Shown piece by piece: positions 1 through 64,000 of a stretch of 64,000 nucleotides of DNA (position 1 is its first letter; each line of letters opens with the position of its first letter). Position numbers and translations under genes: made by a program. The notes under the pieces were generated by a model that made no database searches, was not told the DNA's origin, and saw only the letters and a list, made by a program, of their open reading frames with translations. The DNA is from Desulfatiglandales bacterium. Lineage in GTDB: Bacteria; Desulfobacterota; DSM-4660; Desulfatiglandales; Desulfatiglandaceae. The stretch spans positions 1,280,001 to 1,344,000 of the forward strand of contig OY762721.1 of the NCBI GenBank assembly GCA_963666345.1, read 5' to 3'.

Positions 1-1557
1 GAAGTGGATTTTTTACGCTACTTAAAGGATGATCCTGAAACCCGTGTAATCCTCATGTACCTGGAAGACATAAAGGACGGAAGGGCATTTATGGAGACAG
101 CGAGGGAGGTAACATGGGGGGCCGGGAAACCGGTTATAGTTGTGAAGGCAGGCAGATCGGCGGAAGGCGCCAGGGCCGCCGCATCTCACACGGGATCTCT
201 GGCCGGTTCGGACTCCAGCTATGATGCTATTTTTCTTCAGAGCGGTGTCCTGAGGGTTCCGGGACTTGACGAACTTTTCAACTTTGCAGTGGCTTTTTCG
301 GAGCAGCCTCTTCCAAGAGGAAACAGGGTAGCCATTATTACCAATTCAGGGGGTCCGGGTATAATGGCGACGGATTCAGCGATCAGGCACGGCCTGAAGC
401 TGGCGGAACTTTCCGAGGAGACAAAGCAGAAGTTGCTGGGATGTCTTCCCGGTACTGCAAGTGTAAAAAATCCGGTTGACGTTATCGGAGACGCGAACGT
501 CGATCGATATGAAAACGCCATTCGCTATAGTCTTTCGGATGAAAACGTGGACAGTGCGATAGTTATCGTGAGCCCTGGGGCCTTAACCCCCATAATAGAG
601 ACAGCCGAAGTAATAGCCCGTGTTGCAAAAGATTTTGACAAGCCTGTGCTGGCCTCGTTTATGGGAAATGTGGATGTTGCGGAAGGCGTGCACTATTTGG
701 AGGAAAAGGGTATTCCCAATTATCCCTTTGCGGAATCGGCGGCCAGGGCGCTTGCAGGGATGGTGAAATTCCAGAGCAGCCTTAAGCCTGATGAGGTATT
801 CAGGAAAAAGAGAGACATAAGGAGATATCAAGCAGATTCTGAAAGGGCTCGGAGCATCATCTCTGAGAAGCTTCGCGGAAAAGACAAATGTTCAATGACT
901 GAAAAGGAAGCCAGTGAGATTTTGAGCTGTTATGGTTTTCCTCTTCTCAAAAGCAGGGTTGCCGGGGATATTTCGCAGGTTGAATCCATTGTTGGAGATA
1001 TCGGGCTGCCGGTTGTAATGAAAATCGATTCAAATGACATCCTCCACAAATCCGATGCCGGTGGGGTCAAGATAAACCTCCGGACTGTTGAAGAGGCGAA
1101 GTCGGCATATATGGAGATAGTGTCAAATGCCAAAAAATTCAGGGCTGACGCGGTAATCAACGGTGTGCTGATTGAACAGATGGCAAGGCCTGGTCAGGAA
1201 ATCATTCTTGGAGCGACCAAGGACAGGATCTTCGGTCACATATGCATGTTCGGACTGGGCGGGATATTTGTCGAAGCCATGAAAGACGTGGCTTTCAGGC
1301 TTGCGCCCATGTGGGAGTCCAGTGCGGAAAGGATGATTCAATCGATAAGGGGCTATAAGATCCTAAAAGGGGTCAGAGGGAATCCGCCCTCGGATATGAG
1401 TGCAATCAAGGAATGTCTTCTGAGGCTTTCCGAGATGCTTTCTGATAATCCCAATATCGTTGAACTGGATATCAACCCGTTGCTCGTTTATCCTGAAGGT
1501 CAGGGATGCGTTGTTGCGGACGTAAGGATCATACTGTCAAAAAACGGGGAAAAGTAG
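1..1557 (+). CDS. Acyl-CoA synthetase (ADP-forming), fused alpha/beta type; 5' truncated by window edge
   Basis: SHTGSLAG phospho-His motif, TNSGGPG, NPVD, C-terminal ATP-grasp (HKSDAGGV, MFGLGG, ELDINPL); frame open from position 1. Confidence 0.9.
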   Translation, partial: EVDFLRYLKDDPETRVILMYLEDIKDGRAFMETAREVTWGAGKPVIVVKAGRSAEGARAAASHTGSLAGSDSSYDAIFLQSGVLRVPGLDELFNFAVAFSEQPLPRGNRVAIITNSGGPGIMATDSAIRHGLKLAELSEETKQKLLGCLPGTASVKNPVDVIGDANVDRYENAIRYSLSDENVDSAIVIVSPGALTPIIETAEVIARVAKDFDKPVLASFMGNVDVAEGVHYLEEKGIPNYPFAESAARALAGMVKFQSSLKPDEVFRKKRDIRRYQADSERARSIISEKLRGKDKCSMTEKEASEILSCYGFPLLKSRVAGDISQVESIVGDIGLPVVMKIDSNDILHKSDAGGVKINLRTVEEAKSAYMEIVSNAKKFRADAVINGVLIEQMARPGQEIILGATKDRIFGHICMFGLGGIFVEAMKDVAFRLAPMWESSAERMIQSIRGYKILKGVRGNPPSDMSAIKECLLRLSEMLSDNPNIVELDINPLLVYPEGQGCVVADVRIILSKNGEK

Positions 1558-1647
1558 ACGATCAAAGTTGTTAATGTCCGGAAAGATGGAAAGTTAAAAA
1601 AAACAGGCCCAAAGATTGTGTCTAAAGATAATTAAGGAGGCTGAGAG

Positions 1648-2931
1648 ATGGCGGAAGCAGTGATAGTGTCGGTGGTGAGGACGCCTGTTGGTGTATTTGG
1701 AGGCACGCTGAAGACCACGCCTGTGGTTGAGCTTGGTGGTCTGGTGTTGAAGGAGGCGTTAAAGAGGGTGGGGCTGAGGCCTTATGCGACCGATGAACTG
1801 AGGAGTTACGAGCCTGACGCCTTAAAGGGCAGGGGCATGATAGAGCTTGAAAAGGGCTCATATGATTATGATGATTCTTTTGTACCTGTTGAGGTGGACG
1901 AGGTCATCATGGGCAACGTGGTGGGAGCCGGTCAGGGACAGAACGTTGCCCGTCAGGCCATGATAAGGGCGGGTATAAGCAAGGAGACCTCCGCCTTTAC
2001 GGTTAACAAGGTATGTGCTTCCGGGATGAAGGCTGTGGCGCTTGGCTGTCAGGCGATCCGTCATGGTGAGGCTGATGTGGTTCTTGCGGGAGGCATGGAG
2101 AATATGTCTCTTATTCCTTATGCGCTTCCGTCCGCCAGATGGGGAGCCAGGATGAACAATTCCGAGCTTGTGGATCTTATGGTAATGGACGGGCTCTTTG
2201 AGATATTTTACGGATATCACATGGGGATCACGGCCGAGAACATTGCCGAGGCCTATTCGATAAGCAGGCGGGAGCAGGACGAGCTGGGACTTATGAGTCA
2301 TCAGAGGGCGAGAAAGGCGATAACCGTTGGGCTGTTTAAAGATGAGATAGTGCCTGTGGTGATTCCTCAGAGGAAGGGTGATCCTATAGTATTTGATACT
2401 GATGAACGGCCCATGGACACGAGTATTGAGAAGATGGGCAGGCTCAGGCCGGCCTTTAAGAAAGAGGGCACGGTTACCGCGGGAAACGCGTCGGGGATAA
2501 ACGATGCTGCTGCGGCCCTTCTTCTTATGAGTGAGGATAAGGCAAAGGAGCTGGGATTGAAGCCACTTGTAAAGGTGCGTGCGGCTGCAAGTGCCGCCAT
2601 AGATCCCGCCTATATGGGGCTTGGTCCGATCCCGGCTGTAAGGAAGGTGCTTGCCTCGGAGGGTTTGACGATAGGGGATTTCGGGGTGGTGGAGTTAAAC
2701 GAGGCGTTTGCCTCTCAGGCCATAGCGTGCATGAGGGAGCTTGGTTTGAGTGAAGGCAACACCAATGTATTGGGAAGCGGCATATCGATCGGTCACCCCA
2801 TAGGCTGCAGCGGGGCAAGGCTGCTTGTTACGCTTACGTCCCTTATGTTGAGTGGGGGCCATGGTCTTGGTCTTGCCTCTTTGTGCATAGGTGGAGGCCA
2901 GGGCATGGCGACCGTGCTTGAGGCTGTTTGA
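1648..2931 (+). CDS. Acetyl-CoA acetyltransferase (thiolase) with ~35 aa N-terminal insertion
   Basis: [29 protein letters not shown] motifs; AGGAGG RBS. Confidence 0.95.
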
Positions 2932-2964
2932 GGCAACTTTTTTTTAAGTCGGGGGGTAGTTGAG

Positions 2965-3753
2965 ATGTCCTATGAGACGGTGTTATTTGATAGGGACGGT
3001 GATATCGGGATAATAAGGTTTAACCGTCCCAAGGCCTTGAACGCGATAAATGTTGAGATGCTGGGTGATTTAAACGGTGTGCTTGACGAGGTTGAAGCTG
3101 ACGGCACATTCAGGGTGCTTGTGCTGACAGGCGAGGGGGACAAGGCATTTGTCGCAGGGGCCGACATATCGCACATGGTGAATCTGGGCAGTCTTGAGGC
3201 AAGGCGTTTTTCCCGTGAAGGCCACAGGCTTATGGACAGGTTTGAGGCCCTTGCCATACCGGTGATTGCATGTGTGAACGGTTTTGCCCTTGGAGGCGGT
3301 ACCGAGATAGCCATGGCCTGTGATTTTATATACGCATCAGAGGGTGCAAGGTTTGGTCAACCGGAGATTAATCTGGGAATCATACCGGGGTTTGGGGGCA
3401 CGCAGAGGTTGAGCAGGCTGGTGGGAAAGAACATGGCCAAGGAGCTTTGCATGACCGGGGGGATAATAACGGCTATGGAGGCGGAGCGGATCGGGCTGGT
3501 AAACCGTGTGTTTCCCGCCGACAGGCTGTGGGAGGAGACGATGAAGACCGCAGTTGTTATATGCTCAAAGGGCCGTGTGTCCGTGCGTACGGTAAAAAGA
3601 TGCATAGACAGGGGCCTTGATACCGATCTTGCAAGCGGTTGTTATATGGAGTCTGAGGGATTTGCCGTTGTCTTCGCATCTCACGATGCAAAGGAGGGCA
3701 TGTCCGCTTTTCTTGAAAAACGAAAACCACAATTCAAAGGGGAGTTAGGATAA
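2965..3753 (+). CDS. Enoyl-CoA hydratase (crotonase)
   Basis: AFVAGADI, GFALGGGTE, FGQPEINLG motifs. Confidence 0.95.
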   Translation: MSYETVLFDRDGDIGIIRFNRPKALNAINVEMLGDLNGVLDEVEADGTFRVLVLTGEGDKAFVAGADISHMVNLGSLEARRFSREGHRLMDRFEALAIPVIACVNGFALGGGTEIAMACDFIYASEGARFGQPEINLGIIPGFGGTQRLSRLVGKNMAKELCMTGGIITAMEAERIGLVNRVFPADRLWEETMKTAVVICSKGRVSVRTVKRCIDRGLDTDLASGCYMESEGFAVVFASHDAKEGMSAFLEKRKPQFKGELG

Positions 3754-3754
3754 A

Positions 3755-4903
3755 ATGGATTTTGCACTTACCGAAGAACAACAGATGGTCAAGGATATGG
3801 CCCGGAGGTTTGCGGAAACTGAAATAAAACCCACTGCCGCCGAATTTGATGAGAAACATCAACATCCCGCTGATATCGTGGCCCAGCTCGGCGAACTCAA
3901 GATGATGGGCATAGCCGTGCCTGAGGAATACGGCGGAGGCGGCATGGATTACGTAAGCTACGTGCTGGCCCTGATCGAGATCTCCAAGGCATGCGCGTCC
4001 ACAGGCGTTATAATGAGCGTGAACAACTCTCTGTACTGTTTCCCCGTCATGGCATACGGTACTGAGGAGCAGAAAAAGAAATACCTGGAACCGTGTGCCT
4101 CCGGAGAAAAGATAGGCTGCTACGGGCTGACCGAGGCCGGTGCCGGCTCCGACCCGGCAGGGCTCAGGACTACGGCGGTAAAAGACGGAAATGAATGGAT
4201 ACTTAACGGGGAAAAGAAATTTATCACAAACGGAAATATCGCCTCCTACTGCGTGCTTGCAGCGCTTACCGAAAAGGGGGCGGGTTACAAGGGAATCAGC
4301 ACCTTTGTCGTAAACCTGGAAGACACACCCGGTTTCAAGGTCGGCCGGGTTGAAGACAAACTGGGGATACTCGCATCAGGCACATCCGAACTCATTTTCG
4401 AGGATGCCAGGGTGCCTGCCGATGCACTGCTTGGAAACGAGGGAGAGGGTTTCAAGCAGATGCTGTCGACCCTTGACGGGGGCCGGATCGGAATCGCTTC
4501 TCAGGCCATAGGGATCGGAAGGGCCGTCATAGAGGAGGCGGTAGAGTATGCAAAGACAAGAGAGCAGTTTGGAAAGCCGATAACCGCATTTCAGGCCATC
4601 CAGTGGAAGCTGGCCGACATGGCCACAGAACTGGACGCGGCTGAACTTCTGACACTAAGGGCTGCATGGCTTGAAAGCAACAAAAAGCCTTATGAAAAAG
4701 AGGCGGCCATGGCCAAAATGTATGCCTCCGATGCGGCAATGCGAGCGTCCATCGAAGGAGTACAAATCCTGGGCGGGTATGGATACTGCAAGGAATACCC
4801 CATGGAACGACACATGAGGGATGCAAAAATCTGTCAGATATATGAAGGTACCAACGAGATAATGCGTCTCGTTGTGGCCAACAATCTGATAAAAGGAAGA
4901 TAA
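3755..4903 (+). CDS. Acyl-CoA dehydrogenase (butyryl-CoA dehydrogenase-like)
   Basis: LTEAGAGSD, KKFITNG, REQFGKPI, QILGGYGY, IYEGTNEI. Confidence 0.95.
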   Translation: MDFALTEEQQMVKDMARRFAETEIKPTAAEFDEKHQHPADIVAQLGELKMMGIAVPEEYGGGGMDYVSYVLALIEISKACASTGVIMSVNNSLYCFPVMAYGTEEQKKKYLEPCASGEKIGCYGLTEAGAGSDPAGLRTTAVKDGNEWILNGEKKFITNGNIASYCVLAALTEKGAGYKGISTFVVNLEDTPGFKVGRVEDKLGILASGTSELIFEDARVPADALLGNEGEGFKQMLSTLDGGRIGIASQAIGIGRAVIEEAVEYAKTREQFGKPITAFQAIQWKLADMATELDAAELLTLRAAWLESNKKPYEKEAAMAKMYASDAAMRASIEGVQILGGYGYCKEYPMERHMRDAKICQIYEGTNEIMRLVVANNLIKGR

Positions 4904-5210
4904 AACCCGTCTTCTTCTCACCAAAATGCTGCCTGAAGTCTTCAACCTGAACAGACAACCAGTTGAGGCAAGACCTCAGGCAGCCTACCGAATACCTTCA
5001 ATTTCCTATATAATCTTCTTGCAGATACTTCAGACCGGACTGTTTTAAGGTTGACCTTGCATGCACAGGTATCTTAAAGTATTAATAAAACAGCTTTGTC
5101 TGGCATAACAGGCTTTTCAATCATCATGCAAAGGGACCCTGTCACTTTTTTTGTCGACCCGGCTCAGAGAACCAGGTTCCCCATAATGGAATAAAACACG
5201 GAGTCTCGTC

Positions 5211-5807
5211 ATGAGCATAAAAGTCTTAGGAATCTACGGAAGCCCAAGGGCCAAAGGGAATACGGATCAGCTTCTTGATAAAGCGCTGGAGGGGGCGAAA
5301 GCGCAGGGCGCAGAGATATCCTCCGTATATGCCAGGAAGCTTAAGATGTCAGGTTGTCTTGAGTGCGGAGGATGCGACAAGACAGGCAAATGCGTGGTAA
5401 AAGACGACATGCAGAAGGTCTATCCCCTTATCAAAGAAGCCGCGATAATTATTCTCAGCTCCCCCATGTTTTTTTATAGTGTCACCGCCCAGGTCAAGGC
5501 GATCATGGACAGAAGCCAGGCCATGTGGTCCGGAAGGATGCTGACCAAGACAAAGGAGCAGAGAAAGCAGTACGACAGTGGAAGAGGTTATCTGATCGCC
5601 TCAGGGGCGACAAGGGGGAAAAATCTGTTTGAAGGAGCGGAACTGACCACAAGATATTTTTTCGACGCCCTGGACATGAGCTATGAAGGGGGCCTTTTCT
5701 TCAGAAGGATTGAAAAGCCCTCTGACATAAAAGAAAAGGAAGGGGCACTTGAATCGGCCTTTGCCTTTGGTAAAAAGATCGTCATTGATGCAAAAAACAA
5801 GGCATAA
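5211..5807 (+). CDS. Iron-sulfur flavoprotein / flavodoxin-like FMN reductase family
   Basis: GSPR..GNT, CxxCxxCx5C, SPMFF, KAIMDR. Confidence 0.85.
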   Translation: MSIKVLGIYGSPRAKGNTDQLLDKALEGAKAQGAEISSVYARKLKMSGCLECGGCDKTGKCVVKDDMQKVYPLIKEAAIIILSSPMFFYSVTAQVKAIMDRSQAMWSGRMLTKTKEQRKQYDSGRGYLIASGATRGKNLFEGAELTTRYFFDALDMSYEGGLFFRRIEKPSDIKEKEGALESAFAFGKKIVIDAKNKA

Positions 5808-5872
5808 TCCCGACCGAGGCGGGAAAGTTGGTCTTTTTACGAAGCCGTCGTCGTATCCGTAAAAAACCAAAA

Positions 5873-5997
5873 GACGGCACAGTAAAAAGTTCCAAATGCA
5901 AGGCCTGCGAGCCTTGAGGAATGAGGCGTACTTTAAGTACGTCGCAATGACGAAAGACGAAGCATAACGCAGCAGTCGGTCTTTTTACGAAGCCGTC
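5873..5997. repeat. MITE-like element, family A (125 bp), with an orphan right end at 5827-5849
   Basis: Ends GACGGCACAGTAAAAAG and CTTTTTACGAAGCCGTC are imperfect inverted repeats; closely similar copy at 45004-45194. Confidence 0.8.
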
Positions 5998-6887
5998 GGC
6001 TTTGATTTACGCACCTTTGCTATATTCGATTTTATCTTCTCGAGCCCCGGCCTGGCAAGAGCCGTCTTTCCGAATTTTCCGCTAAATGCCTTCAAATCCA
6101 TCTCAAGGATCTTTTCCGTTGAGGGAAGGCACACCTTCCTTTCCTGTTTTACACTGTTGAAGGGACATACCTCCTGACAGATATCACAGCCGAAAAAGCA
6201 GTCGCCCATCAGAGCTGCCTGCTCATCCGTTACCTCCCCCTGATACTCAATAGTCAGGTAGGACAGGCATTTTGAGGCATCCACTGAAAAAGGCCTTTCA
6301 AGTGCCCCTGTGGGGCAGGCATCCATGCATCTCGTGCATGCCCCGCATTGATTTTGAAGAGGCCTTTTTTCTTCAAAGTCCATATCCACGGTTGTGAGAA
6401 CTTCGACAAGAAAAAAGTAGGACCCCTTACCCGGCAGGATACACATATTATTCTTACCAATAAACCCGATACCGGCCTCGTACGCGAAACTTCTCTCAAT
6501 GATCGGCGCCGAATCGACGCATACCCTGCTTCTGGAACCTTGATATGCCTCGCCCAATGACTTTACCAGCGACTTACCCAGTTTTCTCAATCGATTATGG
6601 TAATCTATTTTATCCGGTTCCGAATATCTTGCAGTGCGGTAACCGTCAGGTGTGCAAGGTATGCCGGGAGAATAAGGATAAGCCAGAGAAACTACCGTTT
6701 TACAGCCGTCAAGAAGGGACTCCGGATTTTCTCTCAGATCTTTATTCCTCTCTATCCATTTCATCTCGCCATTTTTTCCGGCATCGATCCATGAATGGAA
6801 GTGCTCTATAAAAAGGGGCCTCTTGGGTCTTGAAAACCCTACTGCGGCAAATCCAAATCTCAAGGCATCTTTGATGAGGTTATCCAA
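5985..6887 (-). CDS. queG: Epoxyqueuosine reductase
   Basis: ARY..DYH, VDSAPIIER, GIGFIGKN, CGACTRCMDACPT, GCDICQEVCPFN. Confidence 0.9.
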   Translation of the reverse strand: MDNLIKDALRFGFAAVGFSRPKRPLFIEHFHSWIDAGKNGEMKWIERNKDLRENPESLLDGCKTVVSLAYPYSPGIPCTPDGYRTARYSEPDKIDYHNRLRKLGKSLVKSLGEAYQGSRSRVCVDSAPIIERSFAYEAGIGFIGKNNMCILPGKGSYFFLVEVLTTVDMDFEEKRPLQNQCGACTRCMDACPTGALERPFSVDASKCLSYLTIEYQGEVTDEQAALMGDCFFGCDICQEVCPFNSVKQERKVCLPSTEKILEMDLKAFSGKFGKTALARPGLEKIKSNIAKVRKSKPTAS

Positions 6888-7006
6888 GGCTCTGTTTTCT
6901 GCTCATACCTGCTCAATTAGAAAAAGATCTATTTCTTCAGTCCTGTCTGAGACCGATCCAACCGGGGGTCCTTATTTTTCAAATCCCCTATAACTCTTCA
7001 CCCTGT

Positions 7007-7903
7007 TTAGAGTTCAAAGGGCGTAAGGCTTTCAAAACCGTCGGAGGTCACCAGTATTGTCTGCTCAAACTGGGCGGAAAGGGACCCGTCCTCTGTGACC
7101 GCCGTCCACTGGTCGTCAAGTATGCGCAGTTCCTTTTTCCCGAAATTGATCATGGGCTCGATGGTAAAGACCATACCGGGGATCAGCGCCAGGCCTTCCC
7201 CCTTTCTTCCGTAATGCAAAACCTGGGGGGGTTCATGAAAGTCCAGCCCTACTCCGTGACCCACATATTCTCTGACTACGGAACAACCCTGTCCCTCGGC
7301 GTATCTCTGGATGGCCCATCCTATATCCCCCAGTTTTTTCCCAGGCCCCACCTGCTCCAGCCCCCTTTTGAGGCATTCCCTAGCGACTCCGACGATCTTA
7401 ACGGCATCACCGCCGGGGGTGCCTATAAAAAAGGTCTTGCTCATATCCGCGTAATAACCGTCAAGGATGGGGGTGACGTCAACGTTTACGATATCTCCAT
7501 CCTTGAGAATACGCTTTCCCGGAATACCGTGGCATATCTCTTCATTTACGGAAACACAGACACTCTTGGGATATCCCCTGTAATTCAAAGGGGCTGGAAT
7601 TGCTCCTCTTTTCAGGGTAAGTTCATGGACAAGTGTGTTGATCTCATCGGTATCCATTTCCGGCCTCAAATTCGCCTCAACAAGATCAAGGGTTTCAAGT
7701 GCGATCACACCCGCCTTTCTTATCCCTTCTATATCGGCCTTTTCCTTGAGTCTTATCCCGTAATTCTTCAAGTAGATCGATTTCAAGGCCTCATAAGACG
7801 GTTCTATCTCTTTTTTCAGGCAACAATTTTTGTATTTGAGCCCGCTTCCGCAGGGGCAGGGGTCATTACGCCCCACTTTTTTCTTCTTTTTTTTCAGTTT
7901 CAA
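7007..7903 (-). CDS. map: Methionine aminopeptidase type I with N-terminal SEC-C motif
   Basis: GRNDPCPCGSG.KYK.CC; CHGIP, DGDIVNVD, GHGVG..FHE, FTIEPM, AQFEQT. Confidence 0.95.
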   Translation of the reverse strand: MKLKKKKKKVGRNDPCPCGSGLKYKNCCLKKEIEPSYEALKSIYLKNYGIRLKEKADIEGIRKAGVIALETLDLVEANLRPEMDTDEINTLVHELTLKRGAIPAPLNYRGYPKSVCVSVNEEICHGIPGKRILKDGDIVNVDVTPILDGYYADMSKTFFIGTPGGDAVKIVGVARECLKRGLEQVGPGKKLGDIGWAIQRYAEGQGCSVVREYVGHGVGLDFHEPPQVLHYGRKGEGLALIPGMVFTIEPMINFGKKELRILDDQWTAVTEDGSLSAQFEQTILVTSDGFESLTPFEL

Positions 7904-8343
7904 CTTCCATACCTCAAAGGATTAGTGTTTCACACGGCGCTCTTGTGCCGATTCGCTTGTACCTCTTAACAGAATTACGGATGGAAATCAAACGATGCGT
8001 CAGAATAGTGTTCGATTCATCTCTTTTACACACTCGGGCCGGAAGCCTAAAAAAGGCATACCTAATCCCCATTGCCTTGAGCGCTTTTCATCCTTTCTCG
8101 CCCCCCTATAAGGCCTCCGGAAAGAATCCCCCCTACGCTTGTACGTAAACAAGCAAAGGCATAAAAAAAAGGGCAGAGGTGTAAAAAGACCGGGGGGACC
8201 TTTTCAGTGAATTATGGCGGTTTACAGTAAAACCGGTTGAAAATCCCATTGTGAAAGGTTATGAAAATGCTCAACGACGGTTGGATTTAACCGGCAAGCG
8301 GATAAGGCATAAAAACTTTCAGATTAAATAAGGGCCCTGCGAC

Positions 8344-9579
8344 ATGATCTATCCCAGGCTTTCATATCTTGTTCCGGTCATATGCAGCAGAAGGATGCTC
8401 GTGGCTCTATTGATGGGCTTTGCCTGCGGCCTTCCCCTGCTCCTCACCATCACGTTGCTCCAGGCCTGGATGAAAGAGGAAGGGGTGGACCTCACGCTCA
8501 TCGGGCTGACCGCCCTTGTGGGCCTTCCCTACACGGTAAAATTTTTATGGGCCCCCGTTCTTGACCGTTTCACCCTCCCTTTTCTCGGACGCAGGCGCGG
8601 ATGGCTGCTTGTCGCGCAGATCTTTCTTGCCCTTTCCATTTTAGGCATTGCAGCTACCGATCCCTCAAAATCACCGATCCTGCTGACCTTTGCGGCATTT
8701 CTGGTAACATTTTTCAGTGCTTCCCAGGACATCGTAGTAGATGCATACAGGAGGGAGGACCTCCCTGACAGGGAACTCGGCCTCGGCTCCTCCCTTTATA
8801 TAAACGGATACAGGGTCGGGATGCTGCTTGCCTCCGGCGGCGGTCTCATCATGTCGGATCACATCTCCTTTCAGGTGGTCTACGCGATAATGGCGGCATG
8901 TATGCTTCCGGGGATAATAACCACGCTTCTGACCCCGGAACCCGGTATGGCGGAGGGCAGGCCTGAAACGATCAGGGATGCGGTGCTGGAACCGCTTTTG
9001 GAATATTTCCGACGTGACGGGGCAATGCTTATACTCCTTTTCATACTCCTTTACAAGATGGGGGATACCATGGCCGCCGCCATAACCACCCCCTTTTACC
9101 TGGATATAGGCTTTTCCAAGACCCAGGTCGGTACCGTTGTCAAGCTCTTCGGTTTCTGGGCCACCATCCTCGGCAGTCTCCTGGGTGGCGTATTGATGCT
9201 TCAGCTCGGTATAAACCGGTCCCTCTGGATCTTCGGTATACTGCAGGCCGCCTCCACATTCTGTTTTTCAATTCTTGCAGCGGTTGGTAACAACATCTCC
9301 CTTTTGTCAGGGGTAATCGCCTTTGAAAATCTTAGCAGCGGGATGGGTACCGCCGCCTATGCCGCTTTTATGGCAAGCATTACCGATAAGAGGTTCACCG
9401 CAACCCAGTATGCGCTTCTGACCAGCCTCATGGGTGTTCCCAGGGTCCTGGCATCCGCCCCTACAGGGATACTGGCCAAGAATTTAGGTTGGGAGGCATT
9501 TTTTATAATCTGCACATTAATAGCTATACCGGGTATGCTTCTTTTGTTAAGATGCGCCCCCTGGAATGAGAAAACCTGA
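8344..9579 (+). CDS. ampG: AmpG-family MFS muropeptide transporter
   Basis: GLPLLL, KFLWAP..D, GRRRGW, SASQDIVVDAYR, ATQYALL. Confidence 0.85.
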   Translation: MIYPRLSYLVPVICSRRMLVALLMGFACGLPLLLTITLLQAWMKEEGVDLTLIGLTALVGLPYTVKFLWAPVLDRFTLPFLGRRRGWLLVAQIFLALSILGIAATDPSKSPILLTFAAFLVTFFSASQDIVVDAYRREDLPDRELGLGSSLYINGYRVGMLLASGGGLIMSDHISFQVVYAIMAACMLPGIITTLLTPEPGMAEGRPETIRDAVLEPLLEYFRRDGAMLILLFILLYKMGDTMAAAITTPFYLDIGFSKTQVGTVVKLFGFWATILGSLLGGVLMLQLGINRSLWIFGILQAASTFCFSILAAVGNNISLLSGVIAFENLSSGMGTAAYAAFMASITDKRFTATQYALLTSLMGVPRVLASAPTGILAKNLGWEAFFIICTLIAIPGMLLLLRCAPWNEKT

Positions 9580-9623
9580 TAGAAGCACGTCCGCTAAAGA
9601 CCACATGACGGAGGAAAAACCAG

Positions 9624-10133
9624 GTGAAGTGTTCGACATGCGGTAAAGAAACCGCAGAAGATAAAATTGTACGGATAGACGATGAGCCTGTGTGCGTTGA
9701 CTGCCTGTTCGGAGAAGTAACGCCCTTTACGATCAGGCCGATAGGTATTGTAAAAAATGACAAAAAAAGGAAAAAAACGGGATTCGGCACAACGGGCGGG
9801 GATATCTCCGTAATACATCTCCTTCCCGGCATGACTCGTTTCATGAAGGGGTTGAGCGAGGAAACCCACCTCATGATAGTATGGTATATACATAATGCCG
9901 GGGCGGTCAGAACCGACTTTTCACGCGGCTGGGACGGAAAGAGGGTCGGACCTTTCGCCTCCCGTACCCCGGACAGGGTGACCCCCATAGGGGTAACAGA
10001 CGTTGAACTGCTTGAGGTAGACTCCGACAGGCTTACGGTAAAAGGGCTGGATGCCGTTGATGGAACTCCGGTTCTGGATATAAAGGTAGGGATGGAGAGT
10101 CTTGAAAGAACCGGAAGGAAAAACTATTCATGA
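9624..10133 (+). CDS. TsaA/TrmO-family SAM-binding protein with N-terminal CxxC..CxxC
   Basis: RPIG, GPFASRTPDR.TPIG, GLDAVDGTPVLDIK. Confidence 0.8.
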   Translation: MKCSTCGKETAEDKIVRIDDEPVCVDCLFGEVTPFTIRPIGIVKNDKKRKKTGFGTTGGDISVIHLLPGMTRFMKGLSEETHLMIVWYIHNAGAVRTDFSRGWDGKRVGPFASRTPDRVTPIGVTDVELLEVDSDRLTVKGLDAVDGTPVLDIKVGMESLERTGRKNYS

Positions 10134-10876
10134 AAAAATTAAAGGCCATAGGCTTTGATCTCTTTAATACATTGATAACGGTCGAGGCCCATGCCCTGGG
10201 CACCGCCCTTTCCAGGTTGATTCGAACCCTCAACATGGAAGGCATCCCGATTGAGGAGGATCAATTCGTTGAGGCGCACAGAAAAGCCGCAACAGGCTTT
10301 CTGGAGCAGATAAAAGCCACGGGCAGGGAGACGCACAACAGCTTCTGGATAAGTAAGGCCCTTGAAAACCTCGGTCATGATTACCCCCCTGATTCCCCTC
10401 AGGTCAGTGCCGCGGTTGATTCATACTTCAGTTCCTTTATCCTGCACTGCCATCTTATCCCGGGGACCCTGCAACTGCTTGAAACCCTGGGACATGGTTA
10501 CAGGCTGGGCATGCTTTCAAATTTTACGCACCCCCCTGCTGCAAGAGAAATTATCCATGCACTGGGGATATCAAAGTTCTTTGATACGATACTCATATCA
10601 GGAGAAATCGGTTTCAGAAAGCCCCACCCTCTTGTCTTTAAGATGCTCCTGGAAGAGTTGGAGGTGAGGCAGGATGAATTGATATATATCGGAGATGACC
10701 CTGAAGCGGATATTGAAGGTGCCCTGAGATCAGGTATAAGGCCCGTGCTTACGACATATGTAAGGGATAATAATATAGCCTACGCGCCGGGGATCCTCTC
10801 CCGGGGATATGAGCAGGTGGATCCGGGGATAGAAACGATTTCAGACTGGCAGGATCTGTTGGGCCTTATCCGGTAG
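10130..10876 (+). CDS. HAD-superfamily hydrolase
   Basis: FDLFNTL, LSN, KP.P, IGDD.EADI.GA. Confidence 0.85.
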   Translation: MKKLKAIGFDLFNTLITVEAHALGTALSRLIRTLNMEGIPIEEDQFVEAHRKAATGFLEQIKATGRETHNSFWISKALENLGHDYPPDSPQVSAAVDSYFSSFILHCHLIPGTLQLLETLGHGYRLGMLSNFTHPPAAREIIHALGISKFFDTILISGEIGFRKPHPLVFKMLLEELEVRQDELIYIGDDPEADIEGALRSGIRPVLTTYVRDNNIAYAPGILSRGYEQVDPGIETISDWQDLLGLIR

Positions 10877-10890
10877 AAGACAGGAATTCT

Positions 10891-12453
10891 TTATTTGGCA
10901 TATTCCACTGCCCGTGTCTCCCTGATTACCGTGACCTTTATCTGTCCGGGATAACTCAATTCCTTTTCTATCTTCTTTGCAATATCCTTGCATATGATAA
11001 AGGACTGGTCGTCGTTTATTTTCTTTCCCTCCACCATGATCCTTATCTCTCTGCCTGCCTGTATTGCAAAGGCGTTGTTAACTCCGTTAAAGGACGTGGC
11101 AATCTTCTCAAGGCCTTCAAGCCGCTTGACATATGATTCAAGCATCTCCTGGCGCGCACCGGGCCTGGCTCCCGAAAGGGTGTCGGCGGCCTGGACCAGG
11201 ATGTCAAGTACGCTCTCCGGTTCCACCTCTTCATGATGAGCTGAAATGGCGTGGACCACCCGGTTTGACTCCCCGAATTTCTTCGCCAGATCGGCGCCTA
11301 TAATGGCGTGAGGCCCTTCCACCTCATGATCAACGGCCTTTCCTATGTCATGCAGAAGGCCCGCCCTTTTTGCCTGCTTCACGTTCTGGCCCAGCTCAGC
11401 AGCCATCACCCCGCAGATAAAACTGACTTCCCTTGAGTGCTGCAAGACATTCTGAGCGTAACTCGACCGGTATTTAAGGCGCCCTATGAGTTTTATCAGC
11501 TCCCGGTTGATCCCGTGGACACCCACATCGAATGTCGCCTGTTCCCCCGCCTCGAAAATAGCCGCTTCGACCTCCTTTTCCACCTTTGCGACGATTTCCT
11601 CTATCCTGGCAGGATGAATCCGTCCGTCCTCTATGAGCCTTTCAAGGGATATCTTTGCGACCTCCCTCCTTACCGGATTGAAACCTGAAAGGATCACCGC
11701 CTCCGGGGTGTCATCGACGATGAGGTCAATCCCGGTGGCAGCCTCTATTGCCCTTATGTTTCTTCCCTCCCGTCCGATAATCCGGCCCTTCATCTCCTCA
11801 TTGGGAAGACTGACGACGGATACCGTCTTTTCCGCTACATAATCCCCGGCATATCTCTTAACGGCAAGCGCAAGGATCTCCTGGGCCTTTCTGTCCGCCT
11901 CGGTCCGTGCCTCGTTTTCGATTTTCCGGATCAGTTTTGCGGAATCATGTTTTGCCTCTGATTCCATTGATTTTATCAGGACCTGTTTGGCCTCATCCCG
12001 CGAGATACCGGCAATCATCTCCAGCTCTTTTATCTGCTCTGCAATCAGGCGCTCATACTCCCGTTCTTTATCCTTCAGTCCCCTTTCGGCATTTTCAACG
12101 GCCCGTTCCCTTTCGGAGGTTCTGTTTTCCTTTTTTTCAAGCTGATCCATTTTCCTGTCCAGGTTCTCTTCTTTGTGAAAGAGCCGTTTTTCCTGGATAT
12201 GTATCTGCTCCTTTTTTTCTTTTGTCTCCTTTTCAAACTCGACTTTCATCTGAAAGAGGGTATCTTTGGCCTGAAGCATGGCCTCTTTCTTGGTTGTTCT
12301 GGCCTCTTTTTGAGCATCCTCCAGGATCTTTTTGGAATACGCCTCGATAGAATCTATCCTGCCCTGCTCCATCTTTTTTCTTACAAAAAACCCGATAAAA
12401 AGGCCTGTAATCATGCCCGCGGCAATCGCCCCGATTACGTATAATAATGTCAT
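10891..12453 (-). CDS. rny: Ribonuclease Y
   Basis: N-terminal TM, coiled coil, KH ([13 protein letters not shown]), HD domain (LLHDIGK). Confidence 0.97.
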
Positions 12454-12893
12454 GGTATATTTCTACTCCTCACCGCGCCCCCGGAACAGGCGCCAATGGG
12501 GCTGAATCGTAATGATCAGCACGTTAAAGTATGGCACTTCAAGTGCATAAGGCAGGAAGAAGATATGTAAGGGGGGTAATAATTACGTAGGTATATCAGG
12601 ATAGATCAAGCCTTTATGATTGCAATATTTTCATCTGTTTACGGCTGCATTTCATAAAAACCTGTCATCTCCTCCAAAAAAGCCGACATCTTTCAAAAAA
12701 ATATCTATATCTATAAATCCATATTGGGTAAAAGCCCCTTTTGATGTATCTTTCAGCCCTGCACTTTCTAAAAAGCATCTTTCCCCAGGCGCAGCAAGCC
12801 TTAGCCGGCATGCTGTTTTCGGGTGATATACAATCACGACCCGCGTATTTTGAAATCGGTCTCTTCAGACGGTTTCGCTAAAAAAAGGCCGTG

Positions 12894-13175
12894 TTATTCC
12901 AAATAACTGTCGATCTGAAAGCTCAGAGTACGGGCTCGTTCCTGGATATCTCTTTCCAGGTTTTCGCGATCCTTTTTCTGCTGCAGGTATTCGCTTGCTA
13001 TATCAAAGGCTGCCAGTATAGCAATTTTTCTCTCCGAAAGCCCTTGGGTACTCTCCTTTATATCATTGAACCTCTCATTCACAAATTGAGCCACCCTTTG
13101 AATCTGAGCCTCATCATTATCACTTCTTATCAAATATTCCTGATTTAATATTTTTACTCTTACAGGCTTTTGCAA
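12894..13175 (-). CDS. zapA: Cell division protein ZapA
   Basis: V.ILNQEY.I, A.FV, AILAA..IA pattern; lies upstream of rny. Confidence 0.85.
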   Translation of the reverse strand: MQKPVRVKILNQEYLIRSDNDEAQIQRVAQFVNERFNDIKESTQGLSERKIAILAAFDIASEYLQQKKDRENLERDIQERARTLSFQIDSYLE

Positions 13176-13192
13176 GGATTACCTCCAAGCTC

Positions 13193-13429
13193 TCAAAAGC
13201 CGATCTGTTCAATTTTCTCCAAAAGGGATATGACCTTCTGCCTTGCCATATCTCTTGACGACCTGAGTGAATCAAGCTCACGGTTTAAATCGACCAGTTT
13301 CTCCTCCTGGATCTGGGTCTTTTCAGAAAGAGACTCCTTTTCCTTTTTAAGGGCACTTACATGCTCAATGAGTTTATCTATCTTTTCTTCGAGTATCTGG
13401 AACTGGTCTATTTCTATGCTGTCTGACAT
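13193..13429 (-). CDS. ZapB-like coiled-coil protein
   Basis: LEEKIDKLI heptads, directly upstream of zapA; start moved to ATG at 13429. Confidence 0.7.
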   Translation of the reverse strand: MSDSIEIDQFQILEEKIDKLIEHVSALKKEKESLSEKTQIQEEKLVDLNRELDSLRSSRDMARQKVISLLEKIEQIGF

Positions 13430-13490
13430 GGTAGCACCTTTCTCTTTATTGTATTCTGGCATCCTATAGCCAAAACAGCCAAAGGTCAAT

Positions 13491-13522
13491 AAAAAAGGCA
13501 GGTCTGCCAGGCCTGCCTTTTT
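13491..13522. terminator. Intrinsic terminator downstream of atpC
   Basis: AAAAAAGGCAGG-TCTGCCAGG-CCTGCCTTTTT hairpin with A/T tails on both sides. Confidence 0.8.
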
Positions 13523-13552
13523 AAGGATATTTCTAAAAAAACTATAAGGTTA

Positions 13553-13960
13553 TCATATTTTTTTTGCCACCTTCAAACGGATCAAGGCCCTTTTAAGAGC
13601 AGACTCCACCCTGAGAAAGTCCAAATCCTTATGGCCTTTTTCCTTTTTTATCCTCTCTTTTGCCCTTTCAAGTGCCCTGCGAGCCCTTTCCACATCTATA
13701 TCGCAGGCAAGCTCCGCCGAATCAACGAGTACGGAGACCTTGTTTTCCGAAACCTCGGCAAAACCGCTTGATACGGCAAGGCATTCTTCCTCGCCCTCGG
13801 CGACATATCTCATCTCCCCTGGAACGATCCCCGACAGAAAGGCTATATGGCCTTCCAGTACTCCGAACTCGCCCAGAGAGCCCGGCGCTACAACGCTTTC
13901 TACTTCCCGGCTTATGACAACATTTTCAGGTGTGACAACTTCAAGGTACAATTTTCCCAT
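13553..13960 (-). CDS. atpC: ATP synthase F1 epsilon subunit
   Basis: LEVVTPE, PG..GEFGVL.GH, SGFAEV. Confidence 0.95.
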   Translation of the reverse strand: MGKLYLEVVTPENVVISREVESVVAPGSLGEFGVLEGHIAFLSGIVPGEMRYVAEGEEECLAVSSGFAEVSENKVSVLVDSAELACDIDVERARRALERAKERIKKEKGHKDLDFLRVESALKRALIRLKVAKKI

Positions 13961-13976
13961 CTATTATCCTTAACCT

Positions 13977-16303
<2,327 letters not shown>

Positions 16304-16365
16304 CTATTTCCCTCTCCTGCCCCCGGCCCTGACATTCTTAAAGAAAGTGGCAGGGTAATGTCCGC

Positions 16366-17880
16366 CTATGCGGCCGGCTGGAAGATCCCCTCGAATTCTT
16401 CCAGGGCCTTTTCCAGTTTATCACCCAGTTCATCAGATATCTGTTTGGAGCCCTTGATCTCCTTTAATATATCAGGGTGGCTGCCGGCCATGAATTCAAG
16501 CATCTGTTTCTCGTAATCGCTCACAGCCTCGGCAGGCCATTTATCCAGAAAGCCTTTGGTTCCCGCATAGAGGATGGACACCTGGTTTTCTGCAGGCATC
16601 GGCTGATATTGCGGCTGTTTGAGGATTTCGACAAGCCTTCTTCCCCTTTCGAGCTGCCTCTGAGTGGCCTTATCAAGGTCACTTCCAAACTGGGCGAATG
16701 CCTCCAGTTCTCTGAACTGGGCCATGTCGAGCCTGAGTGTGCCTGCGACCTTTTTCATGGCCTTTGTCTGAGCCGCGCCTCCCACGCGCGATACCGAAAG
16801 CCCCACATTGATGGCCGGCCTGATCCCGGAGAAAAACAGGTTGGGTTCCAGGTACACCTGACCATCGGTAATGGAAATGACATTGGTGGGTATAAACGCG
16901 GACACGTCTCCCGCCTGAGTTTCTATGATCGGAAGGGCCGTAAGAGAACCCGCGCCCTTCTCGTCATTAAGCTTGGCAGCCCTTTCGAGCAGTCTTGAAT
17001 GGTTGTAAAATATGTCGCCCGGAAACGCCTCTCTTCCCGGGGGACGCCTCAGAAGCAGCGACACCTGTCTATAGGCGGTTGCCTGCTTGGAAAGGTCATC
17101 GTAGATGATAAGGGCGTGCTGTCCTTTATCCCTGTAGTACTCCCCGATGGCGCATCCCGCATAGGGGGCTATATACTGCTGCGTTGCGGGGTCACTGGCG
17201 CAGGCGGCCACCACAGTGGTGTATTCCATGGCACCGTTCCGCTCCAGCACGTCAACCACCTGGGCCACGGTCGATTTCTTCTGACCCACTGCGACATAGA
17301 TGCAGAAGATATCCGTATCCTTCTGGTTGATTATGGCATCCACGCATATGGCCGTCTTTCCGATCTGCCGGTCCCCGATGATCAGCTCCCTCTGTCCCCT
17401 TCCTATAGGCGTCATGGCATCGATCGCCTTGATGCCGGTGTACATCGACTCATTTACCGGCTGACGCTCGATAACACCGGGCGCGACAACCTCCAGACGG
17501 CGAAACTCCTTGGCGTCAATCGGCCCTTTTCCGTCCAAAGGCTGGCCCACGCTATCTATTACCCGTCCCAGGACCGCCTTGCCGACCGGAATTTCGGCGA
17601 TTCTGTTGGTCCTCTTGACGACGTCACCCTCCTTGATCCTGGCAACATCACCCATGACGGCGACACCGACATTATCCTCTTCGAGGTTCAGACACAAGCC
17701 ATAGATGTTTCCTGGAAATTCAACCATCTCCATGGCCATGGCCTTCTCAATGCCATAGACGCGGGCGATCCCATCTCCAACCGAAAGCACGGTCCCTGTT
17801 TCGCTTACCTCTACCTTTTTCTCATAATCCTTGATCTGATCCCGGATTATCTGACTTATCTCTTCTGCTCTGATCTCCAT
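16366..17880 (-). CDS. atpA: ATP synthase F1 alpha subunit
   Basis: [25 protein letters not shown]. Confidence 0.98.
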
Positions 17881-18431
17881 TAGTTATCCCCACCCCTTCT
17901 TATTGATTCTTTCAAACCTTCCAGCTGTGCCCTGACACTGCCATCGAGTACCAAATCTCCAAGCTTAACCATCAGGCCCCCTATAAGGTCTTCATCTTCA
18001 CTGATCTCCATCTTTACCTCTTTTGAAGTAATATGCCCCAGAGCGGCCCGGAGCTTATCCAGAGCGTCCTTATCTAAGGGTCTCGCCGTAGTTACCTGAG
18101 CGCGGGTGATATTTGAAATCTCATCGGTCAGCCTGGCATAATATTCGTTTATGCCGGACATGGCTGAGATCCTGTTCCTGTCGAGCAGAAGTCGCAAAAA
18201 ATTATTAATGACATTGGATAGTTCTCCTTTACGGAGAACATTTTCCAGGACCTTTTTGCGATCCTCAACCGAAAATATCCGGCTGGAAATTACCTGAAAG
18301 AATTCCTCATTTTCAGAACAAAAACCGGTAAATTCCTGCAGATCCCGGCCATAGGTTTCATAATTTCCATCTTCAATGCCCAGGCTCAACAGGGCCTTTG
18401 CGTATCTTCTTGAGATCTTTGAACTGATCAA
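17880..18431 (-). CDS. atpH: ATP synthase delta subunit
   Basis: [12 protein letters not shown]...GD...DGSV. Confidence 0.95.
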
Positions 18432-19033
18432 TGCAGGGTACCTAACCTTTCTATGAATTCGTTGACAAGGTGATCCTGATCTTTGTCATTAATCTCTCTT
18501 CTTACAATCTCCTCCGCCTTGCCGGCCGCAATTTCGACCAACTCCTGTCTCAATCTGTCCCTTGCGGCCTGCACTTCCCTTTCAATGGTTTCATCGACCT
18601 GGTCAAGTATCTGAGATGCCCTTGCCTTTGCATGGGAAATGATCTTTTCCTTTTCCGCCTCCCCTTCGGCCCTGAACCGTTCGAGGATTTCCTCGCGGGA
18701 CTTTTCAAACTCCTTCAGCTTCTGCTCCAGTTCCTGATAGCGGTTTTCAGCCGTGTCTTTCTCCTTCTGTAGGCCTTCGAGTCTCTTTCCGATCTCCTCC
18801 CGTCTGGCCACGAAAAAATCCTTTAACGCGGTCTTCTTTACGACAAAAAAGAGTATGATCACAAGGAGGGCGAAATTGATAAAACGGTAGAGGAGGTTGG
18901 TCAGTTTTCCCCCGTCGTGTCCCCCTGCTCCTTCGGAGGCGAAGGTCGGAAAAGCAGTGAATGCCAGGCACAAAATCAGGGTAAGGAAGATGAAAAGAGA
19001 CAGTCTCCTTTTTCCAGCCGTAGTTAAGATCAT
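18428..19033 (-). CDS. atpF: ATP synthase F0 b subunit
   Basis: RFINF TM segment then charged coiled coil; operon position. Confidence 0.9.
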   Translation of the reverse strand: MILTTAGKRRLSLFIFLTLILCLAFTAFPTFASEGAGGHDGGKLTNLLYRFINFALLVIILFFVVKKTALKDFFVARREEIGKRLEGLQKEKDTAENRYQELEQKLKEFEKSREEILERFRAEGEAEKEKIISHAKARASQILDQVDETIEREVQAARDRLRQELVEIAAGKAEEIVRREINDKDQDHLVNEFIERLGTLH

Positions 19034-19458
19034 TGAATGACCCTCCCAAGGACCTTTTCTGCAAGTTCATTGGAAAGCTCATCGGCATGGGCATCCAGCA
19101 CGCCCTTTATCTCTGCAATCCTTGCGTCTATGTCCTTTTGAGCCTCGTTAACGCTTTGCTCGGACGAACCTTGAGCTTCCTTTATCAAGGCATGCTCTTT
19201 TTCGATACCCAGGCCTTTGATCTTTTCCTTTTCAAGGTACCCCTCTTTTCTCGCCTTTATCATCCCCTCTTCAATCTCCCTGATGCCCTTGTCCGATTTA
19301 TCACTCAGATCACCAATGGAATTTTCAAGGGAACTCATCTCCTGATTTCTGCGGGAAATAATATCACGGATCGGTTTGTAGAGAAAAATATTGAGTAAAA
19401 GGAGAAGAATGAGGAAATTGGCAATCTGAAGGAATAGGCTGAAGTCTATATTCAACAT
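19030..19458 (-). CDS. ATP synthase F0 b' subunit
   Basis: QIANF..L..FLYKPI...R; operon position. Confidence 0.9.
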   Translation of the reverse strand: MLNIDFSLFLQIANFLILLLLLNIFLYKPIRDIISRRNQEMSSLENSIGDLSDKSDKGIREIEEGMIKARKEGYLEKEKIKGLGIEKEHALIKEAQGSSEQSVNEAQKDIDARIAEIKGVLDAHADELSNELAEKVLGRVIQ

Positions 19459-19587
19459 TTCAAGTTAAGTCCTCTTTCTCTTGATTTATAAAAAGGCAAA
19501 TGTTCAGGTAGGCTCGGCCACTGTTCAGGCTAGATCTTATTATCAAATTTTCACGAAAAGTCAAATTACTTTTAATGAAAATGGAAA

Positions 19588-19953
19588 TTATTTATTCAAA
19601 AGGGCAATTTTCTTGTCAATATCCCCTTTTTTCCCGCGCATACTGCAGTGACCTTCAAAAATAACGCCCTCTTCCATAGTAACAACAGGGGCCTGGATAT
19701 TGCCGCTCACCTTTCCGGGTGAGCAGATCTCTATTCTGCTCTTCGCGATCAGAGTTCCTTTTGCCTGACCGCTGATGATTATTTTATCGGCATTTATGTC
19801 AGCCTCAACAATGGCAGTACTCCCTATAAGGAGAGTGCCTTCGGTAGATACCTCCCCCTTAAAATAACCGTCGATACGTACAGCTCCGGAAAAAGAAAGC
19901 TTTCCCTCGAATTCCGTATCTTTACCAAAAAAGGCGTTGAGTTTCTCTTTCAT
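19588..19953 (-). CDS. Bactofilin (polymer-forming cytoskeletal protein)
   Basis: FEGKL.F.G.VRIDG.F.G, G.I.AP...EEG..FEG.C.M. Confidence 0.9.
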   Translation of the reverse strand: MKEKLNAFFGKDTEFEGKLSFSGAVRIDGYFKGEVSTEGTLLIGSTAIVEADINADKIIISGQAKGTLIAKSRIEICSPGKVSGNIQAPVVTMEEGVIFEGHCSMRGKKGDIDKKIALLNK

Positions 19954-20036
19954 AAGTTTTTATTTCACTTTGCGGGCGGATCGGTGTGCGCTGATTAACA
20001 CATTATTGTCTGTTTTACAAGAAAAATTGCACCAGT

Positions 20037-21212
20037 CTACTGCCATCTTCCGGGAATCACGGCCCCGCAGAACCTGCATGCCCCATTATCCATATTGTAC
20101 TGTCTTATCAGATAGCCCTTTCTCTCTATCAGGATCTTTTTGCAGTTGTGGCAGTATGTATTGGTCGCCTCGTGCCCCGGCACATTTCCCAGGTACACAT
20201 AGCGGACACCTTCGTTCAGGGCGATTTTTCTCAAATTTTCCAGGGTCTCAACAGGTGTGAAGGGAAGCCGCGTAAGCCTGTAGTCGGGATGGAACCTCGA
20301 AAGATGGAGAGGGTGATCCGGGCCAAGCTCTTTCAGTATCCAACCGCACATCCTCTTTATCATATCAGGCTTGTCCACATAGGTCGGTACTACAAGGGTG
20401 GTAATCTCAAACCACACCCCTTGTGCGTGAAGGGTCTTGAAACAGTCGAGCACAGGCTGAAGCCTCCCTCCGTTAAGGCACCGATATGTTGAGTCGTCAA
20501 ATGATTTGAGGTTCACATTTGCCCCGTCCAGATATCTGCAGAGCTCATTCAGGGGACCTCCGTTTATATACCCGTTTGACACAAGCACATTTTTTATTCC
20601 TGCCTGCCTGGCAAGACGTGCCGTATCAAAGACATACTCATAAAAAGTTACAGGTTCGGAATATGTGTAGGCTATGGAAGGGATTTTCTCTTTTTTCACT
20701 CTATCAACCGCGTCCACGGGGAATAATTCTCCATGCCTGACATCCTCCGGCCTTCTCTGTGAGATTTCCCAGTTCTGACAGTTGAGGCATCTTAAATTGC
20801 ACCCTGTCGTTGCCATGGAAAAAATCAGGGACCCCGGCAGAAAATGATTGAGCGGTTTCTTTTCTATCGGGTCGATATGCACGGCACAGGGATTGCCGTA
20901 GGCAAGGGAATAGAGCTTTCCCTTTATATTGACCTTTGACCGGCAGATGCTTCTGTCCCCTGGCTCAAGCACACATCTGTTGGGACACACCCTGCACTGG
21001 ACCGTTGAGCCGATAGACGCATAATGAAAGCCTTCAACAGACCATTTCCACGGTTTATCAGGGGCATCACCTTTGAAGATACTTCCACTTATATCCTTTT
21101 CGATCTCATCTTTTTTTCCTGCAAATCCGAGCCCCGTCAAGGGGCAGAGAAGAGCTGCGGTCCCTAAGCCCAGGGATTTCAAAAACTCCTTCCTGCTTAT
21201 CAGATTTGCCAT
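20037..21212 (-). CDS. amrS: AmmeMemoRadiSam system radical SAM enzyme with Tat-like N-terminus
   Basis: DPIEKKPL.HF.PG, GCNLRCLNCQNWEISQ, YTYSEP, LH.SRFHP.Y; N-terminus SRKEFLK plus hydrophobic stretch. Confidence 0.9.
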   Translation of the reverse strand: MANLISRKEFLKSLGLGTAALLCPLTGLGFAGKKDEIEKDISGSIFKGDAPDKPWKWSVEGFHYASIGSTVQCRVCPNRCVLEPGDRSICRSKVNIKGKLYSLAYGNPCAVHIDPIEKKPLNHFLPGSLIFSMATTGCNLRCLNCQNWEISQRRPEDVRHGELFPVDAVDRVKKEKIPSIAYTYSEPVTFYEYVFDTARLARQAGIKNVLVSNGYINGGPLNELCRYLDGANVNLKSFDDSTYRCLNGGRLQPVLDCFKTLHAQGVWFEITTLVVPTYVDKPDMIKRMCGWILKELGPDHPLHLSRFHPDYRLTRLPFTPVETLENLRKIALNEGVRYVYLGNVPGHEATNTYCHNCKKILIERKGYLIRQYNMDNGACRFCGAVIPGRWQ

Positions 21213-21287
21213 TGTTCTGTTACCATAAACTTTAAGTTAATGCCTGCCCGGTTTCTCAAAAGAGGCGTCATAATATGTCCAGGGGCG

Positions 21288-23375
21288 TCATCTCTTACGG
21301 TTTATAATGATCATACTTGAAATCTTGACAATTATCAAAAAGGCAAGCGCCGATCTGACGCCATAAAAGGGAACCAGCATGGTGCCGACTATGACGGTCC
21401 CTAAAGAGGCCCCGCACAAATCCGCGGCAAGACACCCGGCGGCCGGACTGCCTTTCTCACCGATCAGCCTTGCCGCCACCGGGAACTGAAATCCGCCGAA
21501 AAAAGAAACCACAAAGCAGTAGGCCAGAAAGACATACTCATGAATATCTTCCCTTAAAACGGAGATCCATAAAAGAAAGGCGGCAAGAAGGATCAAGATA
21601 ATCACTTCCGAAATATTGAGCTTCACAAAATCGCTGCCGCCGCTTAAGGTGCCTGCAAATGCGCCGGGCAGAAGACCAAGCAGAAAGGCGGTGACGATTC
21701 CACCTATTTTCAGATACACGTGACCATATATCACCTGGAAGGTAAATATTATCAGCATCTCAACCCCCATCGAAACAAACCCGGTTGCAAAAAGGAGGTA
21801 TTCCTCCCTTCTGATACCGGACAGATACAGCGCGCTCAAAAATCCCACCGCCGTCAGAATATACCAGGGAGATGCACCATGCCTTGAGAACCACTGCCTG
21901 AATGTCAGGTTCATGATCCTCGGCTCAAAATCAGAATTGACCGCCGCCTTTTTGTCCAGTTGGCCCGCAAGTTGAATGACCCTTTCTCTTGACACATCCC
22001 CGTAGAAATACCCCTCGATATACTCGGTGTCTATCGGGCGCATCGCAAGCCTTTTCGGGATATCGGACCACAATTCCCCGTCCCTGCATATAAAATAGGC
22101 CTCCCTGCCCGGCAGGACCATGACATTGTTGAACTGCGTGCGTGCGGTGGAATAAAGTATTGAAAGCTTTTTCCTTTCTGTATCACTCAGGTAATTCGGG
22201 GAATAGGACAGGGAAAGGGAAAGGACCCCCCCACTTTTCATTGACCTCTTTGCCAGGGCAAAAAACTCCCCGGTAAAAAAGCGGTTTACCTGAAAGGTAT
22301 CCGGAGCGGGAAGATCCACGATTATGGCATCATAGGGCCCTTTCGGTGATTTCAGATAGTGCCTTCCATCGGTATTGATTATATTCAGCGCCCCTGACCT
22401 GCTTACTATACCCATTTCAAGAGCCGCCTCCGTCAGGCAGGGGTCCAGTTCGATATAATCCACCCGCTCGGGCCGGTATTTTTCCAGCTCCCTGACCGGC
22501 TCGCCAAGACCGCCTGAAATCAGCAGGACATGGCTAATCTCGTCCAACTGACAAAGTGGGTAATGGATCTTCTCTTCGCTTCTCATGATATCACCTTCGG
22601 AATATAGCGGGATTCCGGACTCCCAGAAGGTGTATTGGCCCTTTTCCTTAGAGATAACCACCCTGCCGTAAGGGGATTCAAGATACCTTGTGATATTTCC
22701 ATACTGCCCGGTAAGTGACTTGATTTCAGAAGCGCTGTCCAGTGCATAGGCATAAAAGGCTGACACAACGACAAGCGCGGAAAGAAACAGCCACCTGCTG
22801 TGCCTTTTTTTTAAAAACAGAAAAAAGGCCGCCAGCAGGATAGATGAACCAAAGGCCACGGTATGAAACGGCTTGAGCCAGTAGACCAGGATGAAGCTGA
22901 AAACCGCACCGCCCGATATGTCCCCTATGCTGTCGGAGACATAGAGTTCACCGCTCGTAAATGAGCGGCCGCGACTGTTAAGGAGTTTCTGTGAATAGGG
23001 GAGCACGAAACCGGTCAAAAGACAGTAAGGGGCGATTATCAGGAATACATAGAAAAATATGGAGTAAAAACCGGGCGAGGCACCATGGATGAACAGACGC
23101 TGCCCAAGGTATCTTATGGCTGAAATCTGAGCAAGGGGAAGCATGGCTATGAATAAAAGCAGCAGTGAATATGTCGAATCCGATGTGATTTTTACCGGCT
23201 TCGCCGCCAGGCTTCCAAGCCCCGTAAGCATAAGCCAGCTGAACAGCACTACTGCGATTGTGATTTCATTACCATGGAACTGAGCCAGAAACTCCCTTAT
23301 CGTGATCAGCTGGGTGGTGACTGAGCTTATCCCTGTGCCTATGACAGTCCATATTATAACCCTTTTGAGGTTCAA
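21288..23375 (-). CDS. Membrane protein with central spermidine-synthase-like SAM/dcSAM-binding domain
   Basis: TM blocks at both ends; SPYG, VLLISGG.G, IELDP, DGR.YL, YDAIIVD.P.P, NRFFT.EFF. Confidence 0.8.
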   Translation of the reverse strand: MNLKRVIIWTVIGTGISSVTTQLITIREFLAQFHGNEITIAVVLFSWLMLTGLGSLAAKPVKITSDSTYSLLLLFIAMLPLAQISAIRYLGQRLFIHGASPGFYSIFFYVFLIIAPYCLLTGFVLPYSQKLLNSRGRSFTSGELYVSDSIGDISGGAVFSFILVYWLKPFHTVAFGSSILLAAFFLFLKKRHSRWLFLSALVVVSAFYAYALDSASEIKSLTGQYGNITRYLESPYGRVVISKEKGQYTFWESGIPLYSEGDIMRSEEKIHYPLCQLDEISHVLLISGGLGEPVRELEKYRPERVDYIELDPCLTEAALEMGIVSRSGALNIINTDGRHYLKSPKGPYDAIIVDLPAPDTFQVNRFFTGEFFALAKRSMKSGGVLSLSLSYSPNYLSDTERKKLSILYSTARTQFNNVMVLPGREAYFICRDGELWSDIPKRLAMRPIDTEYIEGYFYGDVSRERVIQLAGQLDKKAAVNSDFEPRIMNLTFRQWFSRHGASPWYILTAVGFLSALYLSGIRREEYLLFATGFVSMGVEMLIIFTFQVIYGHVYLKIGGIVTAFLLGLLPGAFAGTLSGGSDFVKLNISEVIILILLAAFLLWISVLREDIHEYVFLAYCFVVSFFGGFQFPVAARLIGEKGSPAAGCLAADLCGASLGTVIVGTMLVPFYGVRSALAFLIIVKISSMIIINRKR

Positions 23376-23482
23376 CAGAAGGACTCCTCCACAGGTGAGA
23401 GCCGAACAGACTCATTGTTATTCTGAAAAAGGCCGTGAAACAGTCTCAATATAGATCATCGGCAGATGGACAGACATGGCAC

Positions 23483-24214
23483 CTATTCTTCTTCAAACGC
23501 CTGTACCTGATAGGTTGAGACATCCAGATCACCCTTTGTCCAGGCATCCGCCGCAAGTCCCGCCTTAAGGCAGAGATGCCTCAGAAAATCCCCTTTATCA
23601 GGGAGCTGATCCCAGACCTGAGGAAGAAAAGTGGCCTGATTGTATCCTTTTTTGATTATAACCCCGTCCACATGGGGGCGGAGTTTTTCCAGCAGATCAT
23701 CCCTGTCTGAATACTCAAGAGGTTCGGGGTCTGTCAGGATGCTTACCTCTATGTCTATATCATCCAGCTCATCAGGGCTTAAGGGGGGAAACCTGGGGTC
23801 CTTGAAGGCGGCGTTTACGGCATTTTCCTCTACCCCTTCAAGGAGGCTCTCGCGCGCGATTATATGACCTATGCATCCCCTGAGTGCGCCTGCCTTGGTG
23901 AGGGTAACAAAGGTGCCCCGTCTTTCATTGAAGACCTCGGGCGGTTTTTCATCGCCCATATCCTTTGAGCCGCCCAAAAGCCTCGCCTTGATGGTCTCCC
24001 GTGCAAGTTTGAGAAGATATGAACCCTGTTCATTGCTTAGCCTGTCCGAACCGGTCATCTTTTCCGCCCCCTTTTCATTTCTATATTTCGAATCAGTCAT
24101 GCTTTTTTTGGTTTTAACACCGCTTTCAGCGCAGGCTGAGGCATAACAAGCTGCAATCACAGTTGAAATTACAGCCAGCCCCAACAGCAATGAACTGAGA
24201 GATGTTTTCCCCAT
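23483..24214 (-). CDS. amrA: AmmeMemoRadiSam protein A (AMMECR1 domain) with signal-peptide-like N-terminus
   Basis: GTFVTL...G.LRGCIG, AAF.DPRF, ATFLPQVW, LC.KAG; GGAGG RBS favours ATG at 24214. Confidence 0.9.
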   Translation of the reverse strand: MGKTSLSSLLLGLAVISTVIAACYASACAESGVKTKKSMTDSKYRNEKGAEKMTGSDRLSNEQGSYLLKLARETIKARLLGGSKDMGDEKPPEVFNERRGTFVTLTKAGALRGCIGHIIARESLLEGVEENAVNAAFKDPRFPPLSPDELDDIDIEVSILTDPEPLEYSDRDDLLEKLRPHVDGVIIKKGYNQATFLPQVWDQLPDKGDFLRHLCLKAGLAADAWTKGDLDVSTYQVQAFEEE

Positions 24215-24462
24215 CAATCTCATTCCTCCATAAAACCCGGTGAAAAACAACCCTTTTCATGATAACCCAAATCAATTTACTGTCAACAGCAATAAGGACT
24301 TCGCGCTCCTTTTATCCCCTCTCTCCAGGCATCCGGCCCCCAGAGCCGGCCGAGCAAAGAAAAGAGTCCTGCCCCGGAGCGCGGTTTCCTATTATTCTTG
24401 TTGACCTTTCGGCAGAATCCGATTAGTCAGACACAACATAAATTTTTTACTGGAAAAGGCAG

Positions 24463-25293
24463 ATGGAAATAACTCTTGTTCATATCGCGATCCTTCTTTT
24501 AACCGGCATTGCAGCAGGATTTGCCTCCGGGCTTCTGGGAGTCGGGGGCGGATTTATCATGATTCCGGTACAGTTCTGGCTGCTCAAGGCGGCAGGGGTG
24601 GATCCCACCCTGTCCATCAGGATAGCGCTCGGGACCAATCTAATGGTCGTATTCCCGACGGCGTTAAGCGGCGCGATCTCTCACCACAAAAGAGGGGCCG
24701 TCCTGCTGAAAGAGGGGATCATACTGGGAGTGACCGGTCTGGCAGGGGCCTACCTCGGCGCAATAACAGCATCCCATCTTCCGGAAAAGATAATGACCCT
24801 TATCCTGGGGGGCTTTATAATCTTTGTAGGTATCAGGATGCTTACCTCGAAATCGCTTAAGACGCATGAAAGGAGCGCCAAGGACATAAAGATGTGTGCC
24901 ATTTGGGGCCTGCCCCTGGGAATCCTCTGCGGGGTCATGGGGGTCGCGGGCGGGGGTGTAATGGTACCTCTGATGGTGATAGCCTTGAAATTCACCATCC
25001 ATCAGGCAGTGGCAACCTCCATGCTGGTCATGGTATTCAACTCGGCAGGCGGCGCCTTCTCCTTTCTCGTAAACGGCCTTGGTATTGAAGGGCTTCCGCC
25101 CTATTCCACAGGATACGTCAACTGGCTCCAGTGGGTCCTCCTTGCGGGCTGCAGCATACCCATGGCGATCGTGGGTGCGAAAGCGGCCCACAGACTGCCC
25201 GCAGAGCGCATAAAGAAGCTCTTTGTGATAGCCATGTTTTACATAGGCCTCAAGATGACAGGGGCCTTCGCCTGGCTCAATCTCCCACTGTAA
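24463..25293 (+). CDS. TauE/SafE family sulfite exporter
   Basis: SGLLGVGGG..MIP repeated as GVAGGGVMVP; about 8 TM segments. Confidence 0.85.
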   Translation: MEITLVHIAILLLTGIAAGFASGLLGVGGGFIMIPVQFWLLKAAGVDPTLSIRIALGTNLMVVFPTALSGAISHHKRGAVLLKEGIILGVTGLAGAYLGAITASHLPEKIMTLILGGFIIFVGIRMLTSKSLKTHERSAKDIKMCAIWGLPLGILCGVMGVAGGGVMVPLMVIALKFTIHQAVATSMLVMVFNSAGGAFSFLVNGLGIEGLPPYSTGYVNWLQWVLLAGCSIPMAIVGAKAAHRLPAERIKKLFVIAMFYIGLKMTGAFAWLNLPL

Positions 25294-25397
25294 AAGCAAA
25301 ACCGGATCGAACACCCTTGACCATTTTTTTCATCTCCCCTACACTTCGGCATGTTTTCAAATTAAATTCGCAGGATCGCAACCCCGGAGGCATAAAA

Positions 25398-26039
25398 ATG
25401 GAAAGCCTTGAGAAAAAAAGGCAGCGGCTGGAAAAGATATTCGAGACACTCGACCCCTTATACACGACGGACAAGACCGCGCTGAATTACAGGACCCCGT
25501 TTGAGCTTCTCATCGCCACGATCCTTTCGGCGCAGTGCACGGACAGGCAGGTAAACGTGGTAACAAAGTCCCTTTTCAAAAAATATAAAGGACCTAACGA
25601 TTATCTCGGGGCATCGGTAGAAGAGCTGCAGAATGATATAAGGCCGACAGGCTTTTACAAAAACAAGACAAAATCGATCAAGGGATGCTGCCGGGGCCTA
25701 ATCGATCTATATGCCGGCGAGGTCCCTTCAACCATGGAGGAACTGGTAAGGCTGCCAGGGGTCGGCAGAAAGACTGCCAACTGCGTCCTCGGAGCGGTCT
25801 TCGGCGTGCCGGGCGTTGTCGTCGACACCCATGTAAAAAGGCTCTCCATGAGGCTCGGGCTGACAGAGGAAACAAATCCCGACAAGATCGAATTTGAGAT
25901 ACAGAAACTTCTTCCGCCCGACAGGTGGCGGCGGTTTTCAGACATAATGATCTATCATGGAAGGCAGATATGCAAGGCGCGCAAACCTGATCATGCCGGT
26001 TGCGCGGTCTTTAAATACTGTCCGTCCCATGCGATATAG
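25398..26039 (+). CDS. nth: Endonuclease III
   Basis: LLIATILSAQCTD, LPGVGRKTAN, VDTHV; start at ATG 25398 after GGAGG. Confidence 0.95.
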   Translation: MESLEKKRQRLEKIFETLDPLYTTDKTALNYRTPFELLIATILSAQCTDRQVNVVTKSLFKKYKGPNDYLGASVEELQNDIRPTGFYKNKTKSIKGCCRGLIDLYAGEVPSTMEELVRLPGVGRKTANCVLGAVFGVPGVVVDTHVKRLSMRLGLTEETNPDKIEFEIQKLLPPDRWRRFSDIMIYHGRQICKARKPDHAGCAVFKYCPSHAI

Positions 26040-26076
26040 CCTTATGAAAAGACTCTCGCTGATCCTGTCTTATTTT

Positions 26077-26844
26077 CTACAGCTCGAATTCCGCTACCAG
26101 GAAGGTGTGGTCCGAGGGTTTTTCCAATGCCCTGGCCTTTGTGTCTATCCAGCAGGTCCTTGATTTTTCCGCAAGGCAGGAGGTTGCAAGGATATAGTCG
26201 ATACGCCACCCCAGGTTGCGCTTGAGCGCGCCCGGGATTCTATAGTCCCAGAAGGTAAAATTACCCCCTTCAGGCACATGTTTTCTGAATATATCAAAAA
26301 GCCCCCATTTCAGAATATCTTTCAATATAGACTGCTCTTCAGGATGAAAGGCGACCTCGCCCCTGAACCTGTCAGGATCGAACAGGTCCCTGTCTTCCAG
26401 GGCCACATTGAAATCTCCGGCGACAATGAGAGGTCTGGATGGATCACGCCTGTCTTTCAGAAAAGATAAGAGACCCCTCAGCCAGCTCAGCTTGTAATCA
26501 AATTTCTGAGTGCCCGCCTCGAACCCCTGCGGCACGTAGACATTTATAACCGATATGCCGCACACATCAACGCTTATGAATCTGGCATCTTCATCCTCTT
26601 CGTAAAGCGTGCAAACGACCCCTTCCAATGGATGCCTGCTGATGACGGCAACCCCGTTATAGCTCTTCTGCCCCCTGAAGACCGCGCCAAAGCCCGCCTT
26701 TTTGAAGGCATCCAGAGGGAAATCCTTGTCCTGGACCTTTGTCTCCTGGACGCACAGGATATCCGGAGACTCCCTTTTAAGCCAGTCAAGGATTACAGGC
26801 AACCGGGCCCTTATGGAATTGGCATTAAAGCTTGCCAGCTTCAC
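26077..26844 (-). CDS. xth: Exodeoxyribonuclease III
   Basis: NANSIRAR, QETK, YNGVA, GDFNVA, WDYR, RIDYI, SDH. Confidence 0.95.
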   Translation of the reverse strand: MKLASFNANSIRARLPVILDWLKRESPDILCVQETKVQDKDFPLDAFKKAGFGAVFRGQKSYNGVAVISRHPLEGVVCTLYEEDEDARFISVDVCGISVINVYVPQGFEAGTQKFDYKLSWLRGLLSFLKDRRDPSRPLIVAGDFNVALEDRDLFDPDRFRGEVAFHPEEQSILKDILKWGLFDIFRKHVPEGGNFTFWDYRIPGALKRNLGWRIDYILATSCLAEKSRTCWIDTKARALEKPSDHTFLVAEFEL

Positions 26845-28751
26845 TATTTCACCTTGCTTCCTGCAGCGGTTTTTTCATCAGGCGTAAGGATGTGACAACC
26901 CGCCTCGTCTCCTGCGGCAAGTATCATGCCCCTTGATTCAACTCCCATGAGGGTCACAGGTTCCAGGTTGGCGACAAAAAGGGCCTGTTTCCCCTCCAGT
27001 TCATCTGCGCTGTAATAATTGGCGATACCGGCTACGACAGTCCTTTCCTCACCCATGTCGACGGTCAACTTCAGAAGCTTTTTTGATTTCCTGATCGGCT
27101 CGGCCTTCAGGATGGTACCGACCCTCAGGTCCAGTTTTTTGAAATCATCAAACAGTATCAAGGGTTTTTCCTTTTCTTTTGGCTGAGCGGTTTTCACCGC
27201 CTTTGCCCCTGCTTCCTGTCCGGCGGATTCCACTCTTGGAAAAAGCGCTTCGGCCTTTGTAATCTTCCTTACAGCCCTCATCTCACCCCAACCTTTGAGC
27301 TCTTGAGGGCCCAGTTTTTCCCCCTTAAAATCAAGGCCGAGCTGATCCTGAATCTTCTCCGCCGATTCAGGGATAAAAGGCCACAGCAGAGATGAGATTA
27401 TCTTGAGCGTTTCAAGCACATGGAACATTACCGTGCCCAGCCTTTCCTTGTCCGACTTTGCAAGGACCCATGGCGCCATTGAATCTATATATTTGTTCAC
27501 CGCCCCCACCAGATCCCAGACAGCTATAAGGGCCTTGTGAAAGCCGAGTTGCATCATCAGCGATTCATAGGTATCAAGCAGCCCGAGAGCCTTTTCCTTC
27601 AAAGCGTCGTCAGGGCTTTCCGCCCGACCCGGCTCGGGTGCGTCCCCATTGAAATACTTATGCACCATTGTCAGGCTTCTGCTCACCAGGTTACCGAGGT
27701 CGTTTGCCAGATCCGAATTAATCCTTCCCACAAGAGCCTCTTCGCTGAAATCGGAATCAAGTCCGAAGACCATCTCCCTCAACAGAAAGTACCTCATGGC
27801 ATCGAGTCCGTAGACATCCAGTAATTTCAGAGGCTTTACGACGTTTCCAACGCTCTTTGACATTTTGCCTGCATTGACATTCCAGTATCCATGAACATTC
27901 AGATGCCTGTAAGGTTCGATTCCGGCTGATTTAAGCATGCATGGCCAATATATGCCGTGCGGTTTGAGGATGTCCTTCGCGATTGTGTGCTCGGCCGAAG
28001 GCCAGAATCTTGAAAAAAGTTCTCCATCCGGGTAGCCCATGGCTGACACATAGTTTATCAATGCGTCAAACCAGACATAGGTAACGAAATTTTCATCAAA
28101 AGGCAGGGTTATCCCCCAGGTGAGGCGTGATTTGGGTCTGGAAATGCAAAGGTCTTCAAGCGGTTCCTTGAGAAAAGAAAGGACCTCGTTCTTATATCTT
28201 TCAGGTCTTATAAAATCAGGATTCTTCCGGATATGATCTATGAGCCAGTCCTGATATCTGCTCATCCTGAAAAAATAGTTCGCCTCTTTTATGACTTTGG
28301 GCTCTGTCTGGTGGTCGGGACACTTTCCATCGACCAGTTCTTTTTCAGTATAGAACCTTTCACATCCCACACAGTAGAGGCCTTCGTACTCGCTGAAATA
28401 GATGTCACCCCTGTCCCTGACCCTGTTCAATATCAGCTGAACGGTGTCCATATGGGATCGGTCGGTGGTGCGAACAAAATAATCGTTGCTGATATTGAGC
28501 CTGGGCCAGAGGTCCCTGAACAACCCGCTTATCCCGTCCACATATTCCTTGGGAGTCTTGCCCGCCTTTTCCGCGGCCTCGACTATCTTGTCGCCATGTT
28601 CATCCGTCCCTGTCAGAAAATAACTTTCAAATCCCCACAGCAGGTGAAATCTTTTCATTAGATCGGCCACGATCGTCGTGTAGGCGTGGCCGATATGGGG
28701 TTCGGCATTTACGTAATAGATCGGCGTGCTGACATAGAATTTTTTAGACAA
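26844..28751 (-). CDS. metG: Methionine-tRNA ligase with C-terminal tRNA-binding domain
   Basis: HIGH, KMSKS, YVWFDAL, C-terminal OB fold. Confidence 0.97.
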   Translation of the reverse strand: MSKKFYVSTPIYYVNAEPHIGHAYTTIVADLMKRFHLLWGFESYFLTGTDEHGDKIVEAAEKAGKTPKEYVDGISGLFRDLWPRLNISNDYFVRTTDRSHMDTVQLILNRVRDRGDIYFSEYEGLYCVGCERFYTEKELVDGKCPDHQTEPKVIKEANYFFRMSRYQDWLIDHIRKNPDFIRPERYKNEVLSFLKEPLEDLCISRPKSRLTWGITLPFDENFVTYVWFDALINYVSAMGYPDGELFSRFWPSAEHTIAKDILKPHGIYWPCMLKSAGIEPYRHLNVHGYWNVNAGKMSKSVGNVVKPLKLLDVYGLDAMRYFLLREMVFGLDSDFSEEALVGRINSDLANDLGNLVSRSLTMVHKYFNGDAPEPGRAESPDDALKEKALGLLDTYESLMMQLGFHKALIAVWDLVGAVNKYIDSMAPWVLAKSDKERLGTVMFHVLETLKIISSLLWPFIPESAEKIQDQLGLDFKGEKLGPQELKGWGEMRAVRKITKAEALFPRVESAGQEAGAKAVKTAQPKEKEKPLILFDDFKKLDLRVGTILKAEPIRKSKKLLKLTVDMGEERTVVAGIANYYSADELEGKQALFVANLEPVTLMGVESRGMILAAGDEAGCHILTPDEKTAAGSKVK

Positions 28752-28759
28752 TGTCCTGG

Positions 28760-29587
28760 TTACTCCTTTTTTGATCTTCTTTTGAAAATTCCATCCTGTG
28801 CGATATCCCTGGTAGTGATCTCCTTTTCCTCTCCCGACTCTATCTCAACGGTCAGGGTTTCCTTCAGGACATTCTGGCGTGTTACCTTTCCGCTCCCGAA
28901 TCTCGTGTAGACCTTTTTGCCCACCTTGGGCAGTTTCTTTTTGATATCCTCGTAGAGTTTATGCTCATAGGAAAGGCAGCACATCAGTCTGCCGCACATA
29001 CCCGATATCTTGCTCGGGTTCAAGGATATGTTCTGTTCTTTTGCCATCTTTATGGTCACGGGATCGAACTTGTTTAAGAATGATGAACAGCAAAGGGCCC
29101 TTCCGCAGGGGCCGAGGCCGCCTACCATCTTTGCCTGATGACGCACCCCTATCTGCCTCATTTCTATCCTGGTCCTGAATTTCTTTACCAGATCCTTTAC
29201 CAGTTCCCTGAAATCCACCCTCCCGTCGGCAGTAAAATAGACGATGATCTTGCTGCCGTCAAAACGTCTTTCCACTGACACGAGAGACATGGGGATGGAT
29301 CTATCCTTGATACGCTGATAACAATAATTAGAGACGCTTTCTTCCATTCCGGAACTTCTTTCGTACCTTTCTATTTCTTCCTTTGTGGCCAGCCTGTATA
29401 CCTTTTTCAGGGGCCTGGGATAACTCTTTATCTCCATCTCCTGAGGTTCGGCGGTTACGCAACCTATGGAAGGTCCTTCCTCGGTTATGACCATCACCTT
29501 ATCGCCTTTTTTAAGGACGAAATGGCCTGAGCAGAAATCATATACCTTGCCCTTATTCTTGAATTGTATGCCTACTACCTTGTTCAT
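28760..29587 (-). CDS. PSP1/YaaT (RicT) family protein
   Basis: FTADGRVDFRELVK, RQIGVR, CGR.LCC, SGMCGRLMCCL.YE. Confidence 0.9.
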   Translation of the reverse strand: MNKVVGIQFKNKGKVYDFCSGHFVLKKGDKVMVITEEGPSIGCVTAEPQEMEIKSYPRPLKKVYRLATKEEIERYERSSGMEESVSNYCYQRIKDRSIPMSLVSVERRFDGSKIIVYFTADGRVDFRELVKDLVKKFRTRIEMRQIGVRHQAKMVGGLGPCGRALCCSSFLNKFDPVTIKMAKEQNISLNPSKISGMCGRLMCCLSYEHKLYEDIKKKLPKVGKKVYTRFGSGKVTRQNVLKETLTVEIESGEEKEITTRDIAQDGIFKRRSKKE

Positions 29588-29604
29588 GGCAGGCCTCGTA
29601 AGGG

Positions 29605-30657
29605 TTAAATATGGCCTGGCTCCCGACCCGCATAACCGGCAAGCGCCAGCAGTAAATGTTCCATAACAAGTTTTGTGTTGCGCATCCTCCTGAGATCGCT
29701 CTTGGCCCTGTCCAGGGCCGAGAGGTTTTCAATAAGGCCTTCTATCTTAAGGCCTTTGGAAATCTTTTTCAACTTCCCGGAAAAATCGGCATTTATCAAT
29801 ATCTCATCGGCACATGAAAGCCTGGTTGCCAAAAGATCCCTGTACCAGCTCTCCCATACCTCCAGCATCTCCAGTATTATCAGCCTTTCATCCGGTTTTT
29901 CCTCATCCGAGACCTTTTTTTCCTCGTCCCCCAGGTCATAGGCAATTTTCAATGCCTGACCCCTGGAAAGGCCGGGGATGTTCAGGGCCCTGGATATCCA
30001 CCTCTGCCTCTTTTCAAGGAAACCTTCCTTGCATATCCTGAGGGCTCCGCCTATGCTGCCGCCGGAAAGCCTGGCCGCAAGATCCGCCGAGTCCTTGTCG
30101 ACTCCTTCCCTGGAGCGGATGAAACCGCATATCTCTTCCATGGAAAGTGGTTGGAAGGAGACCCTCTGGCACCTTGATACAACCGTCGGCAGAAGTTCCA
30201 GAGGATCGGTTACGCTCAGGATGAAGATATTGTTCGGGGGCGGCTCCTCAAGTGTCTTTAAAAAGGAATTGGCCGACTCACGGTTAAGTCTTTCAGCCTG
30301 CTGAAGAATCGATACCCTGTAACCACCTGACACGGGCGGAAAGGCTATCCTCCTGTTCAACTCCCTTATCTGAGATATCCTTATATCCTGCCCATCAGGC
30401 ACTATCTCCAGAAAATCGGGAAAATTGCGGCCGGCGATCTGCCTGCAGATTGGGCAGGACCCGCAATTTTCCCCATTTTCCGGGTTCATGCAATTGAGTG
30501 CGGCGGTAAAGGCAAGGGCGGTCGTTGTCTTTCCGATACCGGGTATTCCTGTAAACAGATAGGAATGCGGAATCTTACCGCCCCTTATTACCTGTTTCAG
30601 GAACCCTTTGGCCTTTTCCTGACCTATGATCTGTGAAAAAGACAAGAAATCATTCAT
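29605..30657 (-). CDS. holB: DNA polymerase III delta' subunit
   Basis: HSYLF.G..GIGK, Zn cysteines, ANSFLKTLEEPP, TVVSRC. Confidence 0.93.
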   Translation of the reverse strand: MNDFLSFSQIIGQEKAKGFLKQVIRGGKIPHSYLFTGIPGIGKTTTALAFTAALNCMNPENGENCGSCPICRQIAGRNFPDFLEIVPDGQDIRISQIRELNRRIAFPPVSGGYRVSILQQAERLNRESANSFLKTLEEPPPNNIFILSVTDPLELLPTVVSRCQRVSFQPLSMEEICGFIRSREGVDKDSADLAARLSGGSIGGALRICKEGFLEKRQRWISRALNIPGLSRGQALKIAYDLGDEEKKVSDEEKPDERLIILEMLEVWESWYRDLLATRLSCADEILINADFSGKLKKISKGLKIEGLIENLSALDRAKSDLRRMRNTKLVMEHLLLALAGYAGREPGHI

Positions 30658-31307
30658 TCGCCGATCTTGGACACTACCGGACGGAGAGATTCAAAGATCG
30701 ACTCCTCCAGTTTACCCACCTCCAAGGTGCCGTCAACGACCAGAAACCTGTCCTTTTCAGCCCCTGCCAGGGCAAGATATCCCTGCCTTACAGTCTCGTG
30801 GAATGCCATCTTCTCCCTTTCAAATCTGTCTTGCCCGCTCTGCGCCTCTGAAAGGTTCCGCTTTAATGCCCTGGCAATGCCGATTTCGACGGGACAGTCG
30901 ATAAGAAAGGTTATATCCGGGACAACACCTGCTGTCACATTCTCTTTCAGGATATTCAGCAAACCGGGATCCAGCCCTCTCGCATATCCCTGGTACACGG
31001 TTGTCGCATCAAAGAAACGGTCGCATATGACCCAGTCTCCCCTTTCAAGGGCGGGCATGATTATCTCGGCCATATGCTGGGCCCTGTCCGCGCAATACAG
31101 CATCAGTTCGGCTAGGGGGGAAAGGTTCTTATTCCCGGAGTCAAGAAGGATCTCTCTTATATCCTTGCCTATCTTCGTACCCCCCGGCTCGAGTGTGTGA
31201 ACAACGGGGATTGAGATTTTTTTCAACCTCTTCACAAGCCTTTTTACCTGGGTCGATTTACCGCAACCCTCAATACCTTCGAAGGTAATAAACAAAATGC
31301 ACCTCAT
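30654..31307 (-). CDS. tmk: Thymidylate kinase
   Basis: FEGIEGCGKST, EPGGT, DRF...YQG. Confidence 0.96.
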   Translation of the reverse strand: MRCILFITFEGIEGCGKSTQVKRLVKRLKKISIPVVHTLEPGGTKIGKDIREILLDSGNKNLSPLAELMLYCADRAQHMAEIIMPALERGDWVICDRFFDATTVYQGYARGLDPGLLNILKENVTAGVVPDITFLIDCPVEIGIARALKRNLSEAQSGQDRFEREKMAFHETVRQGYLALAGAEKDRFLVVDGTLEVGKLEESIFESLRPVVSKIGE

Positions 31308-31619
31308 AAAATAGTGTTTTCAGTACAATCTTTAGGCCGGGAGTATAGAAAAATTGATACAGGTAATCAAGAAGCAAAAAGGCCGGAGCTGATCCATGCC
31401 CGAATAAAGAACCTCAACTTAATCTTTTCTATTGACAACTGGACGATAATGACTAAAATCCGTTCGCCTTCATACCGCTCCCGCACAATCCTCTGAAGGT
31501 GCGCTGCATCCGTGCCCACGGGCGCAAAAAGGTTTGAAGCAAAGGCTACCGACGACAATACCGCCTTGGTTTGAAAGAAGACTCAAGGGCCCAATTGCAA
31601 AAAGGAGATTCAGACACGC

Positions 31620-32177
31620 ATGGACGATACCGGAAAACGCTTTTTAGAAGAACTCAACATGAAAAAGGAACAGTATGAAAAGGCAATAGCAAGGCTCAAA
31701 AAAAACCAGATGGATTATAATGATTATGCCCTCGGCGATAACAATATGGACGAATCGGACCAGGCCCAGCATGAAATATCGGTCTTCACCAATTACAACC
31801 TGATTGAGAAAAAGATCAGCGAGCTCAAAAAGGTAGACAGCCTGATACAAACGATTCTGAAAAGCAACAGATTCGGTGACTGCGAAGAGTGCGGGGAACC
31901 GATTCCGATTGAAAGGCTGCTTGTCGTGCCGGGCACGACCCTTTGCGTGGACTGCCAGAAGGAACTCGAAAAAAATGGTTATTCGAGGGGCCTGAACCGC
32001 CACCCCGTTCCTTATCATTCATACAGAGAAAAAGACTCCAATGATCTGGACGAACTGGAAGATTACAAATATGACCTGATTGATACGGATCTTGAAATCA
32101 TTGACGACCATACCCTTTTTAATGGAGTAAACGACCTTCCTGAAGAGCGAATTGAAGTACCGGATTCGGAATCCTGA
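31620..32177 (+). CDS. TraR/DksA C4 zinc-finger protein with acidic C-terminal tail
   Basis: DESDQA (DxxDxA), FG.CEECGEPI..ERL...P....CVDC. Confidence 0.85.
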   Translation: MDDTGKRFLEELNMKKEQYEKAIARLKKNQMDYNDYALGDNNMDESDQAQHEISVFTNYNLIEKKISELKKVDSLIQTILKSNRFGDCEECGEPIPIERLLVVPGTTLCVDCQKELEKNGYSRGLNRHPVPYHSYREKDSNDLDELEDYKYDLIDTDLEIIDDHTLFNGVNDLPEERIEVPDSES

Positions 32178-32567
32178 AGCGCCACGCACCGGGATTTTCA
32201 ACACAGACCTACTGCGACATATGATTAAAGGCCTTCGGCCCGAAGGACAGGGTGACGAGCAAAGCGGCTTCACAATTCAAGGCGCTCTTGCTTTTGGTCG
32301 CTTTTCTATATTACAGTCATCTATGTCTATCCATCAGGGCGGCGCCGTTTTTCTCAACCCGACTGACAACCCCCAGGTTTTATGTAATAAAACAGATGGA
32401 GGTCCCTCTCCACCACCTTAAACGTCCGATGACAGGAATGAGAGGTCCGCTTCACGCTTAAATGCCGAAAGAGATTGCGGTAAAGCTGAATAAAAAGGGG
32501 CTTGTCTCCGTCCGGATAATGTTTTATTAGTGAGAACAAATTTTAGCGGAAAACGGGAGATCGCCTT

Positions 32568-33908
32568 TTGCAGCCTGAAAATTTTCATACAAAGATATAT
32601 TCCGTATCTCAACTGACTGAAGAGATTCAGGGCATCCTGGAAGACAGATTCCCCTTTATATGGATTGAAGGGGAAATCAGCAATTTCAGTGCGCCCGCGT
32701 CCGGGCATTACTATATGGTCCTCAAGGACAAAAAATCTCAGATAAGGGCTGTTATGTTCAGGATGCAGGCCCGCTATATCAGATACGTTCCGGAAAATGG
32801 AATGAAGGTCATAGCCCAGGGAAGGATAGGCGTCTATCCGCCCAGGGGTGAGTACCAGGTCATCCTGGATTATCTCGAACCGCTGGGCGTTGGAGCGCTC
32901 GCAATGGCCTTTGAACAGTTAAAGAGGCGGCTTGCCGAACAGGGACTTTTCGATGAAGCGCTTAAAAGGCCGCTTCCCTTCCTGCCTCAGCGCATAGCGG
33001 TAATCACCTCTCCAACAGGTGCCGCCGTCAAAGACTTCCTCAAGGTTATAGGCAGAAGATTTGAGAACCTGGACATAATTGTCGTACCGGTAAGGGTTCA
33101 GGGAGAAGAGGCAAGCAGCGATATTGTAAAGGCCCTGGAGCTTGTGAACAGACAGCTGGACGTTGATGTAATCGTACTCACCCGCGGAGGAGGGTCACTT
33201 GAAGACCTGTGGCCTTTCAACCAGGAGGAGCTTGCCCTTTGCATAAGAAAATCGCGCATCCCTGTTGTATCCGCGGTCGGGCATGAAATCGACCTCACCA
33301 TCTCGGATCTTGCAGCAGACCTCAGGGCACCCACTCCATCGGCCGCTGCGGAAATGCTTGTCTCGGAAAAGAAAATCCTGAGAAACAGGATAGATGAGGC
33401 GGCAGCCAGGCTCGAAAACGGCATAAAGCACCGCCTGAAAGGCCTGGGAATGGAAGTCGAGGCCTTCAGAAAGGCGATAAAAGACCCTGGGAAAGGGTTG
33501 CAGGAAGAGATGATTCACCTTGATGACATGGTCTTTCGGCTTCAAAGATCCGTAAGACGTTTCATCGACAAGACAGCCCGGGGGCTTGAAGGTGAAAAAA
33601 GAGGACTTATCGGCAACTCGCCGTCCGCCTTCCTGACCTCTTTGAGGCAGGACCTCAAGTTCAAGGAGCGATCGCTTGAAGAACAGATGCTGAGGGTACT
33701 TCATGAAAAGAGGACAGGCATTTCCCACCTTGAAAGGAGGGCGGGAGACCTGGGCCCGCTTTCCGTTTTAAACAGGGGTTACAGTATCACCATGAAGCTC
33801 CCGGAAATGGGTCTTGTCAGGGACTCGGCAGATACCTCAAGAGGTGACAGGGTAAAAGTCATGCTTTCAAAGGGAGAACTCGAGTGTATCGTTGAAAAAT
33901 CCGATTAA
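32568..33908 (+). CDS. xseA: Exodeoxyribonuclease VII large subunit
   Basis: GEISN, SGH.Y, ITSPTGAA, RGGGS.EDL, VGHE.D, PTPSAAA. Confidence 0.96.
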   Translation: MQPENFHTKIYSVSQLTEEIQGILEDRFPFIWIEGEISNFSAPASGHYYMVLKDKKSQIRAVMFRMQARYIRYVPENGMKVIAQGRIGVYPPRGEYQVILDYLEPLGVGALAMAFEQLKRRLAEQGLFDEALKRPLPFLPQRIAVITSPTGAAVKDFLKVIGRRFENLDIIVVPVRVQGEEASSDIVKALELVNRQLDVDVIVLTRGGGSLEDLWPFNQEELALCIRKSRIPVVSAVGHEIDLTISDLAADLRAPTPSAAAEMLVSEKKILRNRIDEAAARLENGIKHRLKGLGMEVEAFRKAIKDPGKGLQEEMIHLDDMVFRLQRSVRRFIDKTARGLEGEKRGLIGNSPSAFLTSLRQDLKFKERSLEEQMLRVLHEKRTGISHLERRAGDLGPLSVLNRGYSITMKLPEMGLVRDSADTSRGDRVKVMLSKGELECIVEKSD

Positions 33909-34069
33909 ACGTGACTCTTTTGCAGGGCATGATTCAAAATTGACAGAGATCTTTGCAAATTATAGAGTCATTTTATTAAATACGTGAAAGATAAATGTCA
34001 CAGATGCCTGAAAAGGTTTGGCAGATAACATATCTTTTCCCGCATATTTTTTTTGATCCGGAGGGGGAG

Positions 34070-34315
34070 ATGGTTGAGAAAAAATTTGAACCGGCGATGA
34101 AACGACTGGAGGAGATTGTTCAAAATCTTGAAGATGGGCAACTGCCCCTTGAAGACTCGCTCAAGGTGTTTGAAGAGGGGATGCGTCTTGTCAAATTCTG
34201 CTCCAAAAAACTCGAAGAGGCGGAAAAGAAGGTTTCTCTTCTGATAAAGGAAAGCGGCGGAAAACATAGCCTGGCCCCCTTTGATCCGGAAGGAGAAGAA
34301 GACGATGACCAATGA
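34070..34315 (+). CDS. xseB: Exodeoxyribonuclease VII small subunit
   Basis: FE.AM.RLEEIV..LE.G..PLE.S...FEEG; start at ATG 34070. Confidence 0.93.
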   Translation: MVEKKFEPAMKRLEEIVQNLEDGQLPLEDSLKVFEEGMRLVKFCSKKLEEAEKKVSLLIKESGGKHSLAPFDPEGEEDDDQ

Positions 34316-35213
34316 CGATTCTTTCGACCTAAAGGGATACCTGAGCATCAGGAAGGCCAGGGTTGACAAAGAGCTGGACAAATGCCTGCCCCAGGCGGGC
34401 GGACCGGCGAATGACCTGATCAAGGCCATGAGGTACAGTCTTTTTGCCGGGGGGAAAAGATTGAGGCCGATTTTGTGTATGGCAGGGGCGGAGGCGGTGG
34501 GAGGAAATGAGGAGCAGGTCCTGCCTGTTGCCTGCGCCCTGGAATTTATTCAGACCTATTCCCTTATCCACGATGATCTGCCGGTGATGGACGACGACGA
34601 CCTGAGAAGGGGAAAACCCACCTGCCACAAGGTATTCGGAGACGCGCTGGCGCTTCTTGCTGGCGATGCCCTGCTGACCGAGGCATTCACGATACTGTCG
34701 AACATCGCAATCTCGGAGCGCATTCCGGCCGGGGCGCTGTTAAGGGTAGTAGGCATTATTTCAAGGGCATCCGGATACGCGGGAATGGTCGGGGGACAGG
34801 TTGCCGATATCCAGTCCCAGGGCACCCCAGTGGACCTGTCTTTTGTTCAGTTCATCCATTCCCGTAAGACAGCGGCACTCATTGAAGGCTCTGTGGCGGC
34901 CGGAGCCGTGCTTGGGGGAGGAAACGAGGAAGAGATTAATGCCCTCAGCGATTATGGCCGAAAGATCGGCCTGGCATTTCAGATCTCAGACGATATACTT
35001 GATATTGAAAGCACGAGTGAGACCCTCGGGAAAAAGGTCGGGGCGGACGTGGAAAGGGGCAAAGCCACCTATCCTTCAGTGGTCGGAATGAAAAATTCAA
35101 AAGATGTGGGGATTGAACTTGTAGAGCAGTCCCTGGAGGCGATAAACGCCTTCGATCACAGGGCGGCCCCGCTCAGGAAGATAGCCCGATATATTGTTGA
35201 AAGGAAAAAATGA
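34305..35213 (+). CDS. ispA: Farnesyl/geranyl diphosphate synthase
   Basis: GGKRLRP, SLIHDDLP.MDDDDLRRG, FQI.DDILD. Confidence 0.93.
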   Translation: MTNDDSFDLKGYLSIRKARVDKELDKCLPQAGGPANDLIKAMRYSLFAGGKRLRPILCMAGAEAVGGNEEQVLPVACALEFIQTYSLIHDDLPVMDDDDLRRGKPTCHKVFGDALALLAGDALLTEAFTILSNIAISERIPAGALLRVVGIISRASGYAGMVGGQVADIQSQGTPVDLSFVQFIHSRKTAALIEGSVAAGAVLGGGNEEEINALSDYGRKIGLAFQISDDILDIESTSETLGKKVGADVERGKATYPSVVGMKNSKDVGIELVEQSLEAINAFDHRAAPLRKIARYIVERKK

Positions 35214-37162
35214 CAGAAAAAATACTTGAAAGAATAAACTGCCCGGCAGAGCTTAAGGCTCTTTCCATATCCGAGCTGGAAACTCTGGCAGCAGAAATCA
35301 GGCAGAAGATAATCAAAACCGTATCCAAGACCGGCGGTCACCTCGCACCCAGTCTCGGGGTTGTGGAACTGACCCTGGCCCTTCATTATGTCTTTAATGC
35401 CCCGAAAGATAAGATCATCTGGGATGTCGGGCACCAGTGTTATGCCCACAAGCTCATAACAGGCCGCAGAGACGCATTTGACACGCTCAGGACCTACGGC
35501 GGAATAAGCGGATTTCCCAAAAGGGATGAAAGCCCTTATGACACCTTCAATACAGGCCACAGCAGCACATCGATCTCTGCCGGTCTGGGGATATCCACCG
35601 CCAAGGCCCTCAAGGGAGAAAAGGACAAGGTAATAGCCGTAATAGGTGACGGTTCCATGACCGCAGGCATGGCCTTTGAGGCGCTTAACCAGGCCGGGGA
35701 CAGCGAAAAGGACCTGATCGTCGTGCTGAACGACAATGAGATGTCCATCTCGCCCAACGTGGGGGCGGTGTCTTCCTTCCTGAGTCGAAGTATGACCGCA
35801 AAAAGGTTCGTAAGTATCAAAAAAGGTGTTGAAAACTTCATAAAATCCCTGCCCGGAGTAGGAGAGAATTTTCTCAACCTGGTGCGCAGGAGCGAAGACA
35901 CGTTCATGACCTTCTTTACACCCGGGATGCTCTTTGAGGCCTTCAAGTTCAAATATGTCGGCCCCATACAGGGTCACAGACTGGACAAGCTGATCGAGGC
36001 GCTGAAAAACACCACACATCTTGAAGGACCGATCCTGCTTCATGTAATGACCAAAAAGGGAAAGGGTTATATGCCAGCGGAAAAGGACCCGGCCCACTAC
36101 CACGGGGTCGGCTCCTTTGAGATCCCGACCGGAAGTCCCGTAAAAATTGAACCTTCGGAAGATGCAACGGAAAAGCAGGGAAAAGCCCCTAAGCCCCCTT
36201 CCTATACCGAGGTGTTCGGAAACGCCATGGCCCAACTCGGAAAAAGCGATCATAAACTGCTCGCCATCACCGCGGCCATGTCTGAAGGAACCGGTCTGGC
36301 TGATTTTGCCGAATCGTTTCCTGAAAGATTCCTTGATGTGGGAATAGCCGAGCAGCATGCCGTGACATTTGCGGCAGGGCTCGCCACAGAGGGGTTCAAA
36401 CCTGTAGTGGCCATATATTCCACTTTTCTCCAGCGGGCCTATGATCAGATTATTCATGACGTCTGTCTTCCCAATCTCCCGGTCGTCTTTGCCATAGACA
36501 GGGCGGGACTTGTGGGAAAGGACGGTCCCACCCACCATGGGACGTTCGACCTCAGTTACCTGCGCTGTCTTCCGAACATGGTAATCATGGCCCCAAAGGA
36601 CGAAAATGATTTAAGAAACATGCTCTACACGGCACTTCAGCAGAAAAATCCCGTGGCCATAAGATATCCAAGAGGCAAGGCCCTGGGGGTTGAAATTGAG
36701 GATGGATTCAGGAGCATACCGATCGGTAAGGCGGAGATCCTGAAACAGGGAAAGGATATGGTCATCTTCGCCGTTGGAAGTACCGTTTATCCTGCCGTTG
36801 CTGCTTCAAACGCCCTTGAAAGTCAGGGCCTGTCGGTAGGAGTCGTAAACAGCAGGTTTGTAAAACCCCTGGACCCGGTCCTGGCTCAAATCGCATCGAC
36901 AACCGGAAAGGTTCTGGTCGTCGAGGAAAACGTGAGACAGGGAGGTTTCGGATCAGCGGTGCTTGAACTTTTCAATGACATGGGGGTTCAAGGGATTCAA
37001 CTTAAAAGGGTCGGACTGCCTGACAGCTTTATCGAACACGGGCCTCGGGACATACTTCGAAAGGAGTGCCTTCTTGAGGAGTCAGGTATCCTGGCTCATG
37101 CCCTTGAGTTAATGAAGCTCCCCACTGCAAACGGCGGGCATCAAAGCGTAACTGCGCCATAG
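35210..37162 (+). CDS. dxs: 1-deoxy-D-xylulose-5-phosphate synthase
   Basis: GGHL, WDVGHQ, GHSSTSIS, GDGSMT, IAEQHAV, DRAG.VG.DGPTH. Confidence 0.97.
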   Translation: MTEKILERINCPAELKALSISELETLAAEIRQKIIKTVSKTGGHLAPSLGVVELTLALHYVFNAPKDKIIWDVGHQCYAHKLITGRRDAFDTLRTYGGISGFPKRDESPYDTFNTGHSSTSISAGLGISTAKALKGEKDKVIAVIGDGSMTAGMAFEALNQAGDSEKDLIVVLNDNEMSISPNVGAVSSFLSRSMTAKRFVSIKKGVENFIKSLPGVGENFLNLVRRSEDTFMTFFTPGMLFEAFKFKYVGPIQGHRLDKLIEALKNTTHLEGPILLHVMTKKGKGYMPAEKDPAHYHGVGSFEIPTGSPVKIEPSEDATEKQGKAPKPPSYTEVFGNAMAQLGKSDHKLLAITAAMSEGTGLADFAESFPERFLDVGIAEQHAVTFAAGLATEGFKPVVAIYSTFLQRAYDQIIHDVCLPNLPVVFAIDRAGLVGKDGPTHHGTFDLSYLRCLPNMVIMAPKDENDLRNMLYTALQQKNPVAIRYPRGKALGVEIEDGFRSIPIGKAEILKQGKDMVIFAVGSTVYPAVAASNALESQGLSVGVVNSRFVKPLDPVLAQIASTTGKVLVVEENVRQGGFGSAVLELFNDMGVQGIQLKRVGLPDSFIEHGPRDILRKECLLEESGILAHALELMKLPTANGGHQSVTAP

Positions 37163-37277
37163 CCGATCCTGCTTCATTCCGGAACCGGCCCATGGTTCCG
37201 TTCGTCATTCAGCCCTGCGGCAGGCTGCAGGTTATCACATCGAATCGGGAAAGACCCGACGGCTGGAAATTCATGCC

Positions 37278-38021
37278 ATGGACAGAAAAGGCGAAAAGAC
37301 AAGGCTTGATCAACTGGTAGTAGCATGTGGACTCTGCTCGACCAGACAAAAGGCAAAGGCCGTGATTATGGCGGGGCAGGTCCTGGTGGACGGTAGAAGG
37401 GTCGACAAACCGGGCACCTTCGTTCCATCCGGATCATCGATAGATCTGATCCGAAAGGGCACGTCTTATGTCAGCAGGGGAGGACTCAAACTGGAACAGG
37501 CCCTGCATCATTTTTCGGTTGATGTAACCGGCCTCACCATCATGGACGTGGGGGCCTCTACAGGCGGTTTTTCCGACTGCCTTCTGAAACATGGGGCAGG
37601 CAGAATTATCGCGATTGACGTGGGCTACGGTCAGCTTGACTGGACGCTTCGCTGCGACCCCAGGATCGAGGTAAGGGAGAGGACAAACGCCCGGTATCTG
37701 AAGCCGGATGAATTCGATGAAGTGATAGATGGGGCGGTAATCGATGTCTCCTTTATCTCTCTCAGACTCATTGTCCCCGCCGTTATGAGACTTTTGAGAA
37801 AGGCATCCTTTATAATAGCCTTGATAAAACCTCAATTTGAGGTTGGAAAGGGTCAGGTTGGAAAAGGCGGAGTTGTCCGCGACTCCGCGCTTCATCAGGA
37901 AGTCATTGAGTCCCTGGATCGATTTTTCAGGGACACGGGCCTTACCCCCGACGGTGTAATACCCTCCCCCATCCTCGGCCCTAAAGGAAACAGGGAGTTT
38001 TTGACACACCTGAAATTATAA
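37278..38021 (+). CDS. tlyA: TlyA family rRNA methyltransferase
   Basis: S4 domain, YVSRGG.KL, DVGASTGGF, DVSFISL, KPQFE, GNREF. Confidence 0.93.
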   Translation: MDRKGEKTRLDQLVVACGLCSTRQKAKAVIMAGQVLVDGRRVDKPGTFVPSGSSIDLIRKGTSYVSRGGLKLEQALHHFSVDVTGLTIMDVGASTGGFSDCLLKHGAGRIIAIDVGYGQLDWTLRCDPRIEVRERTNARYLKPDEFDEVIDGAVIDVSFISLRLIVPAVMRLLRKASFIIALIKPQFEVGKGQVGKGGVVRDSALHQEVIESLDRFFRDTGLTPDGVIPSPILGPKGNREFLTHLKL

Positions 38022-38150
38022 GGCGCACCTCTGCCGTTCAGTCCCATGTTATCACGGAAACCGTAAACCGGGCGGATTTTCTTCCAAGGCACAGATCCTC
38101 TCACCGCATTCAAACTGATTAATACGGAGAGCCGGAACTATCAGTCAGGA

Positions 38151-38429
38151 TTACGCAGTCCTGCGTTTTGAGGCCTTGATAGGATTGATTTTTCCGTTGG
38201 TCTTCTTGACTTCGATCTTGACATGAGTAGCCATGTTGCAGATTCCCAGTCGCCATTTGGAGGCGGGGTCAGGGGAGACGGTACAGAAAATACCTGTAGG
38301 AAACTCCTTTGCCCGTTGGCAGCCTTCACACTGCTCGACTACCTTGTGGCAGGTACCGCCGTTAAACTGGCAGCCCTTCTTTGACATAAACGCGCATTCA
38401 TAACCCTCTTTTACACTTGTACAAACCAT
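38151..38429 (-). CDS. PxxKW family cysteine-rich protein
   Basis: Eight Cys, PASKW, CNMATH, INPIKASKR; start at ATG 38429. Confidence 0.75.
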   Translation of the reverse strand: MVCTSVKEGYECAFMSKKGCQFNGGTCHKVVEQCEGCQRAKEFPTGIFCTVSPDPASKWRLGICNMATHVKIEVKKTNGKINPIKASKRRTA

Positions 38430-38567
38430 TTTAACCACATCCTTTCTTTTTGTATTTTTGCAGACAAACATCTTTTTCTGCCTGACAGCTTTATGGTTGT
38501 CAAGGAAAATAGACATTATTTGTCTGTTTGCAAGGAAAAAACAACCGGATTCCGGTTTTCAGGCAGG

Positions 38568-40385
38568 TCACGACCCCAGAATTTCGCTATCCAGCTTAAG
38601 CGCCAGTTCCTTCAACTGGGACTCTGCAATCCCGGAAGGTGCTTCGGTAAGAGGGCATGTGGCGCTGGTGGTCTTTGGAAATGCTATCACTTCCCTGATG
38701 GAGGCGGCACCTGCAAGGATCGCCACGAGCCGGTCAAGACCGAGTGCTATCCCGCCATGCGGAGGAGCACCGTATTTGAGGGCATCCAGCAGAAACCCGA
38801 ATTTTTTATTTGCCTCATCTTCAGGGATACCGAGTATCTTGAATACCCTCTGCTGGGTATCAAGATCATGTATCCGTACGCTTCCGCCCCCTATCTCGGA
38901 ACCGTTCAATACTATGTCATACGATCTCGCCCTTACCCTTTCAGGGCTTTCCTCGAGCAGGCGGAGATCTTCCTCAAGAGGGGCGGTAAATGGATGATGC
39001 ACCGCCGTGAGCCTGCCTTCGGCCTCATCATACTCCAGAAGGGGGAATTTATTTACCCATGTAAAGGCATATTCATCGGCTGGTATCAGATCCATTTCCC
39101 TTGCCAGGCGAAGTCTCAGAAAACCGAGGGAACTGTTGACTACCGCCTCACTGTCGGCAACGATCAGGATAAGATCGCCCTGTTCTGCATCCACAAGCCG
39201 ATCAACCGTCTTTTTGCCCTCATCTGAAAAGAATTTTTCCAGAGACGACTGCCACCCGTTTCCAGTGATCTTTATCCACGCAAGACCTTTTGCCCCGAAT
39301 TCCTTAATGGATCCGGCGATATCATCTATCTTTTTCCTGGAATAGGGCCCGCTGCCGCCCTTTACGTTTAACGCCTTTATCACTCCTCCTCTTTCGACGG
39401 CACCGGTAAAGACCCTGAATTCGGAGCCTCCGGCAGGCCCTGAGATATCGATCAGTTCCAGCCCGAAACGGGTATCAGGCCTGTCCGTTCCGAATCGTTT
39501 CATCGCCTCATGATACTCTATTCTCGGAAGAGGCAAAGAGATCTCCTTTTCAAGAACCTCCTTGAAGATTCGCTTTATCATGCCCTCGACCGTGCCGATA
39601 ACAGCCTCTTCATCCACAAAGGCCATTTCCATGTCCACCTGTGTAAACTCAGGCTGGCGGTCGGCGCGAAGGTCCTCATCCCTGAAACAGCGGACTATCT
39701 GGTAGTATCTGTCGAACCCGGCAATCATCAGGATCTGTTTGAAAAGCTGCGGCGACTGGGGAAGCGCGTAGAAAAGCCCCCTGTTTACCCTGCTCGGGAC
39801 CAGGTAATCCCTGGCTCCTTCAGGCGTGCTTTTTGTGAGGAAAGGGGTCTCCACCTCAAGGAAACCGCTGTGGTTCAGATATTCTCTTATACAGGCGGAT
39901 GTCCTGTGCCTTGTGACGAAGTTTTTCAGCATCCCGGGTCTTCGAAGTTCAAGATACCTGTGTTTGAGCCTAAGGTTTTCAGATGCGTCCACAGGGCCGT
40001 CGACCTGAAAAGGAGGGGTCTCGGTCCTGTTCAGTATCCTGAGTTCATGGACCTGCAGCTCAATTTCGCCCGTTTCCAGTTTCAGGTTTTCCTGGCCTTC
40101 GATGCGTCTGCTCACCCGGCCCTTTACGGCGATTACCCACTCGTTTCTTAATACATGAGCCCTTTCATGGCTTACCTGATCCGTTTTAGGATCAAAAACG
40201 ATCTGGGTTATCCCTCCTCTATCCCTCAAATCGATAAAGATGAGGTGTCCCAGATCCCTCCTGGTATTAACCCATCCCATAAGGAGGACATCCTCTCCGA
40301 TGTTTTCCCCTCTTAAATCGCCGCAGTCATGGGTACGTTTCCACTGACCCATTGAATCGATCTTTATATCCCTTTTCTCTTCCAT
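38568..40385 (-). CDS. aspS: Aspartate-tRNA ligase
   Basis: FIDLRD, TPEGARDY, LPQSPQ, FRDEDLRADRQPEF, PPHGG. Confidence 0.97.
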   Translation of the reverse strand: MEEKRDIKIDSMGQWKRTHDCGDLRGENIGEDVLLMGWVNTRRDLGHLIFIDLRDRGGITQIVFDPKTDQVSHERAHVLRNEWVIAVKGRVSRRIEGQENLKLETGEIELQVHELRILNRTETPPFQVDGPVDASENLRLKHRYLELRRPGMLKNFVTRHRTSACIREYLNHSGFLEVETPFLTKSTPEGARDYLVPSRVNRGLFYALPQSPQLFKQILMIAGFDRYYQIVRCFRDEDLRADRQPEFTQVDMEMAFVDEEAVIGTVEGMIKRIFKEVLEKEISLPLPRIEYHEAMKRFGTDRPDTRFGLELIDISGPAGGSEFRVFTGAVERGGVIKALNVKGGSGPYSRKKIDDIAGSIKEFGAKGLAWIKITGNGWQSSLEKFFSDEGKKTVDRLVDAEQGDLILIVADSEAVVNSSLGFLRLRLAREMDLIPADEYAFTWVNKFPLLEYDEAEGRLTAVHHPFTAPLEEDLRLLEESPERVRARSYDIVLNGSEIGGGSVRIHDLDTQQRVFKILGIPEDEANKKFGFLLDALKYGAPPHGGIALGLDRLVAILAGAASIREVIAFPKTTSATCPLTEAPSGIAESQLKELALKLDSEILGS

Positions 40386-40419
40386 TAAATTCCCTGTCTC
40401 ACAAAAATTTTAATTGGTT

Positions 40420-41679
40420 TCAGGAGCGGAGTCTCTCTATAAGATCGGCCGAGATGTTATCCAGCCCCACCTCTTCCTGATCCTTTGTAGCCATGTCCCG
40501 CAAGACAGCCCTTCCTGAGGCCAGTTCATCCTCACCTACCATCAGGACCTTTCTGGCGCCCATCCTGTCGGCCTTTTTCATCTGCGCCTTGAGTCCCTTG
40601 CGGCTATATTCCGCTTCCGCCCACAATCCCGCACTGCGCAGCATATCGGTCCACTTGAAAACCTCCTTTTCGGCCCTCTCACCCAGTGCCGCGATAAAAA
40701 GATCGGGCCTTCTGCCTTCGGAAAAATCATTTCCCTCAAGAAGCGCCACAAGCCTTTCCATGCCCATGGCAAAACCTACGGCAGGGTGATCAGGACCGCC
40801 CAGGAGTCTTACCAGGCCGTCATATCTTCCTCCCCCTGCCACCGCATTCTGGGCGCCCAGCAGATCGGTCTGGATCTCGAATGTGGTCCTCGCGTAATAG
40901 TCAAGTCCCCTTACCAGCTTGTGATCGATCCGGTATCCGACACCCACCAGTGAAAGATACTGCTTGACGGATTCAAAATGCTCCAGGCATTCATCACACA
41001 GAAAATCAAGGATCGAAGGCGCCCCCGCCACCACGACCCTGCACTGCTCAAGCTTGCAGTCAAACACGCGAAGGGGATTGAGCTGCGCCCTTCTCCTGCA
41101 GTCCTTGCAGAGTGAATCATCTTTTTCAGCCAGATATTGTCTTAGCTTTTCCCTGAAAGGGGCCCTGCACTGCCTGCAGCCCAGGGAATTGATTACCAGC
41201 GTAAGATCGGGCAGGCCCACGGCCTCAAGCAGTCTCACTGCCAGCAGTATCACATCCGCATCGCTCTTTGGCCCGGCATCACCGAAAATCTCCGCATCTA
41301 TCTGGTGAAACTGCCTGTAGCGACCCTTTTGAGGCCTCTCATGCCTGAACATGGGACCTATGGTATAGAGCTTCTGAACAGGATTTTTCAGGTAGAGTCT
41401 CTGCTGTATGTATGCCCTGACAATCGAGGCCGTGGCTTCCGGCCTCAGGGTCATTATCATCCCCTTGCTGTCTTCAAGGCGGTACATCTCCTTTGATACG
41501 ATATCGGTTTCCTCTCCGATTCCACGGCTGAACACCTCATTGCGCTCAAGAATCGGCATCCTTATCTCCTGAAAACCGAAGCATTCGAAAAGTTTCCTGG
41601 TCTCTTTTTCCAGTTTCTGCCAGGAACCCACCTCTTCAGGCAGGATATCCTTGAAACCCTTTATGGTAGTAAATTCCAA
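40420..41679 (-). CDS. hisS: Histidine-tRNA ligase
   Basis: LRPEATA, FRHERPQKGRYRQF, RGLDYY, GGRYD; TTG start inferred. Confidence 0.96.
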   Translation of the reverse strand: MEFTTIKGFKDILPEEVGSWQKLEKETRKLFECFGFQEIRMPILERNEVFSRGIGEETDIVSKEMYRLEDSKGMIMTLRPEATASIVRAYIQQRLYLKNPVQKLYTIGPMFRHERPQKGRYRQFHQIDAEIFGDAGPKSDADVILLAVRLLEAVGLPDLTLVINSLGCRQCRAPFREKLRQYLAEKDDSLCKDCRRRAQLNPLRVFDCKLEQCRVVVAGAPSILDFLCDECLEHFESVKQYLSLVGVGYRIDHKLVRGLDYYARTTFEIQTDLLGAQNAVAGGGRYDGLVRLLGGPDHPAVGFAMGMERLVALLEGNDFSEGRRPDLFIAALGERAEKEVFKWTDMLRSAGLWAEAEYSRKGLKAQMKKADRMGARKVLMVGEDELASGRAVLRDMATKDQEEVGLDNISADLIERLRS

Positions 41680-41885
41680 AAGGCAAAATCTCCCCTCAGT
41701 AAAAGTCAAAGGTCTCTAACAGAAGAGACCTTTATCGTCAATGGTTTTATACTTCAGTAAACAAAGAACTGCAAGTGGGACAGGACAAAAGAATATTCGC
41801 GCCGGATAAAGATATGAGGATCATCTCCCGATCAGTTGGTGTTAAACAGGGCTAAATAAAGAAATTCTTCTTATTTAAGCGGCTG

Positions 41886-42045
41886 AGAGTTCGTAGGATC
41901 CTTCGCCCTCGCTTAGCTCAGCTCAGTCCCACTGCGTCGCAGCGGGTTCCCGGTTTCAAGGATTCCAGTGCTCCATTGAAACGGCGGATAAAACCCCTAA
42001 AGCATTACAAAGATTTAAAGCTGTTGCAGAAATTCTGCAAACTCT
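41886..42045. repeat. MITE-like element, family C, interrupted by a family-B mini-element (~41900-41954)
   Basis: Removing the insert gives left end AGAGTTCGTAGGATTTC, matching the reverse complement of the right end (AGAGTTTGCAGAATTTC) at 14/17. Confidence 0.55.
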
Positions 42046-42253
42046 TTTCAGGTATAGAATAAATGAAAAATTCTCAAATAATAAAAGGAACACCGAGATC
42101 GATAAATTGTTAAAATGCTGATAAAGCCTTTAGAAAACATACCCTTGGACCCTCTTCGCCAACTAAGTTGGAAAAGAACCAGATATGATTCCGGGGGAGT
42201 CGGCGAAGCAGCCGGGCAGTCATGGAGAGGCGCGAATGAGCGGTCTCACGGAT

Positions 42254-42478
42254 TCATTCCACTTCGATTTTTTCGGCCTTCTCTTTTACATCCCCCTGCT
42301 GCCCCCCTTCGATACGTTCTATACCCTCCTCTAGAAAGGATTTTATCGCCTTCAGGAATTCAACGCGGGATTTTCTCATATGGCTTTTGAACCCGGAGTC
42401 CTTTGCGCACACCTTCCCGATATCGTTGAAAAACCTGGCCACGGGACACACAAAGACATCATCGTCTTTCCTTTCCAT
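42254..42478 (-). CDS. Small hypothetical protein translationally coupled to the ArsA/Get3 ATPase
   Basis: Overlaps ATPase 3' end, AGGAG RBS, amphipathic helix (EFLKAIKSFLEEGIERIE), ends EKIEVE. Confidence 0.7.
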   Translation of the reverse strand: MERKDDDVFVCPVARFFNDIGKVCAKDSGFKSHMRKSRVEFLKAIKSFLEEGIERIEGGQQGDVKEKAEKIEVE

Positions 42479-43664
42479 TTTCATCTCCTGTGAAAAATAT
42501 GTTTAGATATTCTCCTTCAAACCGGGCCTTTATATTTCCAATGGCCGAGATCCGCCTTGGAAGCAGCAGGTGCCTCTTAAAAGACCCCATCTTCACTATC
42601 AACTCGTCATGAAGCCTGTGGAGTTCTATATCCCTTTTCCCGGCAAACGGGAGCCTTATTGTGAGGCGGTAATCCCCGTCCTCCTTCACCAGGTTGTAGG
42701 GTGCCCCTTCGAAAAAACGGTCAAGAGGATTTTTACCCTGGTAGATCTGTAACCCGAACTCTCTCAGGGCGTCATATCCGAAGACCTCTCCCCTGGAAAG
42801 CCTGGCGGGAAAAATCGGAACAGGCTGGAAATATGAATCAGCCAGTTCCATATACCGGTCCTGGCTGTCCCGCCAGTCGGAGAAGAACTCATCGTCTATA
42901 TCTTCCGGCAGCATCCTGTTCATTATTATCCCGTCGATAAGCATGTGATAAAGGGAAAAATACATAAACGCGCGTTGCGTCTCCTTGAGCACTATCTTCT
43001 CCGGATTTGCAACCAGCCGCACCGTGGTTATTTCAGGGTCTATCAGCAGCTTGTCCACGCCCCGGAGTCTCTCAAAAAGATAGGCCACCGCCTCGAAATA
43101 ATCATCGCCCGGAAGCGGGACATCGTAGATTTTTCTGGCAAGCGGTCTCATCACCTTTGCCAGACTTCTCTCGACCTTGAATATCTTCTTTATGTACCAC
43201 TCCAGGGTGGTGGGTATGCTGATAAAGCGAATCGATTCACCGGTGGGGGCGCAATCCAGGATAATTACGTCAAACATCTCCTCTTTGACATAGCGGTTGA
43301 TATAGAGAAGCAGGCTTATCTCTTCCATCCCGGGAAGGACTGCGAGCTCTTCGGCAAGGATTTCATCCAGCCCCGTAGTATTGAACAGGAGTGAAAGGTA
43401 CTTGTGGATATTGCCCCAGTTCTTTTCTATTTCCTCCTGGACATCGAGCTCCTGTATCCAGAGATTTTCTCCGACCTTTACGGGTCTTCCCCTCTTCTGA
43501 TCCAGAAGATCGTTTCCAAGATCGAATATGTCCGCCAGACTGTGGGCCACATCAAGGGACATGATAAGAGTCCTGTATCCCATCTCTGATACGTTTATCC
43601 CTGTGGCCGCGGCCACACTGGTTTTCCCTACCCCCCCTTTTCCTGCAAAAAAAAGAATCCTCAT
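42459..43664 (-). CDS. ArsA/Get3-family ATPase with C-terminal HSP20-like domain
   Basis: GKGGVGKT, S.D.AHSL.D, DCAPTG; beta-rich C-terminus (YRLTIRLPF..DELIV..G.FKR...LP..A.FE...L.I.F). Confidence 0.88.
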   Translation of the reverse strand: MRILFFAGKGGVGKTSVAAATGINVSEMGYRTLIMSLDVAHSLADIFDLGNDLLDQKRGRPVKVGENLWIQELDVQEEIEKNWGNIHKYLSLLFNTTGLDEILAEELAVLPGMEEISLLLYINRYVKEEMFDVIILDCAPTGESIRFISIPTTLEWYIKKIFKVERSLAKVMRPLARKIYDVPLPGDDYFEAVAYLFERLRGVDKLLIDPEITTVRLVANPEKIVLKETQRAFMYFSLYHMLIDGIIMNRMLPEDIDDEFFSDWRDSQDRYMELADSYFQPVPIFPARLSRGEVFGYDALREFGLQIYQGKNPLDRFFEGAPYNLVKEDGDYRLTIRLPFAGKRDIELHRLHDELIVKMGSFKRHLLLPRRISAIGNIKARFEGEYLNIFFTGDENGKERR

Positions 43665-43982
43665 CTAATCCTCTGGTTCAAGGTTCAGGGGAAAACCGGC
43701 CCTGAAAACCTTAGCCACAAGGGTAACGCGATAATAACGGATCTATCCGCCTTTGTCGCAAAAACCGGGTTTGTCCCGGCAGACTTCATATCGTCTCCCT
43801 GTATTTTTTTATTTTAGCACAGAAACCTGCCGGTTAAAAGATCATCCGGCTCACCCTTATTCCCCACCCCCTGAATCCTTGAACCCTCATAAAAAATCAG
43901 GTAACCTGCAGGCATGTATATCCAGTGGTCCGGATGATCTACCTCTAAAATTCGGCTGCAATAAAAACCTTGAGATCGACCC

Positions 43983-44951
43983 ATGATACCTATAAGAGAC
44001 ACGATACAGTCAAAAAACTACCCTGTAGTGAACAACCTCATCATCGGCCTGAATATATTGGTGTATCTTGTGCAGCTGAGCCATGGTCAGGACCTGAACC
44101 GGTTTATCTTTACATACGGACTGGTACCGGCCCGTTTTTCCTCTCCTGAGATCTCAACCTATTTCAGCACGGGCCAGCAGATCCTTTCCATGTTCTCATT
44201 CATGTTCCTGCATGGCGGATTCTGGCACCTCCTCGGAAACATGTGGTCTCTCTACATATTCGGCGATAACGTGGAAGACAGGCTCGGCCCTGTACGCTAT
44301 CTGCTCTTTTATATTCTGTGCGGCCTCGCATCCGGGCTGAGTCATCTTATTTTGAACTGGAATTCACAGGTCCCGACTATCGGCGCAAGCGGGGCGATCG
44401 CGGGCGTAATGGGGGCCTATTTCATACTCTATCCGGGCTCCCGGATACTCACGCTCATTCCCATATTTTTCATTCCCTATTTTATCGAAATACCGGCATT
44501 TTTCTTTCTGGGCCTCTGGTTTTTCCTCCAGTTCATAAGCGCCGCCGGATCCTCCGCCCAGGGCGGAGGCATCGCCTGGTGGGCACATATCGGCGGTTTT
44601 GTATTCGGGATGATCTTTCTCAAGCTCATTGACAAACTGCCTTCATCCGGAATCACAAGCCGGGTCAGGGAAAAAACCGCCAAGAAAAAGACTCACCATC
44701 TGCAGTCCATAAGGGTGACCGGTTCGGCACGAGACCCGCATTTATACGGATATATTACCATCACTCCTTTAGAAGCTCGGCTCGGCACAAAAAAACTGGT
44801 GAACATCCCGTGGGGGTTTAAAAAACGGCTTTTCAACGTGAACATCCCCGCCGGAGTCTCCGAGGGATCTAAGTTGAGGCTCCAGGGAATGGGAAGGCTT
44901 ATGGAGGATGATAAAAAGGGGAACCTTTACCTCAAGGTGAAAATTGAATAA
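43983..44951 (+). CDS. Rhomboid intramembrane serine protease fused to DnaJ C-terminal-like domain
   Basis: FLHGG..HL.GNM, GASGAI, WAHIGGF; tail ITPLEA.LG..IPAG..G.KLRL.G.G...GNLY. Confidence 0.85.
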   Translation: MIPIRDTIQSKNYPVVNNLIIGLNILVYLVQLSHGQDLNRFIFTYGLVPARFSSPEISTYFSTGQQILSMFSFMFLHGGFWHLLGNMWSLYIFGDNVEDRLGPVRYLLFYILCGLASGLSHLILNWNSQVPTIGASGAIAGVMGAYFILYPGSRILTLIPIFFIPYFIEIPAFFFLGLWFFLQFISAAGSSAQGGGIAWWAHIGGFVFGMIFLKLIDKLPSSGITSRVREKTAKKKTHHLQSIRVTGSARDPHLYGYITITPLEARLGTKKLVNIPWGFKKRLFNVNIPAGVSEGSKLRLQGMGRLMEDDKKGNLYLKVKIE

Positions 44952-45003
44952 ATTTTTCTGCCCCGGAACTATTTTTGATGACATCGTAACAAGGCGAAAT
45001 TCA

Positions 45004-45194
45004 GACGGCACAGTAGAAAGTTCAAATGCAAGGCTTGCGCTTCCGGGAACCCGCCCCGAGCCTGTTGAGGGGTGGGACTGAGCAAGGCCCTTAGGGCCTT
45101 GCAAAGAATCTTGAGGAATGAGGCGTACTTATAGTACGTCGCAATGACGAAAGATGAAGCATAACGCAGCAGTTGGACTTTTTACGAAGCCGTC
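45004..45194. repeat. MITE-like element, family A, carrying a ~67-bp family-B insert (45040-45106)
   Basis: Aligns with 5873-5997 on both sides of the insert; extra degenerate end motif at 44977. Confidence 0.8.
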
Positions 45195-46596
45195 ATTTTT
45201 TATCTACTTTCCCCGGTCTTATCATCTTTTCCGGTCTTACGAGTGTGTCAAATTCCTCCTCTGTGACATATCCCAGTGAAACCGCACTCTGCTTCAGGGT
45301 AAGCCCTTTTTCATGCGCCTCATGCGCTACCTCTGCGGCCTTGTCATAGCCTATATAGGGGCTGAGAGCCGTAACCAGCATAAGTGATTTGTTTAACAGT
45401 TCCTCTATCCTGCCCCTGTCGGCCGTAAGACCCTTCAACAGATTTTCGGTAAAACTCCCGGCTGAATCGGATATCAGTCTCACTGACTGCAGCAGGGAAT
45501 AGATCATTACAGGCTTGAACACATTCAGCTCGAAATTGCCCTGGGAGCCGGCAAAACCGACTGTCACGTCATTTCCTATTACCCTGGCCACAACCATTGT
45601 GAGGGCCTCGCACTGTGTCGGGTTTACCTTGCCGGGCATTATTGAGCTTCCAGGCTCATTTGCCGGGATAACAAGTTCTCCTATCCCGCATCTGGGACCA
45701 CTTGCAAGCCACCTTATATCGTTTGCGATCTTCATCAGGCTGCACGCGATCGTCCGAACCGCCCCGCTGGCCTCCACAACGGCGTCGTGGGCCGCCAGAC
45801 CTTCAAACTTGTTGTCGGCGGCATTAAAGGGCAGGCCGGTCAGCTCTGCGATATTCCTTGCGGAAATGAGATCAAAGCCCTCGGGCGCGTTAAGGCCCGT
45901 GCCCACGGCCGTGCCTCCTATCGGCAACCTGTACAGGTTTTTAAGACACCCCCTGGCCCTTTCTACGCCCAGTTCCGCCTGTTTTGAATAGCCTGAAAAC
46001 TCCTGGCCCAGAGTGAGAGGAGTGGCATCCTGAAGATGCGTCCTTCCTATCTTGACAATGTCTGCGAACTCTTCCGTCTTTTCATCGAGCACGGCCTTTA
46101 GCGATTCAAGAGACGGTATCAGATGCCGTTTTATCGATTCGGCTGCGGCAATATGCATGACCGTCGGGAATGTGTCATTTGAAGACTGGGACATATTCAC
46201 GTGATCGTTAGGATGCACAGGGTCCTTGCTCCCTAGCAGGCCGCCTGCCATCTCCACCGCCCTGTTGGAGACAACCTCGTTGACGTTCATATTGGTCTGG
46301 GTACCGCTGCCTGTCTGCCATACGACCAATGGGAAATGTTCGCCGAGCATACCCTCGATCACCTCTTCAGAGGCCCGTATTATCAGTTCTCCGATTTCCG
46401 GTTTGAGCATGCCCAGCTCCATGTTTGCCATGGCGCAGGCCTTTTTGAGTATGCCGAAGGCCCTGATTATCTCTTCAGGCATCCTCTCATTACCGATCCT
46501 GAAATTTTGGAATGATCTCTGGCTCTGGGCCCCCCAGTATCTGTCTTCAGGGACCTCGATGCTTCCCATTGAATCTCTTTCAATCCTGACTCCCAT
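45193..46596 (-). CDS. fumC: Class II fumarate hydratase
   Basis: [25 protein letters not shown]; start at ATG 46596 after GGAGG. Confidence 0.96.
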
Positions 46597-46789
46597 CTGA
46601 TAAGCCTCCGATATACGCGATTTGTTTACCACGGGACCTTAAATCATGAAACCCTGCCTTTATTGAGAGCAAAACCGGACCAGGGCAGGCTGATTGCTCA
46701 GGCACCATGTCCGGGTCTTTTCTATGTCCCCCGGTTCCTGTTTTTTGAGAATGCGTCAAGGTCTTTCATTGGAACATGGATACAACCGA

Positions 46790-48181
46790 CTAAACGGACA
46801 AGCCTTCAAGGAACAGATGCCGCCTGTAAAGGGCTCCAAGGGTTCTTACGGCCCTGGGCAGAGAGGGAAGTGATACCACATGGCCGTCCCTTTCAAGTTT
46901 TCTGGAAACGGTTTTCTGCTCAGGCCCGTAGAGCCAGGCAACCACAGGCTTTTCCCGATATTTGGATGCAATATACCGTATTGTCCCTGTGGCATCAAGA
47001 TATGAGTTTTCCGGCAGTTCGGGGGCTATTGCGATACAGATCACACCATCCACGTTCGGATCTTCAAGCACTGCTTCCAGGGCCACGGAGTAGACATGAT
47101 CCATGCTGTTTTTCATGACGGCAGGCCAGATATCGACAGGGTTCCCTATCGGCATCCATGAAGGTGAAAGGTCCTTTATCGCGGTTATGGTATAAGGGGA
47201 TAATCGGGCCGGTTCAAGCCCCTGGTCATACATGTCGTCGATAAGGATGATCCCCCCGGCCCCCGTAAAGGTGACTATTGCCACCCGGTTCCCCTTCATC
47301 GGGGGGAGATTGAGCAGCGCCTTTGTAAAATCCAGGATATCCTCAGGGTCACTCGTGGATATGATCCCGGTCTGCCTGAATGCGGACTCAAAGACCTCAT
47401 GGCTTCCCACCATGGAACCGCTGTGAGACGCCGCGGCCCTGGCACCCATTTCAGACCTGGCGGTCTTGAGAGACACTATCGGCTTTCTGCGCGAAACCCT
47501 TTCAGCGGTTTCAAGAAAACGCCTGCCGTCGTTCATCCCTTCTATATGTAAAAAAATCACCTCTATGTCGTCATCTTCTCCGAAGTATTCAACGGCATCG
47601 GAAAAATCCAGGTCGCAGGAATTTCCCAGATCTATACCCTTTCCCATGATGCCCGTAAAAAGGGAAGAACCCACAAAAAATATGCCCGACTGGCAGACCA
47701 CGCCTACCGGCGCTATCTCCCTTTTGAGCGGCATAAAGGATGAGGTAAAACCTGAAAAGGCGTTAATCACGCCGAGAGTGTTGGGTCCGAGCAGTCTGAT
47801 GCCCGTTTCCCCGGCGATTTCCGTCAGACGTAACTGGAGTGAATTACCCTTTTCATCTGAATCGGAAAATCCCTGAGGAATTATGATTGCCGATTTTATT
47901 CCCTGAGATGCGCACTGCTTAAGGATTGGAGGGATGGTCTTTCTGGGCGTGTTTATAATGGCCAGATCAACAGGCTCTTTTATTTCCTTTACATCGGGAA
48001 ATGCCCTTATACCGGCGATTTCTCCCGCCATCGGGTTTACAGGGTAGATCTTTCCCCTGTAACCGAAATCAAGCATGTTTTCTATTACGTTGAAACTTCC
48101 CCTGCCCGTTTTTCTGCTCGCCCCTATTACTGCGACGGAACGTGGATTCATAAAAGGTTCGATCTTTTCCTTGCTCATCAC
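46790..48181 (-). CDS. CoA-binding protein; acyl-CoA synthetase (ADP-forming) alpha-subunit-like, no ATP-grasp domain
   Basis: P.SVAVIGAS, YPVNP, GPNTLG, QSG, SHSGS, NPVD. Confidence 0.85.
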   Translation of the reverse strand: MMSKEKIEPFMNPRSVAVIGASRKTGRGSFNVIENMLDFGYRGKIYPVNPMAGEIAGIRAFPDVKEIKEPVDLAIINTPRKTIPPILKQCASQGIKSAIIIPQGFSDSDEKGNSLQLRLTEIAGETGIRLLGPNTLGVINAFSGFTSSFMPLKREIAPVGVVCQSGIFFVGSSLFTGIMGKGIDLGNSCDLDFSDAVEYFGEDDDIEVIFLHIEGMNDGRRFLETAERVSRRKPIVSLKTARSEMGARAAASHSGSMVGSHEVFESAFRQTGIISTSDPEDILDFTKALLNLPPMKGNRVAIVTFTGAGGIILIDDMYDQGLEPARLSPYTITAIKDLSPSWMPIGNPVDIWPAVMKNSMDHVYSVALEAVLEDPNVDGVICIAIAPELPENSYLDATGTIRYIASKYREKPVVAWLYGPEQKTVSRKLERDGHVVSLPSLPRAVRTLGALYRRHLFLEGLSV

Positions 48182-48271
48182 AAAGATCTCCGGAATAAGT
48201 CAGGAGGAAGCTGAAGACAATTTAGTTCAGTTTTTATTAGGTTTAATAATAATATGTGTCAATAGAATTTT

Positions 48272-48628
48272 TTATTCCTCCTTTTCATCCTTATCTTCAG
48301 GAAGCCTCAATTTGCATGCCTTAAGTAATTGAGGATCACCTTCCACCTTGAGTTTTCCCTTTACAAGGGCCATCTTTATTTCCTCTATATGCGTCTTTTC
48401 ATCGTCAAAGATGACCGTCGCGGACTCTTCACCTTCGTAATTTGTCTTTACACCGGTTACTCCCTCAACATTCATAAGGATAGATCTTACCCTTTCAGGA
48501 GTACCCGCTCAAACAGGACCAGGTACCCTCAGTTTGACTACCCTGGCGTCAGCCTTGACCTGATACGGACAGGCCAGGGAATACATAAACGCCGTAACCA
48601 TCAACAGGGGAAGAATATGTCTCTTCAT
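48272..48628 (-). CDS. Secreted HMA/MerP-like protein, probable selenoprotein (UGA at codon 40)
   Basis: ATG 48628, signal-like N-terminus, VKLRVPGPV-TGA-AGTPERV..L..VEGV in frame with the tracked ORF 48272-48475. Confidence 0.7.
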
Positions 48629-48810
48629 TTCATTACCACCTTTCAGAGTTTTTTTATCCATACCCCTTAAAAATAACTACGATTGCCTTTATGACAAATC
48701 ATGTTTTAACAAGTCGTTGTAATTTCGGAAGAAAAAAGGGCGGCCACTTCACCGGCATATTATATTCAGGCAGGTATTTGATGAAAGGAGACCTTCCGGG
48801 CCGAGGTTTA

Positions 48811-49530
48811 TCACGGCTTTTTTCCAAAGGGGCACACCTTTATGCATATACCGCAGATGGGGGACCCGATCCCGGGCATTTCGGAAAACTCACTTATCAA
48901 CTTTTCCCTGCACCGGGAAAAATAAAGGGCCTCGTCTCTGTCCCGGTAGTGATCCTTCGTGGAGACACCTTTTATGGCCCCGGCCGGGCAGGCATCTTTA
49001 CAGAGGGTGCAATCCCCGCAGCGGTTTTTCAAAGGCTCATCAACCTTTAAAGGCGCCTCCGTCAGCACCGTCACAAGCCTCACCCTGGAGCCGTATTGAG
49101 GTGTAATAAGCAGCAGGTTTTTACCCTGCCAGCCCAGTCCGGCCACTCGCGCCACCGCCTTGTGGCTTATCGCCCCATAAAGGTTTTCTCTATCCGTGAC
49201 CTGGGATGCCGGTATCGGAAGGCTCCTGAAGCCGTCATTCTGCAGCGCCGCAGCCGTCTTAAATGCGATTTCATCAAGGACCCTGTTTGCGGTCCGGTAG
49301 ATTGACGCGTAAATCGGTGTCGGCCTGTCATCTATAGTCTCAAACACGGACAGGGGCAGCTTGAGGGCGATGGCGACTGCCCTTGAAAAGGGTTTCAACA
49401 GATCCGGCGGATCAACCCTGAGGGCCGCAAGTGAGTCTATATCCGCGACTCCTACCAGATCCGCTCCAAGACCTGTTATCTTTCCCCTGGTTTTTTCATC
49501 ATAATCCTGATTCAGAGCCAGTTTTTTCAT
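48811..49530 (-). CDS. QueG/reductive-dehalogenase-like 2x[4Fe-4S] protein
   Basis: GADLVGVA, SHK..A..AGLG..GKN.LLI.P.YG..VRL, CGDCTLC..ACP, CGICIKVCP. Confidence 0.8.
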   Translation of the reverse strand: MKKLALNQDYDEKTRGKITGLGADLVGVADIDSLAALRVDPPDLLKPFSRAVAIALKLPLSVFETIDDRPTPIYASIYRTANRVLDEIAFKTAAALQNDGFRSLPIPASQVTDRENLYGAISHKAVARVAGLGWQGKNLLLITPQYGSRVRLVTVLTEAPLKVDEPLKNRCGDCTLCKDACPAGAIKGVSTKDHYRDRDEALYFSRCREKLISEFSEMPGIGSPICGICIKVCPFGKKP

Positions 49531-49974
49531 GTTTCGCTCCCTTTGAACCACGTTTTTTGCCCTTGATAATAACCATAACATGCAAATTATGCAATCTTCT
49601 CTCCAAAAATGACTCGGCAAAAATCACGTTGAGCTTTGAATTATTATATTCTATTATATTAAGTGGTTCTTCTTCGATTTAGTTGTGTAAAAGGGTTCAA
49701 GGATTCCAGGGTTCCGGGGTTCAAGTGATTGATATTTAAATATGGTATTACTACCACATCGAATTTTCTTTTGCTTGTGTGCACATATTTTATCGACCAA
49801 AAATCAGAATCCTATTAAAGAAGACATGAAAAGGCCCTGCAGCCCTCCGTGCGGCGACCGGGACATATAAAGACGAATCAAAGCGCAGACGGGGCATTAT
49901 TCCACCGGCATGTTTCTTAAAACGTTTCTTTCATTTTCATGACCTTATTTTGCCCATAATCGGAGGACTCCCCT

Positions 49975-52335
49975 ATGCAGCAAAGGAAAAGCAAGGAGGA
50001 CCTTGAACAAAGGCTCACCGAGCTCAAAGATGAAGCCGAAAGGTTGAAAACAGCTGAAGAGGCACTGCGCAAAAGTCAGAGGCAGCTTTCTGAAATCGTT
50101 CAGGGAAGCCCCATAGCGACCTTTGTAATAGACGACTCACATATCATAACCCACTGCAACAGGGCATTTGAAAACCTCACCGGCATAACTCCCGGAGACA
50201 TCATAGGAAGTACCGACCAATGGAAGGCCTTTTACCCCAAAAAAAGGCCTGTTCTTGCCGATTTCATAGTCAACAAAGCCTCCGCCTCTGAAATCGCCGG
50301 ATACTACGGGGCCAAATTCAGGAAATCCACCGTCATTGAAGGCGGCTACGAGGCGGAAGACTATTTTTCAGGCCTTGCCGGCCAGGGCAGATGGCTTTTT
50401 TTCACGGCCGCCCCTCTCAAGGACGGAGAGGGGAATATAACAGGCGCCATAGAGACTCTTCAGGACATTACAGACCGCAAAAGGGCTGAAGAGGAACATG
50501 TAAAATCAGAGATACGCTACAGGACACTGCTTGATTTCGCCCCATATCCCATAGTGGTCTTCACCCTGAACGGACTTGTTACCTATCTCAACCCCTCCTT
50601 CACGGAAATCTTCGGATGGACGCTCGATGAACTTGAAGGGAAAAACATACCCTATGTCCCCCCCGGCCTTGAGCAGGAGACTCACGAAAATATCGAAAGG
50701 CTTTTTGAAGAAAAACAGCTGGTTCGCTTTGAGACAAAAAGGCTCACCAAAGACGGCAGGATACTTGACGTAATAATGCGGGCGGCGGTGTTTCTCGACA
50801 CCGAAGAAAGACCCGCAGGTGAACTGGTGATACTGCGTGATATAACCCAGGAAAAGAGGATCGCGCGCAGCAACGCGGCTATGCTCAGGATAAGCATGGC
50901 GCTTCCTGAATACCCGGAGCTTGAGTATCTCCTGGATTACGTGAGTAACGAGGTCAAGCGCCTTGTGGGCACGGAGGGGGCGTATTTCATATTCCTGGAT
51001 GAAGAAAGGGAGGAGCTCTATTTTCTGGGTGTTGCCCATGACAGGACCCTCACCAAAATAAAGCTGAAGGAAATCCGCTTTTCCATGGATGAACTGATAA
51101 CAGGCCAGGTAATAAGGACCGGAGAACCGGTCATAATATCCGACATATCGGCTAATTCCGAACTGCACAGGGCCAGAGACAAAAAGCTGGGGTACCATAC
51201 GAAAAACCTCCTTATAGTTCCCCTCAGAAGCAGCGATCGCATTATCGGGGCCGTGTGCGCCATAAACAAAAAGGAAGGGGACTTTGATCAGACAGATGTT
51301 GAACTGCTCAGCACCATAGCCGCTACGGTAGTTCTTTCCATTGAAAATGCCAGGTTTTCCGAGGAAATAAAAAGGGCCTACAGAGAAGTCACAGGCCTTA
51401 ACAGGGCAAAGGACAAGGTCATAAATCATCTGTCTCATGAACTGAAGACCCCGGTGTCCGTTCTTTCCGGTTCCCTCAATGTCCTGGAAAGAAGGCTCTC
51501 CCAGCTTCCTGAAGAAACCTGGAAACGTACCGTGCAGAGGGCGAGAAACAACGTGGACCGCCTTCTTGAAATCCAGTACGTGGTAGACGACATTTTGGAA
51601 GGCCGGCATCACAAGGCCTATAAGCTTCTTCCTCAGGTACTTGATCAGTGTCTGGATGAGATAGAGATAATGATAGCCCAGGAAATCGGGGAAGGCCCGT
51701 TAATCGATAGAATCAGAAAACGCATCGGCAGGCTTTTCGGCCCGAAGCAGGCGGAATACAGGAACATAATGCTTCACGATTTAGTGAAGGAAAGAATTGA
51801 GATTCTCAGACCCCGGTTCTCTCACAGGCAGGTGAAGCTTGAGACCCGGATGGATGAGGTCCCTCAGGTATACATGCCTTTAGATCCGCTGGAGAAGGTG
51901 GTAGACGGACTGATAAAAAACGCCGTTGAAAACACCCCTGACCAAGGGACAATCAAGGTGATCGTGGAAAAGCATGGTGAGGGGGCAAGCCTTACGGTCC
52001 ATGACTATGGAGTGGGCATAACAGAGGAGTCGCAGAGGCGCATTTTCGAAGGATTTTTCAGTACACAGGACACAATGGCCTATTCGAGCAAACGCCCTTT
52101 TGACTTCAACGCGGGGGGCAAGGGGGCGGACCTGCTGAGGATGAAGATATTTTCCGAGCGCTACAACTTCAGGATTGACATGGAGTCTTCAAGATGCAGG
52201 TTCATACCTGGTGAAAAGGACGTCTGCCCCGGAAGCATAAGCAGTTGCAAATTCTGCCGCAAAAAAGAGGACTGCATGAATTCGGGGGGAAGTTCATTTT
52301 CCATATTCTTTTCCGCCGCGCCTGACATGTCATGA
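49975..52335 (+). CDS. Sensor histidine kinase (PAS-PAS-GAF-HisKA-HATPase)
   Basis: Two PAS/PAC (DIT.RK), GAF (VPL..IG...AINK..F...D), SHELKTP, N/G1/F/G2 boxes. Confidence 0.9.
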   Translation: MQQRKSKEDLEQRLTELKDEAERLKTAEEALRKSQRQLSEIVQGSPIATFVIDDSHIITHCNRAFENLTGITPGDIIGSTDQWKAFYPKKRPVLADFIVNKASASEIAGYYGAKFRKSTVIEGGYEAEDYFSGLAGQGRWLFFTAAPLKDGEGNITGAIETLQDITDRKRAEEEHVKSEIRYRTLLDFAPYPIVVFTLNGLVTYLNPSFTEIFGWTLDELEGKNIPYVPPGLEQETHENIERLFEEKQLVRFETKRLTKDGRILDVIMRAAVFLDTEERPAGELVILRDITQEKRIARSNAAMLRISMALPEYPELEYLLDYVSNEVKRLVGTEGAYFIFLDEEREELYFLGVAHDRTLTKIKLKEIRFSMDELITGQVIRTGEPVIISDISANSELHRARDKKLGYHTKNLLIVPLRSSDRIIGAVCAINKKEGDFDQTDVELLSTIAATVVLSIENARFSEEIKRAYREVTGLNRAKDKVINHLSHELKTPVSVLSGSLNVLERRLSQLPEETWKRTVQRARNNVDRLLEIQYVVDDILEGRHHKAYKLLPQVLDQCLDEIEIMIAQEIGEGPLIDRIRKRIGRLFGPKQAEYRNIMLHDLVKERIEILRPRFSHRQVKLETRMDEVPQVYMPLDPLEKVVDGLIKNAVENTPDQGTIKVIVEKHGEGASLTVHDYGVGITEESQRRIFEGFFSTQDTMAYSSKRPFDFNAGGKGADLLRMKIFSERYNFRIDMESSRCRFIPGEKDVCPGSISSCKFCRKKEDCMNSGGSSFSIFFSAAPDMS

Positions 52336-52369
52336 AAAAGGGGCAAAAGCCCCGTTCATCTTTGCCCCT

Positions 52370-53548
52370 TCAATTACCAAGAAGGGGATGAGTCCGGATA
52401 AGGGCATCTATCCTTTCCAGGACATCTTCCCTTACCTCTCCTTCCCGCGGCTCATCAAGGCGTGAGATGAAAAAATTCCCGTAATAGTCTTCTTCTTCAT
52501 CGTCATCCCATTCGACCCCTGCCAGGATCTCCGAGCCTTTTTCAGGAAGTTTGACAGGCAGATTCCGCCCGCTTATAAGCCCCCACATACCTGCCCAGCA
52601 GCGGGCGAGCGCCAGGGGGTGGTAACCTCCGCCGCCGATTACCAGGAGCCTTGGAATCCCGTTTTCATTTTCAGGGCAAAGCCCCGTTACCGTCCGGACC
52701 GCTTCAAGAAACAGCTGGGTGGATACCTCGAATTTTCCGAGCGGGTCTGAAAAGATGATGTCGGTGCCTGACTGAAGCACAACCGCATCGGGCCGGAAAC
52801 GCCTGAACAGCCGGGGGAATACCTGCTTGAAGGCCGCGCGGTATTCGCTGTCGTTAATACCCTTTGGAAGAGGAAGGTTTACGAGGTTGTCGTGCGCGCC
52901 TCTGTCCCGGATCCTTCCGCCTTCAAAAGGATAGGCATAAGAGGTGTCCATATGAATCGAGGCAACGACCGTGCCGGGATCATCCCTGAAGGCATGGACG
53001 ACCCCGTCAGGCAGATGCGCGTCGAGATCGATATAAAGCACCTTCATTCCTTCACTACGAAGCCTCATAACACCCAGCACTCCGTCATTAAAGAAACAGA
53101 ACCCGCGCGCCCTGCCGGGCATTGCATGATGCATTCCGCCTGCCGGATTAAAGGCGACCCTTCCGCCTATAACCTGCTCGGCCCCCTGAATGCTGGCCCC
53201 CGCGGCGGTCGCAGGTGTGGTGAAAAAGCCCTCGAACCAGGGGTTTTCAAAGTTTCCGAAGTTGTACTTTTCCCGGTAGCTGGCAGATATCCTGCGGGTT
53301 TTTTCGCACTCCCTTACAGCCTCGATATAGTCCCTTTTGTGAAACCGCCCGAGCTCCTCAACCGTCGCCTGCCGCGATTCGATGTATTCGCCGTCTTCGA
53401 TGGCACCGAAACTCCTTATGAGATCAAGGGTAAGCGCCACTCTCGGAATTCCGAGGGGATGATTTTTCCCGTAACTGTGCCGACGAAACAGAGGGGCACC
53501 GAATATTACAGCCGCATGCCCCTCTTCAAAGCTCCCTTTACCTTTCAA
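52370..53548 (-). CDS. Histone deacetylase family protein (AcuC-like)
   Basis: GGMHHA, GFCFFND, DLDAH..DG, G.D....DPLG, GGGGY. Confidence 0.9.
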   Translation of the reverse strand: MKGKGSFEEGHAAVIFGAPLFRRHSYGKNHPLGIPRVALTLDLIRSFGAIEDGEYIESRQATVEELGRFHKRDYIEAVRECEKTRRISASYREKYNFGNFENPWFEGFFTTPATAAGASIQGAEQVIGGRVAFNPAGGMHHAMPGRARGFCFFNDGVLGVMRLRSEGMKVLYIDLDAHLPDGVVHAFRDDPGTVVASIHMDTSYAYPFEGGRIRDRGAHDNLVNLPLPKGINDSEYRAAFKQVFPRLFRRFRPDAVVLQSGTDIIFSDPLGKFEVSTQLFLEAVRTVTGLCPENENGIPRLLVIGGGGYHPLALARCWAGMWGLISGRNLPVKLPEKGSEILAGVEWDDDEEEDYYGNFFISRLDEPREGEVREDVLERIDALIRTHPLLGN

Positions 53549-54062
53549 TTGTCAACCTGTTTATGACGACCTTCTTAAGCGGCCTGTCCTGGGAATCCGT
53601 ATTAACCGAACCGATCCGTCTTACCACTTCCATACCCTCCGTGACCTTACCGAAGACGGAGTGCCTGTCATCAAGGTGGGGTGTGGCATCCAGGGTCACG
53701 AAAAACTGACTGCCGTTGGTGCCGGGCCCCGCGTTTGCCATCGACAATATACCTTCGCCGTCATGCCTGAGTGAGGAGTCAAACTCATCGTCAAAATTAT
53801 AACCGGGACCGCCGGTCCCGTTTCCATCCGGACAGCCCCCCTGAATCATGAACTGATCGATCACCCTGTGAAAGATGAGCCCGTCATAAAATTTTCCACC
53901 CTTGATCGTGGTCTGCCTGCCTTCGGCAAGATTCACGAAATTCCAGACCGTATCAGGGCATTCCTTTGCATAAAGTTCAGCCTTAAAGGAACCCATGTTG
54001 GTATCAAAATTCGCGGTCAGTCTTTCAACATCTTCCGTGTAGTCGCTCTTTTTACCGATCAT
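53538..54062 (-). CDS. Cyclophilin-type peptidyl-prolyl isomerase
   Basis: FHRVI..FMIQGG, SMANAG..TNGSQFF, HSVFG. Confidence 0.95.
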   Translation of the reverse strand: MIGKKSDYTEDVERLTANFDTNMGSFKAELYAKECPDTVWNFVNLAEGRQTTIKGGKFYDGLIFHRVIDQFMIQGGCPDGNGTGGPGYNFDDEFDSSLRHDGEGILSMANAGPGTNGSQFFVTLDATPHLDDRHSVFGKVTEGMEVVRRIGSVNTDSQDRPLKKVVINRLTIER

Positions 54063-54446
54063 TATTTTCTCCTAATAGTTTTTTTGACCTGTCTTTATAA
54101 TCAAACTCATTTTAAATTCAAGCCGTTTTGTTTACACAAAAACCGTCAACGGACCCCCTGTCCATTTTTTATACCACGGTATGTCATCCCGCAAGCGCAG
54201 GTGCCGGGGCTCTTTTTTCAGGCCTTGTCTCACAAAAGAATACCACAGGCTGACGCAGTGGCCGCACACAGGGCTTTCCTCCCGGGAGCCCTGTCAGCCA
54301 AGGTAACGCCTGCAAAAGCCCATGGATGCGGGCACTTCTCCTTAAGAGATAGAGAAGGCCGGGTAAAAGAGTGCCGGCGGCGCAGCGATATCGTCGATGC
54401 CTTCCACTAGCACCCCCGGCCCCTTGACCCCTTAAATACGATCCTC

Positions 54447-55103
54447 CTAACGGCTGAAAAAGGGGTTGTGATCCTTTTCCCTTCCTACCGTGGAAACAGG
54501 CCCATGCCCCGGAAGCACAAGGGTATCATCAGGAAGGATGAACACCTTATTGCGGATATTTTCAAGAAGCAGCGGCATGTCTCCACCGGGAAAATCGGTA
54601 CGTCCTATGCTGCCCGCAAAAAGGGCGTCACCGCAGATCACCATATCTGCCGTCTTTCTTGAACCATTCAGATCCACTTCCCCTTTAAATACGAATGCCA
54701 GCCCGGCAGGCGAGTGTCCCCTGACATCGATCACCTTGAACTTGACACTTCCCACCTCTATTACATCACCTTCTTCAACGAATTGAGAAGCCTCTGATTT
54801 CCGGCTGGAAAAACCCCATTGAGCGGCCCTTTCAACAGCCTGGGAAAGGGCCGGAGCCTCATCCCTGTGTGTAACAATCGGTGCGCCCGTAGCCTCCTGC
54901 ATTTCGCTGTTTGCCCCGACATGATCCCAGTGGGTATGAGTGTTTACTATGTATTTTACCTTGAGTCCCTCATCTTTGAGGGCCTCCAGTATCTTGGCGG
55001 CATCTCCCCCCGGATCAAAGACCGCGGCCTCACCCGTATCCTCGTCCCCGACAATATAGCAGTTCACCATGAGTGGTCCTACCTCGAGCATCTTTAAGAT
55101 CAT
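54447..55103 (-). CDS. MBL-fold metallohydrolase (glyoxalase II-like)
   Basis: THTHWDHVG, GHS, GDALF..SIGRTD, PGHG. Confidence 0.9.
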   Translation of the reverse strand: MILKMLEVGPLMVNCYIVGDEDTGEAAVFDPGGDAAKILEALKDEGLKVKYIVNTHTHWDHVGANSEMQEATGAPIVTHRDEAPALSQAVERAAQWGFSSRKSEASQFVEEGDVIEVGSVKFKVIDVRGHSPAGLAFVFKGEVDLNGSRKTADMVICGDALFAGSIGRTDFPGGDMPLLLENIRNKVFILPDDTLVLPGHGPVSTVGREKDHNPFFSR

Positions 55104-55206
55104 ATATTCCCCTTTCCGTATCTGATGTGGATTTAAGCTATAATATTTGCATCGTTTCAGGCTTTTGCAACCGAAAATCCAACCGGTGCATTGTGAGGCG
55201 CCCTTA

Positions 55207-55929
55207 TCAACCCGGGAGATAATCCGTTCTGACGTTCTGGAGCGCGTGAAAGACGTTGCCTTTTGTCTTCCTGTTGGCCCTGTAGAACTTAACCAGCATC
55301 TGCTTTATCTCGTTTCTCTTTGAAGAGCCTGCCGTGGGGCAGTTGAGGCTTATCTTAGGCCACTGCATGGACCCGGCATATCTTGATATGACATCTTCAT
55401 CTACCATGTAAAGGGGCCTGATCACCGCAAGTCTACCGCCGAAGAATTCCTGCACAGGCAGCATCGTACTGATGGAGGCACCGTAGAACAGGTTCAGGAA
55501 GAATGTCTCTATCAGGTCGTCCTTGTGATGGCCGAAGGCGATTTTGCGGCACCCAAGCTCCCCTGCCGTCTCAAAAATGATCTTCCGCCTGAGCCTGGAG
55601 CAGAGAAAACAGGGGTTTTCCCTGTTCTCCGGGCTGTGGGCCTTAGGCCCTATATCGCTTTTGATAATCCTGTAATCGAACCGGTGGGTCTCAAAAAAAT
55701 CCTTGAGCCGACTTGAAGAGTCCGATCCGAAGCCCGGGTCCACATGGATGGCGGTGAGCCTGTAATCTATGGGTATCCGCCTTATCCTCTCTCTCAAAAG
55801 CCATAAAAGGGTCAGGCTGTCCTTTCCCCCTGATACCGCCACAAGCAGGTGATCACCGTCATGTATCATGTCATGTCTGTGAAGGGCCCGCCCCATGAGG
55901 CGTTTGAGTTCTTTGGCGACATATCCCAA
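55207..55929 (-). CDS. ttcA: TtcA-like tRNA thiolation PP-loop ATPase
   Basis: SGGKDS, PCFLCSRLRR, GHH.DD..ET, IRPL. Confidence 0.8.
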   Translation of the reverse strand: MGYVAKELKRLMGRALHRHDMIHDGDHLLVAVSGGKDSLTLLWLLRERIRRIPIDYRLTAIHVDPGFGSDSSSRLKDFFETHRFDYRIIKSDIGPKAHSPENRENPCFLCSRLRRKIIFETAGELGCRKIAFGHHKDDLIETFFLNLFYGASISTMLPVQEFFGGRLAVIRPLYMVDEDVISRYAGSMQWPKISLNCPTAGSSKRNEIKQMLVKFYRANRKTKGNVFHALQNVRTDYLPG

Positions 55930-55941
55930 GGCGATTATCTC

Positions 55942-56595
55942 CTATCTGCGTTCCCCGAAAAGCCTTGTTCCTATCCGCACCAGATTCGCCCCTTCTTCAA
56001 CGGCGATCCCGTAGGAATTGGACATCCCCATGGAAAGATATCTCATATCAACGCCCGAAATACTCAACCCCCTGATCTTTTCAAAGATAGCCCTTGTCCT
56101 GACGAAATAGGGACGCGCCTGTTCAGGATCACCGGCATAGGGCCCCATGGTCATAAGACCCTCTATCTTTATACCCTTTAGACCGGCGATCTCCCTTATG
56201 AAGGATACGGCATCAGCCGGCATTACACCCGCCTTCTGGTCTTCTTCACCGCTGTTTATCTCCACGAGCACCGGCATTATCCTGCCCGAGCTCAGGCAGG
56301 CCTTATCCAGTGCCTTGGCAAGTTTCATGGAATCAAGGGTCTCTATCATATCAAAGAGTTGAACGGCCTTTCTGGCCTTGTTGGACTGAAGATGCCCTAT
56401 CATGTGCACCCTGGCCCTGGCTGCGATCGTCTCAAAATCCTTTTCAGCCTCCTGGACATAGTTATGTCCCACCATCTTTATCCCCGCCTCAATCGCCTCA
56501 ATCACCTCTTCGGTCGACCTCGTCTTGGCGGCCGCCACAAGCCCCACCCCTCTGGGCAGCATGGACAAAATCTCTCTTACGTTTTCTTTTATCAT
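55942..56595 (-). CDS. yggS: YggS family PLP homeostasis protein
   Basis: AAKT, NYVQE, HMIGHLQSNK, LSMGMS, VRIGT. Confidence 0.93.
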   Translation of the reverse strand: MIKENVREILSMLPRGVGLVAAAKTRSTEEVIEAIEAGIKMVGHNYVQEAEKDFETIAARARVHMIGHLQSNKARKAVQLFDMIETLDSMKLAKALDKACLSSGRIMPVLVEINSGEEDQKAGVMPADAVSFIREIAGLKGIKIEGLMTMGPYAGDPEQARPYFVRTRAIFEKIRGLSISGVDMRYLSMGMSNSYGIAVEEGANLVRIGTRLFGERR

Positions 56596-56829
56596 GGAAT
56601 ACCTCCGGATGATATCTTGATACTTTAAATCTCCTTACCTGTAAAGTGCCTCATTAAATATCCGCAATGAACTCCGCATTCAGGGAAACTCGGTGCAACA
56701 GGCGGCCTGACATCCGGTCGGAACTGAAGATTATTTCCCGACCGTAGAGGAACCGGTCCGTGCCGGATATTGATATTCAGGCCGGTCCATGATAGTTTAG
56801 GTAAAAAGATTTTTTTGGAGGGTTTCAAG

Positions 56830-57264
56830 ATGACTCATGAAGACAAAGGGCATTTCAGCAAAAAACACCCTGAAGGGCTGGAAATCATACCCGAGATTGC
56901 CGAGGCGATAAAACAGAAGGCATCCGACGGCACCATAACATGCGCCGCGGCCCACGGTATCGCAAAGGAACTGAACCGGCCTCCTTCCCTGGTCGGCATG
57001 AATATAGATTTTCTGGAGTTGTCCCTCTCAAAATGCCAGCTCGGACTTTATGGATACGGCCCTGGGAAAAGGATAGTCAAACCGGCTGAAACGGTCTCAG
57101 ATGAGCTTGAGACCGCCATAAGGGATTCTATTGTCGACGGCAGGGTCCCATGCATCTCTTTGTGGAATATAGCTGAAAGGTTCGGGATAAAAAAAATGGA
57201 TGCGTCATCGGCCTGCGACGCCCTCAAGATAAAGATAAAGCCCTGTCAGCTTGGGGCCTTTTAG
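56830..57264 (+). CDS. Hypothetical protein with two tandem Cys-containing modules
   Basis: DG.I.C..A..IA......D...CQLG.Y repeated as DG..PC.....IA....D...CQLGAF; GGAGG RBS. Confidence 0.75.
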   Translation: MTHEDKGHFSKKHPEGLEIIPEIAEAIKQKASDGTITCAAAHGIAKELNRPPSLVGMNIDFLELSLSKCQLGLYGYGPGKRIVKPAETVSDELETAIRDSIVDGRVPCISLWNIAERFGIKKMDASSACDALKIKIKPCQLGAF

Positions 57265-57290
57265 CCCGCCTCACAAACCGGATAATGCAT

Positions 57291-57326
57291 AAAAAAAGGC
57301 CGACAACCAATTTGTCGGCCTTTTTT
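57291..57326. terminator. Bidirectional intrinsic terminator
   Basis: AAAAAAGGCCGACAA-CCAAT-TTGTCGGCCTTTTTT between convergent genes. Confidence 0.85.
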
Positions 57327-57351
57327 GAAAATTATTCCTAAAACTCAAACA

Positions 57352-57666
57352 TCAGCAGCTACATGACTGCCCACATGAGCCCCCCTGCGGAAGAGAGGAG
57401 CTTATCTGAAATCCTGCGCCGAATGCTGAGTTCACGTAATCCACTTTTATCGGCTTTACCTTGTTATAAAGGTCTTTTTCCACAAGATAGGAAAGCCCCA
57501 TGGAATCAAATACCTCATCTGTTTCTTTTGGCTCATCCAGAACCATGCCCAGGCTGGGCCCGGATCACCCGCCTTGGGAAAGCATGATCCGGATATGAGG
57601 TATTTCCTCTTTCTCCTTGAGAAACTCCTTGATCATCTCACTGGCCTTTTCTGTCACTTCAAACAT
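57352..57666 (-). CDS. HesB/IscA-like selenoprotein (UGA at codon 34)
   Basis: GGAGG RBS, MFEVTEKA...IRIMLSQGG-TGA-SGPSLGMVLDE...SCGQSCSC, 104 aa in one frame. Confidence 0.88.
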
Positions 57667-57714
57667 GTTAGATTCCTCCAATCTATGCTATTTGGCTATA
57701 GGAAATGAAGTTAT

Positions 57715-57735
57715 ACATGATTATCATGTTGTCAA
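57715..57735 (-). promoter_or_regulatory. TTGACA -35 element followed by a 7-1-7 palindrome (Fur-box-like)
   Basis: Minus strand TTGACA then ACATGAT-A-ATCATGT upstream of the HesB-like gene. Confidence 0.5.
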
Positions 57736-57941
57736 CTAATTGTTTTTGACCGGCCGGAGATGACTCAGTTTTTTTGTCCTGTTCTTTTTCACCCTGAATA
57801 CCGGCGCTCGAGCATCGGCACTATTTTTTCCGCCTTATCAAATAAAATGATTCAGGGACCAGGGAGAAAAATCCGTTTTAGCGATTAATACCAAATTTCC
57901 TTGTTTTTTCAGGTCTTCTATGACACATGCCGCACGCCTCA

Positions 57942-58268
57942 TTACGCCTCTAATAATCGTCGCTGCAGAAGGGTTTGCATGTCACGACGGCCATCTGCAA
58001 TCAGCAGAACATAGACCTTCTTATCCATGACCCGGTAAATGATACGATAAGGTTTGAAAAAGATCTCGCGGTATTCTCTGATCCCCAGTTTCAGAAGTTC
58101 TTCTGGATAGATACCCCGCTCGGGGAATTCGGACAACATGGACAAGGTTTTCTCAATCCGTTCTAAAACACAGTCCGCTTTTCGAGGCGAATCATGCACG
58201 GCAATGTAATCATAAAGCTCATTGAGATCGCGTTCTGAGTCTCTGGTCAGCAGGACCGCGAACGGCAT
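57942..58268 (-). CDS. RelE/ParE family toxin
   Basis: DL.E..DYIA, L.EFPERG, YRE....PYRIIYRV, DGRRD; TGATG overlap with antitoxin. Confidence 0.88.
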   Translation of the reverse strand: MPFAVLLTRDSERDLNELYDYIAVHDSPRKADCVLERIEKTLSMLSEFPERGIYPEELLKLGIREYREIFFKPYRIIYRVMDKKVYVLLIADGRRDMQTLLQRRLLEA

Positions 58269-58543
58269 CACCGATTCTCGCGCCGTTCGCGAAGGCCATT
58301 GATCACACCCTCAGCCGGTAAAACCTTGCCTTCCTCAATCTGACGTACTCCGAGTGACAGAATTTTAAGGAGAGCAATAGTCTGCTGGGTCTGCTCATAG
58401 CTCTCGATGTCTTGTATGACCACCTTGGCTTCGCCGTTCTGGGTGATGACAAGCGGCTCTTGCTGTCTGGAAAGGTTTCTTACAATTTCAGCGGCATGGG
58501 CCTTCAGGTAGCTGATGGGCCTGATCTGGTTTGAATATTTCAT
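58268..58543 (-). CDS. Phd/YefM family antitoxin
   Basis: IRPISYLKAHA, PLVITQNGEAK.V. Confidence 0.9.
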   Translation of the reverse strand: MKYSNQIRPISYLKAHAAEIVRNLSRQQEPLVITQNGEAKVVIQDIESYEQTQQTIALLKILSLGVRQIEEGKVLPAEGVINGLRERRENR

Positions 58544-58565
58544 GAGGGTACCTCCTTCTCTGGCA

Positions 58566-58601
58566 GGACTTAATATAGTCCATAAACAGGTCATATGTCA
58601 A
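58566..58601 (-). promoter_or_regulatory. Sigma70-like promoter and autorepression palindrome of the phd-relE pair
   Basis: TTGACA-18-TATATT; GGACT-N6-AGTCC overlaps the -10. Confidence 0.55.
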
Positions 58602-58716
58602 ACCTCAAAAAAGGTATACCCGGCACTTGTGGATCAGGGGTCACGCAAAGGCGTGACTTTGCAAACACCCGGCAGGGGGGTGTAATTCCACCCCGCTGGT
58701 TCTCTGCCATGCCCGT

Positions 58717-58785
58717 CACACATGCTTCGCATAACCGGACGGCAATGGAGCGAAGCGCAGGTCCGTGTTGATGCGGCTGTCAGCA
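58717..58785 (-). other. Degenerate integron attC-like site
   Basis: TGCTGAC-5nt-CATCAACA..hairpin..GGTTATG-6nt-ATG (GTT expected); extra C at L'' position 4. Confidence 0.6.
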
Positions 58786-58995
58786 ATCTGCTGAAAATCC
58801 TTCGTGAAACAGGACAGTGCCTTGAGGTATTTTACTCTTTCAACAATACTGCCGGCAGTGCCGTGCTTTTCAATGCCGAATTGCTCCCCCACCCCTGTTT
58901 CAGGGTATCATTTCGTAAACGTCTCAGAAGACAAGGGCATTTCCATGGGCATACGTGAAAAGTTAATTCTCTAATATTATCTGCGAACTTGTTTT

Positions 58996-60198
58996 TTATT
59001 CGTAATTATTCAGGGCATTACAGATTCGTTTCATGCCTTCGGCCGCTACACTCCTCGGACATGCCAGATTGAGCCTGATGTAACCATCCGAATTGGAAAC
59101 AAACATGTTTCCGCCTTCCAACAGTACGCCGGCGCGGTTGGCAAAAAACAGGCAGTAGTCCTCTGATGCGGGTAAATATTCTTCGATGTTGACCCAGGCC
59201 AGGTAGGTGGCTTCAGAAACACGGTATCCGGCCCTGGGCAGGTGTTCCGGAAGATACCGCCGCACAAACTCGAAATTGCCGTCCAGATAGTCCTTCAACC
59301 GGGCCAGCCATTCGCCCCCGTGGGTATAAGCGGCCTGAGCGGCTGCCACGCTGAGCGGATTTTCAAGGCCGTAATGTCTTGCCTTCCATGTCTTTCTCAA
59401 GCCGTCGCTCGGGATGATGACGTTTGAGATCATCATCCCCGCCATATTAAAGGTCTTACTGGGGGCCATGCAGGTGATGACGCGATCCGTCTCTGGAAAC
59501 AGCTTTGCAAGGGGTATATGAGTCATACCGTTACGCAGCAGATCGCAGTGGATTTCATCGGATATGATCCATACGTCGTTGGTCAGGCAGATTTCGCCCA
59601 TTTTTTTCAGTTCATCCTTTGTCCAGACACGTCCGGTAGGATTATGAGGGCTGCAGAAGATACACACCCGTACCTTTTCGTCCCGGGCAAGACGTTCGAA
59701 TTCCTCAAAATTCATGGTATAGCGGCCGTTTTCCTCTATCAGGTAAGAAGAGACCAGCTCGATATCGTTGTAGTCGGCGGCGTTTTTGAAATAGGCATAA
59801 GACGGAGTGAATATTATCACCTTGTCATCAGGCCTGCAGATGTATTCCACCAGTTCATACAAAGCCGGGATTATGCCGTTTGATGTTACGAGGGTGTCAG
59901 GGTCAAATTCCCAGCCGTACATTTTTTTCGACCAGGTGAGAAAAGCTTCTGTATATGCAGGGTCAAAAATTTTAGTATAGCCGAAGATCCTGCGGTCCAG
60001 CCGTTCCTTGACGGCCCGGATGATCTCCGGAGGTGTAGCAAGCTCCATATCCGCCACCCACATACGAATGAATTCCTCATCCTTAAACGGAAACTCCATT
60101 GTTGGAGGGGCTTTTAAGAGAGAATCCCTGAAGCCGTCCATGCTTAATGCATTGGTATTTCTGCGGTCTATGATTTCATCGAAATTGTATTTTACCAT
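58996..60198 (-). CDS. MalY/PatB family PLP-dependent cystathionine beta-lyase
   Basis: MWVADM, CSPHNPTGRVW, SDEIH, APSKTFN, TYLAW, RLN.ACP. Confidence 0.92.
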   Translation of the reverse strand: MVKYNFDEIIDRRNTNALSMDGFRDSLLKAPPTMEFPFKDEEFIRMWVADMELATPPEIIRAVKERLDRRIFGYTKIFDPAYTEAFLTWSKKMYGWEFDPDTLVTSNGIIPALYELVEYICRPDDKVIIFTPSYAYFKNAADYNDIELVSSYLIEENGRYTMNFEEFERLARDEKVRVCIFCSPHNPTGRVWTKDELKKMGEICLTNDVWIISDEIHCDLLRNGMTHIPLAKLFPETDRVITCMAPSKTFNMAGMMISNVIIPSDGLRKTWKARHYGLENPLSVAAAQAAYTHGGEWLARLKDYLDGNFEFVRRYLPEHLPRAGYRVSEATYLAWVNIEEYLPASEDYCLFFANRAGVLLEGGNMFVSNSDGYIRLNLACPRSVAAEGMKRICNALNNYE

Positions 60199-60586
60199 AA
60201 TATCTTCTCTCTTTAATCATATGCAGAGCCTGATCCCTTCATCTTTTTATGTTTGAGCAAGTAATTCCCTCGCATTCCAAGATTGATGTTGAAATGACCT
60301 ACATGCCTTTCGCACAATACATCCTGACTGGATTGACAGATGAACCCATCGTTATGAGCAAGACATTAGAGCACTAAACTCATCACTGCCGGTAAAGGGT
60401 CGGCATGATTCTTCAATTTGAAAAAAATATTCAGATATCCGGATATTGGTAGTGATCCCCCTCTTCTGGAAGAAATTGAATCATGTAGGGAATCGCAGGC
60501 ACCCATTAAAGACATCTAATGAGTTCTCCCCACAGCCGGCTTCGGAGTTTACAGGCGCATTGCAAAAAGGAGGCATCGTAAGCGTA

Positions 60587-60657
60587 TGTGTTAAATCTGG
60601 CTGACTTGTTATTACGGTCGAGCGGAATAGCAATCAATGTTCAGTGCCATGCTGGGC
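60587..60657 (-). other. Second, more decayed attC-like site overlapping the higA 3' end
   Basis: GCCCAGC-5nt-ACTGAACA..TTGCTATT/AATAACAA stem..GTCAGC; R' not recognisable. Confidence 0.45.
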
Positions 60658-60984
60658 CCTGGATTCAGCCAGGCTGATCTTATGGGGCGCAATCGGCTTG
60701 ATATTCTTGAGTTCATCTGTCTCAGATTCATGAGCAAAATACAGATCCCACCTAAGCTGCAGATTCATCCAAAATTCTGCAGAAACACCAAAAAATCTGG
60801 AAAGTCTTAACGCGGTGCTCGGAGTTATCCCGCGCCTACCATTAACAACCTCGTTTATCCGCTGATAGGGCACATGAATTGCGTCAGCTAATTCACGCTG
60901 AGTGAGCCCCATTGGCTTTAAAAATTCCTCCATAAGCATCTCACCGGGATGTGTAGGTGCTCTATGGGTTGGTATACGAATCAT
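60634..60984 (-). CDS. higA: HigA family antitoxin (HTH-XRE)
   Basis: HPGEML.EEFL.P, IT..TALRL..FG.S.EFW.NLQ. Confidence 0.92.
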   Translation of the reverse strand: MIRIPTHRAPTHPGEMLMEEFLKPMGLTQRELADAIHVPYQRINEVVNGRRGITPSTALRLSRFFGVSAEFWMNLQLRWDLYFAHESETDELKNIKPIAPHKISLAESRAQHGTEH

Positions 60985-61003
60985 TTTCAATTCTCCTTAA
61001 AAT

Positions 61004-61297
61004 TTAATGGTAATCAGTAATCTCAACATTATCCGGACCAGTTTCAGTCCATTTGAAACAGATCCTGAACCGATCGTTTATTCGGATACTAAATTGGCCC
61101 TTCCTTTTTCCAGAGAGAGTCTCCAGCCTGTTTCCAGGCGGCACTCGAAGTTCATCAAGAAACAGAATGGAATCGAGCTGGTCAAGTTTTCTTGAGGCTA
61201 TTTTCCAGACTGTCTTAGGGCAGACTCTCATCGCGGCTTTACTTGACTTTCCGTTAAAAATATCCTCTGAGCCTTTATTATTGAAGGACTTTATCAT
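61004..61297 (-). CDS. higB: HigB family toxin
   Basis: MIKSF, RKLDQL, PPGNRLE.L.G...GQ.SIRIND..RICF.W, DYH. Confidence 0.92.
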   Translation of the reverse strand: MIKSFNNKGSEDIFNGKSSKAAMRVCPKTVWKIASRKLDQLDSILFLDELRVPPGNRLETLSGKRKGQFSIRINDRFRICFKWTETGPDNVEITDYH

Positions 61298-61355
61298 GGA
61301 ATCACAATATCACGGTCACCATGCTATATCAATATAATTCATCCTGGTAATATAG

Positions 61356-61475
61356 ACGACCAATCCGGTTTTACAGGTATCAAGCCCCTATGGCCCCGGC
61401 CCTTAGTTCCGTAATGGATTCTTCCCGATACAGATTACCCTTGTCCAACGTAAAGTCGATCATTTCATCATTCAT
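61356..61475 (-). pseudogene. 5' remnant of a hypothetical gene, frameshifted and truncated
   Basis: AGGAG RBS; MNDEMIDFTLDKGNLYREESITEL..., then LIPVKPD in another frame, lost before the higB upstream region; family recalled from memory only. Confidence 0.5.
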
Positions 61476-61493
61476 CTACTTCTCCTTTTTCTG

Positions 61494-62189
61494 TCATAAA
61501 TCACATTTAGCAGGCGGGCTGCCTTTAAGGGAGTTGATCGCCCCGGGTTTGCGGGGCGTATCCTTGAACAGATACTTCGAAAGCATGTCGGCCAGCCCGG
61601 AGATGAGCCGCTCCGGCTGCACCGGCGGCCGGGAGATGGTGATCATGTGTACCACCTCCTCCATGGCCAGGCTCACGATGACGGCCGCGGCCTCGACGTC
61701 CTCCACCCGGAGCTTGTCCCGGTAACGGTGGAACCAGCCGACCACCAGCTTCATGTTTTCCTTTTTATACTCGGCGGTCACGGCGGCCACATCCGGATCG
61801 GTAAGCTCCATGGCCGTTGCCTCGCGGTGAAACTCGGGCGACAGGTAGTGCGCGGCCAGGACCGCTTCGATCATTTCCCGCATCCCTTCGCTATGGAATT
61901 TCCCCTGCCTTTCGAGTTCCCGCTGCCTGAGCTCGATGACCTCCGTTACTTCAGTGACATGCCTGCGCATGACCTCAAGGAAGAGCTCTTTCTTGTCCGT
62001 GAAGTAATTGTAGAACGTGCCGATGGAGACTCCGGCCTCGGCCGCGATTTCCTTGGAGTTCGTCCCGTGAAATCCCTTTTGGGCGTAAATGCGCAGTGCC
62101 GCCTCCAGGATGCTTTCCCGGGTGACCAGGCTGCGTTGCTGTTTCGTCTTCCGGCCGCGTTTGTTTTGATTCGATTCCGAAGCGCTCAT
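61494..62189 (-). CDS. TetR family transcriptional regulator
   Basis: ILEAA...A.KG..GT...IA.EAGVS.GTFY.YF.DK.EL. Confidence 0.93.
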   Translation of the reverse strand: MSASESNQNKRGRKTKQQRSLVTRESILEAALRIYAQKGFHGTNSKEIAAEAGVSIGTFYNYFTDKKELFLEVMRRHVTEVTEVIELRQRELERQGKFHSEGMREMIEAVLAAHYLSPEFHREATAMELTDPDVAAVTAEYKKENMKLVVGWFHRYRDKLRVEDVEAAAVIVSLAMEEVVHMITISRPPVQPERLISGLADMLSKYLFKDTPRKPGAINSLKGSPPAKCDL

Positions 62190-62201
62190 ATCAGGCCCAG
62201 C

Positions 62202-62783
62202 TTATGATTTTGTCAGGAGCATGGAATAACTCATGGCCGCCTTGGGGCCTTCCCCGACCGTGAATCCGGCGTCGCGGGCGGCCTGTTTCTCCCGCTCAAA
62301 TTCCCTTGCCGAGAAATGCCCTTTGGGTTCCAGGACCAGAAAACGGGCGCATGGTTTAAGCTGCTCGTAGACGTCCTGGAAAAAAGCCGGGATATCGGGC
62401 ACTTCATGCACCATCCAGCAGGCCAGGGCAAAATCAGCCTGCGTTGAAATGTCCAGGTTTTTGGAGCTGCATCTAAGCGCACGGATCCTCTCACCCAGGC
62501 CGCGTTTGCGGGCCCTTTTGGAAAGAATACTCAGCATCTGCCCCTGCAGATCGACCGAGGTTACGCGGCCCTTTTCTCCCACCATTTCGGCCATGGCAAG
62601 GGAGAAAAATCCCATGCCGCAGCCCAGGTCCAGGACATGCATGTCCTCTTTGACGTACGGGCCGACGATCCTGCGCGGATCGTGAATCAGCCTGCGTAGC
62701 CAGTTGTCAAAGAAATAGCCCTTCCACCAGGTGCACACCGAGTGGTTGCATGGTTCGATCAGGGTTGCCTGCTGTGCGTTCAT
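62202..62783 (-). CDS. Class I SAM-dependent methyltransferase
   Basis: VLDLGCGMGFF, VDLQ..ML, HEVPD, LKP. Confidence 0.9.
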   Translation of the reverse strand: MNAQQATLIEPCNHSVCTWWKGYFFDNWLRRLIHDPRRIVGPYVKEDMHVLDLGCGMGFFSLAMAEMVGEKGRVTSVDLQGQMLSILSKRARKRGLGERIRALRCSSKNLDISTQADFALACWMVHEVPDIPAFFQDVYEQLKPCARFLVLEPKGHFSAREFEREKQAARDAGFTVGEGPKAAMSYSMLLTKS

Positions 62784-62815
62784 ATCTCTCTCCTTTGTAA
62801 AGCGTTGTTTCTAAG

Positions 62816-62867
62816 AAAATATGAACTATAGTTCACCTTGTCAACAAAAAAAATGAACTAGAGTTCA
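62816..62867 (-). promoter_or_regulatory. Promoter with two TetR-type palindromic operators
   Basis: TGAACTATAGTTCA (62822-62835) inside TTGACA-17-TATTTT; TGAACTAGAGTTCA (62854-62867). Confidence 0.75.
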
Positions 62868-62956
62868 GTTTTGTATTAAATAAATTGTAACAGGCTGAGA
62901 TATTTCAGGAAATAACCGACAAAGATGAGCGGGGACTGATGTGTACTTGGCACTTT

Positions 62957-62988
62957 TGCACTTGGGGTCGGGTGCACTTGGGGTCGGG
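62957..62988. repeat. Perfect 16-bp tandem duplication just 3' of the transposase
   Basis: TGCACTTGGGGTCGGG x2. Confidence 0.8.
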
Positions 62989-63427
62989 CCATGACAACCT
63001 ATTGATTACACATGATAATCATTCCAAAAATAGCGGTTTACGAGGCCTATATCGCCGTTTTTAGCCCCAAAATTGACGATATAGGGAGTTACCGGCTCCC
63101 GAAGCTCATATCCATTTCCGGATTGTCTTACTTTTCTGCCAATTGCGGCTCCAAGCAAAAGCGATTTTAAATTTTCAACAAAGGTCTTGCTTCCTACACC
63201 TATGCTATCGGTCCATTTTTCATCTCTCTTAGTTTCTGTGCTTCCAATTGACTCCTCTATCCACTCCTTGTAGTGATTCCTCATTGCTTCATAAGAGTTT
63301 ATTCCAAGCAAGGCCCTCAACTTATCGTATTTTATCAACACATTTTTCTTTTTCGGCTTCTGTATTTCATTGTAACCGCAAAAAGGCCACATTGAAGGGT
63401 GCGTCACTACACCAGCTCTTACCATAT

Positions 63428-63682
63428 TTACCCTGTTAAATAAGATTTTAGCCTTCTTTTTATAAACATTTTACCATGGTGTGTTTTGAGATATTTCTCT
63501 CTTCTGGTTGCGTCCTCTTGGTTAAGGCACGCTTCATAATAAATGAGTCTAAGAGGTCTTCGATCTCGCGTTGAATCTACCAATCCCTTACCGTGCTGTT
63601 CAAATCTTAGTTTGAGATCTTTTATAAATCCAGTGTAGAATTTATCATCATATTCACTTTGCAAAACGTAAACGTAGTACAT
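63428..63682 (-). CDS. Stand-alone GIY-YIG nuclease
   Basis: YYVYVL...FYTG...DL..R...H..G, A..RE..LK. Confidence 0.9.
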   Translation of the reverse strand: MYYVYVLQSEYDDKFYTGFIKDLKLRFEQHGKGLVDSTRDRRPLRLIYYEACLNQEDATRREKYLKTHHGKMFIKRRLKSYLTG

Positions 63683-63709
63683 ATTATTCTCAAACTATTT
63701 AACAGGGTG
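63429..63709. mobile_element. 281-bp inverted-repeat-bounded insertion encoding only a GIY-YIG nuclease
   Basis: TACCCTGTTAAATA (63429-63442) and TATTTAACAGGGTG (63696-63709); excision restores the host frame. Confidence 0.85.
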
Positions 63710-64000
63710 AATATCAACATAGACCAGACACCTTAAAAGATGCTCTCCTTCCTCAATGGCAGTAGCATGATAGCGGTCTTCCCAGAAGGCACCCTTTCTA
63801 TTTTTCCTTTGATTGTATTCCTGTCCTGTTCTGCCGGCTATCAATTTGATGGATTTCGGGATAACATCCCTTTCTCCATCATCTGATGCTATCAGGTGTA
63901 TATGGTTTGATGTTACAGCGTAATTAAGGATAGTTAACCCGTAACGTTTTCTTGCCTGGTATAGCCAGTAAAGCCAGCGACGTCGGTCTCTGGCAAACTT

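Follow-up and report, generated by a model that had tools for sequence, protein, structure and literature searches.

Single-domain GIY-YIG nucleases that act on single-stranded DNA are known from Neisseria meningitidis, where the 94-aa protein SsnA binds to NTS hairpins and has ssDNA as its only cleavage substrate (Chenal et al. 2025, Nat Commun; PMC11893778). Homologues of SsnA usually are accompanied by flanking hairpin motifs, and the authors likened the NTS-ssnA-NTS layout to an insertion sequence, bringing in IS200/IS605 and REP/RAYT for comparison. In Neisseria, SsnA modulates transformation, and mobility is presented as a hypothesis only (PMC11893778). Among published systems, these Ssn ssDNA nucleases with their hairpin repeats are the closest to the locus that we describe here. 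Hairpin-forming DNA ends, the lack of a target duplication, gene-less derivatives and a probable action on single strands are familiar from the IS200/IS605 and REP/RAYT elements. Y1 transposases act on DNA hairpins, and the smallest insertion sequences measure about 700 bp.

The element studied here lies on the minus strand at positions 63429-63712 of the window (the whole 64,000-nt stretch of DNA that was analysed), where 284 nt are present that are absent from an empty allele; in its full form it is single-copy in this genome. It is flanked by the two halves of one RAYT-like Y1 transposase (Y1_Tnp) gene. The N-terminal part (63713..64000, minus strand; Pfam PF01797, E 3.2e-8) runs past the edge of the window and has 130 aa when taken in full (L001:1796-2188), and the C-terminal part (63006..63428, minus strand) starts with NMVRAGVV and has 139-140 aa. 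An intact 266-aa paralogue in the same genome (3692874-3693671) reads VYIDMNMVRAG across the break (VYIDMNMVRAGVV), and its top NCBIfam match is the REP-associated tyrosine transposase at 75.2 bits, which is below the cut-off of 80. Eleven intact Y1 homologue loci, identified by a motif search of 61 genomes, all carry D-[LM]-N-M-[VI]-R-A-G at this site. The element has landed in a RAYT-like Y1 gene between D-L and N-M-V-R-A-G, in the same orientation as the gene, and inactivates it. Further short fragments of this RAYT-like Y1 gene family are scattered over the genome (G000:C1, at 1163191-1163283, 2732202-2732312, 3110107-3110292, 3114937-3115047 and 3783699-3783880).

Perfect 13-bp inverted-repeat arms (ACCCTGTTAAATA / TATTTAACAGGGT) bound the segment. 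The preliminary description had recognised them but placed them one base off; they occupy 63430-63442 and 63696-63708, and the 13-bp sequence has no other exact match inside the window. A repeat finder extends the pairing to 19 nt at 95% complementarity (63424-63442 with 63696-63714), and it reports a second inverted pair of 10 nt inside the element (63608-63617 with 63688-63697). These pairings belong to three helices, all of them given here on the minus strand. The upstream arm of helix 1 (63696..63714; gene-sense ATATTCACCCTGTTAAATA) contains the 13-bp repeat 63696-63708 as well as stop codons that terminate the interrupted Y1 host frame (..HPVK, then stop), while the downstream arm (63424..63442; gene-sense TATTTAACAGGGTAAATAT) codes for Y-L-T-G and gives the nuclease its TAA stop. 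The 5' side of helix 2 (63688..63696; AGTTTGAGA) adjoins the upstream arm and includes the GAG just 5' of the start codon, and its 3' side (63609..63617; TCTCAAACT) lies within the (N-)L-K-L codons. For helix 3, the 5' side is formed by the R-F-E codons (63600..63608; AAGATTTGA) and the 3' side by the (L-)K-S codons abutting the downstream arm (63442..63450; TAAAATCTT). The stem that encloses the gene has about 17 bp, which are made up of the 13 bp and 4-5 outer bp including a conserved wobble. A scan of 63300-63850 against Rfam by E-value returned 0 matches, and this, along with the termination of the host frame inside the upstream arm, agrees with the earlier assessment that we are dealing neither with an intron nor with an intein.

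The sole ORF of the element (63428..63682, minus strand) encodes a single-domain protein of 84 aa. It had been read as a GIY-YIG protein whose end, Y-L-T-G, is the inverted repeat itself, and this is confirmed both by the position of its last codons within the arm and by a match to Pfam PF01541 (E 1.3e-12, 48.3 bits against a cut-off of 22.6, residues 1-71). Matches to PDB sequences are those of the UPF0213 proteins 1zg2_A (E 5e-6) and 1ywl_A, and the Pfam and PDB matches together were judged enough to assign the GIY-YIG fold. A comparison with NCBIfam gave no match, and the 84 aa contain no separate DNA-binding domain. There are 37 positions with a conservation of at least 95% among 76 relatives, and this copy retains every one of them, including Y3/Y5, Y16-x-G18, R26, H30, E50 and E62. 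We presume, by analogy, that the conserved residues have the catalytic roles of the GIY/YIG tyrosines, the arginine and the metal-binding glutamate. The assignment also draws on the SsnA mutants Y6A, Y17A and E64A (PMC11893778). Judging from substitution counts, the nuclease is under purifying selection (median pN 0.175 and pS 0.848 in 55 pairings of this copy with a sequence of equal length). The genome's two other GIY-YIG genes, at 32-35% identity, are without such repeats.

Evidence on the history of the insertion comes from public sequencing runs containing the stretch, four of which were compared over 63050-64000. An empty transposase allele, the existence of which the preliminary description had anticipated, is found among them. 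Two marine-sediment metagenome runs from different studies, X4 and X5, yield empty-allele contigs (765 nt at a depth of 14.2 and 1798 nt at a depth of 17.6, respectively) that join 63428 to 63713 with CAA between them (plus strand; TTG in gene sense), and their flanks display 0 other differences over 63050-63428 and 63713-64000 (379 + 288 bases). In a third run, X3, which is labelled as an organism, both alleles are present: a filled contig at depth 2 spans 63399-63742 with one difference, and the empty joint is seen at depth 3, its shorter side being just 30 letters. Since filled and empty contigs with identical flanks exist, the element is polymorphic among near-identical strains, and from this polymorphism we conclude that it probably moves. 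Among the public runs listed for the stretch there is no RNA dataset.

On the gene strand, the empty site is GTT GAT TTG AAT ATG GTA, encoding V-D-L-N-M-V, and the same Leu codon stands at this site in two intact Y1 homologues. The filled sequence, GTTGAT-ATTCA-[CCCTG...CAGGG]-TA-AATATGG, thus corresponds to GTTGAT-TTG-AATATGG in the empty allele, and because the empty site reads GAT TTG AAT, the 284 nt stand in place of 3 nt. It had been proposed that deletion of 63429-63709 restores the transposase frame; this is correct as arithmetic, but the real empty allele reads V-D-L-N-M-V and exchanges 284 nt for 3 nt. The palindromic target ATATT^AATAT that had been suggested along with it has to be given up, as these letters actually are the outer 5 bp of the element's own imperfect stem (ATTCA opposite TAAAT). 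The lack of a target-site duplication, on the other hand, is borne out by the comparison of the alleles: at this copy there is neither a duplication nor a direct repeat (GAT-TTG-AAT when empty, GAT-ATTCA..TA-AAT when filled). The junction is irregular in that TTG is replaced by ATTCA..TA, and the target TGAAT is the exact complement of the terminal ATTCA of the element.

Several simple models of insertion were tried on this junction and rejected. A clean 281-nt insertion into TT^AA misses it by 1-3 bases when set against the empty allele, and an insertion of CA..TA into TT^AA needs 1-3 extra changes. Inserting the core plus TAAA 3' of TTCA (on either strand), inserting TTYA plus the core 5' of TGAA, or assuming a 4-5-bp target duplication likewise ends 1-3 bases off the observed junction.

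With respect to the direction of the change, the TTG codon argues that the empty sequence represents the uninterrupted ancestral state. In a further run, X7, short contigs cross both filled junctions, with 19 differences in 356 in the left flank, so that X7 appears to contain a relative diverged by 2-5% and filled at the same site, if its contigs belong together. Given this filled relative, the empty allele could also have arisen by loss, for example if the site recombined with an empty copy. X7 additionally contains a contig that joins 63451 to 63689 and skips 237 nt, with a shorter side of 26 letters; it may perhaps stem from an internally deleted, gene-less derivative in a close relative.

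The element has many relatives. Using the protein as query, matches at E<=1e-8 were found in 17 of 61 related genomes in a patchy distribution, with up to 9 nuclease matches in one of these genomes and with some copies decayed and containing stops. In searches on a wider scale, species genomes yielded 325 relatives and metagenomes 479, and the best 80 of each were kept (69-82% protein identity). Among the best 80 of the 325 relatives from species genomes, the hosts are mostly Patescibacteria; other hosts are Desulfobacteraceae, Gammaproteobacteria, Bdellovibrionales, Aminicenantes, Bacteroidales, Izemoplasmatales, Udaeobacter and one Bathyarchaeia MAG. No relatives were found on plasmids or phages at E<=1e-10, nor on viral contigs. 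One 1.1-Mb Parcubacteria genome (G063, reached via L141) has ten nuclease matches, some of them in tandem gene arrays.

The ends of the element and the gene remain coupled. Both arms were found in 90 of 92 elements that were checked (the 80 loci from species genomes and 12 more from the search among relatives, not counting L023, which runs into the end of its contig, nor L024, L025 and L041, which are distant), and also in 79 of the 80 metagenome loci. The same ends are common to 169 relatives, the similarity between copies ceases 4-5 nt beyond CCCTG..CAGGG, and the size of the family element is about 277-291 bp. Distant relatives have different arms which still match each other. The homologues thus retain the repeats while occupying different loci, and the picture first drawn from this single locus, that of a discrete insertion, extends to a family in many unrelated contexts and phyla, with ends that co-vary. 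Empty sites for other copies were sought by a DNA search of 31 relatives of a CPR genome, which matched the element but never the flanks.

The pairing of the ends was evaluated in an alignment of 82 elements, in which helix 1 consists of the two ends, helix 2 of the stretch after the upstream arm and the N-L-K-L codons, and helix 3 of the R-F-E and L-K-S codons. Over the three helices, 92.5% of the cells are paired, as compared to 27-53% when the partners are slid against each other, and changes on both sides occur in 18 of the 36 pairs. There are 146 compensatory cells versus 41.5 in shuffles; of 500 shuffles, 0 came up to 146. The two inner helices contribute to this, with 93.8% of cells paired and 6 of 10 pairs changed on both sides in helix 2, and 96.8% of cells paired and 4 of 9 pairs changed on both sides in helix 3. 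In computed structures, the window's own copy adopts the three-helix fold on both strands. The family alignment supports a three-helix junction that is conserved and shows compensatory changes. Mismatches in the helices are 25 G·T and 27 A·C, hence equally rare, which we take as a hint, short of proof, at a structure of DNA, in which both strands matter, rather than of RNA. A bias for G·T on the sense strand, which we had considered at one point, was dropped upon this proper count, since the apparent bias arose from including the junction position and the -1 pair of the four-helix-bundle class.

The foot of the stem shows a peculiar regularity. Outer letters of the form TTYA/TRAA are present in 102 of the 169 elements, and in these the ±2 pair, the second from the foot, is C·A in 55, T·G in 41, T-A in 5 and C-G in 1, that is, a wobble in 96 of 102. 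Because a C·A becomes a T·G when the opposite strand is read, both strands of every such element carry a wobble. On a protein tree, which is a quick and weakly supported one, members of the two wobble classes are intermingled; a sister pair with 98% support differs in wobble class, and two identical proteins have different outer letters. This interspersion means that the state is often reset, or else is under selection. Elements in four-helix-bundle genes have their wobble, a G·T, one position further in. Only folding of each strand back on itself would explain such a pattern.

Short non-coding derivatives with the same stem foot, which the preliminary description suggested looking for, exist in the form of four gene-less 48-nt mini copies elsewhere in the genome, outside the window (G000:C1:2068806-2068853; 2414029-2414076 on the opposite strand; about 2530568-2530615; about 2277395-2277442). 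Their stem foot (CCCTGTTCAAT/ATTGAACAGGG, which on one strand is preceded by TTCA) and a pair of small internal hairpins together form a miniature three-helix junction. All four are nested at one point of a repeat of about 75 nt, of which at least 12 copies are without them, and because they share one junction they count as a single insertion event. The repeat (..GTCCAACTGCTGCGTTATGCTTCATCTTTCGTCATTGCG..) has an internal palindrome, occurs within the window at 5917-5991 and 45114-45188 (minus strand) and in at least 10 more places in the genome, and is possibly REP-like.

We consider it probable, on balance, that the locus is one copy of a widespread, self-contained mobile family that consists of a GIY-YIG gene within a long-range stem and that would operate in analogy to Ssn. 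The mechanism is inferred from this analogy, and the activity of the protein as well as the movement are predictions. Single strands would arise at replication forks or during DNA uptake, and the nuclease would recognise the folded single-stranded form and cut at the foot of helix 1, with the wobble two pairs from the foot marking, or limiting, cleavage. A hydrolytic nuclease cannot rejoin DNA alone, so that host factors must be assumed; host replication and repair would finish the move, and the outcome would be the replacement of a few target bases with no target duplication. A more far-reaching version has it that the family represents an autonomous transposon of less than 300 bp which has nothing but its 84-aa nuclease, moves as a folded three-way ssDNA junction, uses the wobble as a strand or cleavage mark and homes to short motifs in selfish or multi-copy genes. 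To this version we can give tentative credence, somewhat short of an even chance.

The choice of targets raises the question whether the element is instead a free-standing homing endonuclease gene, which would cut empty copies of conserved sites in multi-copy gene families and spread by recombinational repair with a filled copy as template. Host genes were classed by matching host C-terminal halves to the downstream flanks of 169 elements. By this procedure, 29 elements sit in four-helix-bundle genes (PF05635; cut at N-I-A-E-G, with the Pfam profile split at 45/48), 8 in GxxExxY genes (TIGR04256, E 1.3e-28; cut between V and Y of the motif G-F-L-E-x-V-Y-E; the loci include L189, L211, L205, L188 and L097) and 2 in Y1 genes; the remaining 130 lie elsewhere, in many cases immediately 5' of a start codon. 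The distant element L041, with its different arms, is also located in the GxxExxY gene family. In each of the 39 in-gene copies that were classified, element and host gene have the same orientation, and a dedicated search of 164 upstream flanks for the opposite orientation found none. That the same codon position is filled again and again in diverged homologues of the three families, which are small and multi-copy, that conserved motifs serve as targets, as they commonly do in homing, and that the orientation is constant all would fit a homing gene.

The two Y1 copies are informative in this respect. One is the copy described here and the other, L035, belongs to another genus and occupies the same Y1 site. 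The elements are 84.5% identical (234/277; pS 0.45), whereas their Y1 flanks are 68% (97/143) and 51% (196/385) identical, with pS of 0.87 and 0.81. As the element is closer than the host flanks, the same site was reached separately in diverged genes, or there was a later exchange. The Y1 element is younger than its two host genes, which again speaks for homing, but these low identities extend right to the junction, and co-conversion between the two copies was not seen beyond about 5 nt. Neither does homing account for the 130 of 169 copies that are outside the three gene families and often just 5' of start codons, nor is an 84-aa protein without an extra DNA-binding domain what one would expect. 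A homing gene furthermore has no need of conserved, co-varying terminal helices and would leave no gene-less mini copies behind. We therefore regard homing as an unlikely explanation, if one with several facts on its side.

Some further observations concern individual sites. The GIY-YIG gene of L035 (G034:C291) is broken by a 177-bp insertion with 20-bp TIRs and a 5-bp duplication, CTAAG, and in view of these TIRs and the direct duplication the insert is a classical MITE nested in the element. Outside genes, the stop codon of the element often overlaps the start codon of the host gene (TAAATG or TAAATATG), which suggests either translational coupling or targeting of start codons. L119 and L163 both lie 5' of a gene starting with MPELPEV.

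Slightly less probable still than homing is the possibility that the locus is a non-autonomous hairpin element of the MITE or REPIN kind, moved in trans by, e.g., a Y1/RAYT enzyme, with the GIY-YIG gene as cargo or as an addiction or defence function. The gene-less mini copies with the same stem foot speak for this, RAYT-like genes are available in the host genome, and Y1 transposases are described to act on DNA hairpins (PMC11893778). Against this stands that arms and nuclease gene remain linked, and co-vary, over many phyla, and it is this tight coupling of the ends to the gene which weakens the reading as a MITE with cargo. In addition, helices 2 and 3 are built of the gene's own codons, and the copy described here destroys a Y1 gene. 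Least probable by far is a resident Ssn-like host system, i.e., an ssDNA restriction function or transformation modulator in which the repeat is a regulatory or mRNA structure of a fixed gene, since, even though SsnA does modulate transformation in Neisseria (PMC11893778) and helix 2 covers the GAG just 5' of the start codon, such a system is largely refuted by the present/absent polymorphism with identical flanks and is opposed also by the location of the gene inside a broken transposase gene, by loci that differ in every genome, by the lack of a cognate repeat array (there being one full and four mini copies here), by mismatches without a G·U bias and by the lack of an Rfam match.

If the reading as an autonomous transposon were true, the family would represent a further class of prokaryotic transposition, beside the DDE, DEDD, HUH, serine and tyrosine enzymes. 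To our knowledge, GIY-YIG chemistry is not used by the known insertion sequences, and, if that reading holds, we know of no smaller self-contained mobile element. Should the nuclease drive the movement, we would have a mobile element that does not reach half the length of the smallest insertion sequences. The pair of filled and empty alleles with letter-identical flanks, both of which are found in one run, is a type of evidence that the 2025 Ssn paper lacked. The family may also provide tools in the form of natural, compact ssDNA nucleases that are specific for sequence and structure and come in many specificities. Lastly, parasites are nested in parasites here, with the element in a transposase gene, a MITE in a sister copy and mini copies in a repeat.

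How does the element compare with the known systems? The preliminary description had considered an unrecognised class. The discrete and polymorphic insertion is supported, but the class is not wholly unrecognised, in that Ssn nucleases with flanking hairpin repeats were published in 2025. Like these, the element has a single-domain GIY-YIG protein (about 85-95 aa) and hairpin-forming repeats around its own gene. Its outer stem, ATTC..CCC / GGG..GAAT, loosely recalls by eye the dRS3 core ATTCCC-N8-GGGAAT (PMC11893778). The element does not fit the published degenerate SRM pattern, which has 0 matches in 63001-64000 of the window and 22 in the 4.16-Mb genome. The element differs from Ssn in that one long-range stem encloses the gene, whereas Ssn genes have local 20-50-nt hairpins on each side; in that the three-helix junction makes use of coding sequence, with one arm within the last codons; and in that mobility is backed by a filled/empty pair, while the paper only hypothesised mobility and showed a host function.

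The hairpin ends, the missing target duplication, the small size, the gene-less derivatives and the probable action on single strands are all shared with IS200/IS605 and REP/RAYT. However, the Y1 HUH transposase of IS200/IS605 cuts and rejoins DNA via a covalent intermediate, whereas the element encodes just a predicted hydrolytic GIY-YIG nuclease, does not reach half the size of such elements and, at this locus, has put a RAYT-like Y1 gene out of action. Without a Y1 enzyme, it is not a member of IS200/IS605, the Y1 gene at this locus being its interrupted host. With the free-standing GIY-YIG homing genes (T4 Seg, I-TevI family) it has in common a selfish nuclease gene and the re-occupation of conserved sites, yet it is not a typical homing endonuclease gene, as it is without a DNA-binding domain, has conserved terminal helices and mini copies, occupies mostly non-homologous sites and displays no co-conversion. 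Terminal inverted repeats and short gene-less derivatives, finally, are features of MITEs and TIR transposons as well, but the repeats of the element pair with each other as a stem, in which changes are compensatory and a wobble is conserved, and the lack of a duplication at this copy and of a DDE gene sets it apart from a classical TIR transposon.
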